A DNA stretch of 64,000 nt. Source: Utricularia gibba. Taxonomy: Eukaryota; Plantae; Magnoliophyta. The stretch is from assembly GCA_002189035.1 (NCBI GenBank), contig NEEC01000010.1, positions 1,736,001 to 1,800,000 on the forward strand, read 5' to 3'. Made by a program: the position numbers and the translations under genes. The number at the start of each line of letters is the position of its first letter. Positions within the stretch are counted from its first letter, which is position 1. The notes below the pieces were generated by a model. It worked only from the letters and a program-made list of their open reading frames with translations, searched no databases and was not told the DNA's origin. Shown here in pieces: positions 1 through 64,000 of this stretch.

Positions 1-38
1 TTGATGTAGAACATATTTGCTGAGAAATTGGAGCTGTA

Positions 39-2335
39 ATGGCTTCCATGATACCAGCGACAGTTAGGAACTCGGTGAAGCTCAACCTGGAGGAGTACAA
101 GAAACTCTCGCCGTCTCAGGTTGAAAAGGTAGAGAAATGCGTTGTTCCATTTTATCGCAACTGGCCTAATTTGTACATGATACTGAAGAAGGTAACTTTT
201 TTAGACAAGTTATACATCGGAAGATTTGCATAAGGCTTTTGAATTATCCAGCTCGGGAGTCAGAGGAGGTTCTCCATTGGAATGGAAAAGGACGCTTGGT
301 TCATCTGATTATGTTCCGCTACTCCGGGAATGTGTGGAGAAGAAGGCAGTTTCTGGGGTGGAATCTGTTCATGCCCACATCATAAAAACTGGGTTTGCGC
401 GTGATTTGTTTCTTGTTACGTCCTTGGTTAATGCATACTGTAAAAATGGGATGATAGAGACTGCTCGTAAATTGTTCGAGGATTTGCCAACGAGAAATGT
501 TGTCACATGGACTTCATTGCTCTCTGGCTATGTCCAGAGCTCGCAGCCCGAACGCGGATTAGAGTATTCAAGGAAATGTTGGAAGCAGGATCACACCCTA
601 CAAATTATACTTTTGGAATTGTGTTAAAAGCTTGTTCTTCTTTGCTGGATATAGAAACGGGGAAGCAGATCCACGGATGTGTTGTGAAGTCCGGATATGA
701 GCATGACACAAGCACAGGGAATGCACTTTGCAGCTTGTATTCCAGATGCCAGAAACTGGACATGGCAATTAGGGCATTCCAGAGGATCAAACAGAAGGAT
801 GTGATTTCATGGACTGCTGCAATTTCGGCTTGTGGTGATAATGGGAACTCCACCATGGGGCTGCACATGTTCCTTCAGATGCTGGATGATGGCATCGAGC
901 CAAATGAGATCACATTGGCCAGTGTCATTGGCTTGTGCTGCACAATGCATTCTCTGGAGCTAGGTTGCCAGGTCCACTCTTTGAGCATAAAACTCGGATA
1001 TAGTTCTGATTTAGCCTCTCGAATTCACTCATGTATCTGTACTTGACAAATGGGCGCATCCCCGAGGCGAAGGAGTTGTTTTATGGATTGAACATGGTGA
1101 CCTTGGTTGCTTGGAATGCTTTGATTGCAGGCCATGCTGATATAATTAGCAAAGTTGAAGACTGTGTCTCAGCCTATACATATGCAATCGAGGCCCTTAA
1201 TTTGTTCCAGCAAATGATCAGATCTGGAGTGAGACCTGATTCGTATACATACTCAAGTGTATTGACTATCTGCAGTAGCATAGTAGCTTTGGAGCAAGGG
1301 GAACAAATTCATGCTCAAGCCATAAAAACCGGTTTTCTATCTGATGTCGTCTTGGCCACAGCCCTTGTGAACATGTACAACAAATGTGGAAGTATTCACA
1401 GGTCATGCAAAGCTTTCTCTGAGATGTCTTCAAGAACTTTGATTTCCTGGACTTCCATGATTTCTGCACTCGCACACCATGGACATTCACAACAGGCTCT
1501 AGGCGTATTCGACGACATGTTGTCGCTCGGGGTTCGACCAAACAAGATCACCTTTGTTGGGGTACTTTCAGCCTGCAGCCAAGCAGGAATGGTTGATCAG
1601 GCAACAGCCTATTACTCCATGATGACAGAAAAATACAAGATCAATCCAGTGATAGACCATGTTGCTTGCCTGGTGAACATGTTTGTCAGGTTGGGCAGAA
1701 TCGAGGAGGCTTTCGATGTCATTAAAAATGCAAACATTGCTCCAAATGAATTCATATGGTCAATCTTGATAGCTGGGAGCAGAACTCATGGTAAGCTAGA
1801 CCTGGGATTTGAGGCTGCTGAGCAACTGCTTGAACTTAAACCAAAAGATCCAGAGACCTATGTCTTGTTATTGAGCATGTACCTATCAGCTGGAAAATGG
1901 AAGGATGTTTCTAGAGTACGGAAGCTGATGAAGGACGAGAAGGTAGATAAAGTTACAGACTGGAGCTGGATTGCCATCAGAAACAGGGTTCACGCCTTCA
2001 AGGTCACCAGCAAGAAACAACAGAATGGGGCTTCCTGCTTTTTGGATGAGCTGATCGACAAATGTAGAGCTCATGGTTACCAGGAAGAGACAGAGGAGAG
2101 ATGCGAAGGCGCTACTCATCACAGTGAAAAAGCAGCGGTTGCGTACGGTCTGCTGAAAACAAGCAGCAACTGCATACGCATCATCAAGAGTATTGGGATG
2201 TGCAGAGAATGCCATAATTTTATGAAGTTTGTGTCATTGTTGACATCAAGAGTTGTCATCATTAGAGACACCAAGAGGCTCCACAGATTTTCTAAAGGGC
2301 AGTGCTCCTGTGGGGATTCTGGTGCCCTCGTATGA
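39..2335 (+). CDS. PLS-class pentatricopeptide repeat protein with E and DYW-type domains
   Basis: PLS repeats (RNVVTWTSLL, DVISWTAAIS, LISWTSMIS) and a deaminase-like tail (HSEK...CRECH...CSCGD). Probable short exon 39-128, intron 129-234. Frame is broken by 1-bp deletions near 555 and 1016, probably errors. Confidence 0.92.
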
Positions 2336-2755
2336 TTCAAATACCTCCAACTCATTCATTCTTTAGAAATCTACATCTCTAGTGCAGCTGTTGTTGTTCT
2401 TGCAACCACAGACTGTATTTTTTTATGTGCCTGAGTGTATTATTTCTTGATGAGTACGAGGCTTGTGCCTGCAAGAAAAGCACAGCTGGATGTATCTGGT
2501 CTGGACAAAACATGAATGACAAGAAGAAAAGAAACTTCTATCACTCATTTCATCAATTGAGTTTTCAACATCTTGGATGTGTGGCGTTCGATACACATCC
2601 CAACATTCGGCCATGGGTGCACTGAGCATAATGCTGAAGAGTAGTGACACCCTAGCTCTTCTTACAATAATGAAAGGGAAGAGTTACTCACAAAGTATAA
2701 GTGAGGCAGGGATATATGATGGAAGCCATTGAGAAAGACACCTTTTGAGAAGGTA

Positions 2756-4117
2756 TCAGTTGACATGGGAAGGTTGCCCCGCTTTCCTTGGGAATAAAAG
2801 TGAGCCCAATAGAACAGCAATCCCGGCAATGGCAATGGTGAATAGTAGGCGCTTCGGAGACATATCTCGTGGTGGTCTTCTTGGGGCACCTCTTTCTCTT
2901 TCAGGTGGCCTTATGTCCCTTCAAAAACATTAATTCATCAAGCATAAAAGCAAGCTAAGCACATAGCGAGTAACGAAGACAAACTTACACGCAGTAAATC
3001 ATGAAACGCCAAGATCAGTTCCAGATGAGTAGATATGCAAAATTCAAAACGCTGGATGGAATTCAAAGGTTCATGTACATATGCTTAATGTTCAACCAGG
3101 TATAAAGGAATATCATTATCTGGATTAAATTCGAATTTTTTTTGAATCTCTATAGGGGTAATAGGCCAGTTGTTTTAGCATGCAGTCGAAGGGGCTCTGT
3201 GTACTACACTCAACCATGTAACTAGAATTATAGTTACCTAGAAGACTCTGCAGTGCTGTTGACGTTATTGAGGCCACTGCATCTGCCTTCATGCCCATGC
3301 CTTTCGCGAAGTCTAATATATTTATGACACAAATGGCATAACTCAGTCCGGTTGCCACATACTTCCTAGGTAACAATCCAAAAACTTATTACGGATAGAA
3401 GATCAGTAGTATAGCAACAAACTTCTAAAGAATTATACTAGACGACTACCTGATGCTCCAATAAATCAACTGCAGGCAGTGGGAACTCACAATATTCACA
3501 AGTCACAATCCTTTGGGGGCAATTTTCTCCTCGGTGAACATCTAAAATCTTACGGTCCATTGTCTCACTGCACAGAGAACAAGACACCTGCCACGTAAAT
3601 AGAGCCATCAAAACAAGACGCGATGCATTCAAGGCTATGCTGCTGATTTTGCAGAATCACTTGCAAATTACATAACTCATTACATACCGGAGCATGAGTG
3701 CTTAGAAAATGCTCCTCTGAAAATTTCTTAGGGACCATATCACCACACACTTTGCATTTTTCCAGATTTCGAGAGCAATGAGCATAGTGCAGATCGATAT
3801 TGGAAAATGGGATCGCTCTGTCACTGAACATGACAATAAGAAGATCATTCACCAGAAAGGACAAAAAGAAAAGGATAGATAGGGGAATGTAAGCCCCACC
3901 ACTGTGGAACATGAAAAGCCTATGAGTAAGTTCCAAGCAGTCCATCAGTCATGAGGCAACAAATTTGTCAAAACAGTACTGAATTCTCAGACTATCATTG
4001 CTAGTTTCCTAAGCGATTTTCACACGGATCCCGCCAAGCAAAGGGAAGCGCTTTTGAAACTCACCAGTGACTGCACATGGCATTGACCTTCGTTTGATCA
4101 TCCGACGCTTCAGCCAT
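2756..4117 (-). CDS. TRAF-type zinc finger / XIAP-associated factor 1-like protein with C-terminal membrane anchor
   Basis: Spliced ORF MAEASDDQTKVNAMCSHC|DRAIPFSNIDLHYAHCSRNLEKCKVCG...CPQRIVTCEYCEFPL...EVCGNRTELCHLC...KRLLFTIAIAGIAVLLGSLLF. GT-AG junctions at 4064/3824 keep phase. Confidence 0.9.
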
Positions 4118-4487
4118 TACTCCACCCACAAAATTGCATAAAACCCACCGACTACTGCCAGAAACAAAACAAACATGATTCACAAAAAAGAAAAGCAGAG
4201 AAAACAATCACCTGAGCAAAAAAGACAAAAAAACAAAAGAAAGGTATCCTTGATTCGTCAACGACAATTCATTGCACCTGGCACGGATCTGATCGAGGCG
4301 TAAACGCGATAAGATGTTGCAGGATCCGAAGAAATCGGTGAAAGGAGACGATATAGGCAATCGGTGAAGGATGTAACTACCGATGTAAGGAATTTTAGGT
4401 CAGCCGAAGATGACGAAATCATAGGAAAAGGTCCAAGGAACTGCGGTGTTGCAAGAATGCAGTTGGGATTTAACGGTAGATTGAGAC

Positions 4488-4497
4488 GCCACGTGGC
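4488..4497. promoter_or_regulatory. Perfect palindromic G-box GCCACGTGGC in the divergent spacer between the TRAF zinc finger and glycine-rich genes
   Basis: Motif read directly; function inferred. Confidence 0.5.
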
Positions 4498-4726
4498 ACA
4501 ATCTCATAGCCTGTGCAAAGGTCGATGCTGGTCGTCACGATGGGTTGCCGGTGTTGAACTTCGTACCTTTGGGCTCTCTCAGAATTGCGGTTTGGGCAGT
4601 TGGAAGTATGATTTCGTTTGGGCCGTGAGCGGACGCGCCGACTAAAAAGGTAAAAGGTGCTGGCTGCTTTTGAAGATAAGTCTTCAGAGCTACATTTCGT
4701 AGAGCGGGGGAATTGCGTTGAAAGCG

Positions 4727-5631
4727 ATGAACCGTTGGGACGACGAGGGGAAGGGCATAATATGGAAGCTTCCTGAAATCAAAACGCGGAGTCTGGGGAA
4801 GGTTGGGCCCGCTTTTGGTGTCGGCGCCGGTTGCGGTTTTGGTTTCGCGGTCGGACTCATTGGAGGTTTTAGTCCAATTCCAGTTCGCCGTGACTTATGG
4901 TGATCCGATTCTCATTGTTTTCTGATTTTGTTTCTTGTTTGTTTGTGGAAGGCGCAGGATTTGGTTTGGGGATTCCATCTTTGCAGCTGGGATTTGGGTT
5001 TGGTGCTGGCTGTGGAATCGGTGTGGGTTTTGGGTATGGGTTTGGGAAGGGGATAGCTTACGATCATTCTCGTAAGTATTCCAATGTGGAAGTCAACAAT
5101 TTGTCGTATACCCGTGGCAGTGATCCATCGCTGTAAGCTTCTCGGCCTCTTGTTACAAGCATTTGACTGTGGAGAAGTTTGCTGTTATGAGGGAGCTGTA
5201 GAATGTGGTACATTTGTTTCTTCTTCCATGTTTTATAGGAGCAGAATGCCGATGCGTTGAAATGCTGTCTTTCTTCTTACTTTCCATACAGATCTTGCTT
5301 AGTATGATGGCTGCTGAGTATATCTTTTCAATGAAATCAGCAAGTGATAGTGTTGTGTAACAGTTCTCTAGTACCTTCCAGTGAACAATCCGAAAGATTT
5401 CCGTGTCTTCCTTGGGGTTAAGCACGGAAGAGGGAGTTTGAAAACATAGCACAGAGAGACATTAGTTAATTGCTTTGTGTTTTCAGCATCTTCTTCTGCT
5501 TTTTCATCAGCATGGTCATATCTATCTATGCCAGGGGTGACATTGGTGCTCTAATTGATGAGCTTGTTTTGCAAACAAAGAAGGCAGTCGAAAAAACTTC
5601 CCAAGAGATAAACAAATGGGGAAGGCCCTGA
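4727..5631 (+). CDS. Conserved plant glycine-rich protein (GxG repeats), 3 exons
   Basis: MNRWDDEGKGIIWKLPEIKTRSLGKVGPAFGVGAGCGFGFAVGLIG|GAGFGLG...SDPSL|GDIGALIDELVLQTKKAVEKTSQEINKWGRP*. Donor at 5133, acceptor ending 5534. Confidence 0.85.
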
Positions 5632-6120
5632 GGCTGCCGTCCATGCATTCCTTTCATCCAACTTCATGAGCATGGTTTGCTTCCAATATCTTAACAGGCT
5701 TATGCATTTCATCTTCTACCTTTCTCGGTAATCAAAATCTTCCCTCTTGCAGGCGAGGATCTCCCGGTTCCATGCCATGCTGGATGAAGATTATCGTGGT
5801 AGATGGCTCATTTGTTCCTGGTGATATTTCAAAGAACTCCTATTATGCTTGCCTTGTTGGAATCTGTATCACCTTTTGATATGCTATTATTCAAAAAACC
5901 TTTTACTGTCATTTTGTCAAGTATCAAGATGAAGCACATCCTTAGTCCCTGGTTAAAAAAAAAAAAAAAAAAAAAAACAGTAGCTTGAAGTGTAGAACGA
6001 GGAAGATAGAGAGTGCAATCTGTTGGGGCAAAAAATGCGATTCTCTGAAACTTGTGGGTTTGTGTGCGAATTTGGGAAAAATAAGGTTTTTACGTTTTGT
6101 GGATGGAGCAGAGCGCTATC

Positions 6121-6180
6121 CTTATCCGGTAGCCAATCAGAACGCAGATTGGGATTGCGCGCCTTCGAAGCGGACCAATG
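6121..6180 (+). promoter_or_regulatory. Light-responsive LHCB5 promoter: I-box (CTTATC 6121-6126) and two CCAAT boxes
   Basis: Motifs read directly about 140-190 bp upstream of the LHCB5 ATG; this arrangement is typical of Lhc promoters. Confidence 0.55.
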
Positions 6181-6314
6181 AGATCGCAGGTTACAGAATC
6201 CTGGTTGGCGCGCCGGCGTCCACAGCGCAGATATTATGAACTGGGGCTGGCTATCCGTAGTCCGTCCGAACCACTCACTCTCCGCCCTGCCCCGGTGACC
6301 AACTAACTCTCATA

Positions 6315-7565
<1,251 letters not shown>

Positions 7566-8879
7566 CTGTTTAAAGAACTATTTTTCATTCCTGAAACAAT
7601 CACTGCAGCAATGTCATACTCTTAGCTTGTAATGAGGAACATCATCAAATTCGAAATATTCTCTTGCCCTGTAATGAGGAGCATCATCATCAAATATGAA
7701 ATTCATTTAGATCTTCAGATCACGAGAAGGCATTCTGACGCCCGCCCGCTGCGAAAGATATACTTTTGTCACTCATACTCACCCCCATATCCCCAAACAT
7801 CATCAAACTTGAAATTCATTACCTTGATACTGCCATGTGGGACGTGGGTGACACACTCCTCATTTCATTGGATCTGAGCGTCTGATACTTCAAGCCATTG
7901 TTTTGTTCAAACCCATCGGTTTAGAATCATAATGATCTACCATATGGGGGTACTTACTTTGTTTTCCTTGTGATGTGATGTGATGATGCCACTCTTACTT
8001 TGTCTTCCCTTTGATATGATGTGATGATCCCACTCTCCCATCCTACGGAGTTTGTGTTGTTGTTGAAATCCCTTTTGTCTGTGAAACGGAGGCAAAGCCT
8101 GGGCAAACAGCCTAGCGACACAAAGGCGAAGAGAGAATGCACATGGACTCCGGTCAAAAAAGCAGCCCCATTCAACAGACAGCGCAGCGCAGCACAGCAC
8201 AGCCTTTGGGGCTTCTCGCACTCACGAACATCACTCACCTCCATTGTCCTTGCCAGATGTGCATTTTCCTCCACTTGCTTCCCTCCCTGTAATCTATCAC
8301 CAGCACACATCATATACATTATGCAATTCCAAATCAAAACCAAAAATGCAGCTGTCTCTCTTCCCCATGTGACCATACCTTCACGCCGCAATGAAATGGT
8401 GGGCACCAATGGCTGCCGTTCACTTACACAGAATATTGGAAAAGGATAGGAAAATTCCAAACCCAAAATCAGCAAAAAAGAAGTGATTACAGAAACTGGA
8501 TTAGGGTTCTTCGTGCGACGATTAGGGGCGTGATTCTGAAGATTCCTTGGCGACGCGCTGGGCTTCCACGTGGGTGACACGCATACTCGCGCCAAAGGTA
8601 AAGAAACAATAAATAATCCTCTCTGTTTTACAGCCAGCTGAGCCGACTGACGACACGTGGTCAATAATGAGCATCTTCCTTTTCAAAAAAAGAAATAGAT
8701 AATTACATATTACTTTATAAAATATATCTAAACTAATAATAATAATAATTCGTAATTAAATAACGTTAATTACACAATTAATCAGTATTAAAATCTATTA
8801 ATTGATGTATTCGGACGAATGATAAAACATACAAATTTTATTTCGATCATTAATAATTTATAATGTATACTTTTCATAA

Positions 8880-9170
8880 TATTCAATATTATCACAATTT
8901 CAAGTATTTCAAAATCACAACATGCTAGATCTATGGAAGTATATCTTCAGCTTTTATTTTCTTTTAAATAGAAATTATTAGAATATGATTCATCTTGTTA
9001 TTATTAAATAATATCCTTTCTGTGATAAAACATAATGTTAATAATAATATTTTTTATCTTTTGAATGAATCATATTCTAATAATTTCTAAATGTATTATT
9101 TCATATGATAAATAAATTAATTACTATTCTATCAAATTGTAATGTTTAAAATTGTGAAATTACCAAATAT
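8880..9170. mobile_element. AT-rich fold-back (MITE-like) element
   Basis: Perfect 25-bp inverted repeat, 8969-8993 (TAGAAATTATTAGAATATGATTCAT) versus 9065-9089, with weaker outer complementarity (TCACAATTT / AAATTGTGA). No TSD recognised. Confidence 0.55.
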
Positions 9171-10219
9171 CACAAAAACAAAAACAAAAATGGCATATTT
9201 TCCACCATTTTTGTTTTAAAGAAACTTTGATTAAACATTTATTTTCATAATTTTACGTTTTTTCTCGTTTTCGAGAAAAGGTCCTACTATCCCCCTGTGT
9301 TCTCCGTGTGAAGGAAAGGGTTATCTGATACAATACCAATCCTGCTTCCCATGTCACGAATACAAGTCATTCATGAAGTGACAAGTTTGTTGTGATCCAT
9401 ACCCCGTGACCTCTATCCATGAAAATGCCATAACATAACGCTACCTATTTATGAGAAATTTTCATTCCATTTGTATTTGGTTGGCGCTGTTTATGTATAA
9501 TCCACGTTCGTATAGTTTATTCAATTCAAGAATTTAAATAAATTTGGGATCTAATGAGTTTTCTTTAATTGAATCGAACCTAATCAGGTTTGTTCTAACC
9601 TATGATCTATTCTTCCTTTACATGATTCCAAACTTTTATCTAATTAAAATAACCAAGTTTATATGAACAAATATATGGTCATGCTAATGTTTTAAAATAT
9701 AATTCATTCCGCAACTTGTTGCGTGTTTTAAAATCATGAGTTCAATTCGAGTTAGGACCGAATTCATGTTGTATTTCAGTTTTTTGGATTAGATTCAGTA
9801 AATTTTTTTTAAAAAAGATTCAACTTAAAAAGGTGACTAAACTAATTGAGAATTATTAAAGCATCACAATATTTCTTTTTTTTTTTGGTGTGTTTGAATT
9901 AGAACGAGAGATGGAGGGAGATGGAAGCGCGTGAGGGGGACACCACCATGTATATGAATCAAGCGTTGCCTTCTTTTTTTCCCATCTCTTTCTGCTTTCT
10001 CCTTTTGTCTTCCTTCCTTCCTTCTCTCCTCCCCATCACTTTCCATTTCCTTCACTTTCGCTTCTTATCTTCCTTCTTCACTCTCTCTGACCTAGAATTC
10101 TGATTCACCATCCATCTCCTAGATCCAGGTGAGTTTTATATCTCTTTTGCCATCCTTTCCGGGTTCAGATCCGTTCACTAACCAACGATTTCGCTTCAAG
10201 CAAAGTTCACATTCCGAAG

Positions 10220-11950
10220 ATGGCGGCGGCGGGACAGTTCGGCGATACCACCTACACCAAAGTGTTTGTTGGTGGATTGGCCTGGGAAACGCAGAAGGAG
10301 ACTATGAAGAAGTATTTTGAACAGTTTGGAGAAATCTTGGAAGCGGTCGTCATTACGGATAAGACCACGGGGAGATCCAAGGGCTACGGATTCGTGAGTT
10401 TCTCCGTTTTTTTCTTCGAGCCGAAATTTCGTCGTCTGATGTTTGATGATTTGCTTGTTTGGAGATCGTCAGGTGACTTTTCGGGATGCCGATGCGGCTA
10501 TGAGAGCTTGCGCCGACCCTACTCCGGTGATCGATGGCAGAAGAGCGAATTGTAACCTCGCTTCACTCGGCGTTCAGAGATCCAAACCTTCGTCTCCCAA
10601 GAACGGTCCGTACTCAACACCGATCCCTTTGTCTTTTAGTTCTTCCAAGATGGGGGAAAATCTGCAACTGTAAGTAACCACCAGTAGTATACACCAAGAG
10701 AGTGCAAAAAAGAAAGTTGGCAAAGCATGACAGCTAATCACGCGTTTCTGCCTTTTCTTTTGTTATGTGGTACCGTACCAGTACCATGCCTACTTTTTCA
10801 CCCCACCTTTCCATGATTACATTTTAACATCCTCAGCATCTTCATTCATGATAATTAACCAGCCACACGAAACTTGTCTACAAGCTCTTAGTCCCGTTTT
10901 ATGTCAACTAAATCAGCTGATACATGGAATTAAACTGATGATCAGGAGGAAGAAATACAAGGGTTATGGGAGGTTTCCATCATCAAGGTGGGTTTCAGGC
11001 CGCCGCCGCCGCCGCCGCTGCCGCTGCATTCGCTTCTGCTGCTACATTCCCAGGCTACTGCATTCAACAAGGAATTCCTTACAGTCAGATTTATGGGTAA
11101 GCTGTTCTTGAGTTAGTTCTCAGAAAGAAAACCCTAATCAGGCACTAGTATAATTGCTGCTGCACCGTGTATTGCTTGCTGTTCTGCTCTAGCTGTTGAG
11201 ATGCTACTTCCTTGTATGCAACATTTTTAGCATACCCACCATACTCAACTGAGCTTGATGTAACTCTGCAGGTACTCTCCGTACTCGACTGAATATACCT
11301 TCCCTGCGGTGAGCACAGTTTTTGTTGATTTAATTTACTTATTCGAATAAATACAACTGATACGTAATTGCATACAAAAAAATTAGAAAGCTGTGTGCAA
11401 ATATTTTTAAAACGAACAGAAGATGTGATTAATACAAAATTTTATGGTAATCAATGCTTAATTATTGGACTTTTCTTCTTAATGATCATGCTTAGAGTTA
11501 CTATGGATTGTATGGAGGCGCGGGCGCGCAGTACCCATTGTACGGGTCCGGGAATGGTGTTCTATCCAGTGCACTTTTCTACCCTTATCTCAACTTGAGC
11601 GAAGGGGCCGCATCCTCAGGCCATAATGGCTACTACACCAGCCAGGGCTACGGTGTCTCCTATCACCCTCATCCTCTGATTCAGTATTCAGCTACCAACA
11701 CCGCCGCCGTTCATCCTCAGCCGCATTACGGCACGCCCGTGTCCCTTGCTCCCTCGACTGCCCTCCAGTCAGGTTAGAGAAAAGATCACAGAACTCGTGT
11801 GATCAGCTTGTCGTGTAAAATTTGGGTTTTTACGATTCGATTTAAAAGTTTTAGTGGTTTATATTTGGAATGGCTACTAATATCTTTGACAGTTTGTTTT
11901 GCTGTGCCGCAGGCATGATGGCTCTCCACGCACCGATACCTCATCGCTGA
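10220..11950 (+). CDS. Single-RRM RNA-binding protein, ARP1/RBM38-like
   Basis: [17 protein letters not shown] (RNP2), GRSKGYGF|VTF (RNP1), [13 protein letters not shown], then a Tyr/Gly/Pro-rich low-complexity C-terminus over 6 exons. Confidence 0.92.
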
Positions 11951-13299
11951 GCTTGAGAACAATCGAGCCATAGTTGTTCATCTTTGCAACTACCTTTGGC
12001 CTAACCATGGTTCCCTCTCTCCCTCTCCCTCTCTCTGTGTCCTCTCTTCTGTCGTAATGCTTGAGGCATTTGGCCATGCCCATGCATTGGGGGAGCCCCT
12101 ATAAGGGTTTCCGTGCATTTTCATCTCTCCCTCTTGTTTTTTTGCACACTTGTCTCTGCAGGAAGGTAAACTGCAAAGATAAACTGCATCCATCCCCCAA
12201 CTCCCGCCTCATGTTAAGAGGTGAGGTTGGTGATGATCTTTGTCGATAAGCCGCAAAAGGAGTTGCGCGCAAGACAAATGTCAACAAAGCACCGCATTCT
12301 TTTTAGGAATGCCTGCTCTATTTCATTTGAAGAAAAAAAACAGTATGAATTCACTGCAAACAAATGTCTGTTGATGGTAGCAGATAAACTTACTAGGAAC
12401 TCGGGCAGGGATAGCCCCGGTATCCAAGTTTGAGTCTTTTAAAATCTCGGACTTGTAATATATGCTTTGAAAACATTTTTAAACTAGTTTTTGAAAGGTC
12501 AGGGAGTGGATCGTTGGTTTCTTCCCAATGGAAAAAGGAAGAAATGCTTGCCACCTCCCCCCTCTCTCTCTCTCTCTCTCTACTCATGTGATATTTTTCA
12601 GTCATGGGGAACTACTCTTTTTCTTTGTTCTTTTAACTTCAGTAACAAAACTCATGTGTGTCCAGTCTTGTGTTGGAATGTGGAGTAGTAGTAACGCATC
12701 TTCCTTGTTCAGCTAGCTTTCTAGGAAACCCCATCACATGGGGTGTGGGGTTTGAATGGGAAGTTACCCTTTGAATGATGTATGTATGAATGTTGTCTGG
12801 TCTCTCTGCCCCTTGCCCTTAACCACCCCAGTCTCACCATGGTTAGGACTCTGGTATCTTCTGCCTCTTATTTATCTACTTCTTACAGACTTGGTATCCT
12901 ATGTTTAATACATTCTATGGTTTGTAATAGCTAATCAGGAGCATTGAACTTAGCAACTATTTTTTTTATTATTAGGTAATTTTGGGTACTTTTACTATTA
13001 TGTCCTTCACTTAAATCAACATATTCTGTAACGTGGATACCCCAGAGTCCAGACTCGCATCCATGTTCAAGGGGGCAAAGGCGGGCACACATGGCATTAA
13101 TTTATTTTTTATTTGAATAATTGAAATTACACTTTTAAGGACGGTTAGCACACATTTGCGCGTGGCATTTCGAGTTCGACGTTTGGGACTTCGGAGAGTT
13201 GAAGAGGGCAGCGCGCGCCTCTGGGATTTTGGAACTGAACTCGGGGGGACGGCGCGGTGTCGCGGAAGGCACCTTTGAGGAACTTCGTTTGCTGTGAAT

Positions 13300-15074
13300 A
13301 TGTCGAGCCTCTTTAGGATTGCCCGGTAATCTGTTCAACCCCCCTGCGTTTTTTGATTGAGGGAAAATGCTTCTTGCTTTTGCTCGGAAGATTTGCTGAG
13401 TATGTGCCCCGGGTATTTCGGAAGAATATGAAATTGGAGGCAGGGATGCGTTTGTTTCTAGTGTGGCATGCTGGTTGATTGGGTTGGAAATGCTAGTCCA
13501 CCCTGCTGCTCTTTGAATTCTGCGTTTCGAGGTTTTACATGAAATAGGGGGAGTAGAACATGTATTTTTTTTCGTTGTTTTGTTTTTGGGTTTTCCGCTG
13601 TTAATGGGCTGCATAGAGATGACAATGAATTGGAGCGTAACCACAACATTCCTGTAGAAGTTCACATGATGCTTTCTTATTTCATACTGCCCATTCGAGA
13701 AGAGGGGTGCTCTTATTACGTTGGTTCTTATGTATGAAATAGGAACTCTCAGTTGCTGAGGAGCATGTTCGTTGAAGCTTCCAGTGACCTTACGTTGTTA
13801 CGTGGTATGTCATTCAAGGCTGGTGTTTCTGCTGCATTTCCTGGTTCAACAGAGGCTACGATTCCTACTGCTTACTCGAGAGTTAGGCCCGATGGTAGGC
13901 ATATCTCAGCATCTTGTATCCTCAAGGGCCTTACGGCTAAGTGACTCTGCTTGTCTTTTTCTGCAAGGGAACCCTGGAATTAAAATATATGCACCTTATA
14001 CAGTATACAAAGGGAAAGCAGCACTCGCTGCTGAAATGATCCTGCCGAAGTTTAATAGATTGAAGGTTTGCTGTTTAGTGGATTTCAGTCATATTAACCG
14101 CATCTTCTTCCATCTGACCTTTCTCTGTGCAGTCTGGAAGTTATAGACTTGAACGCTCTGGTGGTGTTATGTTGACGTTGTGGCCAGCCATTGGTGAGCG
14201 CAAATATAACTGGGAGAAGCGGCAGGTAAGATAATCACGTATACACTAACATCCTCTAGTAACTTCTGTGCCATCCAATCATTCCTTGCATAATGCAGTT
14301 ATTTTCCTTGTCTGCAACTGAGGTCGGATCACTTATCAGTTTGGGATCCAAGGAATCATGTGAATTTTTCCATGATCCAGCCATGAAGTCAAGGTGATTC
14401 TCTATTTTGGTCCGAGTAAACTTTCCTCTTGAGCCAATTATTGAGACTCTGTCTGGTTTCTAGCCCCATGTAGAATGAAAAAACCGAATGCAGGTCAAAT
14501 AATGAAACTAACCGGATACTGATATCCAGCAATGCAGGTCAGATAAGGAAGACCTTGTCGATCAAGGCACATGATGATGGTAGTGGCTACTTTATAACTT
14601 TGGGTAAGAAACTTTCTCAATGGCATTGAGCAAGTCCACAGCTGTTTGTTTTGAAATGCTAAGCTGTCAGACACATTGTAGATTGACCATAATATATATC
14701 TAGACTTGTTTTCGAATCTCAGTTCTTCAAGACAATCTGTACTGATCTGTGCAGCATTTGATGCTGGCAGGAGTTATGAATAATGTGCTGAGGACAAATG
14801 ATCGTCTAACTGTTCCCGTCTCTACTGCTGAATTCGCAGTGCTACGATCAGCTTGCACTGTATGCCATTTTCCTCGATCTCTCTTGTCTTATCATGTAAA
14901 ATAATATATGATTTGGCCCGCGAAACATTTTCCTTTTTGTCTCAATTGATGCAGTTCGCATTGCCTCACCTCTTGGGTTGGGACAAGCACAGCAATCAGC
15001 TTCCGAGTTCAAACAGTGAAAGCTCGTACAGGTCAGCGGCCCCTGCTATTCCGAGCTTGGAATGGGACAGATGA
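13300..15074 (+). CDS. WHY2: Whirly single-stranded DNA-binding protein, mitochondrial type
   Basis: MSSLFRIAR|RNSQLLRS... presequence-like N-terminus, [10 protein letters not shown] motif, [33 protein letters not shown]-terminus LEWDR*. Confidence 0.92.
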
Positions 15075-15314
15075 AAGATCTTATTTGATCATGAGGTCGC
15101 TGGCACCCTTTTGCTTGGTAGTTAGTTTGCAGTACTTATCGTATCACTGACTATGGAGGGCATTATTTAGCTGCTCGGTTTTCATGGATGATGCGATCTT
15201 GAATACTCATCTAAATCCTGAAATGCAGTTACCAGTTTATATCACAAAGGTTTGTCTAGCACATATAATCCTTCCATTCATTTCAGGGTGACAAGTGTGG
15301 TTCTACACAGTCAT

Positions 15315-16289
15315 TCATGCGTCCCTGACTTTTAGCTTCACTTCCGAAGGGGAGGTGACTGGTTTTCCCGGGCTTGAAGGAACAGCGGTGCTGAATCTCT
15401 GAGTTAACATCGTGAAACACGGAACAAGGGCTACATACAAGGCTCCGAAGATTATTGGTGCTGCGACAACCCATCCGAGCAGCTGCATGAACAGCAAGAG
15501 TAAGTCAAGGGAGAGTGAAGGGGAAATAGAATCAGACTTCATTATACCGCATGGTATATGCTGTAGAAGATTTCTCGTGAAGCTTGTCCGCTCAACAACT
15601 TCCTCAAGGCGTCAGAAGTTAACGGAAACTTAGGCCCCCCGGTGATGAACTCACCGAATCGTAAGAAGGGAACCACCAGACTGCACAATGGAAACAGCAG
15701 TTGTAAGATGTTGAAGCTGAACATGGAGTGAAGGGTTCGGATTTCGTCTGTTGCAGGTCGAAGAACTTGGCAAATGCTGAAGAAGGAAGCAGGGTTACCT
15801 TAGCTCAACAGGGGTAGCTATGAAATTCGCCAGCATCACGGTGGGGCATGGCACTGAGATCCAAAGATTGCGAAGGCTATCCCGCATAGGAACACCGTTA
15901 CACCTGCCACCATGAAAGAAGATAGCTGTTTCCTTAGATTTGCACACGAGGATTTCAGAGAAGGGTTTCCTGATTCCTGATACATCAAGTTGGTTTTGAT
16001 GGATCAGGCATGCAAAGGAAGAAGGCCAAAGATAGTAGTAGAAGGAAGGTAACGACGACCGTACCGCAAATCGGAAAAACTCCGAGGGTGATGCCCAGAG
16101 AAGCCGAGAAGGCCAATTTCCTGGGTTCGGTTCCCCTGTTAATCAAATCCGTAACACGTAAGTGACTACAAACAGGGAAAAGGGCGAAATTCGTTCCTAC
16201 GTGCGAAGGATATGGAGAAGAGGATCAACGATTCGTCCGCGGAACCACGGCCCCCAGCCGGAACCAAAGCAGCAGCTCCTCGTCGCCAT
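15315..16289 (-). CDS. DUF2062-family membrane protein
   Basis: MATRSCCFGSGWGPWFRGRIVDPLLHILR|GTEPRKLAFSASLGITLGVFPICG|VTVFLCG...LANFIATPVEL|SLVVPFLRFGE...|LLGWVVAAP...KVRDA*. Junction phases are consistent. Confidence 0.82.
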
Positions 16290-16585
16290 TCTCGGAACCA
16301 GAGAAAAATTGGACCGGTGGCCCCCAAATTGACGTGCTTCACATACGCACCTTGCAAAGAATTAAATGCAAGGCCTCTTGATTAGTTGTTACAGCTCAGA
16401 CCTCACCGTCGCCCGCTCCGTTCCGGTTGCGGTTCCCACCGTCGGTGGTCGTGGCACTGAAGTTAATCGGCGGTACGCGTTACTATAATTCTTTTCTAGT
16501 CCTTCGAATTTCAGTGCTTGCATACGTTGGCCCCTGGATTTTCCGTTCTCGTAGCATGTGGGGTTACTGGTATACAACAACATCT

Positions 16586-18568
16586 CTACAGGGATAGAAG
16601 GATGACGGTGATGGTACAACAAAGGATCAAGTAAGACCAGGAAGACCTTACGAAACAAAATTTCCTGGAATCGTCGGAACTCGAAAACCTGTTTGCGGCC
16701 AAGTCTACGATCGACCGGAAAACTCCAAGTATACCAAAAACTGCACTGACAAGGAATATGATCACCCCTTGTTTTCCAGGTGCAGTTGGTTCTCTCTCAC
16801 GCTTTGCACTTCCAGTCTGCATTCGATGTGGAATCAACAATGGAGTAAGAGCAGAGTTTAGGATACCCGCTAGAAGTTGCTAATGCTCGAGATGTTTTCT
16901 CTTGATGAAACAGAGAACTAGGAGTTGACATGTACCTGAGAAGGGCGTGTTCGTCGAGTACGTCCTGCAGCTGTGCAGAAACGAGCGATTTCCAAGCTGC
17001 AACACTGCTTATTTCCTTGTCCTGCAACGTTGACAGATTTAGAAGAAGGTCACTTCAGAGTTGAAACACGATGGACAACCGGTTCACGTACCATGTTTTC
17101 TTTGCTTTCAGAGAGATTACGGATGCTTGACATGATACTCTCCACGATTACGCTGAGGTCTCCAACGTCTCTGTGAAGTTTTTGGAATATATCTCGATAT
17201 CCTGAATTCAGTTCACCTGAATACCGCTCCAGAATTGCCAAGTTCACATCCAAGGACCTGACCTTTGTCATCAGAATCTTGAGAACGCTGTCACCAGGCA
17301 TTTTCTTGTCAGGGATACTGTGAGTTTCCTCAACTGGATCTGGCAACGCAACATCAGGTTTCAATTGCCTGGTATCAGAATTTACAACCGGAGTGGTACT
17401 GGGCTTCTCGCCACCTGAATCTCCAGTAGTATCATGTTCATTGGACTGGTTGAAGCCAGTGTTCATTTCACCTGATGATACTACAGAACCTGGTAACTTA
17501 CCCTTGGCTGCAATCAGATCCTCAAGCATTTTCTCTACTGCATCAACACCATACACTTCCAGGACGCTGAGTGTACAATAGAACTCCGAGCCATAATGGC
17601 TTAAGAGGTTCAGTTTAAGATATCTGGCCCACTTTGGTTCTGGCAACACAAAGCGTTGGGCAAGCTTTATGTTTGCAGCAGTGAAGTTCCCAAGTTTGAA
17701 CCACGCTTCACTGGGATAAACAGCACTGCCTAACAGCTCGAAGCCCTTCAAGTTCGATGAATGATGCTCAAAGTTCGCTGTTTCAATTGTATCCACCAAG
17801 GTTTCCTCGGAAAGTTGAATCACAACAAATTTCTCCTCACAAGAACAAGGATTTCTAAGATACTTATCTTTATCCCTGTTCAAGATATTGGAAGCGCCCT
17901 TGGCTTCTTTATTCCACTCTAAGACCTTGGCTCCCTTGGATGCAGAAGCATAGTTGTATTCTGCCCCACCAGGCTCAACTCTGTGTATGATCCCCCCGGT
18001 GAGATCTGCCAGGTCATTGCTCTGAGAGCTGTATGCTTTAATCTTGAACTCATCAAGATCTGGAGGTATGATGCTTGATTTCACCTCCACATGTGCAGGT
18101 GAGTTTATAGATTTCACTGTCTCCTTATCACACATGGAAATTTCAGGCTCATGAGCTTCTGCGGATTCAACAAAAGAGACATCAGAGAGGCCTCCATGCC
18201 CATCAATAGCTTCGGTGGAGTTCTGTCTGCCAAATGCAGCACTGTCTTCCTCCCATCTTGTTGTGTTCTGGCTTGCGATCTCTGTAATTCAACAATTATG
18301 AAGTGCCAAATGGAAATGAATGCATTGTTTTCACAAAAACAATCCCCAAATGCTGCACTAGAAAGAGATGGAGATCAAACAACTAAAAAGAATGCATGAT
18401 AGACTGACCTTTATGACCGTCCACATGGTTGATCCAGGTGTTCAATAAGAAAACAAAGCCCCAAAGAACAACAACAAACGTAACAGAGTATCTGTAAAGG
18501 CAAGCCTTTCTGGATTCAGTTTCCTTCAAAGCTCTCTTCTCCAGAAGAGCTTTCCGTGATCTCTGCAT
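16586..18568 (-). CDS. Mid-SUN domain protein (SUN3/4/5 class)
   Basis: [10 protein letters not shown]-terminus, TM segment, [13 protein letters not shown]...[10 protein letters not shown]...[10 protein letters not shown]...[22 protein letters not shown] domain, coiled coil and C-terminal TMs. 1-bp deletion near 16766 (HLENKG/VIIF). Confidence 0.92.
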
Positions 18569-20549
18569 CGCACATACATCCAATTTACAGGGGAGAACAC
18601 GAAGCCCCTGCAGATAAAAGATGGATATTAGAAGCAGCAACATCAAAGAGAGAGCTTTACGTGATCTCTGGCTGCACTCCATCATGCACCTGATTTAAAG
18701 CCTCAACCTTTGAGACAAAAACCATCTCACAAAGACATCAACAGGAAAAGACCAACACCCAAGTAAAGAAGATCCAAAAAGAGAGAAACCAGAAAACAAA
18801 AGTACATAATGAAGAACCACAAGGCAAAGGGTTTACCAAGGTATCTCAAATGCGTATATGAAGCATAAGGCCTTAAACACCAAAGAAAGCATTGTGTATT
18901 CATCGGATGAACAGTACACACAATACCACTCAACCGCAATAGCCCCAAAATCTGCACTGGGCAACAACGCGAACCCCAGATCGCAGTGCACATTGAAATT
19001 TTTTTTATTTTTCCGAAAAAGGGATCAAATTGGATGACACCCATCACGAAAATGGAAAAATTACAAATAAAGAAGCGAACTTAGCAATCTAGACCATTCG
19101 AACAACAGAAAGGACTTCATAATGCACTAAAAAGAATACTGGAATCCAAGTTACGATAACATCAAAATCAACATACCCAAATCCTCGGTGAATGTCCACA
19201 ACTCGGGTAAGCAACCAGAAGGCACACGTTTTGTTTCCCACAATTCAAGACTGTAAGACGAAGACAAGTAGAAGAAGTAATAAAGAATTCCCGATCCCCG
19301 TTGAATCAACAAACCAGTTCCACAAGAATGAAATCAACAACCTCAAGAAGCCTTCCGCGTTCGGGTCTCTTGACTTTCTGACCTCCGTGTTTTAACGGGC
19401 TGGCACTTGGCAAGAACAAAATTATTATTAAATTCATACCCACATTTTTACACTGGAATTAATATTACTGATAATTTCCCAACTTATTTGGTTTTAATGT
19501 AATTTCGAAAAAAAATACTATCAAATTCGTGGTTTAGTCAAATGGGGACCTTTTTTTTATTGGGGGCCTAAAAAGTCTACTTTTAGTCCCACTTTGGGTT
19601 ATCCTCACTTTAGTTTTGGGATCGATTCCGAACCCATGAAACGAGCAACTACTATCACGTTTGAAATATTAGAAATTTTAATATTTATTTCTTTTATCAG
19701 TGAATGAGTATTCTGAAAAATTTTTAAATTTATTTTTATTTTTCAAAAATGAAAATAGATTTATTGTAAAATGCTTTTAATTATAAAAATAATTATATCA
19801 AAAATATTTTTAAAAAATAAGAAGTTGATTACTTTTAATTTTTATTTCTATTTTTAAAAATAAAAACAAATTTCAAAAATTTTACAGAACATTATTTAAA
19901 TATGATGAAAGAATAACGTTTCACAATTTTATTTTAAGAACCAAAATAAAAATTTGGAATAATAATGCGTAGATAAGAATAAAAAATAAAATGAATATGA
20001 AAAAATATGAAAAAAAACAAAACATAAAATTATATAAAATGTTTACAAATTAATTTTGAAATTAAAATTTGATCATTAATTTTTGGAACCGGAAGCTATA
20101 TACATTCAAGGGGAACGCACAAATGGTTACTGTTGGGTTGTACGCATGCTTTAATTTCATCATTAGTATTTATATCGCATCATTTAATATCATTAAAATG
20201 CTTCAAGAAACAATGTGACATAAGAAAAAAACGAAATTTTTTATTAATTTCGAAAAAATGATCAATTTTAGGAAACTTCTAAAATATTTCAATTAATAAA
20301 AAATTTGAAATCCGAAATTTTGGAAAATTTTATCATAATTTAAAACATTGCATAGGGCTAGGGTCTAATCAAGAGTTTAAGGGCTACAAAAAGGGAAAAT
20401 GCAAGAAAGGAGATCACTGCGGATTAACTGCGAAACATATGCTCAAGGCTGACAGTGAACTGACACCATGTAAAAGGGATCCAAAAATTAGGAATGAGCT
20501 GTGGATTTGAAACCAGACTCAGTAACAGTTTTTGCACCTGGAGGAGTCT

Positions 20550-22446
20550 TCAGATCTTGATGTTGAAATAATCTTGATCAAAATGGTGCAATCTCACGTA
20601 CCCATCTTCGCCTCCGCTAGAGAAACTACAATGGGGAGGAACAAATCACTCGAAATATAGATGTATGCTTAAGCAAGTAAGAAGAGATTCACCGAGTTGG
20701 ACAGCTAGGGGGTATTGGAAGTAGGGTAGGATTTGAAAAACTGTACCTTTTTCCATCCGGGTTGAAGGCCAAGGCATTTATGGGTCCAAAATGGCCCTTA
20801 ACGCCTCCTATTTCTTCAGTAAGAATCTGAGGATGGGAGCAAGAGTGACGGATTATCGCAGTGGAATTATCATGACATTTTCATGCATTGTTCGGAAGCG
20901 TTCCAAAATTACCTTGTCATAGAACTTCGCCTCAAACTTCCCAGCTCGATGATCAGTGGTCGTGACCGCTGATGCATCCTGACCACCTCCAAGAACAACC
21001 TGTAAATGATATGAATAGCTTCAGAAGATGTTGAATTTATTTCCATATACCAAATCTCTATGGGACAATCTAAAAGCCTGAACCAACTTCAGCTGTTTTT
21101 TGATACTATCCTTGCCCTACACTTACATGATCAAGAAGTGGAGACATTGCAACTGCATTTACAGGACGCTCAGTAACATATGTCTTGATAAGTTTTAGTG
21201 TTCTAGTATCCCAGAGCTGGCACACAAGACAGAAAATTGCATCAAGCATACAATAACACTCTGATAGCATAAAAAGAAAATAAAAATGGTCACCTTGGCA
21301 GACTTATCCAACGAGCCAGTCAAAAAATGCGAACCATCTGAGGCTTTCGAAAGTGAAGTTATGGGTTTCTTGTGGCCTTCTTCTTTGTCACTCTCCTTGA
21401 GTAGTTTCCCAGTCTGCAGATATTTTTTCCGTTACAAGATAAGGACTCAGTCTAGAAAAATGAAACTACTGAAGGGAGATCAAACAAGCTAAACTCATTT
21501 TACTTATATTTTTCAAATCAGTTCACATCGAAACTAGAAAGTATCCCCTTAAACTGACAAGAGATAGCCTTGAAGCATCCATCAAGCAATTCAACTGGCT
21601 GGTTCAACTGGAAACTGCCCTGTTAAGGAGGCTACCTAACCGGTCCAAAAGGAAGTTAATGGCACTAACCTCGGAGTCCCATATACGTACGACAGCATCT
21701 TCACCAGCACTGATTACTGTCCTGTTAAGAGGTCCCCATACTGCTCTGTTAATTCTTCCTTGAGGTCCCTTCAGAATGAGAACAGATTCACCACTTTCTG
21801 CCATTCCCAATAGAAAAAAATTAGACCCAAATTTAGTATAGTAAAATAGGCACACAACGAAAAAAAAATAACTCACGGCTATCTGGATCCCGAGCAATCC
21901 GTTTAATGTGTATGGAAGAAGGCAATCCCATAAAAGGATCAGTAGTAATCAAAACAAGCTTATCACCAACTGAATAATCAACAGACCGCGCCGGGGAATC
22001 GAAGTTAAACGTAAAAAGTGGGGTTCCTGTCTTCACATCCCATATTTTAGCTGTTTGATCCGCGCTTCCCGTAATAAGTCTGGAGGAATCCCTAAAACCA
22101 CAAAAAACAACCCATCACTCCAAAGACTTCCAAATCAAGGTTCAACATATTCCATCCACTCGTCAAGTAAAAAAAGATTAAAACCCTAAAAACAGCACCT
22201 CGACGTGAAGGTAAATCAGGCATTATACTGAACACGAAAATCATAGAGAAAAGTGAATTAACTGGAAATATCGCAGGACCAAACAGCGCCGTTATGGCCA
22301 CGGTAAGTGCCGAGGCGCTCTCCATTATCAGCGAACCAAACCGTGGGATTGTGATCCTTGGCGCAAGAGATAAGAAGATCCCCGTCTCTGTTGTACTTCA
22401 GAAACGTCAGTGGCCTTTCATGGCCCTTCATCAATATCGGCCTCAT
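20550..22446 (-). CDS. eIF3i: Translation initiation factor 3 subunit I (WD40)
   Basis: [48 protein letters not shown]-terminus [17 protein letters not shown]. Confidence 0.97.
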
Positions 22447-22555
22447 CTTCACAAAAACTCTCTTCTTCCCCTCCGGCGCGACTGCCAATTCGGTCTCGCA
22501 AACAATCGACAGCTGCTGCGCTTCATCATTCGGGTCACTCTTTACATTTTTTAGC

Positions 22556-22612
22556 TTTCGGCCCACTTAAATTCCCATGGGCCTCTCTGGATATGCACGC
22601 AGGCCCAGCCCA
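22556..22612 (-). promoter_or_regulatory. Site II (GGCCCA/TGGGCC) cluster upstream of eIF3i, with a telo-box (AAACCCTA near 22181) in intron 1
   Basis: Motifs read directly; the site II plus telo-box combination is established for plant translation-machinery genes. Confidence 0.6.
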
Positions 22613-23423
22613 ATAACTCACCCCCGCCCCCCCCCAGCTTATAAACAGTATTTTTCATTTCGAATTTCAGGAAAACTGATCAAATTTCAATGAGATTTAG
22701 AAATATTAAATTTTTTTAAAAAATTAAAATCTGAAATTTCATAAAAATTTCAATTATTTATATTTTTAATTATCATGAGTTTGTGAATTAAATATTATAA
22801 ACTATCTATTCTAAGTACATTTATCGAACATAAAACCATTTTAAACACATATACGAAAAACATATATACTAAATAAATTTTATATTTTAATTATATAATA
22901 AATGTTTATATAAATAATTAAAATATGCTACCAAACATCCAATGAAAAGATACACATGCCATCTTAAATATCTAAATTTCAGACCAGCCCCTGGCATTAA
23001 GGTATTATTACACTGGAACACATACATAATTACAACTTCAAAAACAGTTAAATCCGAGAAAGAGGGAAAATGCGGTGCGGCTACCCTTTTCGCGTCTGTG
23101 CAGAACGCAAACTGTTCTAACTGCACTGCAAGTGCAGCAATGAAAATTCTGGGTTGGCTGGAGCCTGGATCGGTGATTTGCATTGGAATGCACAAAATGT
23201 AATATATGCTGGTTGATGAAAACCATGAAACGGCGCCCATGTTCCACCGTTTCATCTTTCGTTGAAATAAATAGCTGGGCAGCTGATCCAGCCAATCGGA
23301 GATCACTCGGCGTCTCCCGGTTTCGGTTTCCTGTTACCTCCAGTTGCTCTATAAATACCTTCCTTCCGCCATCCATGAGATTCACCCAACCCGCGTAGTG
23401 TCTGTTACCTGCCTGACTTCTCC

Positions 23424-25082
23424 ATGGCTTCCTCCCTTCTTAATCTTGTCTTTATTTTCCTGCTTCTCATCGGATTCCATGGAGCGTCCGGCGATGACAT
23501 GACGGCGTTCGTCAAGAGAGGGGGGATCACTTTCTCCTGAACGGATCCCCGTACCTATTCAATGGTTGATATTTTTAATCACAAGGTCGTTAGGTTGAAA
23601 ATGCATCTACCTCTTTTTGATCACTCACTGTTGGTGCAGGCTTCAATGCCTACTGGATGATGAATGTGGCAGCTGACGTCGGAGCTCGGGAAAAGTGAGC
23701 CAAGTCTTCCAGCAGGCGTCGGCCGCGGGGCTGACCGTCTGCCGGACTTGGGCGTTCAGCGACGGCGGATCGGGGTCGTTGCAGGTGTCACCTGGGGTCT
23801 ACGACGAACGCGTCTTCCAGGCCCTGGATTTTGTGGTATCCGAAGCCAGGAAAAATAATGTGCGATTAATATTAAGCTTGGTGAACAATTACAACGATTA
23901 CGGGGGTCGCCGTCAGTACGTTCAGTGGGCGAAAGCCGCCGGCGCTCAGGCTAACAGTGACGACGATTTCTACACCAACCCCACTGTTAAAACTTACTAC
24001 AAGAACCACGTCACGGTTCGTCACCATGATCCGTAGACACCACACATTCTTATCCACTTTTCATTTTTGTCATTTTCGAATCACGTGTGTTCAATTGTTG
24101 CAGAAAGTGTTGGGAAGAATCAATACAATAACCAACGTAGCTTACAAGGAGGATCCCACGATCATGGCATGGGAGCTGATGAATGAGCCTCGCTGCCAGG
24201 CCGATTACTCAGGAAAAACAGTCAATGTACCATCGATCTGAATCCTTTTCCCTTCTCATTCATCATCTTTTGCACTGATTGATATGCTGTGGACTCTCGA
24301 TCCAGAGCTGGGTCCAAGAAATGGCGACTTTTGTGAAATCCCTTGACACCGATCACTTGCTGGAGGTCGGAATGGAGGGCTTCTACGGTGACTCGATGCC
24401 GGAAAGAAAGCAAGTGAACCCTGGTTATCAAGTTGGGACTGATTTCATCACCAACCATCTTGTCCCAGAGATCGATTTCGCCACCATTCACGCCTACTCC
24501 GATGCTTGGTTAGCTTCAAGTTCTATAACAAATGTTCGGTGTATATTTATGTTTATATCATACCAACAAAAACACTATCACACATGCAGGCTACCGGGCA
24601 AGAGCGAAGCGGAGCAGATACAGTTCATGGATCAATGGATGTCGAACCATGCTCAAGATTCGAAGAACATACTGAAAAAACCATTAGTTTTATCCGAATT
24701 CGGGTTGTCGAGCCGAGACTCGGGATATTCCCTCGACGAGAGAAACACATACATAACCGATGTATACAACCTGGTGGACAAGCTGGCGAGGAATGGTACC
24801 ATGAGCGGGAGCATGGTGTGGCAGCTGATGGCGGAAGGCATGGATGCATACCATGATGGGTATGAGATCATTCTTCCCGATGCGCCGTCGACGGCGAAGA
24901 TCATTACTGGTGAATCTCATTCCTTGGTTGCGCTGGGTAATGTGGACGGCGTCGGCACGGGTTCCTCGACGATGGGTCGGGGCAGGATGGACATGGATGT
25001 GGGTCGGGGCTTGATGAGCGACGGCCATTTCCCATGGAAGAATAAGCCCAGGCGTGGGCTGAATGGGCGTCTCTGGAACTGA
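23424..25082 (+). CDS. MAN: Mannan endo-1,4-beta-mannosidase (GH5), secreted
   Basis: Signal peptide, [34 protein letters not shown] (acid/base Glu), KPLVLSEFG (nucleophile Glu). TATAAATA at 23350. 1-bp deletion near 23692. Confidence 0.95.
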
Positions 25083-25508
25083 GCAGCGACATGGATGCAT
25101 AACACGCTTGAAATACTGAAGCTTTGATGCGTCTGTATCAATCATCTTCTTATCATTTGTAAGACGATGATGAATAAAGTTTGGTTTTCATTTCATTTGA
25201 GCCCCCTATTTTTCCAATTTTACATTTTACACCCAAGGGCAATCATGCAAAAATACAAATTTTGGGAGGTGGTCGCCGGCTGCGACGGTGGCTTCGCCGC
25301 TGTAGCTGACTGAGGAGTTCAGTATTGTTGCCTTTATCTTCTCATTGCTTCGATTGTTCGTCTGATTTGTTAGGATTTATTTTCATAACGCCCTTCAGGT
25401 GGTTGAGGAATTGAGATTTCATCCCAAGTTGTTACTTCTGTTTCCCCTGGTGGATTCTTGAGGGAAAGAGTTGTTTCCGCTTCAGGGTATTGAAGCATCA
25501 TCCAGACC

Positions 25509-25751
25509 ATGGAAAAAGTTCTGTTTTTTGCTCGACCAAGAGACATAACTGGGACTACAGACACGTCCTTAGAAGTTCCCTGTGGCATCACTGCACTTGA
25601 CTCCGTCAGTGAACTTATTTCGAGATTCTCTGGGCTAGAAGAGCTTCGTAACTGCATGCTGCTTGCTCTGAAACAAGAGTATGCCATGGATTCAACTCCT
25701 GTTCATGATGGAGATGAATTAGCCATCATACCTCCCATCAGTGGAGGATAG
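25509..25751 (+). CDS. CNX7: Molybdopterin synthase sulfur-carrier subunit (MoaD/MOCS2A)
   Basis: KVLFFAR...DGDELAIIPPISGG*, with the diagnostic C-terminal GG. Start codon slightly uncertain. Confidence 0.9.
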   Translation: MEKVLFFARPRDITGTTDTSLEVPCGITALDSVSELISRFSGLEELRNCMLLALKQEYAMDSTPVHDGDELAIIPPISGG

Positions 25752-25963
25752 AGCTTTGTTTCTTCTTCTCTAACAATTTGTTTGTGCAAGGATGCACATT
25801 TGTCAACATGGATGTCTCGTATAGCGTAAAAATACTTGAAGTCGAGGATCAAAAGCAGTTACAGATTTGGTTTCAGTGCCCAGAACCTTTGATTTGAGAT
25901 GGATGTCTAGGTCTAGACAGAAATTTGCTGTACTCAATTAAGTTCAACAGATGGAGGAGGTAC

Positions 25964-28900
25964 TTAGGAGAGCTCGTCCACAAGTATGGTTGATTCACTG
26001 CCGATCCCAAGGTCAAACAGAGAGGACATATCATCATCGAGCATCGCCGGTAATGGAGAGCCCTGTACACCAGGGAAGCAAAGCCTTTAGATCATGCAAA
26101 CAAGCTAGAATTTTAATGGTTTGATGGTGGCAAAGGTAACCTCTTCTTGAAGATAAAGTACTGGTTTGATGGACGGCAGCTTGAAGAAGCTTTGGCAAAG
26201 ATTCTTTAGCTTTCCTACCTACAGAAGAAACTAGTGCTTCAGCAAACTCGAAAACACTTCAACACAAAGCTAGAAACAACTGTCTGAAAGAACTTGTGTT
26301 TTTTCAGGGACATTACTGTTGTGGATGCAGGAAGCTTTTTCAGGAGGGGTGCCTTCTCACCCATCGATGCTCCGATGCATTTCAAGGTGATAGCTGCAGT
26401 AATGAGATAATTTTTATGCAATTTGAAGCCTGTGGGGGGTACTATGGATGGATGAACATGTACATAAGATGCATACAAATTAAGCCAGACGCCATCTTCT
26501 GTGGTCCTGATACTCCAATTGTTGGCCGTTCGTCTTCGATTCCATGGGCCCTTTTTAGTTCTGCAAACCTGCATCATGTTATACAGATCAACTCTAAGTG
26601 CAGATGTAGTTGACAAGACAGCGATTCGTCTACCACGGAATGAAAACACTAGAATGGAAGCAAGAAAAAGCCAGATATAGGCAGCAAGAGAACAGAGGTA
26701 TGTAAGAATGCGCTAGATTCACACAGCGCATTGCAAAATGTACTCAAGCTTGAGAAACGCATGCAACCTGGGATGAAGCCTCCGAATTTCTTCAGGAGAA
26801 CCACTTGTTTTCGACATGACTAAGCGCACATACCTGAAGAGGAACAAAGAGATGATCCATCAAGACTCACATCATGCAGTCAAACAGAATGGATTAAGAT
26901 CTTCATCACATGGTTCAAAAGCAGCACACAATACACGAAGGGAAACTGTTGTGCCCCTGGGATCAACTTCCAGTCATTGGAGATAGAACGATGGAGTTGG
27001 TGCAGAACAATTGGTGTGTCCTCTGCAGTAATAGCAACTTGAAGTCGATCCAAGAGACACAACAGAACAGTACCTAATTTCTGAGTCTTTGCGTTCTCGA
27101 GAACTAACCTGCAGAAAACAAGGGTGGGTCAAGAACAGCTTCAGGAACTTCCTTCAGTACATGCAAGAAATAATTACCTCACTCCCGTTAAGTATTTTAA
27201 CCTTTGCTAAACGAGCAGCGATCTCAAACCTTGGTACGCCTCCCTTTCCCACATCTGAAACAGGATTATCAGAGAGCCTAATATCCTACAAAAGGATAAA
27301 AAGGAGTTATTGGGCATTAAGAACAAAGACCAAGTTTTTAAACAGCAAGTGTAATTCATAGGGGCCATATGTGTTCAGTTTGATCTTATCAAAACCTAAT
27401 ATTTTTGGGAGCTTTGATGCACTGCATCTAACCTTTGGACATAAACATCAATAAACAGAACAATAGACCACTTAGAACCAGATAGGTGATGAATCATTGA
27501 GTTATATGATGATATTTTGCAAACAAAATGATGCTTACAATCAGTTTGGGGAAGGAGTTTAGTGAATTGATAGACTCCACATCTTCAATCATGTTCCCCC
27601 CTGAAGGTAATCTCCAATGTAAACAAATAACCAAGCAAAAACTTATCCGTCACATATTATGTGGAGGGCTTTTTCGAAGCTTTACCAAGATGGAAGCTAT
27701 GCAAACTCTTGAAAGGCAAGAGATTTTTATCAAGAGGCTCATACTGAACATTGGAATCATGTTGTCCACCATAATCTGGGTACCAGACATTCTTAATCCT
27801 ATTATTGTTCAAGAAAAGCTGCTCCAAACTGTACGTAAGAACAAAATAAAATGTCAGAAACACCTATGTATGCCTCTGAGTCCTACGTGTGCAAAAATGA
27901 GGAAACTAGAACAACTCCGTCCAAGTTACCAGCACAAATGAGAAAGCTTCAGCACTTCATCCCAGGTAGATATACTGTTGTTATCTAGGTCAAGAAGTCT
28001 CAAATAGTTAAAGCCTTCAACCGCATTCGAGGACACAGGCTTGACAAGCAAAATAGATCCTTAGGCTACACAGATATTAAAACTTTCTACGGTACAGAAG
28101 AAATGCGAACAGCATGACAACTTGTGTATTATCACCAAAGAGATAAATGAAGACACAAGTATATTGACAATTGAGCAAACCATTATTTCTCTTAAGTGGT
28201 TTCCAGCAGCATGCAGCTCATTCATATGAGGGAATGCACGATTCAAAGCCTGTATCTGCATTATTTTGTAACAAAGGAAAAAATCAAGCCATGAGCTTTG
28301 GTGATTGCGAAAAAAAAGAGAGACGATAAAACTGCAGGAGAGATGAGTCCAACCTGCTTCCAAGTTATTCCTACATGGTTCAGTACTAGAATGCAAATCC
28401 GACTCTGCTGGTATACATTTTCTATATCAGAGGACATGAGATTGCTGGATAGATTGAGGGTTGTAAGGGCAACCAAACTTTCACAGATAAGAAACACGTC
28501 CTACAAGAATAGGAAAAAATATTCCTCGTTCTTCATGACATGCGCTTTGCAATATATTGGCTACAGAAAGATAAAGACATACTTTCCAATTCACAAGCAA
28601 GTTACCAGTCAAGTCAAGCTCCTTTAAATCTGCACTCAAAGTTAAAGTTGAAGTTAAACATTTAGCAAATAAAATTCAAGTTTACAACCAAAACGGAAAG
28701 GATGGAAATGCCATGAAAAGCACTTACTAGGCAGAGTTGAGGACACAACATTTGGATCCCCAGGAGAACTAACCCCGAGATAAGACAAAGATGCAGACGT
28801 CATTTCCTCAAAACGGCTCAGTTTGTCCTCAATTTTTTCTTTTCCAAGAAGCTGAATTGATACTCTTCGGTTTCTTGCCGAAAGAACGTACATTTCTTCT

Positions 28901-29364
28901 GAAAAGAAACACAGATGTGCATTAGCATACACCAATGATCAGCACATTCGGCAACGGAACAACATTTTGATACCCTCTTCCAACTAAGAACACCATAGAC
29001 AAAGGAAGGACATGAATCTTCTGTACCCTACCACTTTACCTTCTTCTTCCTTGGAAGAGGCACCTCGATACCGCGTTTCGAGCGCTTCTATGAGTGACAC
29101 GCCAGCACTAAGATTTTGCGGCCTCAAGAATGACGCTGTTCTGGGTCCCCTAGCGGCAAAATATCTAATGCCACCATGGGAACCATCGTGCTTGCCTTCA
29201 CCGTCAGCGTCCCAATCGACCCCGATCCAGTCATCGGAGTATCCCGCCAAAGGCCCCACATATTTGACAGTGCCGGTTCTGGTTGGGTTCCCGGCGTAGT
29301 GAACCCTTTGTCCAACAAGAAATGGTTCTCCTTTGCATGACGCATCTTGTTGGCTTCCCTGCAT
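25964..29364 (-). CDS. TFCE: Tubulin-folding cofactor E (CAP-Gly, LRR, ubiquitin-like)
   Basis: GQRVH...GTVKYVGP...WIGVDWD...GKHDGS CAP-Gly domain, LRR exons (LDLSSNL, LEQLFLNNN), UBL C-terminus GSPLPAMLDDDMSSLFDLGIGSESTILVDELS*. Confidence 0.93.
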
Positions 29365-30198
29365 ACTCAGCACTAAACCTCCGGTCACCTCTCCCACGGA
29401 ATTTCTACTTCGGCAAATCACACTGATCTCTTTGAAGAAACTAAAAAATGAATCTTGTTCTGACTACCGAGTTTCTAGTGTACGTGAATTGACAAAAATA
29501 GCCATCGTAATCGGTCGCCTTCTGTCTTCTTCCGTGAAGTACGATAAACCGTAGGATGCTCTCTCAAGAACAAGGGAACCCTAGAGTTTTCCTTTCTCCA
29601 TCTTCTTGATTTCTGAACCCCGGGTTCATTATCTGGCGGAAGAGTATTGTTCCGGATATTTCCCGATGGAAAGGCATGCAATCTTTTATTTTTCTTAGTC
29701 TTCACAGTTAACGGATCATCGCATTGAGGGGTTATGAATGGGAGTAGGATCCGAGCATTTTATTTAGCCTACTCGGTTGGAAAGCGGTGCTTTGTGTATT
29801 GTAGTTGTTTGTGTTTCTATTCTGTTCACCATGTGCTACGCAAGCTTGGATTCTGGAGAGGGAAGTGATTTGTGATTGTGTGGCGGGCTTTGTCATGAGT
29901 TGTTAGCTTGTTCTCTGTTTTCAGCTTTTTACCGTTGTAGGACAGATCTCAACATCTAGAATGTGTATCCTTCACAAAATTATGTTGGAAATGTATTGTC
30001 AGTTTTTTGTTGCCTACACTTTATGGAAACACTGTATTGCTGTTTTGTGCCCATTTCTGAAGTGTTTGTATTTCTTCTGGACACCTGCATTACATGTTTT
30101 TTCTGATTGCAGTTATTGAAAAGAAGGTTACTTTTGTGGGAGGAAACAGGTGTATGTAAACAAAGTTTTATCTCTCAATTCAACAAGATCAAATACAC

Positions 30199-30942
30199 AT
30201 GGGGGAGCTTCTAGCACTTTCACCATCATCCTTGATGCTATTATGTCAGTCGCCGAGACGAGGACAGTTTTCTATCAGGTCCGGGGTGACATCCCTTTCA
30301 ATGAATTCCATTGAGTGTATGATATCATCTAAGAGAATCAAGTTTCCTGCATCATATCTCGAGAGGAATCACGCCTCCTGGAAGACCGGAGCTAGTGTTG
30401 TATCAGACTCAACGATGCCTACCACTTTCACTGCTGATTCGCCTGGAAAAGATGTTGAGATTTTACCCGATTCCGGTGGATCGGATGATATATTCAATGG
30501 GCCAAACAATGGTGGAGATGGAGGAGGAGGAGGAGGAAGGGGTGGTGGTGGTGATGGGAGTGATAATCCTTCTGGTAGAAGCGAGGATAAGAGCGGCGAC
30601 GATTCCATGCGACGAGGCATATCGATGTCACAGAAACTCACTCTTGGATACTCTGCGTTGGTCGGAATTGGTGGGCTGTTGGGGTTCCTCAAGGGTGGTA
30701 GCAACAAGTCTTTGATAGCTGGTGGAGCTTCAGCTGCCCTTTTAGTTGCCATTTACGCTCTACTTCCATCAAATCCTGTTTTGGCTTCATCTCTTGGCTT
30801 TGGCGTGTCTGCTGCTCTTCTTGTTGTGATGGGATCCCGCTTCAAGAACTCCGGGAAGATCTTCCCCGCCGGAGTCGTCTCCGGTGCCTCGCTTGTTATG
30901 GCAGGTGGATATATACATGGAATCCTCCGTAGTCTGCACTAA
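30199..30942 (+). CDS. FAX2: Plastid FATTY ACID EXPORT (TMEM14 family) protein, intronless CDS
   Basis: Transit-peptide-like N-terminus, Gly-rich linker, MSQKLTLGYSALVGIGGLLGFLKGGSNKSLIAGG...KIFPAGVVS...GGYIHGILRSLH*. Confidence 0.88.
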   Translation: MGELLALSPSSLMLLCQSPRRGQFSIRSGVTSLSMNSIECMISSKRIKFPASYLERNHASWKTGASVVSDSTMPTTFTADSPGKDVEILPDSGGSDDIFNGPNNGGDGGGGGGRGGGGDGSDNPSGRSEDKSGDDSMRRGISMSQKLTLGYSALVGIGGLLGFLKGGSNKSLIAGGASAALLVAIYALLPSNPVLASSLGFGVSAALLVVMGSRFKNSGKIFPAGVVSGASLVMAGGYIHGILRSLH

Positions 30943-31357
30943 TCATCCATCATCTTTTACTGCTGCTGCTTCCCTTCTGCTCAGTGTAGACACTTGTGTA
31001 GCTCTGTTCACGTTTTGGTTGGACACGTTGCGGACACGCGTGCGTCTGGTTGTTGCTAGCCACCGTGTCCGTGACACCCCACGATGGTTTATGTTTCCGT
31101 TCCCTGTCTTAATAAGCTTGTGGCTTTGTTGGGCCGTTGCTGGGCCAGGCCTGTACAAGTTCGCGCTTTTCATCGAGTAAGGAGAGGGGCCCATGACAAG
31201 CCACGTAGGCACTAATGCATTTTTCACCACTTCTGATAAACTAGGTTGAAATGGAAGTTCGAAATGGCGTCTAGAAATTTGGTAACAGAACTTGTGAAAC
31301 GTTGGTCTAATCCGACGGAGGGTTTTGCGATTTGAAATAGTTGGTCAATGCTCGGGA

Positions 31358-31920
31358 ATGGAAGAAGGATCCAAGCTAGAATCTTTGCCGGAAGATGGAG
31401 AAAACGCCACTAACGATGCTAACGTTCCTCTTCGTTCCTGGACTCGGTAGTGAGTGGACTATCGTTCAATCTTCACGATTTTTCATGATCTCAAATATCT
31501 GTGGCTGTGATTCGACTGGAGATTACGAGGCTTCCACAGGAACCTGAAGTGCATGAAAGGAGTTTAAAAGTGGTGATCATCGGATTTTTGTTGGAGTCTT
31601 TATTGGCTGAGTATTGAATGCATTTTTGTGTAGAAGAATATGTCCTGGTACATTTGAGTACTTTACCAACATTGGTTTATGTTTGAGGGACAAAAGAACG
31701 GATGGCAATAGAGCTGCATCGCAAAAGTTTGCGCCTTTAAACTGGTCTAGCTATTTGGACCAAGAAGAAGATGTTCATATCTCAGGCATGTTAGTGGCGT
31801 GATAGTTTCCACTTCTTTACTTTTCACATTAGTCTTCCCGAAGCCTTTCTTCTTCGATTTGGTCCAGGTTTTTCATCTTTACAAAGCAGGAACTGAAGGC
31901 CTGGTTTTTTTATGTCTCCC
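31358..31920 (+). pseudogene. PPME1: 5'-truncated remnant (first three exons only) of protein phosphatase methylesterase 1
   Basis: MEEGSKLESLPED...|RAASQKFAPLNWSSYLDQEEDVHISG|VFHLYKAGTEGLVFLCL resembles the PPME1 N-terminus (KYSPVEWKSYFDKEDD, VFHVYMAGNEGPVVFCLHGGG). Similarity stops before HGGG and no GHSMGG motif follows. Confidence 0.65.
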
Positions 31921-32210
31921 TCAAATGTTTTTTCATTATGTTTCTCATCGGATCATATGTTTTACCACAGAAGTCGTGTTTTGCAGATTCCGGGAACTCG
32001 GGGTTCATCAACAAACAATTGAGCATGGTAACAGAAATGATTGGCGTACTCGGATTGTCTGTGTTGTTGTCTGCTCATGATCTTCCTGTTACATACCCTA
32101 CGACCAGAAGTGTCTGAACAAAGAACCTTCCTCATGTGGCTACATGAGTTTTAAATCAGAAAGGAAACAAGAACAAGATCTCCACTGGAAACAAAACAAA
32201 GCAACGTCAC

Positions 32211-32880
32211 TCAATTTGCTGTGGATTCCTTGAGGTACGCAATGAGGTCAGCTCGCTGTTGAGGATTCTCGAGTCCAGAAAAAGCTATCTTCTTCCCAGG
32301 TGTGTACTGTGTTCAACCAATCACAAACTTCAGGTCTATCATTCATCACAGGAAAAACAAGTTTCTCTCAAGAAAGTCGAGGAACAGAGTATGTGTACTA
32401 TTGGATCTATGTTATATGAGGGAATGTGAACCATGGTACAGCAAAAAAAAGCACCATAATAAAGGGATGATCCGAGGCCAAAACCTCCATAATCCATTTG
32501 TGCCTACTGATGCATTTACCTTTTTGGGGTTGAGTAGATATTCATAGAGGGTGTCCTCCTCCCATATGACACCATCCGCATTCTTAGTAGCCGCAGAATA
32601 TGAAAACCCAGGGCTTGTTCCCGACTGCTTTCCAAACAGTCCATTGAGGTTTGGCCCTAAACATCATTCACAAGCTTTCAGCAGAGGCTCATTCGTATGA
32701 TAGGAAACAAGCTTTTACTCAGGAAGAACCCTGGGTTTGGGAAAGTCTGAAGAAGGTACGCATATTACCATGTTTATGGGGAGCTCCCTTTTCAAGGCTG
32801 TGGCAAAAGCCACACTTTGTCTTGAATAGTTTTTCTCCCGCGTCTCTGTTTCCCGGAGGAGCTTCTGCAAACGTCGCCAT
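32211..32880 (-). CDS. CYTC: Divergent mitochondrial-type cytochrome c, 3 exons, intact ORF, Met80 replaced by Ile
   Basis: [37 protein letters not shown]|[46 protein letters not shown]|[35 protein letters not shown] junctions are in phase. Confidence 0.93.
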
Positions 32881-33130
32881 TTTGATCGAGGGTTCCACCC
32901 AGTCGGGGATGAAGGAGCTCGAAGGGGTCGCCGAATTTGACAGTCAGCGGAGTTTACAGATCATTAAATAGGGATGTGGAGATCTATGGGTTTCATCTCT
33001 TTTCAGTGGGCGCTGCGTGACCCGCCTGTGGTGCAGTATGGGTATCCCTAATCTATGCAACTCTCTAGAACAAGAAAATTGTGGCCAATGGGAGTCTTAC
33101 ACGTGTGTATCCTGTCATCGTTCTCCTTTG

Positions 33131-33968
33131 ATGGCCACGGCTGCACCCCGCCGCACGCACTCTTCTTCTTGTTAGCCCACTAAACCCATCTCCGGGATTC
33201 CTTCTAGCTGCCCAGTAAGGAATGTGGCGGGTAAAGCCACCGATTTGTCACAGCCATCCTGGTCTTCCTCTGCAGAAGCCGAAGAAGGCAGCAGTAGCGG
33301 ATTGGGTTCCGGTGGTACCGCTGGCGGCGCTGCCTAAAGGAGATCTTCTCATTGTCATACGGAGCGGGGAGGCAATTTTGCTCGTGTGTTGCAAAAATGA
33401 GGTCTTTGGCATTGAGAATAGGCCTCCGAGAGGTACATGTTTGTTCTATTGCCTCAAAGGGTTTGTTCAGTCCACTCAACGAATGATCTCATAAGAACAG
33501 AAATGGGTTCTGGGTCCCGGATTGAGGATTAAGATTAGAGAGGAATCTAGAGATCTAATGAATCATAGATTTACCCATTTTGTTCTAGCGGTTTAATGTG
33601 AATCCTGGCCTAGCACTTGGCTTCAAATTCGCTCTGCATATGCGATCCTGATCTTGAAGCAGCTTACTTCTAGGCTTGGCGATTGGTGATTGGAAAGATT
33701 TCTTCTTGGATACTAGAGTTTCCCTTTTAGAAGTGTTCTCCCCTGGTTAATGCTTAACATTTGGAAATCTGTTGCCGAGAGACTTGTGCATTATGCGTTT
33801 TATGTGCTGCAGGATGGATGCACTGTTTGTCCTTCTACTGAAAGCACATTTGATTCAAGAACGGGAGGGATCAAGGACTGTTATCCCAGGAGTCCTGTAC
33901 TGAGAGCTCCCACTCCACCTCTAGCAACCCTCTTCCTCTATCCCTTGAAAATCCAGGATGAGACATGA
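33131..33968 (+). pseudogene. PSB33: Pseudogene of PSB33 (Rieske-like thylakoid protein)
   Basis: KATD..., WVPVVPLAALPKG...GEAILL...NEVFGIENR, and exon 2 DGCTVCPSTESTFD...YPRSPVLR. In-frame TAG at 33173-33175, frameshift near 33300, conserved Trp residues changed to Cys, stop before the C-terminal TM region. Confidence 0.8.
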
Positions 33969-34954
33969 AAGATGCACCCAGGCATTTGAGTTAGAACATC
34001 AGGAAATATTGTTCGCTTTGCCACTGTTACCCCTCATCATGTGCAAATGAATTTTTATTTACTATATCGAAAAAAATCTTTTTTACTTTAATACTTTTAA
34101 TTATATCCACATTTAATTATATTCACAACCACACAGGTCCCTTGGAGACGCTTATTATACACACCATGGATTACATCTCGTGTTTTATTTAATATTTAAA
34201 ATATTCAACGAAGCACGCTGAAATTGACCCAAATCACTCGTTTTTTTTTGCGTGAAAAGTCAACGGACTTTCGGTGGTTGACTTTCAAAGTTCAGGAGCA
34301 CGTCGGCACCGCACGTCCACCATTAGAATCGTTGTCGGGCTTCGGACATAAAAAATCAGCATGTTATTTTAACATTTTTGGTATTCAAATGGTACCCGGT
34401 TTCACACTCGCATTCCCATTGTACGGTATTATTGTGTAAAATGGGAATTATATATATACGATCATTCTAAATCTATTTTTATTAATTCGATCAAAAATCA
34501 AGTCTTTACTAGAAAATATTGTTGTTGGCGGTTGCCTACTTGTAGGTGCATGGGGCATTGACCACGTTTCATTGTAAACCTTTCGATAAAACTCTAGATA
34601 TAATTTAACTTTACATTAAATTGATTTTAAATTAAACTACTATTTTAATTTAAAAACTTCTTATCAAATACATATATTAAATAAAATATACTTTCAAACC
34701 ACGCACTAACTAATGGTTTTAGATTTTACTTAGAAGAATGTATTGTGTAATATTTATTTGATCATTTTGTTTATTCTTTTCATTTTATGTGTAATAATAA
34801 ACTTGAAAATGAATATAAATAATTGAAATAATTGTCATAAGGTATGAACTTGGTGGACAAAAAAAAGTTTAATTTGAAGTCTCCTTGGCGGGTTGGAATA
34901 TATTAAGGTTATGTATGTGGACACGAATCATCTCCCTCCGGTGATAAGGAAGCG

Positions 34955-35320
34955 ATGAGCAGCGGTTCCTCTTCCTCTCCTACCGCCGCCATGCCCAAGT
35001 TCAAAGGTGTAAGAACACGTAAATGGGGCAAATACGTGTCCGAAATCCGGGTTCCCGGTAGCACCGAGCGTCTCTGGCTGGGAACTTACTCCACCGCGGA
35101 GGCCGCAGCCGTGGCCCATGACGTCGCATTTTACTGCCTCCGGGGGGATTCCTCGCCTCAAAGTCTCAACTTCCAGTTGTCCTTGCCGGAGGGAGCCCGT
35201 GTCGGATTGTCACCGCGGTCGGTGCAGAGGGTAGCCTGCGACGCCGGAATGGCGGTTGATGCCCGTTTACGTGATTCGCCGCCGCAGCAGGATCAGAGCC
35301 GCACGGCGGGGAACCTGTAG
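34955..35320 (+). CDS. AP2/ERF transcription factor, DREB A-5 / ERF020-like, intronless
   Basis: [50 protein letters not shown]...LNF...[18 protein letters not shown]. Confidence 0.92.
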
Positions 35321-36183
35321 ATAGATATCTGGGTTCACGATTCCAAGTAGGATGCCGTTGTTATTTTTCTTTGCTAGTTGGGGAATGAATGTATTTTTCT
35401 CGGTCGTGTCTCCGGTCGAAGTCGTCGCTGTTCGGCGGCGTTTCTTGTCGGCATTTGGTTCTCAATTTATAGATTACTCATGGGTTTAGTCAAACTAAAA
35501 AATAATTAATTATATATTACTGCAAAACATGTAAAAAAGACACATTTTTAGTGCTTTCAGGGAAGAACAAAAGCACCATTATGTTGCAATCAGAGTTAAC
35601 TGAGCCCAGAAGCGAGATCATTTACCTTGTCCAAGTAAGTGATGGATTCATCGAGGAAGCTTCCAACTTATTCCCTGAACTTAAGCTCCCACTGCAAGAT
35701 CTGTTCCTCTTTTTGCAGACTGGTAAGTACCTTGCTGCACCCCACAAAAGCGCCAACTTGCTATCTTGGTAGAACCCAAAAAGAGAAGGAAAGAAGATGG
35801 TTGTTCTGCATCAGAAGAGCAAATCCATGCTTTGGGATGCAGATTCAGATTGAGAAAGAACCAAAGATGAGATTTTGACTTACGGGGATGTAAGATTTTT
35901 GTACAGTTTTCGTGTGATGGGGGTGTCTTAAGAATTAAGATGGAGGCATGCAGGCAATGGATATGGAAGTTCTGCACGAGTTGATTGTCTTTTATAACCT
36001 CACCTACTTCACCTTTGCTTCCAAAAGGGTCACCAAATATTCGATCTGATGTCCCCATCGAACATCAACAAATCCTTTGTTTACAAGCAAAATCAGGGGC
36101 AGTTGAAGCCAAATAGCTTCCTTTTTTTCCTGCATCTCCATCTTCCTCGCAGCGGCAGAAGACAGAGGAACCTTTCTTGAAAC

Positions 36184-37023
36184 ATGAGAGCCAGGCCACA
36201 ATTGTCCTTCAGCCTCAAGGTCATTCTTCTTGGTTGCTTGTTCATTTCTCTTCTCTTTTTACTGCATAAATCGGCTAACTCATACACTGAAGAGACGAGC
36301 CAACCAAGTTGTCACACTCTTTCTTCTGCTCCTGCAACATCTTCTTGCACCAAAATTCCATCTTCTTTAGCCACTGCCATCGTTCACTATGCAACTTTAA
36401 ACATCACACCCCAGCAAACAATCGAAGAGATATCGATAACCCTCCGGGTACTCGAGGCGAAGTCTCCTTGCAACTTCTTGGTTTTCGGATTAGGCCGCGA
36501 CAGTCTCATGTGGACGTCTCTCAACCATGGCGGAAGGACGGTTTTTCTTGAAGAAGACAAGAGCTGGATCGAGCAGATCCAGAGACAAATCCCTTCTTTA
36601 GAAGCATACCATGTTGTTTACAACACCAAGTTGACTCAAGCTGATGAGCTGCTTGACCTCAGCAAAACAGAGGACTGCACAAATGTCGTTGATCCAAGGC
36701 TCTCGAAGTGCAGACTTTCATTGAAGAATTTGCCTGCTGAGGTTTACAATGTGGAGTGGGATCTGATCATGGTTGATGCCCCAACCGGGTACTTCGACGG
36801 AGCACCGGGGAGAATGAGTGCAATCTACACAGCTGGTCTGATGGCTAGAAACAGAGAAAATGGTGAGACTGATGTGTTTGTACATGATGTGAACAGAGAA
36901 GTTGAGCACAAGTTTTCAAAAGCGTTGCTCTGTGATGGTTTTCTGAGAGAAGAAGAAGGGAGACTGAGGCATTTCACCATCCCCAGCTACAGAACTCGTC
37001 AAGGAAGAAACTTTTGTCCTTGA
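36184..37023 (+). CDS. GXM: Glucuronoxylan 4-O-methyltransferase (DUF579)
   Basis: N-terminal TM, NITPQQT, PCNFLVFGLG, NHGGRTVFLEED, WDLIMVDAPTGY, GRMSAIYTAG, TDVFVHDV. Confidence 0.95.
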   Translation: MRARPQLSFSLKVILLGCLFISLLFLLHKSANSYTEETSQPSCHTLSSAPATSSCTKIPSSLATAIVHYATLNITPQQTIEEISITLRVLEAKSPCNFLVFGLGRDSLMWTSLNHGGRTVFLEEDKSWIEQIQRQIPSLEAYHVVYNTKLTQADELLDLSKTEDCTNVVDPRLSKCRLSLKNLPAEVYNVEWDLIMVDAPTGYFDGAPGRMSAIYTAGLMARNRENGETDVFVHDVNREVEHKFSKALLCDGFLREEEGRLRHFTIPSYRTRQGRNFCP

Positions 37024-37212
37024 AAACGGTTTACTGTTCAGTGCTTCATATCTTTGAGAAAGTACTGCATTGTTACTTGTCATTACTATTTTTTAGCACA
37101 TTTCGAGATGTGGTTATGTTATGGCAATTGCAACATCAAATGAAGCCTCATCAAAACTGCTGACGAGTTGCAGGGGAGAACATTTTCTAGCACTGATGAT
37201 GATATATCAACA

Positions 37213-38871
37213 TTACATGTTGGCGAGCTGCTGTATGTTGAACGGATGCGCAGCCTCCGGCCCACCGGAAAACGCCTTCTGGCCCAGTAGCACATTCACG
37301 GCTTCCGTCGGGTGATACGCGTCCCAGAAAACGTATCTCGTTCTATCCGGACACGGCGCCTGCATCGGTAGACACGTCACCTGACCCCTGTTCCTTCCAA
37401 GCCCACAGCACCCCCGGTTCGCAACAGTGAATCCTGGACGCAAAAGAAGCAATGCTTCATCTTCCACGGCAAAGCCAGGAGAATAAATGTTTTCATCCAG
37501 AACCCACATCCATTTTTGCCGAGGGTAAAGAGTTATACCACCCAAACACTAGAAATTAATCTGTTCCTTCATAAAAACTTTGCGCAGACCCTAGAGTGTA
37601 CTTTTGTTCAAAAGTCAAAAGTAGGTAGAAAGGGAGAGTTCCTCGTCTCTTTCCATGCATTAATGAGCGTGAAGAAGAGAATCCGTAATCCAGAAAAACG
37701 ACTTCGGAGTGAGTTGGAAACAAAGTTTTCAGCTTTACCGTATGATGCGGGGTTGACGAGGATATCCTGGAAGGTGTTGCCGATGTCGATGAACGTAAAT
37801 CTGGAACCAGGAAGATTCGCGTTGAGGCGATTAACCATCATTTTTGTGTTGGTGTTGAAGGGCGAATGAGTTCATTCACTGCATCAGAGCAGGCGCCATT
37901 AGCGCTCTGAGCAAGAATACTTGGAATGCACCCCATTGCACCAAGTCCCGCAACTGCAAACTTCCTTGCACCCAGATTGTACAATCTCTACAGTGGCACG
38001 AAAGAGCAAGAACCCATGTAGGATTTAGCCAAAAAATGTAGAAAAATTTAATCTTGATACTTACGACGAGTTGCTGGGTGTATTGCCGGGTCAAGAGATC
38101 TGCATATTGTTGCCCGTTGTAGTGATTCTTGGTATCGTAGTTCGGCATGAGGTAGTTGTTCAAGTAATCGTTGCTTCCCATTCCGATAAAGAATATGGAC
38201 TTGGCTATGCCCTGTGAGAGGTCAGCGGCGCCGAGGATGCTGGAAAGTTGGTCGAGGGTGTTCTCAAAGTTCTTGATTTGCTGGTTGAATGGTATTCTCC
38301 CCACCTGGGTTTTTGTTCCCAATCAGGCTACGAATCCTAGAACTTAAGAAACAAGAGCAAGAAACTCACGAAGTTTCCGCCGGTGTTGTCAAGAATTCCG
38401 GCAGCCGCGGAGGCGAAGTTAACCCCGAATCTCATACGATCCCCTGAAGCCTGAGCCTCAGAAAACGGCGGAATCAAGGGAAGACCAAGAAGCTCAGCTG
38501 CATTACATGCAAACCAAGGTTTAAAACCACAAACAAAACACTACCCACGCAGCAGATTACCAACACACAGCAGAGTTTGATATCAGATTACCAATAGCGT
38601 CAACCATGGTGAAACCATTCGAAAACCGCCCCGTCGGGCCGCCGCGGAAGTCGATTCCGTAAGGCAAATAGTTAGCCTTCGCGAAAGAAGCCAGGTTGTT
38701 GTTGTTCCCATTGTCAATGAGAGAATCTCCAAACACAAACATGGCCGGAACCAACGCCGGCCGGCCACTGACTCCGGCCTCTTCCTGCGCGTTCCCATGT
38801 TTGACGGCACAAACGGCCAGAACAACGACGACCCAGACAAACCCCTTTGACAGGAACCGAGTCTCCGCCAT
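37213..38871 (-). CDS. GDSL esterase/lipase, secreted, 5 exons
   Basis: [59 protein letters not shown] (catalytic D/H). 1-bp deletion near 37861. Confidence 0.95.
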
Positions 38872-39429
38872 GGCACAAAAAGTAGGAAGCTCAGAGCAGG
38901 TCTCCCGCTGCTGAAGAGAGGGTAAATATTTTAAAGGCGAAAAGGGTAGTTCGGGAAGAGTAAATGTTCCCACCGGTTACCTGCTCTGTATAGTAAATAC
39001 GTGCCATCAATTCCAAGCACTGCCACCCCTTCCCCTTCCCCGGCGACCAGACCACCAGAAAAAAAAAAAAGAAAGAAAAGAATTCCAGAAAACATACCTA
39101 TAAATAACTATAAAAAATTAAATAAACCATAGCACATCATTCAAAAAGTGTCGGTGGATTAGAGTCCCGTTGATAACTATGTACGGCGTATTTTTCATTA
39201 TAAAAAAATTGTTCTTCAACAAATTTTCTTAATCATTTGAATTTTAGTTTTATTTTATTTTAAACAAATTTAATAATTTCTATTATTTTAAATATAATTT
39301 ATAAAATATATATTCAAAATAGTTTCATTTTTTTTGAAAAATGATACTAATTATATAAATATTAATAAACCAAATGCATTATTCATTAACCATTTTATAT
39401 AAAATTGAATGCATGTGGTTCAATTTTTA

Positions 39430-39717
39430 GTATGTGTTTGGTAATATAATTTAATTAATAATGTATTTGAATTATTTATAATGAAATAAATACATGTCTT
39501 GTAATTAAGATTAAAATTTATTTGATACATATATTTTGCACATACATATTTAAAACAGAATGATGTTTGGTATATGTATTTAGAATAAATAATTTATAAT
39601 TTGAGTTGTTTAACAAAAATCACTTAAAAAATGAGTTTTGAAATATCTAATTTAAAGTATTTTACAGTTATTTTATAAAACATTCTGTATTGTTAAACTA
39701 GTCTACCAAACATATAC
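39430..39717. mobile_element. Tourist/PIF-Harbinger-like MITE relic
   Basis: Terminal inverted repeats GTATGTGTTTGGTA (39430) and TACCAAACATATAC (ends 39717), 13/14 match, AT-rich interior. TTA precedes the left end but is not duplicated on the right. Confidence 0.5.
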
Positions 39718-40112
39718 GGATGTTTAAAAAATAGAACTAATTTTTTTCCAATTCTAAGTATGTTTGAGAACCACATATCATACCAATATCTTAAAAATTA
39801 AGGATTCAATTTAAAACTCTATCTGTTTCAATCTAAATTTATGATTAAACCGAAGAATGCGTTCAATATTTTTTTAAAATTAATTTTTATTTTTCCAAAT
39901 ATTTCAATATATAATTAAAAATATTGAAATAGATTAAATATATTATTAAAAAGAATTAATAAAAAATACATTATTAAACCCAAATAGATTTGAACACACT
40001 CTTGAAACTATCTTCACACACGTTTAATAATAGTTGAGTTTTATTACATACATATCACAATGTCCTCACGCCATCCGTACACTATATCTAACACATTAAA
40101 TTAAAATATATA

Positions 40113-40124
40113 GGGTGTGTTTGG
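40113..40124 (+). repeat. Solo Tourist-like TIR GGGTGTGTTTGG, with a related copy AGGTGTGTTTGG at 41466
   Basis: Motifs read directly; no matching opposite ends found. Confidence 0.35.
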
Positions 40125-42180
40125 TTTATGGGAAATGGGATTAAATGGGTTTAGTTTATTTGTGTTTAAATAAAGTTGGTGGATTGGGATTAATTTTTTA
40201 AGTAGTGTTTAGTCATTGGTAATAAGAATGAGATTATGTGGTTTTAGGTAAAGGAAGGGAGGGGTATGGTTTTAAATAAACCCATGTAGTTAGGATTAAA
40301 AAAACCCATGTAATTTCAGGTTTATTTAAACATATTAACTAAACATCTTATAATTCATAATCATAATTTTAAACACATGTAATGCCATAAATCTTTAGGA
40401 GACGACATGCCCTAATTTTTATATCATGAGCAGACGACGACACTTGGATAAAGAGCATGGGATCCGAGTGTCCAAGAATGATGATGTCTCCGAGGCATTA
40501 ATTGGAGATACAGGAGACAGTCTCCCTCCATCCCCATCCCATTTGACTCCCCTCCTTTGGGCGCACAAATAATACAACACGACGACACCTCCCCGCCACA
40601 CAATTCAATACCATCAATCAATCCCTCAAACTCCCACACTCACAGACCTTAACATCCCGTCTACCCATTTCAAAATCTTGTTTTTCAAGTACGTCGAAAT
40701 GCGTTGTGTTTCCTCAGGCGTCCATGGAAGCTTCTGGAAGTGCTTCCTTTCACCGACAGAGAAAGGAGAGGGTGCGTGGAGCCGGACCGGGACCGGGACC
40801 GACCGGGTTGGGGCTGCTGAATACAATGAAGGCGACACCGATTCAACTCCATTGAATTTCCACATCCCTGATGGCAGATGAGTGGGTGGCTGCCCCCCCA
40901 CGACCCCCCCCCCCCCCTGGCTGTAAATACAAGCCTTGCGCAGTTGATAGCCCAATCATATTCATCGCGGTAACTCCGGGTAAGACTGTACAGGCAGACA
41001 GACGGTAACATTTCTGGGTGAAGTTCAGTCAGGAACTTACTGGGTGGCGATTAGAATAGTTACAGTCGCAAACAACCCATTAATAGCGTACCTGAAAGAC
41101 CACAATCGCTAGTAAAAATTTATTTCCACCCCCCTGAGAGTAAATATGTTTACCCCAGAGGCATGAATTGGAATTGGGTCAAGTCAAATAATAACATTTA
41201 CTGGGGGCTCTTATGTTACCATGCAGTTAACACAGGGAATTAATTATTGACTTGCTGTCACCTTTTTTTTTTTAAACTATCCATTTTTACTCTGTTTTCA
41301 ACTCATCTCGTCAATAGTTGAGTTGAATTTGCTAATCATAAGTTTGATTACTAGTTTTGGGCTTTATGTTTTTTTTAACTTCAAAATTCAAATTTTTAAA
41401 CCTTAAAATAAAAAAGAAAAATAATGAAAGAGTTCAAAAAGTTAGATTGAATACTTAAATACTCAAGGTGTGTTTGGTTGTTTGATGCAAAGTGGGTATA
41501 AGTGGGTTGATAAAAGATACCCTTATTTGGTATTTTATTAAATATTTAACTAGTTTTTACACCAAAATCCACATAGAATTCTTCATAAACCTAATTTGTA
41601 AGTATTTTTTAAACTCATTAATTATATGGGTTTTGAGAATACACATCTATATCCAAATAAATTATACCCAAATTCTCTAATTACATGATTTTTTTGGGAA
41701 AAAAAATCTTATATAAGATTAATATAATTCTTTTACGTAATCATATACCTCTTCCTCCTAATATACCAAAATTTAGTAATATATTATTAATATTTTATAT
41801 TTTAATATAATTCAAGTTAATTTATTAAAGAAGTTAAAAAATGTAGTTTATTATGATCAAACTTATGTTTGAGTTTTGACGAATCTATATAGAATTTAAC
41901 CGATCAAGATCAGGTTATGAACTGAATCATCCCAAGCGATTTTAAACCCATACTTGAAAACATAGTCTCCCACACATGATCAAGACTTCAAATTTCTCGG
42001 AAATTTGACTTTTGGATCTAATATGAAATCCAAAAAACGAACCAGTCTGTCTAATAATTCTCGTATTTGAATTGAAATGCATTAGGTACTATAATCCGAC
42101 GGAATAAACTTAGGATGAAGGCGAGGGAAGACAAAACTGCCGGAGTGGAAGGGAAACTCGGGTTGTGTGGTACCTTATCT

Positions 42181-44120
42181 TCACTTGAAACATTTGGCAT
42201 CCAGCAAGGGCTCTCCCTCAAAAGGCTCGGCATCTTCAATCATCTGACTGGCCCTCTCCTTCTGAGACTCGTCGGTTATGTCGACCTTCGTCCAGTCGTA
42301 GAGTTCCATGTCGTAGCACTCGTCGAGGACAAACTGGGGGATTTCAATACCCCGGAAGAGCCAGAGCCCCTTCACCTTAAACGGAGGGTTGGCACCGATG
42401 ACCAACATCTTACCAAATGCGTACTTGCGGGCAAGATCCATACGCTGCAGGAAGCCACTCACCTTGTTGAGTGTGACGAATGAGACTGTGTTCTCATCGT
42501 TATACTTGTAGTCACAGAACCATAGGGAGTATCCTTCGGGGTCGTACATGTCCCAGAACCCTGTGAGGAATTGTCTGGATTTGTTAGAAGTGGAGAGTAA
42601 GAAACGCAGACAATCACGGCTGGTGTGGAAGAGTACCTTTGATGGCAACCTCACGGAAGTTGGTTTTAGTGTTGGAGTACAGCCTCTTCCAGTCATCCAT
42701 GATCATCTTACTGGGAGGCAGTAGATCCAGAGGATTCTTTGCTTTTGGTTTGGGTGCTTCTTCTTCTTCATCATGCTCTACGGGTTTTGATTCTTTCTTT
42801 GCCTCCTTTGGCTCCTCTTTCTTAGGCTTCGTTGGTTCCTTTGGCTTTGCAGGTTCCTTCTGTGGTACAGGCTTCTTTGAAGCAACTGGTGGAACGGATT
42901 CTGATTGCGTAACTTCTCCACATATCTTCTTGAAATTTGGCTGATTGACAATAGTCCAAAAGTATCTCTCGACATGGGGGAATTCTGAGGTGAAACTCTT
43001 TGTCAAGACTGTCTTAAATCCATAAGTGAGGTTGCATGTCATGACGATATCAGCAAGCGTCACACTATGACCAACCAAGTAGGTATTTGCGGAAAGATAC
43101 ACATTAAGAGCTCCCAAAGCTCTCTTCAATGCAACAATTGCAGCTTCCTCAGCCTTTGTTCAAAAGAAGAAGAAAAGACAATAAAAGTCATCGCGTGCTC
43201 TTATGGAACATGGTCATGAAAAAATTTATCATACCGGGGGAAGATATACACCATAGCCAAGTCGTGGATACAGCCATCTCGCAATATTGGCATCGATCTC
43301 ATTAGCGCTAAAATCGATCCATTGCTCAACGTGGCCCTAAGATAATCGGGAAACAAGCTCAAGTGCAGGGCTAACAAGAGAACTAGGCATTTTCATGAAT
43401 TAATCAAACACAGCAAAGAGCAGGAAAACGTCCAAGAATTTGCGTCTTACGTAATCAAGCAAGGTTGTGCCATACAAAGAGCTATCCGGATTCAAACGAG
43501 CCACTGCCGGAAATTCATAGATTCGATCATCAAGTAACCGGAAAAAGTTATTTTCCCGCAATAGTCATAATTAGATGGAAACTCACCATATCGTGCAATG
43601 GCGTTGCTCTCGAATATTGGACCATCTGCAGTCTCGAGAACGGGGACCTGCAAAACCAATTCGCATCAGGATAAGGGAAAAGCCTTCACTGGAAAGAAAC
43701 AATCATGAAATGTAGCGCAGCAGCTACCTTTCCAATGGGATTCATCTTGAGAAACTCAGGTGTCTTGTTCGAAACACCAAAAACAAAGTCCTTGACTAAT
43801 TCAAGCTTCACACCACTATACTCGGCTGCAATCAGCGCCTTGAATGCGTTCTTGTTTCCATCATTAGCATGCAGAATCTGCACAAAAAGGTTAAAAAAAA
43901 ACGACTAATTAATCAACCCATGTATCTTCCCGAACTTCCCAAAACCAGATCTTTTCGTGTAAATTATCAGCTAGTCCTTGAAGCCCATGGCATTTCACAC
44001 CAAACAACCACACAGAACGAATGCCGATCATAAACTTCGCATCATTTGAACACTATAAATAGATCTATCACGCACAAAGAGGCCAGAATAAGAAAAGGAA
44101 ACGTCACTTACCAAAGCCAT
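42181..44120 (-). CDS. eEF1Bγ: Elongation factor 1B gamma
   Basis: MAL|ILHAN...NKNAFKALIAAEYSG...PEFLKMNPIGK|VPVLET...FESNAIARY, KAKNPLDLLPPS, FWDMYDPEGYSLWFCDYKYNDEN, C-terminus LLDAKCFK*. Telo-box (CTAGGGTTT) near 44349. Confidence 0.97.
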
Positions 44121-45304
44121 CTCAACAAATCTCGGAGTTACGCACTCAACTCCTCTTGAACCGGAAGGTCTGAATTAATAAGAACCCCTTATCAACAACA
44201 CTTCAATGTCAACAAAATTGCAGACTAGACGCATAGAAGGAACAGACCGACGACATCGAGAGAAAATCTACTCACCAGACGACTAACCGAACAGAAGGCG
44301 CCAACTCCGGAAGCCGAACGCCGACCCTCTAAACTCCAAAAAGATCTCTAGGGTTTCGTAACATTCAACGCTGCCAGCACCACCGAGAGAATATTCCTTA
44401 ACGAAAGGCATCTTCCGCATTTTCATCCTACAACGAAGGGCAATTTCGTCCTCTGAACTAAAAAAGTTATTTTTTAAAAGGATGTCATTTGAAATTATAA
44501 AGTATTACGGATTAATAATAATTAACGGATTAGGGAATTAATCTCCCCAAAAACGGGATTAGTAGTGTAAAAATGATTAATTAGGGGGAAGAGAGAGAGA
44601 GGGGGCCCAAGCACGATCCTGGATGACATGAAACCGAAGGTGATTTCTTTTTTTCTTACATTTTTTTTTTTTCACCCAGATCCTAAACAACGATGTGCTG
44701 GTCGAATCCACCAGAAAAGTTGTGTTCTTGTTCTGGGTAACCTTATTTTCTGTTGTAGTTGGGGCAAGGTAATTTATTATTCGGGATTTACTTGAGCTTC
44801 TTTTCTTGTTCGAAGGATTTTCAATGTGTTGCATGTAGATGGAACATGTCATGATAGTTTTCGCGTAGGGGGTATCTACGTTATCTTTGGATTTCTTTCC
44901 TTGTCAATTTTACGGGGTTTGGATTCTCATATTTGTGTTTTTCTTTCCGAGAATGTGAAATGCAAATGGAATGATGATTCTGCATTATGTGTATGAATGG
45001 ATTAGGGCTTGTATTGCTTTAATCCTCCTTTTGTTTTCTCAAACTTGGCTTGTTATTTGAGAAATGTGGGCGTGGATCATCTTAGCTTTTGTTGGATCTA
45101 ATTAGTTCAGTGCTCCATTGGTGGGATAACTGCGTGCACCCCTGAATATTGGTTGGAGCAATGAGCAATCAATCTGCTCTTGGGAGACCACAGTCAGGTG
45201 TGTTGTTACGACTTTGATGTACGTTTTAAGGTGCTGAGATGAATTTGAGTCTTCTTTATGGAGTGGAGTATTTCCCTCAGTTAAGATAGGTAGTTGCACA
45301 CATC

Positions 45305-47025
45305 ATGTGGTATGAGTTTCATATTTTCGCTCAAGCAGCAGCATATGCATCATCCGGTCTGAGATGTTGGATGAAAATGTCTTTTTTTTTTATTGACGTG
45401 AAGATATGGTGCCGTGATAATGCCATGCATGGTCGTTGAATTAGTAGAATGTGAAAATCTCCTCTCTTTCTCAACTGCGTCTAATTGTGAGTTGTTCACA
45501 CTGATGCTCAATGGAAATCTCAGGTAAAAGAAGATTGAAAGAACTTTTAGCTCAGAAGGATAACCGTCTGTGTGCAGATTGTGGCGCTCCAGACCCAAAA
45601 TGGGCGTGAGTTGCTGAACTTGTTTAACCATGCTATGTAGTCTCCAACAGGACTACATATTCTCCTCACCATGTGTTGGTTTTACTTTCTCAGATCAGCA
45701 AACGTTGGCGTCTTTATATGTTTGAAGTGCTGTGGCGTGCACAGAAGCCTCGGTTCGCATATATCAAAGGTGATGACTCAGGACATTTTTTGTCTGAAAC
45801 AGTTTCCCTTTCCATGAAAATGCCTGTTTTCTTTAGACTCATCATGTCTCATCATTTCCATCCTCAGGTATTATCAGTGACATTAGATGAATGGTCAGAT
45901 GAAGAGATTGATGCAGTGATTGAAGTCGGTGGGAATGCAGCTGCAAATTCCATTTATGAGTCTTATCTTCCCGAAGGGGTGAGAAAGCCTCGGCCAGATG
46001 CTTCGCATGAGCAACGTGCAAAATTTATCAAGTGAGCCTGAACATTCCTCATCTTTCTTCCTGAGTGGCTTAATGCCCTTTATTTACTTGTTATCCTATA
46101 ATCATCAGGTGCTGTATGTAAATTTTTCCTTATTTCCCATCATGAGTTCCTTCCAGGTCTAAGTACGAGCTTCAAGAATTTTTGAAACCCAGCTTGCGGA
46201 TCGCATCTGGTGGCTCCTCAAAGACTTCATTTCAAGGTAGTTTATCAAGCGATAACTATCGTTCTTCTAGTTCATCTGACAACTCGGTATGTTTTTCGTG
46301 CAACATTATTTCAAATCTTTGCTTTGGGGAAATTGATTTTGATATGCAAGTTCCTCCCCACAATAGAAAAGAACAGAGGAATATATTGGAACATTGAAGA
46401 TCAAGGTTCTTAAGGGCACAAATTTAGCCGTCCGAGACATGCTGTCAAGTGATCCATACATCATTCTCTCCCTTGGAAAACAGGTAATGTAGCTCCCTTT
46501 GCAGCAACAAAAGAAACCAGATACCTTCCCACTTAATGGTGATGGAATTTTGGCTCTTTGAATCACTAGACTGTTCAGACAAGTGTGGTAACGAGTAATC
46601 TGAATCCCATCTGGAACGAGGAGCTAAAGCTTAAGATTCCCCATGACTATGGCCCCATCAAACTGGTAAACTTTTTTCCCATGGAAAATTTGCACCTGAT
46701 GTTCATTCCTGCGCATCACCTCACATTTTGCCTCAAAATGCAGCAAGTCTACGACCACGACATGTTCTCAGCAGACGACATTATGGGAGAAGCAGATATT
46801 GACATTCTGCCGATGATAACATCTGCCTTGGCTTTTGGTGATCCGGGAATGTTTTCCGACATGCAGATAGGAAAGTGGCTGAAATCCTACGACAATGCCC
46901 TCATAGAAGACAGCCCCGTGAACATTGTTGATGGGAAGGTGAAACAGGATCTCTGGCTGAGGCTCCAGAACGTAGAGTCTGGTGAGGTGGAGCTTGAACT
47001 GGAGTGGCTTCCTTTAGGTGCTTAG
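45305..47025 (+). CDS. AGD: ARF-GAP domain plus C2 domain protein (ZAC/AGD11-13 class); start codon uncertain
   Basis: NRLCADCGAPDPKW|ASANVGVFICLKCCGVHRSLG zinc finger, VTLDEWSDEE, C2 domain GTNLAVRDMLSSDPY...VYDHDMFSADDIMGEA, C-terminus ESGEVELELEWLPLGA*. Confidence 0.92.
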
Positions 47026-47850
47026 TAGAATTTTTGGAATACATTCTCTAATGACAAGCTGGTTCTACCAACTCTATTTCATCTTTTACATGAGTAAATT
47101 TGAAAATAGAAATAATTTGTAGAAAAAGAAATAGATTTTAATTGTTTTAGAAAACAGTAAAAATATTTTCTAAATAAGAATATTGTTTTATGTAAAATTA
47201 TTTTTGAAATAAAATTTGAGATTAAACAAAACAAATTCATACATTCCAATAAATATCTTTAGTTTTAATTTGTTCATACCAACATTAATGCATGAGATAT
47301 CATCAAAATTTCAAATTTAAATATACTTAAACTAGAGTAATGGAGTAATGGTAGGAATAATATTTTGAAAAGTAAGAAAATTTCTTTAATCTTGCATAAT
47401 GTATTTTTTTGAAAAAATATAACATAAAACAATGAAATTTAGATATTCAAAACAGACAATATCATATAAAAAAATATACAATTAAATTTGATATCAGATA
47501 TAAATCCGAACCTATAATCGATGGTAAGACAAAGAGATTAAGTTAAGGATTTTATCATTTTTCGGTTGTTAATAAAGACAGGTTCAAGAATTTTTTTTTT
47601 TAGAACATTAATACAAAACGTGGTTCTGGAAACCTGCGCTGTTATAATCTTGACAGTGTCCGTAATTGTTGAAGACAAAGCGAAGTCGAGGGGGCGGTTT
47701 GGGATTTCATCTGAAAATGAGGGGCTAAAAACGCAGCCGTGAAAATTGAGGGGCCATTTTGAAAATATGATGGGTTGAAATTTAAAATTATGGGAAAACG
47801 TTTGCAGGAACCTCATCTGCTTTGGCTTGGGGTTTATCTGGTCTCTGTAA

Positions 47851-50747
47851 ATGGCTGCGTCTGTGTCGTGGTTCTATCAAGGTCTCTGCGCTTGTTTCTC
47901 GCTCCGTTTCATTTCACGGCACCTGCTCTTCCCTTGATTTTCTGCGCTTCCTGTTTTTGCAGATGGAGGAATGGGAAGATGTGCGGCTCCAGTTGATGGA
48001 CACGTTTCCAGGAAATACGTCACACTCTGTTTCAAGGTTCATTGCGTACTGTGTTTTAGGCGGCATTTTGATTCTAGATACGTGGCCCTTTGATTCATTT
48101 CTTTGGGAACTATACTGAGTATCATTTTTATGTGAGCAAAAGAACTTGATTTATTTCCTGTGTTAATTTGTTTGAAAACATGTTCATGTCTCTTAGTGAT
48201 CTTCTTTACGCTATTTTTTCGAATTTTTTGGGGTTTTTGCCTTCATCCGACCGGTGTTCCACCACTTGGATGACGTGAACGCAGGTTTTCCCATTTTGTC
48301 CAGCTTTTACACTGTTTCTAGCAATCTCGTTCTCATATTCAACCAGTTTGTCTGACATTGGATTGTTTTAGGTGTAATTGTATCTATGATAGACATTTTT
48401 CGCCATCCAGGTACCTTTTACAGGTCTCGACACTTCATCAGCTGCGGAGTTTAGATATAGCTTCCAAAGTTACCCAAAAAAGTCTCCCTTGCTTCCCTGC
48501 ATCAAGTGTGAGAAAAAGGACAGGGAGCCTGATCACGTTGAGATTTCAGTTGAGCGATACCCATATCACAGTTACATGGACTCCACTTCGGGGGAGCTTG
48601 AGCCAGCTTCTGGCGCACGGTCAAGCATCCCTGGAGAGGGGTATTGGCCTGAAGGCACAGCGAGTCGGGTTAGAGCTGACAGGGCTCCTGAACCAACTGG
48701 TTTATCTACTGGGAAGCCATCATTTGGAAAAAAGCCTGGGAGTAGAAGGAAGAAGTACAAACCTGCTGCTGAAGCTTTTGAAACATCGGAAGTTAACGTT
48801 TTGACGAACAGTCAAACTGAAACTGAGTCTGCAGGGTATTCATCTGACGAACCAAGGGATGAAATTTCAGATTATGTTGTTTATCAGACAGCGCCAGAAC
48901 AAGAGTTGACGGGTTATGAGTTGGACAAGAAGGTCGGACGCCCTCATCCTTTTGTTGATCCTAAAGCTAAGAAGCCAATAGATCCGCCACTCAGCAATGA
49001 AGAACTTTGGTGGAACTGGAGGAAGCCTGAAAAAGAACAGTGGTCTAGATGGCAAAAGAAGCGTCCAGATGTTGAGACAGTTAGTTCTTTTTATGAATTC
49101 TGTAGCAACATTGTTAAAGAATGTATGAAATACAGAAAATTTACTTCTCGTTAGTATTATATTGTTTCTAATCTCCTTTGTTTTTTGTTCAGGTGTTCCT
49201 TAAGGCTATGGCAGAAACCGGACAGATAAAACTCTATGGTGATGAGCCGACACAAACTGAGTGTGCTTTATATAGAGCAAGAAGGCATATCTTCAAAGAA
49301 GAGAGGTAATATAAGTTTTGGGGTATAGATGGATTTAAGAGAATCTGACTTCCTTCATCACCTTAGATGGGAAATGTTTATCAAGTAGTGTTGTTTTGTG
49401 CCTGATTAACTGACTATTTCTAGCTTTACCCTTCCCATTTGTTGAGTTATGATGAATCAATATATTTGTAGACTTCAAGCTGAACATGAAAAACTAGAAA
49501 GAGTTGGTCCACTGGCATATTACTCAGAATGGGTCAAAGCATGGAAAAGGGACACTTCACGTGAAGCTGTTCAAAAGCATTTTGAGGAAACTGGTGAAGA
49601 TGAAAACACCCAACTAATGCAAATGTTCATGTATCAGACAGAGAAGGAATATCGTATCATGATGGGCACTGATGTTCGTATCCAACGGGATCCCTTGGCA
49701 ATGAGAATGCGTGAAGATCAAATTAAACAAAGTTGGTGATGGCTTGTTCATACTTTGTATGCTCTATTATATGAAGGGGAAAAATCTGATTGTTTAATTT
49801 ATTGTTTTATTGCAGTATGGGGTGGTGATCCGGTATACCCAACCATTAATTATATTCAGGACCCCAATGCGGTGATCGACTTCAGGGTCCTGATTTCCAT
49901 GAACCAACTCCTAACATGTTAGATTATCTGAAAGAGGTATGTAAATTTCCCTTATCATCTGACAATGTGTTGTTCATTTCCACTATGTTGTGTTGCTGTT
50001 TATTTCCTCAAGTTATGGCTCCAAACTTTGAATTCAGTTTCTTTTGTCCTTCAAAAATCTGCCCAGTAATTCATAATAAATTTTGTTTCTCCCACTTTGC
50101 TTTCCTCAGCGCGGCAAGATAGTATCAAGAGAGGAGATGGACAAAATTCTCGCCAGCGAGAAGACAGTCGATCTGGAGGTGGGCAAAAAGAAAAGCATGC
50201 ACTGCCCTTCTTTGTTCCAAAACTTGTCTATATCACCCGCAAGATACTTGAAATCATCATATTTCTTGAATCATGCATTTTTTTTTCTTCTCTTATGCAC
50301 ATATATTATTACTACAGATAGCTGATATGGACGATGCCATGGCTCGTGCAGTCGACATTGGTGAAAACGAAGTGAGACAGTTATCAGTTCCCTCTCATTT
50401 GTTATCAGCTACTCACTAGTCTTCTCGTCATGGGTTTGCTTGCAACAGGATGAAGGGGACGTGAGCGATGCAGAAACTGAAGAAGAAGACGAGAAAATCA
50501 CACGCAACTGGAGTGTTGTGAAAAGCAATCCTGAACTCCTTGGGAAGTCCAAGGTGATGCTTGTTTGCATTTGGTTTTCTCTTCTCCTTTTGTTAAGATT
50601 TCATTGCAAATGCACCCTGAAAGAAACAAGTGCATGTCATTACAGCAGAACAAACCCCAAAAGGATGCCTTGTCTCTGGAAGAAGCTCTGGAGGACTCAG
50701 AGAACTTAACTGATTTTCTCCTCGATTTTGATCAAGAAGAAGACTGA
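47851..50747 (+). CDS. PTAC12: Plastid transcriptionally active chromosome 12 / HEMERA / PAP5
   Basis: ERYPYHSYMDSTSGELEPASGARSSIPG, GRPHPFVDP, WWNWRKPEKEQWSRWQK, GPLAYYSEWVKAWKRDTSREAVQKHFEETGEDENTQL, acidic C-terminus LTDFLLDFDQEED*. 1-bp deletion near 49886. Confidence 0.93.
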
Positions 50748-51915
50748 TCCTGAACTGTATGAGACTCTCATGTTTCCTTCACACACGAGTGACAGTTCAC
50801 CATTGTTTTGATGAAGAGAAAGCTGGATATTTCAATGGGCTGAAGTCCATACAGACAGTGTGCCACAATCAATTCAATGCCTACTCATTCAGCCAATTCG
50901 GGTCGGGTCGGCTTGTTAGAGTTGGTGGGTTTTCCCCGACCCGTTACAATGATTAGTTACTAATCCCTTGGTGAATGTTGTCGCTGGATGGACCACGTGA
51001 TGTTGCAAGAAAAAGAAAATTAATATCATATTACGTTAACTGCACTCCACCATCTCCAAATCAGGCATCCTGTTTCTCCGCAGCCGGAAATTGGAAGGAC
51101 AAAGAAGCCGATCAACTGAAATTTCTGAGGAAATACCGTAAGCAGACAGGCAGACGCTCTTCCGTTTCGCATACGTGATGCTTGTAGACAATATTTGCGC
51201 TTCTCGACGTGTTCATGGTGATTTTCTTTTTTCGATTTTCATCGTCGTCGATCACTGGATTTTGCAATTTTGATGGAGCTGGTGTTTCCATTGATAGGAC
51301 TGTTTGTCTCTTTTGATTCGGGGATTGCTTTGTTGCTTGTTTTCTGGCCTTTTCCGATGCCTTTTTCCTATATTCACTTCCATTCGGAAACTGGCTGATT
51401 ACTTAAATTTCTGGGATTTGGATTTTTTTATTGTTTCATGTTTTTCATTGCTCAGCAAGAATCTGTGCTTGGTTACTGATATTTTGAGGGTGGGTTCCCT
51501 TTTTATGCAGTGGGCAAGGAGTATTTATTTATCTTGGTTGAGTATCCGTTTTCGCTTACTCATCTTTTCTGGATGCTTTATGCCTTTCCTTGGTTTCCTT
51601 TTTTCAGTTTTATGTAAGGTTCACGACTCCTCTACGCTCAAGGTTCTCCTTTGGTGCTTGAAACGAAGAAAGAAATAGTAGTTGAGAAAGAAGTATCTTG
51701 AATGCTGTTTAGATTGGAAAGTGGAAAGCTCTTGAGGATATCTGTTGGAATTTCGGGGTTTGTATGCCTGTGTTCGCTCTTGAGTCAGAACTCGAAGAGA
51801 AGTCTTGAGTCAGATTTGGATTTTCATGTTGATCTTGCTGCACCCTTGTAGATGAACTTTTTGGAAGAAAATTGTCAGTTGGGAGCTAGAGTTTCCGTAC
51901 GCTCAGCCTAGAAAG

Positions 51916-53121
51916 ATGCAAAAAGTTCGGTTTTCATCACACCAATATCCAGTGCATAGGCTTGGGGACTCTCAGATGTCGTTGTCTTCAAAGTTTAGGT
52001 TGCCTCCAATACCTACCAGTCTACTTAATACTTGCCTAGATCTTGAGCAATCCACGGGGGAGTGTTTGATTCCGGGGCTTCCTAATGATGTCGCTTTGCA
52101 ATGTCTACTTCGCGTTCCAGTCGATAGTCATGCGGCTTGCAAAGCAGTTTGCAAGCGCTGGTATTCAATGTTCAGTAACAGAGAGCAGTTTTTCACTCTG
52201 AGGAAAGACTTTGGTCTTCATGGCCCCTGGCTTTTTGTCTTCGCCTATCACAAATGCACTTGGAAAATAGTCTGGAAAGTTCTCGATCTCACACATTTCT
52301 CTTGGCACACCATCCCTGCCATGCCTTGTAAGGATAAGGTCTGCCCCGGGGTTTCAGATGTGTCTCGATACCCCATGAGGGCTCACTGTTTGTCTGTGGA
52401 GGTTTGGTATCTGACGTGGATTGCCCTCTCAATCTAGTGCTGAAATACGAAGCCGCAAGAACCGTTGGACCGTGCTCAAGAAAATGCTCACTGCCAGGTC
52501 CTTCTTTGCTAGTGGCGTTATCGATGGAATGGTATATGTTGCAGGAGGAAACAGTTCAGACCTGTTCGAGCTCAACTCAGCTGAAGTCCTGGACCCCAAA
52601 ACAGGCACATGGCGCCCTGTCTCCAGCATGGACACAAGCATGGCCTCCTACGACTCAGCCGTTCTAGACGGCAAGCTCCTTGTAACAGAGGGCTGGTTCT
52701 GGCCCTTCTACGTGGTACCCGAGGGCAAGTATACGATCCAACGACAGACAATTGGGAGAACATGTCTACTGGTCTGCGAGAAGGGTGGACAGGATCAAGC
52801 GTAGTGATCTACGAGCACCTGTTCGTGGTCACAGAGCATGAAAGAACAAAGCTGAAAGTATACGACCCAGCAAACGACTCATGGGATGCAGTGGAAGGGC
52901 CTCCACTGCCGGAGCAGATATGCAAGCCCTTCTGTGTCAGCAGCTGGGAATGCAGCATCTTTGTGGTTGGCCGGAATCTCCATGTCGCCGTCGGCCGCAT
53001 CACAAAGCAGTATTGCAGCCATTCCTCCCCAAAGAAGCTCAGATTTTGTGTTCAGTGGCAAATGGTGGACGCTCCCGGAGGTCAGTTCGATCCATCCAGC
53101 GCACAGGTGCTTTATGCTTAG
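51916..53121 (+). CDS. F-box/kelch-repeat protein, intronless CDS
   Basis: LIPGLPNDVALQCLLRVP F-box, kelch repeats (ARSFFASGVIDGMVYVAGG, YDSAVLDGKLLVTEGW, GWTGSSVV). Three 1-bp frame breaks near 52348, 52455 and 52722. Confidence 0.92.
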
Positions 53122-53489
53122 AGCAAGAGGCTCTAGAGAGCCACTCGTGCCATGCCATGTGTTCAACTTATGTTGTTGTGATGCAGTAGCAGTTTTAAAT
53201 TTGGGTCCAACTACTATTTTATAGTTTGGGATTAAATATTTTTTCTAAGATAGATTAAATTCAATTAAATTTATTATAAAAAATGTTTATTAAAAATAAT
53301 TATTATTATTGAAATTTACTATTTTAAATTTTAAAAATTATTAATTTGAATCTAAAAAATTATGATTCCAAGTTAAATCAAATCTGAAAAGTATAATTCA
53401 TATAGCACACAATAAAGATGATGGAGAACTCATTAAATGTACAGAATCATACCTTTCAATCACTTAATGTATGTATGGTATATACATGC

Positions 53490-53525
53490 ATACATACATA
53501 CATACATACATACATACATACATAC
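53490..53525. repeat. (ATAC)n microsatellite, about 9 units
   Basis: Read directly. Confidence 0.9.
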
Positions 53526-54683
53526 TCGTGACTCCTCCCGGATCCTGCTGCAATCGACACTCAAGCCTATATCCGACCCGGACCATTTATATAGTATTTA
53601 TTATTATTTTTTAAGTAATTGATAAAAGCTTATGTGTGGCCCCATTTGATGCCCAATGGTCCGGCCCAGTTCGTAGGGATACCCAAAATAGCCGTCAGCA
53701 TCGAAATATTATTGACTGAATTTAAAATAATAGAAATTAGATATTTCATATGGTATGTTGGTCCACACTTCTGTATCAATGCCCTTTTCACTTTTGGGTT
53801 GTTTTCTTTTTTTTTTTCATTTTGCTTTATCCCCACCAATCACCATATTCCTACCCAATTTATTTACCATTGAAAAAAAAGTTTCATCTACAAATCTCTC
53901 ATACTTTAGACAATTATAACAATAACAATAATAATAATAAACGTTTTTTGCTTATGCTATTTGTGGTGGCGACGCGATTCTTAAAAATACATTTAGTATT
54001 TTTGTTATCTCAAATTGCATGATTCACATTTATCTTATATGATATTATTCATTTTGTATATTTAATTCTTACGGTTTTATGTTTTATTACTATCATAAAA
54101 ATGTTGTACAATATTAGAAAGATTTTTGAAAAACACATTATTATTCTGTTTGTAATTAATGTGATATAATATAAGTAACTATAATATAAATATGTATTAA
54201 AGTTGACTCAATCAATGACAAAGTATTTTTTTAAAGTTTGAAAACATGGGCGCATTCAGCAATCAATGCGCCTACTCAATCCAGTGGAGTAGGGAGTTGC
54301 ATTATTTGGTGGACTGCAAACAATAATATAATAATAACCCAAAATCCATATTGGAATGCTCGTAAATGTGTGGGGGGCTACCCGCTAGCCGTACGTGCAG
54401 AGAGATCCGATCCCGATCCGCCTCCGTGTCCATGGACACACACTGACACCGCTTTTAGGTTGATCGCCGCCACGGGGTGGGGGCCTCCGGTCAGCAGCTC
54501 GACGGAGGAGGAGGAGGAGAGCATGGTGTAAATGAGGGAGTTGTGGTGAAACGAATTATGGTGATGAAAAGGTGTGGGCTATGGTGGACCATTTGTGGGA
54601 CTTGATTCCGGTAATGAAGATACCTTGGACACCAGCATTTATGCATTTATCTATTCTTCCAGGGAACAAAAGAGGGAGTTGGG

Positions 54684-56315
54684 GTGGGGAATGGGATGGA
54701 GGACGATGGGGGAGTATCGTATCGCATCGCAACAGCGCAACGCATGATGCTCTCCTTCTCCACGCCTCCGCTTTTGCAATCAAAGCTTCTCTGTTTCTCG
54801 CTTTTGTACCTTGTTTCCTCCGTCATCACGGCCTTCTTGGCAGCCAAATGCACTCTCCGATCATCGCCCTTCGACCCACTTCGGGATCCTCTCTTCTCCT
54901 ACCCACCATCTTATGGTGAACATAAGCACGCTGTGCCGACGTCGCGCTCCTCTTGTGACTCCCCTGTTTTGTTATCAGGTGAACAAAAGGGTGATGGATT
55001 GATTCGTGATGAATTTTCATTGATTTGATCATGATCTGATGCTGCTTGTTGTTAGATTACGGGGTTGTGGTTGAAGAGATGCAACGATTATGGGGAACTC
55101 CCCGGATCTGGGGGCGCATTCTTTGAGATATGTTGGGGAAAGGCTGACAGTTTCGGTGGAAACCTGAGTTTGCAGAAGAGATTGTTTTATTTTGATGATC
55201 TGGAAGAGGAAAGTGAAGTACCATGTGGATTCTTCCAGCAATTTCCCATCGCTTCTTCTGGTTAGAAAATGCTTCTTTCTTTTTAACCATACATACATGC
55301 ACTTAAGATTACCTTCAACGCTTCAAAGTAGTTTGTGGGATTTTCAGATCGAATTGCTATGGAGAATTGCAGGGGATTGGTGGTAGCTTCTGCAATATTA
55401 GGGGATCATGACAAAATCCGGCAGCCAAAGGGGCTTGGATCCAAGACACAAGAATTGGTATCTTTCTTCCTTTTTGTTGACGAAGCCACCCTCAGAAAGC
55501 TTGTTTTTCATCAGTTAACAACATGGGGAAAATCAGGAGGTCACAGAATTGGTGTATGGAGAATTGTCATAGTGTCCACTGACTTCCTCTACAAGAGCCC
55601 TGCAATGAATGGGGAGATACCCAAGTACTTAATCCATCGTCTTTTCCCCAACACAAAACACAGCATATGGATAGATGCCAAGCTGCAGCTCGTTGTTGAT
55701 CCCTTATTGTTGATACATGCGCTTGTTGTTAAGGAGAATGTAGACATGGCTGTTTCTAAACACCCCTTCTTCTTGCATACAATGGAAGAAGCAGTAGCTA
55801 CTGCTAGATGGAAGAAATGGTCGGATGTTAATGCTTTGAGGACTCAAATAGAGACATATTGTGATCATGGACTGCAACCATGGGATTCTACAAAGCCTTA
55901 CCCTTCAGGTGGACCAATGGATCTGATTCTGTTGTGCAGGGAACTATTTCTTAGCTTAGTTTGATACTTACATGCTGTTTCTGTGTTCCCAGATGTCCCA
56001 GACAGTGCTTTGATCTTGAGGAAGCACAGCAGAGCAGGGAATCTCTTCTCATGCCTTGTGTTCAATGAACTGGACTCATTCAACCCAAGAGACCAGCTAC
56101 CCTTTGCTTTTGTGAGGGACAAAATGAGACCACAGGTGAAGATTAACGTGTTCGAAGCTGAGGTTTTTGAACAGATTGCGATCGAATACCGGCACAACCT
56201 CAAACCAGGTGACCCCAAGTTGAAAATGGTGGAAGGAGGTGAATGGCTTGGGAATGGAACGGGAAGCTGTGATAGGTATCTCCTCAAGATGTGGGACGAA
56301 TCCCATGACAGATGA
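54684..56315 (+). CDS. TOD1: DUF616 protein, TOD1-like (alkaline ceramidase described in Arabidopsis)
   Basis: SKLLCFSLLYL, SYGEHKHAVPT...SCDSP, EVPCGFF, DHDKIRQPKGLG, AMNGEIPKYLIHRLFPN, MEEAVATARWKKW, NPRDQL. Two 1-bp deletions near 55100-55138. Confidence 0.85.
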
Positions 56316-56813
56316 TTGATTCTTTTTACCTTTTCTGCTACACATAGTATGAGCTAAAGGCTTTTTTTACACCAGTTTCTTACACAAGTTCTTCTATTCA
56401 TTGCTGATGTACATAGCACATTCTTCATTTCTTACAGAAAAGAGTTGGAGTTTTTTGGTTCCCTGTATGCATTTCCATTGTTGAGATACCAAAAAATAGA
56501 AAACAGATACTGATTTCTATCAAGTACCTTTTTCAAGTGGAAACAATGAACAAGTAGAATCAATGTTTGGAAAATCTTAACTTGAAGGTTCTCTCATGAA
56601 TCACAAGGCAAATCTGAAAGATTGGGGAGAGAGATATCAAATGCTTCATCAGAGAATATTATTCTGAAATCATTTCTGAAAATATTACTGAATAATCTCC
56701 TTCAAAAAATAAGTACAACATATCATGAAAATCTGTAACAAGTAAGGTGGTAATAGGAGTTTACTAAGAGAAGACCAAAAAAATTTCATCAGACGGTGTT
56801 AGAATCCATAAGC

Positions 56814-57874
56814 TCACGACTTTTCATTGGGAACCGAGTGAAAAATATCCTGAAGGAGTCCATAGTCTGCAAGCTGCTCCTGGGGCTGCTGAGGATACGA
56901 ACCACTACTAGATCCATCGAAACTGTAGAGATGGGGAGCGGGCATTTGTGGGGAGCTCGGTCCTTGAAATGGCAAAGACGGGGCAAGCATCGAAGGGCTA
57001 AACATTCCGGCGGAGTTTCCCCGGAAAGCCGTGGGGACGTGGTGGTTGTGTTGGCCTTCGTAGGTGGTGATCACGATCATCGGATCGTGGAGCGATCTCT
57101 CGATGTGCTTCTTCACTGGGCATCGTTGTGTCGTGCACCGGTAGTAACTCCTGAGAGATCGAAACCAATATACAGTGATTAACGTTTTCTGAAAGATCGA
57201 AACCAATATAAGAAGTAGTAACCAGGGTTCTGACCTTGGGAAAGGGCTGTTCTTCACAGCTTTCTGTCCATATTTTCTCCATTTATAGCCATCTTCCAAG
57301 TGATCTATTTCACTCTTTGTCATGAAGGCATACCTGGGCTGCCTCTCCTTCCTCACTCCCTTCTTCTTTAACTTACATCTGTCGCTGTGATTCTTAACCA
57401 AGATCAATCACTAATCAAGGGAGAAAATGATGAATAAGCAAGCAAAATGGAGATTACTGACTCTTTCTTCGGATTTTCTTCACAATCTTCTGCAACTTCC
57501 TTGGGCGAAACTTCCATTTCTTGCTTACCCTTGATCGGATCATAGTCTCCCGCCACCGCCTCGGCTGAGGAGGAGGACATGGACGAGTTGGGCGTGACGG
57601 GGGTTTCTCCTGTAGCTGCTTTCTCCTCCTGGTCATCCCTTTGTGAAGCAAACGGCCCACTTTCCGAAACCGGAGTATGACTATAATTCAAGGCGGATTC
57701 TTGCAGCATCTCTGGGAAGCTAAAGCAAGAGGGATCGAGCAATCGGAGCTCAGAATCGAGTATCGACTCGACCTGAAAGTCGTCTGAATCGGAAAAAACG
57801 CCGGGAAAGGGGAAGCTGGCGGTGCTCCGCGGCTGATCATCGTGGAGGTGCGATCCAGTGAAATCTCGAGACAT
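56814..57874 (-). CDS. WRKY transcription factor, group IIc (WRKY8/28/71-like)
   Basis: [37 protein letters not shown]|[19 protein letters not shown]...TTYEGQHNH (C-X4-C, HxH). Confidence 0.95.
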
Positions 57875-57954
57875 TGGGGAGGAAAAAGAAGGTCGGAAAT
57901 TGACAAAAGGAGAAGTTACATGTTCATGTTACATTTTATGCATGCCGCAACCTT

Positions 57955-58720
57955 TTGACCAATAAGACCGCGACTTGTCATCAACAAATATTCTAATTCT
58001 ATTTTTGCTGCTCAAAATAATATAATTGGGAGGTTTGACCTCCTCAAATCTACATTAAGCCAATGTTCGATTTTCATAATTTTTTAAAGCAACTGTAATA
58101 TTCTAATTTTTAATCGTTTACAGTAAATAAAAAATCAAATTATGTGATTAATTTTATTTATTATTAAATTTTATGAATATATATTTATGAATTAAATAAA
58201 TAGATTAATTAAAAAATATTCTATTTTTTTTCTTTATTTTAAAATACATTTACATCATAATTATATAATTTAATATATTAAAATTTACAATATATATTTT
58301 ATTTTATTTTATAATATAATTTTATGTTATTTCATAAAATAGTTTTACAATCTTAAATTCGTTTTATTTTAACAATCTTAAAATTGATTTTATTTTACAT
58401 AATGTAAATCACAATTCATATTATAGAACAACCCTATCTTGTCCAAATCCAAAAAATCATCTAATTCCACAAAAAATTCGAAAACATAAAAAATAATTTA
58501 AAATTATAAATATTGCATCAATAGATCCAAAAAAATAAATAAATAAACTTGGGCATATCGAAATTGCCTGAGGAAAGACATGGAAACCAACACCGACACT
58601 CGTTGCATTATCCATCCCAACCTTTTTGTAGTGCATGTGAACGAGGGAAGAAGAGTTGACCAAATCACGTTTCCTTCTGGACGCTTGCATAAAAGTCAAC
58701 AACGCTCTGTCCCCTTGACC
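57955..58720. promoter_or_regulatory. W-box cluster upstream of the WRKY gene
   Basis: TTGACC at 57955, 58035, 58656 and 58715; AGTCAA at 58694. Confidence 0.5.
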
Positions 58721-59528
58721 CAGTCGTCTCAAATTAAAGCCTCTCGACTCGACTCGACTCTTTCCTCTTTTAACACCGCAGGCGTATTCTGAGAACACAA
58801 GACCGCCACAATTGTTTCCATTAATACCCACCCGCGGTCCGCTTCCGCACTTTGTATGTAAGTTACGGTGAAAATTACAAAACAGCACCTAAAGTTTTGA
58901 TCATTATAAAGAGTATAATCTTCAAATTTTAAAATTATTAAAAAGACATATCAATTTATCAAAACCATGTAACTGAAACATAAATAATTTTCAAAATTTT
59001 TAAAAAATGAATCAAACATGAGATGCTAAATATATAACAAATATTCAAACGCGCAAAGTTAAAAAGGAAAAATTAAATATATAAAAAAATTTCAAATAAT
59101 TATCAAAACCGTTCAACTAAAATCTAAATATGAGAGATTAAATATGTAATTTCATAAATTCGAGATCACACTATTTATAAAAAAAAAAGTTGACATGTCT
59201 ATAACACAATTTTGAAATTTGTATATTAAATTTTTTATACCAACTGTAATTTGGAGTACCAACCACAAACTCCACTCATAAATTTTGTCTTGAAAAATAT
59301 TTGTTGGTAGCCAATTCTAATGAAATAAATTATTAAATATAATTTATTTTTACTTTAAAAAAATAAAAAATTTAGAATCGTTTCATATTTTTTAATATCA
59401 AATCAAGTTGATGAAATCATGAATGAGAATGTTTTTTTTAATTTGTTTAGTTTGGATGTTGGGTTAATATAATATAATTTTTGTGTGTTCAAATTAAAAC
59501 TGTCCATCAATGTTTAATTATTATGATG

Positions 59529-59547
59529 TTTAGGGTTAGGGTTTAGG
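59529..59547 (+). repeat. Short interstitial telomere-like array TTTAGGG-TTAGGG-TTTAGG
   Basis: Read directly. Confidence 0.6.
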
Positions 59548-60860
59548 CTTGTGAGTGAGAGTAACTGGATTTGAAATTATCTTTAAAATATTTTAAAAAT
59601 TAAAAGTATATTTTTAAAAAATAAAAATTGTTCATATTTGATAATAAAACTATTTTTAAAACGTTTTATAGACGAAACTAATCTACTTAATCATGTACTT
59701 GAGTCATCCAATTTTGCACATGATGTGTGCAACAATGAGCATTAATTTACAAATGCATGTTGGTATTATCATTTTGAAAATTAATCATTTTTACCATATC
59801 TGTAATATATTGGGATAAAAAACATCTTTGCCAAATTTATCAAACAAATAGTTGACGCGGTCAACTGCGTGGTGAGAACCGGTCAATCCATTTTGCTTTG
59901 GCGGTCTATGGGGCCACCACGTACAAGAGACTTGGTCTTTCTGCTATGATTAGGACAATGATCGTAGTTTAATATTCTTTGAAAGGAACGTAGATTTAGA
60001 TGCTGTTCTAGAATTTGAAGATGTGTTTCAGAGAATAAATCAATTTAAAGATTATGCGAATAGAATCAGCTTTAGATTATAAAATTGTTTTATGGAATAA
60101 CATAAAATTATAAAATTTAATAGAGTAAAATATATATTATAAAGTTTAATATATTAAATTATTGTATAATTGAATGTTATGATTTAGATATATTTTTAGA
60201 ATAAATAATAATTAAATAGTATAATTTTTATAATTAATATATTATTTAATCTCTGAAAAAAAATTATGAAATTCAATAATTTTTGAAATTAATCATAAAA
60301 TGTGAATTTATGATTTTACTACAGAACAACTAAATGTTAGAATATTCAAAAATTAAACAAAATCAATTCGAGAAATTCATAACAGAACAGATCCTTAATT
60401 TGCAGATATGAATGTAGGTAAATTAGAAATTCAAATAGATATTAAATATTCATGTTAATTTTAAATATAATTTTATATGATTTAAAGTTAAAAAATGGGT
60501 CTTCGTCTAATAATTTTGTTTTAGGATGGGTATTTTTGGTAGTTCAAAAAAAATTAATATGGTTTAAATAATTTATATATTGTGATTATTTAGATTTATG
60601 AGAAATCTGAATAATTTTTTAAAAAAACAATTCGTTAAAAGAAAAACACAGTGACTTTTGGGCTCCATGTGGGCCATACCTTTGTATAAGGCCCAGGCCC
60701 ACGCGCAAAAAGTTCGTCTCTAAGGTTGCGTTGTACTTTGAGATTTTTATCGCTCCCAAGAACTCAGTAGACGTATGACCCGCGAAATCGAGAATGCCTT
60801 CGCCGTGCGTCGCCGCTAAATCGCCGTTGCTTCTTCTGATTCGCTCCCCGTGATTCGGAA

Positions 60861-63008
60861 ATGAATTTTGCGTTGCGGGAGAGTGATCCCAACACTAATC
60901 ATATCCCGGAATCGCAGCCACTTCAATCACTCGAACAAGAGCAGCAACTAGAGGATGAATCACGTCGTCTGTTACCCTCATCGCCATCATCGTCGTCGTC
61001 CGTATCCCTAGAGATTGGAAGATTAGATGTGGAAGGTGAGAACGGTAACGAGGCAGCATATGAGGCGTCTCAAAAAGTTTCGATCGGCGATTCTGAATCG
61101 GGTTCCGCGAATTACTCGAGTACACCTCCGTTCTCCTTCAAAAAGTTGTGGCTTTTCACTGGTCCGGGGTTTTTGATGAGCATAGCTTTTTTGGACCCGG
61201 GGAATCTCGAGGGGGATCTTCAGGCCGGGGCGGTTGCTGGCTATTCGCTTCTTTGGCTACTTATGTGGGCGACGAGTATGGGTCTTCTGATCCAGCTTCT
61301 TTCGGCAAGGCTAGGGGTAGCTTCAGGTCGGCATTTGGCGGAGCTCTGCCGTGAGGAGTATCCGCGTTGGGCCGGGTTTTTTCTGTGGGTCATGGCTGAG
61401 CTGGCCTTAATAGGTGCTGATATTCAGGAGGTGATTGGAAGCGCCATTGCGATTCAGATTCTGAGTCGAGGGGTACTTCCTATCTGGTCAGGGGTTCTGA
61501 TTACTGCGTCTGATTGGTAAGCTTTTGGGTTATGAAGAGACTTATTTTTGCTTTCTTTCTTACAGAATTCGACTGTGAACTGGTGCTGGTCAACTTTTCG
61601 CGCTTGAAAATTGATTCGGAGAACTGCTGAATCTGATTTCTGTTTTTTTCCTTCCCTTTTAACATCCGGGACTTGTATTTAGTGAAGCTTGCTCTTTTAA
61701 CTGTCCCCACTAGCAGGATAGTGGGATTGGTGGCGACGTATATAATTCTATATGAAGTTATGAATTCCCATCAGTAGAAGAAAACTTTCTGCTCCGGAGC
61801 TTTGTTCGTTCTTGTGTGACATGTTTTTATGCAATGAAATGTGATCCCTGAGACTGTTCTTTTGCCTTGCAGTTTCATATTTTTACTTCTTGAAAATTAC
61901 GGAATGAGGAAGTTGGAAGCTCTATTTGCGGTGCTCATATCAACGATGGCCCTAGCGTTTGCTTGGATGTTTGCAGATGCCAAGCCCAGTTCAAAAGAAC
62001 TACTACTTGGTTAGATGCCTAATAGTGATATAGCTTGTCGATATTGTTGATGTCAAGGAGCTTATGTGAGACAAAACCGCCTCATTCTTAAATAGGTCTT
62101 TTGATTCCAAGGCTTAGCTCAAGAACAATTCGCCAGGCAGTGGGAGTTGTGGGGTGTGTAATAATGCCGCACAATGTCTTTTTGCACTCTGCTTTGGTGC
62201 AGTCGAGGGAAATCCAACCCGGAAACAAATCCCAGGTGCAGGAGGCACTCAACTATTACACGATTGAGTCTTCTGCAGCCCTTTTCATCTCCTTCATCAT
62301 CAACATATTTGTCACCACTGTTTTTGCCAAGGGCTTCTACGGGAGTGAGCAAGCAAATTATATTGGGCTTGTAAACGCAGGACAATATCTAGAAGCCAAG
62401 TATGGTGGGGGGCTGTTTCCAATCCTCTACATTTGGGGTGTCGGATTATTGGCTGCTGGTCAGAGCAGCACAATAACTGGAACATATGCAGGACAGTTTA
62501 TCATGGGTGGCTTTCTCAACCTGCGTCTGAAGAAGTCAATTAGATCACTGATCACCCGCAGCTGTGCCATTATTCCTACAATAATTGTGGCAGTGATCTT
62601 CAACAAGTCGGAGTCGTCCCTTGATGTTCTAAATGAATGGCTCAATGTCTTGCAGTCCATACAAATACCTTTTGCACTCATCCCACTTCTGACGCTGGTG
62701 TCCAAGGAGCAGATAATGGGAAGTTTCAAGATTGGCCTTTTTCTCGAGGTAACGCATCTTACATACCTCATCTAATTCAATGAAATCACTGGCCTCATGC
62801 CTCATACCTTTCTATGTTGACACATCAGAGACTTGCCTGGGCTGTGGCTGCATTAGTGATCGTGATAAACGGTTACCTGTTGCTTGATTTCTTTCTCTCT
62901 GAAGTCCATGGTATGCTGTTTGGTTTCTGGGTCACTGCTGCAACTGCAACTTACCTAGCTTTCTTGGTCTATCTTGTTTTACACTGGACCAAGCAGCGCT
63001 CGAATTGA
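60861..63008 (+). CDS. NRAMP: NRAMP metal transporter (NRAMP2/3/4 clade), 4 exons
   Basis: [75 protein letters not shown]. Site II elements at about 60669-60702. Confidence 0.96.
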
Positions 63009-63368
63009 TATCCCCAGCTTCTGCACTGAGGATTTGATTATTCTGAACACTAGAGCACACGTTTCACACATAGTTATACACATAGAACCCCCAAACCTCT
63101 CGAAAGATGCGTTTTTGCTTCTTTGCTGAGTTACTATAAGATGGGCTGAATCAGAATCCTAGCTATAAGCTGCCACTTGTTGTGTTGCGTTGCGTTGCAA
63201 TAAATGTAATGCTCATCTGTTGTGTATGCATATTGAATACGTGAAAGCAAGGCTGTGGTTGTTTGGAAAAAGCGACAGGATTAAGTGATCTGTGGGCCTG
63301 TTTTATGACTCAACAATCCATTAATAAGATGGAATCTTACTTGCAAGCAACATCCTCCGCCAAGCAGA

Positions 63369-63879
63369 ATGGCTGAAACCGTGACCAGGAAGGAGATCGC
63401 GCGTTTCTGGCAGCAGAGGCTGATGGTGGAGGAGGACCACCTTTACGCCGCCGTCAAAGCTGCCGCTCGCCTCCGTGCACGAAAACTGACCGTGAGTTTT
63501 CTTTGATCCCGAACCCCCATATTATTCCTCACCCGGGTTTCCACAGTGATACCGCAAACTGCTTTTTTCTTAACCAGGACAACGATTACCTGCGCTTCAA
63601 ACTGTATGTCGAGGAGGAAGGATTTGCGGAGTACGAGAAAATGCTGAGCAAGGAGATGATGAGAGCCGGAATAAAGGACTGGTGAGTCTAATCAATCTTT
63701 ACTAGATGCTGGCTTCTCTTGCACCTTAGGAAGAGTATCCACACACGCATACAGACATACAGACGTATCTGGGTTTGTGCAGGTGGACGATGAGCAGGTT
63801 CGCGTATCTGAATCAACCAACTGCGAAGAAGCTGGTCCATAAGCAATGCAAGCCATCGTCTTGCTACCCTGCTGCTTGA
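63369..63879 (+). CDS. Small conserved plant protein of unknown function, 3 exons
   Basis: MAETVTRKEIARFWQQRLMVEEDHLYAAVKAAARLRARKLT|DNDYLRF...AGIKDW|WTMSRFAYLNQP...*. Junctions are in phase. The GIKDWW..S..AYLNQP motif is recalled from uncharacterised plant proteins. Confidence 0.8.
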
Positions 63880-64000
63880 AGGTGAACTGAAAAGAAGAAA
63901 CTCTGCTGCTGCTGAAACCTCTGTGAATACGCATGTGACAAAACGAAGAAACCATTCCTTGTGTTGTAAATGTACTACAGATGAATGAATACCCCCAACA

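Follow-up and report, generated by a model that had tools for sequence, protein, structure and literature searches.

An expressed cytochrome c gene of Utricularia gibba lacks the Met80 haem ligand and probably encodes a non-respiratory haem protein

Overview

The bladderwort Utricularia gibba carries an intact, expressed cytochrome c gene in which the codon for Met80, the sixth ligand of the haem iron, encodes isoleucine. Met80 ligation is a textbook invariant of mitochondrial cytochrome c, and its natural loss in an expressed and otherwise well-kept gene is unexpected. The gene lies in a 64,000-nt stretch of contig NEEC01000010.1 (positions 1,736,001 to 1,800,000, forward strand), hereafter the window, whose numbering is used throughout. 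The most likely reading of its sequence, to which a probability of roughly 0.6 is attached, is that it encodes a functional, non-respiratory haem protein with altered sixth ligation. It would be an expressed duplicate of the plant mitochondrial cytochrome c gene; a canonical U. gibba copy is assumed, and the listed members of the protein clusters include none from U. gibba or the Lentibulariaceae.

Beyond what an earlier note had recognised from the letters of this DNA, the gene is a variant of a recurrent plant pattern in which residue 80 is usually lysine. At least seven other plant lineages, a lower bound drawn from the best 120 matches listed, carry Met80-less cytochrome c-like genes altered at the same sites.

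Gene structure and expression

The gene occupies positions 32880-32211 on the minus strand and consists of three exons, with a CDS of 345 nt encoding 114 amino acids (Table 1). The earlier note had described a three-exon, in-phase open reading frame of about 113 residues; the intact three-exon frame holds, and the length is corrected to 114. The haem-attachment motif is encoded in exon 1, which is followed directly by its donor GT. The equivalents of Trp59, Tyr67 and Phe82 (W69, Y77 and F92) are all kept, and the segment spanning residues 70-80 carries three substitutions: I75T, T78K and M80I. In these respects, and in the ATA codon read on the minus strand at the Met80 position, the predicted protein agrees with the earlier description.

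Introns after codon 37 (phase 1) and Lys73 (phase 0) follow the plant nuclear cytochrome c pattern, and intron 1 has the same position as in 11 other plant cytochrome c genes. The exons measure 112, 137 and 96 nt, compared with 112, 134 and 93-96 nt in 11 plant genes (exon 1 of Helianthus is 103 nt). No damage is seen in the start codon, the reading frame or any of the four splice sites, and the sole indel is an in-frame codon, by which exon 2 exceeds its 134-nt counterparts in other plants.

Table 1. Features of the U. gibba cytochrome c gene in the window.
Feature	Position	Strand	Description
Exon 1 CDS	32769-32880	minus	ATG at 32880-32878; residues 1-37 and first base of codon 38
CGFCH haem-attachment motif	32800-32814	minus	Cys14, Cys17 and His18 equivalents; Ala15 to Gly, Gln16 to Phe
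Intron 1	32657-32768	minus	112 nt; GT..AG; phase 1; skipped in RNA contigs X6, X7 and X11
Exon 2	32520-32656	minus	137 nt; R38K, N52T and one-codon insertion (KNADGVIW)
Intron 2	32307-32519	minus	213 nt; GT..AG; phase 0; skipped in RNA contigs X6, X7 and X11
Exon 3 CDS	32211-32306	minus	Ligand loop, LENPQQ (K86E, K87N) and C-terminal helix; TGA at 32213-32211
Codon 90 (Met80 equivalent)	32286-32288	minus	ATA, encoding Ile
3' UTR to poly(A) site	32019-32210	minus	To the end of contig X11
5' UTR	32881-33048	minus	X11 starts at 32932; X7, the longest RNA contig, reaches 33048; putative transcription start

Contigs of four public runs were aligned over positions 31000-34000: X4, a 2019 DNA contig from a different sample, and X6, X7 and X11, which are RNA contigs from three studies. 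Relative to the window, X4 shows 12 base differences and five single-base indels, none of them within codon 90. All five indels fall outside the CDS. These indels, at 31686, 31904, 31949, 33790 and 33975, are non-coding and represent either long-read assembly errors or polymorphism. The CDS contains three SNPs, of which those at 32532 and 32610 are synonymous and that at 32219 gives A113T in the C-terminal tail.

The RNA contigs of all three studies cover codon 90 without difference from the window. Furthermore, they join 32306 to 32520 and 32655/32656 to 32768/32769, exactly removing the predicted introns. Contig X11 ends at 32019 and continues into a run of T on the plus strand, which corresponds to poly(A) on the minus strand; the 3' side of X7 extends to 31980. 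In a search of sequencing runs, nine U. gibba RNA runs contained all sampled words of exon 3 and the 3' UTR, and none outside U. gibba runs did. The ATA codon and the spliced transcripts, both singled out for checking in the earlier note, are thus borne out by independent DNA and RNA.

The single-base indels relative to X4 suggest that the assembly contains errors, and could raise the suspicion that codon 90 is itself an assembly or sequencing error, or that ATA is read or edited to ATG at the RNA level. This is ruled out by the agreement of the independent DNA contig and of the RNA contigs of three studies at the codon itself, and by the position of every indel difference outside the CDS; its probability is negligible. 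There is no internal stop, frameshift, or lost start or splice site, and spliced RNA is present. The gene is real, intact, transcribed, spliced and polyadenylated, and it is neither a silent pseudogene nor an assembly error.

If transcription starts at 33048, the 5' leader contains two short upstream ORFs with ATGs at approximately 32996 and 32965; X11 begins downstream of both of these ATGs. A neighbouring gene lies head-to-head at 33148-34000 (plus strand), with exons at approximately 33222-33430 and from 33811 onward; in an RNA contig, 33430 is joined to 33811 across a GT..AG intron. The first of these exons matches Rieske_2 (PF13806; E 0.0099) only weakly and below threshold. The RNA of this neighbour starts about 100 bp from the 33048 end of the longest cytochrome c-like RNA contig, and because these divergent ends are so close the two genes may share a bidirectional promoter. 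Between the divergent genes, upstream of the cytochrome c-like gene, lie a site II-like TGGGCT (33174-33179) and a CACGTG G-box (33100-33105). Site II-like and G-box elements are reported in Arabidopsis cytochrome c promoters.

Divergence of the encoded protein

Profile match, fold and gene structure all mark the U. gibba protein as a cytochrome c. Residues 14-110 match PF00034 at 40.3 bits, against a gathering cut-off of 21.3. An AlphaFold (AF2) model of moderate confidence, built without haem (pLDDT 78.6, pTM 0.74), has rice cytochrome c 1CCR as its top Foldseek match (TM 0.85, E 1.8e-14). Canonical plant cytochromes c (rice 1CCR; Arabidopsis CYTC-1 and CYTC-2; the Lamiales Buddleja and Erythranthe) are up to 75% identical to it, and share PF00034, CxxCH, His18, Trp59, Tyr67, Phe82, the N-terminal plant extension, and the positions and phases of both introns.

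No protein more than 75% identical was present among 5.8 billion proteins, a collection from which the U. gibba product itself is absent, and a profile search returned no homologue closer than the 75% match. The best match among JGI metagenome contigs was only 68% identical, and neither collection contained a close orthologue. The terminal branch leading to the U. gibba gene in the all-column tree has a length of 0.36, compared with a median of 0.086.

Conservation was judged against 119 canonical green-plant sequences selected for Met at position 80, a column being counted as conserved at ≥95% and residues being given in horse numbering. The U. gibba protein is changed at 11 of 65 conserved columns and at 17 of 47 variable columns (Fisher p=0.027). 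By this comparison its substitutions appear still to avoid conserved columns, yet they hit an extraordinary set of sites: I9L, Q16F, Q28H, R38K, N52T, I75T, T78K, M80I, V81A, K86E and K87N. The protein also differs from the canonical ones in an extra residue inserted before Trp59 and in its net charge, which is +2 compared with +6 to +8 in canonical copies. Gln16 is 100% conserved in the 119 canonical sequences.

The substitutions cluster in three places, namely the Met80 loop, the hydrogen-bond network of that loop and the docking face, a distribution that fits the non-respiratory role suggested in the earlier note. Residues 16, 28, 81, 86 and 87, which we take from the yeast cytochrome c-bc1 complex to ring the exposed haem edge and form the docking face, are all replaced. 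Asn52, Tyr67 and Thr78 are described as an 'entatic triad' by which Met80 ligation is stabilised, and Lys ligation arises in variants of Thr78 (PMC12188557). In the U. gibba protein two of these three residues (N52T, T78K) are replaced together with the ligand itself.

It is improbable that the protein nevertheless remains a respiratory carrier, perhaps even the main one, with lysine or another sixth ligand and co-adapted to the bladderwort respiratory chain. Six of the eight docking lysines (8, 13, 27, 72, 73 and 79) are kept, and the word depth of the RNA contigs, a poor measure of expression, is close to that of neighbouring genes, both as such a carrier would predict. Against it stand the replacement of Lys86 by Glu and Lys87 by Asn, the reduced net charge, and the invariance of Met80 in the 119 canonical sequences, a set itself selected for that residue. 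Alkaline-form cytochrome c lacks the high potential needed between cytochrome c1 and CuA. Likewise, loss of Met80 or ligation by Lys is reported to abolish that potential (PMC12188557), which also counts against a respiratory carrier.

Met80-less copies in other plants

The Met80-less group is an informal one, defined by a residue other than Met at position 80 of an intact cytochrome c, and the U. gibba gene belongs to it. Its other members (Table 2) include Populus euphratica XP_011031557.1, Musa acuminata XP_009401107, Helianthus annuus XP_022027848.1, Nepenthes gracilis GMH05535.1, Ceratopteris KP509_12G070200 and Riccia R1sor_010671. The sites commonly altered are Gln16, which becomes His, Tyr or Phe in most copies, and residues 28, 38, 52, 80, 81 and 87. 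The U. gibba protein shows this co-replacement pattern with Phe16, His28, Glu86 and Asn87, and it shares with the Met80-less copies the same gene structure and a reduced positive charge.

Table 2. Met80-less cytochrome c-like copies in other plant lineages.
Lineage	Residue 80 or loop at 78-83	Other changes
Populus	Loop 78-83 TKKDFHG or TKKDFPG	Gln16 to Tyr and R38K (P. euphratica); N52H in other Populus species
Nepenthes	Lys80	Gln16 to His
Asteraceae (Helianthus, Ambrosia, Cynara, Deinandra)	TKKMFHG, TKKAFPG	Gln16 to Phe, Tyr or His (not Cynara)
Zingiberales (Musa, Ensete, Canna, Curcuma, Zingiber)	P-LKKKF or P-LKAKF	Gln16 to His, R38K, N52S
Ceratopteris (fern)	Lys80	Gln16 to His
Riccia (liverwort)	Lys80	Gln16 to Phe, R38K
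Lycium	M80I, near-canonical copy	R38K

Residue 80 is Lys in six of eight Met80-less lineages. Lys at this position looks directional, as it is specified by just one of the nine codons that lie a single base change from ATG. Whereas nearly all Met80-less copies carry Lys80 (Ala in Curcuma and Zingiber), the U. gibba protein has Ile80 and a new Lys78 beside Lys79. It also departs from the common type in lacking the Pro83-to-His and Leu94-to-Val changes of the Populus and Asteraceae copies: residue 83 is Ser, rather than His or Pro, and Leu94 is kept.

The overlap between lineages was evaluated in a recount of 61 columns, in which ten conserved sites are changed in U. gibba. The Zingiberales copies share eight of these ten (p=1.6e-5), and Nepenthes, Deinandra and Riccia share six each (p=6e-4). 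Similarly, four of the five changes in Populus fall at sites changed in U. gibba (p=0.002). Judged by these alignments, the overlap with U. gibba is far above chance.

Met80-less and canonical copies coexist in Populus, Nepenthes, Ceratopteris, Riccia, Musa, Zingiber and Ambrosia, a further argument against the view that a Met80-less protein serves as respiratory carrier. Part of this same-site change may stem from the lifting of respiratory constraint and not from a new function common to the copies.

Two genes lie near this pattern. Oryza Os01g0885000 keeps Met80, has an adjoining one-residue deletion (YTPA-KMGFNG), CAYCH and N52D, and has seven of the altered sites in common; its divergent lineage, conserved in at least five Oryza species, is possibly an intermediate or alternative form of the same trend. 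Lycium ferocissimum XP_059289610.1, a single gene model, combines M80I (TKIVFPG) with R38K and N70K.

Evolutionary origin

The all-column tree places the U. gibba gene beside the Os01g0885000 lineage of rice and the copies of the Zingiberales (99/80, 90/81). When 18 trait columns are dropped, the Populus, Nepenthes and Ceratopteris copies group with the canonical genes of their own species, and the U. gibba gene takes an unresolved place among the angiosperms; shared ancestry with other Met80-less genes is then unsupported. These trees rest on approximately 100 columns. A single ancient Met80-less clade was considered and rejected: its tree signal disappears without the trait columns, under which monophyly has a p-AU of 0.0035, whereas with all columns it is not rejected by the AU test (p 0.07).

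Because Met80-less genes fall with the canonical copy of their own lineage once the trait columns are removed, recurrent evolution is indicated, and the trees, together with the gene positions given below, favour multiple derivations from canonical genes. Gene conversion between ancient tandem pairs, keeping the two members alike, is a possible alternative. Populus euphratica carries a tandem pair (L004:2930-4175 and L004:10001-11329) in which the Met80Lys gene lies 6 kb downstream of the canonical copy, and the two differ by one synonymous and eight non-synonymous changes. At the start of intron 2 the two copies have identical translations, which suggests that the duplication is recent or that gene conversion has acted. 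In Ceratopteris, the Met80-less and canonical genes have consecutive locus tags.

A single-exon neighbour of family PF27754 (UCP031277) accompanies the odd rice copy (L001), the canonical Erythranthe gene (L003) and the Met80-less Deinandra gene (L011). PF27754 and cytochrome c look like a conserved microsyntenic block. The PF27754 neighbour is absent from the U. gibba window, and the U. gibba locus has none of the neighbours described here.

Selection

Exact CDSs were taken from 11 genomic loci, all with the same three-exon structure, and substitution rates were obtained by the Nei-Gojobori method. The dN/dS ratio is 0.10-0.16 among Zingiberales Met80-less copies and 0.17-0.40 among those of the Asteraceae, compared with 0.04 between two canonical Lamiales genes. 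Because of these ratios of 0.10-0.40, the Met80-less copies of both groups are judged to be maintained by purifying selection, less tightly than the respiratory gene. The recurrence of the same changes in independent lineages, two of them under measurable purifying selection, adds to the support for the non-respiratory role proposed in the earlier note.

The earlier note had also proposed a dN/dS comparison with orthologues in relatives; no orthologue was found in the protein and metagenome collections, and the synonymous sites of the U. gibba gene are saturated against every comparator. Relative to the Lamiales canonical genes, dN is only 0.18 despite this saturation, which fits constraint on the protein. 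A neutral simulation carried to the same protein divergence, approximately 44 substitutions, left the frame open in 14% of copies and kept CxxCH as well in 5%. Because the frame stays open in 14% of neutral runs, intactness alone is weak to moderate evidence for function. Further support comes from the undamaged splice sites, the lack of frameshifts and the consistency of expression.

These results bear on a different account, in which the gene is a transcribed but functionless duplicate in slow decay, whose constraint has relaxed so that Met80 and other respiratory residues have drifted in a frame that happens to be unbroken so far. The long terminal branch, the 11 changed near-invariant sites, the lack of an orthologue among 5.8 billion proteins or JGI metagenome contigs and the simulated survival rates are all compatible with such decay. 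So, too, is the excess of non-synonymous changes in the Populus copy, and the near-canonical M80I copy of Lycium may be a case of this kind.

Several observations nevertheless make decay, the leading alternative, less likely for U. gibba. The start codon, four splice sites and frame are intact, and the only indel preserves the frame. U. gibba is known for deletion bias, and the survival of a dead 345-nt frame is less likely for that reason. In addition, spliced RNA occurs in three studies, with poly(A) in X11 and exon 3 words in nine RNA runs. Finally, the substitutions avoid conserved columns (p=0.027), and the sites that they alter match those altered in lineages for which purifying selection was measured. 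Function as a non-respiratory haem protein is therefore preferred to decay.

Comparison with known systems

Plasmodium falciparum cytochrome c-2 is likewise a naturally occurring additional cytochrome c of mitochondria whose haem crevice has diverged; it is reported to be hemylated, with a five-coordinate haem that exogenous ligands can reach, and not to be required for electron transport (PMC10175771). It differs from the U. gibba protein in keeping Met80 in its sequence, in being <32% identical to the human protein and in having long extensions. The U. gibba protein, in contrast, shares 75% identity with canonical plant cytochrome c and lacks the methionine.

Met80-off forms of cytochrome c, such as M80A, the alkaline Lys-ligated conformer and T78V/T49V, have Lys-, water- or O2-bound haem and more peroxidase activity (PMC12188557, PMC10041640). 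The U. gibba protein, as judged from its sequence, resembles them in the loss of the Met-Fe bond and in a perturbed Asn52-Tyr67-Thr78 network. Those forms are laboratory mutants or transient states, whereas the U. gibba gene is natural, genomically fixed and expressed.

Proposed function and mechanism

From the engineered and alkaline forms and from Plasmodium, we infer the probable haem attachment, location, ligation and potential of the U. gibba protein. After import into the intermembrane space, it would receive its haem from the plant Ccm machinery (System I), whose recognition would depend mainly on CxxCH, a motif that is kept. The haem iron would then be ligated by a lysine of the loop (Lys78, Lys79, Lys72 or Lys73), as in alkaline cytochrome c, or alternatively would be five-coordinate or water-bound. 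In either state, the redox potential would be lowered by hundreds of millivolts and the iron would be open to small ligands.

Because of the altered ligation, the loss of two docking lysines and the net charge of +2 rather than +6 to +8, such a protein would be a poor carrier between complexes III and IV. More probably, it would serve a different partner as a peroxidase-like protein, a ligand-binding protein or a redox protein of low potential.

A broader reading is put forward tentatively, at a little less than even odds: that land plants have repeatedly turned spare cytochrome c copies into a second kind of haem protein, of which the U. gibba gene would be one case. Such conversions may have happened independently about seven times or more, in plants ranging from liverworts to eudicots, each perhaps involving the same handful of sites. 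In this broader reading, ligation would pass from Met80 to Lys at that position or to a neighbouring Lys, Gln16 would become aromatic or His, and residues 28, 38, 52, 81 and 87 would change alongside.

Biological significance

Full-text literature, in a coverage that largely leaves out subscription journals, contained no description of a natural Met80-less plant cytochrome c. The chemistry of Met80-off cytochrome c, comprising peroxidase activity, ligand binding and low potential, has so far been known mainly from engineered mutants and apoptosis-related conformers. The parallel loss of Met80 in plants, in some cases under purifying selection, suggests that this chemistry has been fixed as a stable function.

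If the broader reading is correct, plant mitochondria would contain a lysine-ligated or open-haem cytochrome c whose conserved task has yet to be described, and the protein would dock with a partner other than complexes III and IV. The plant copies would also provide natural proteins with which His/Lys-ligated or five-coordinate cytochrome c could be tested in a living cell, as well as a clean case of repeatable molecular evolution. For U. gibba itself, the gene would add a nuclear component to the long discussion of the unusual respiration of bladderworts.
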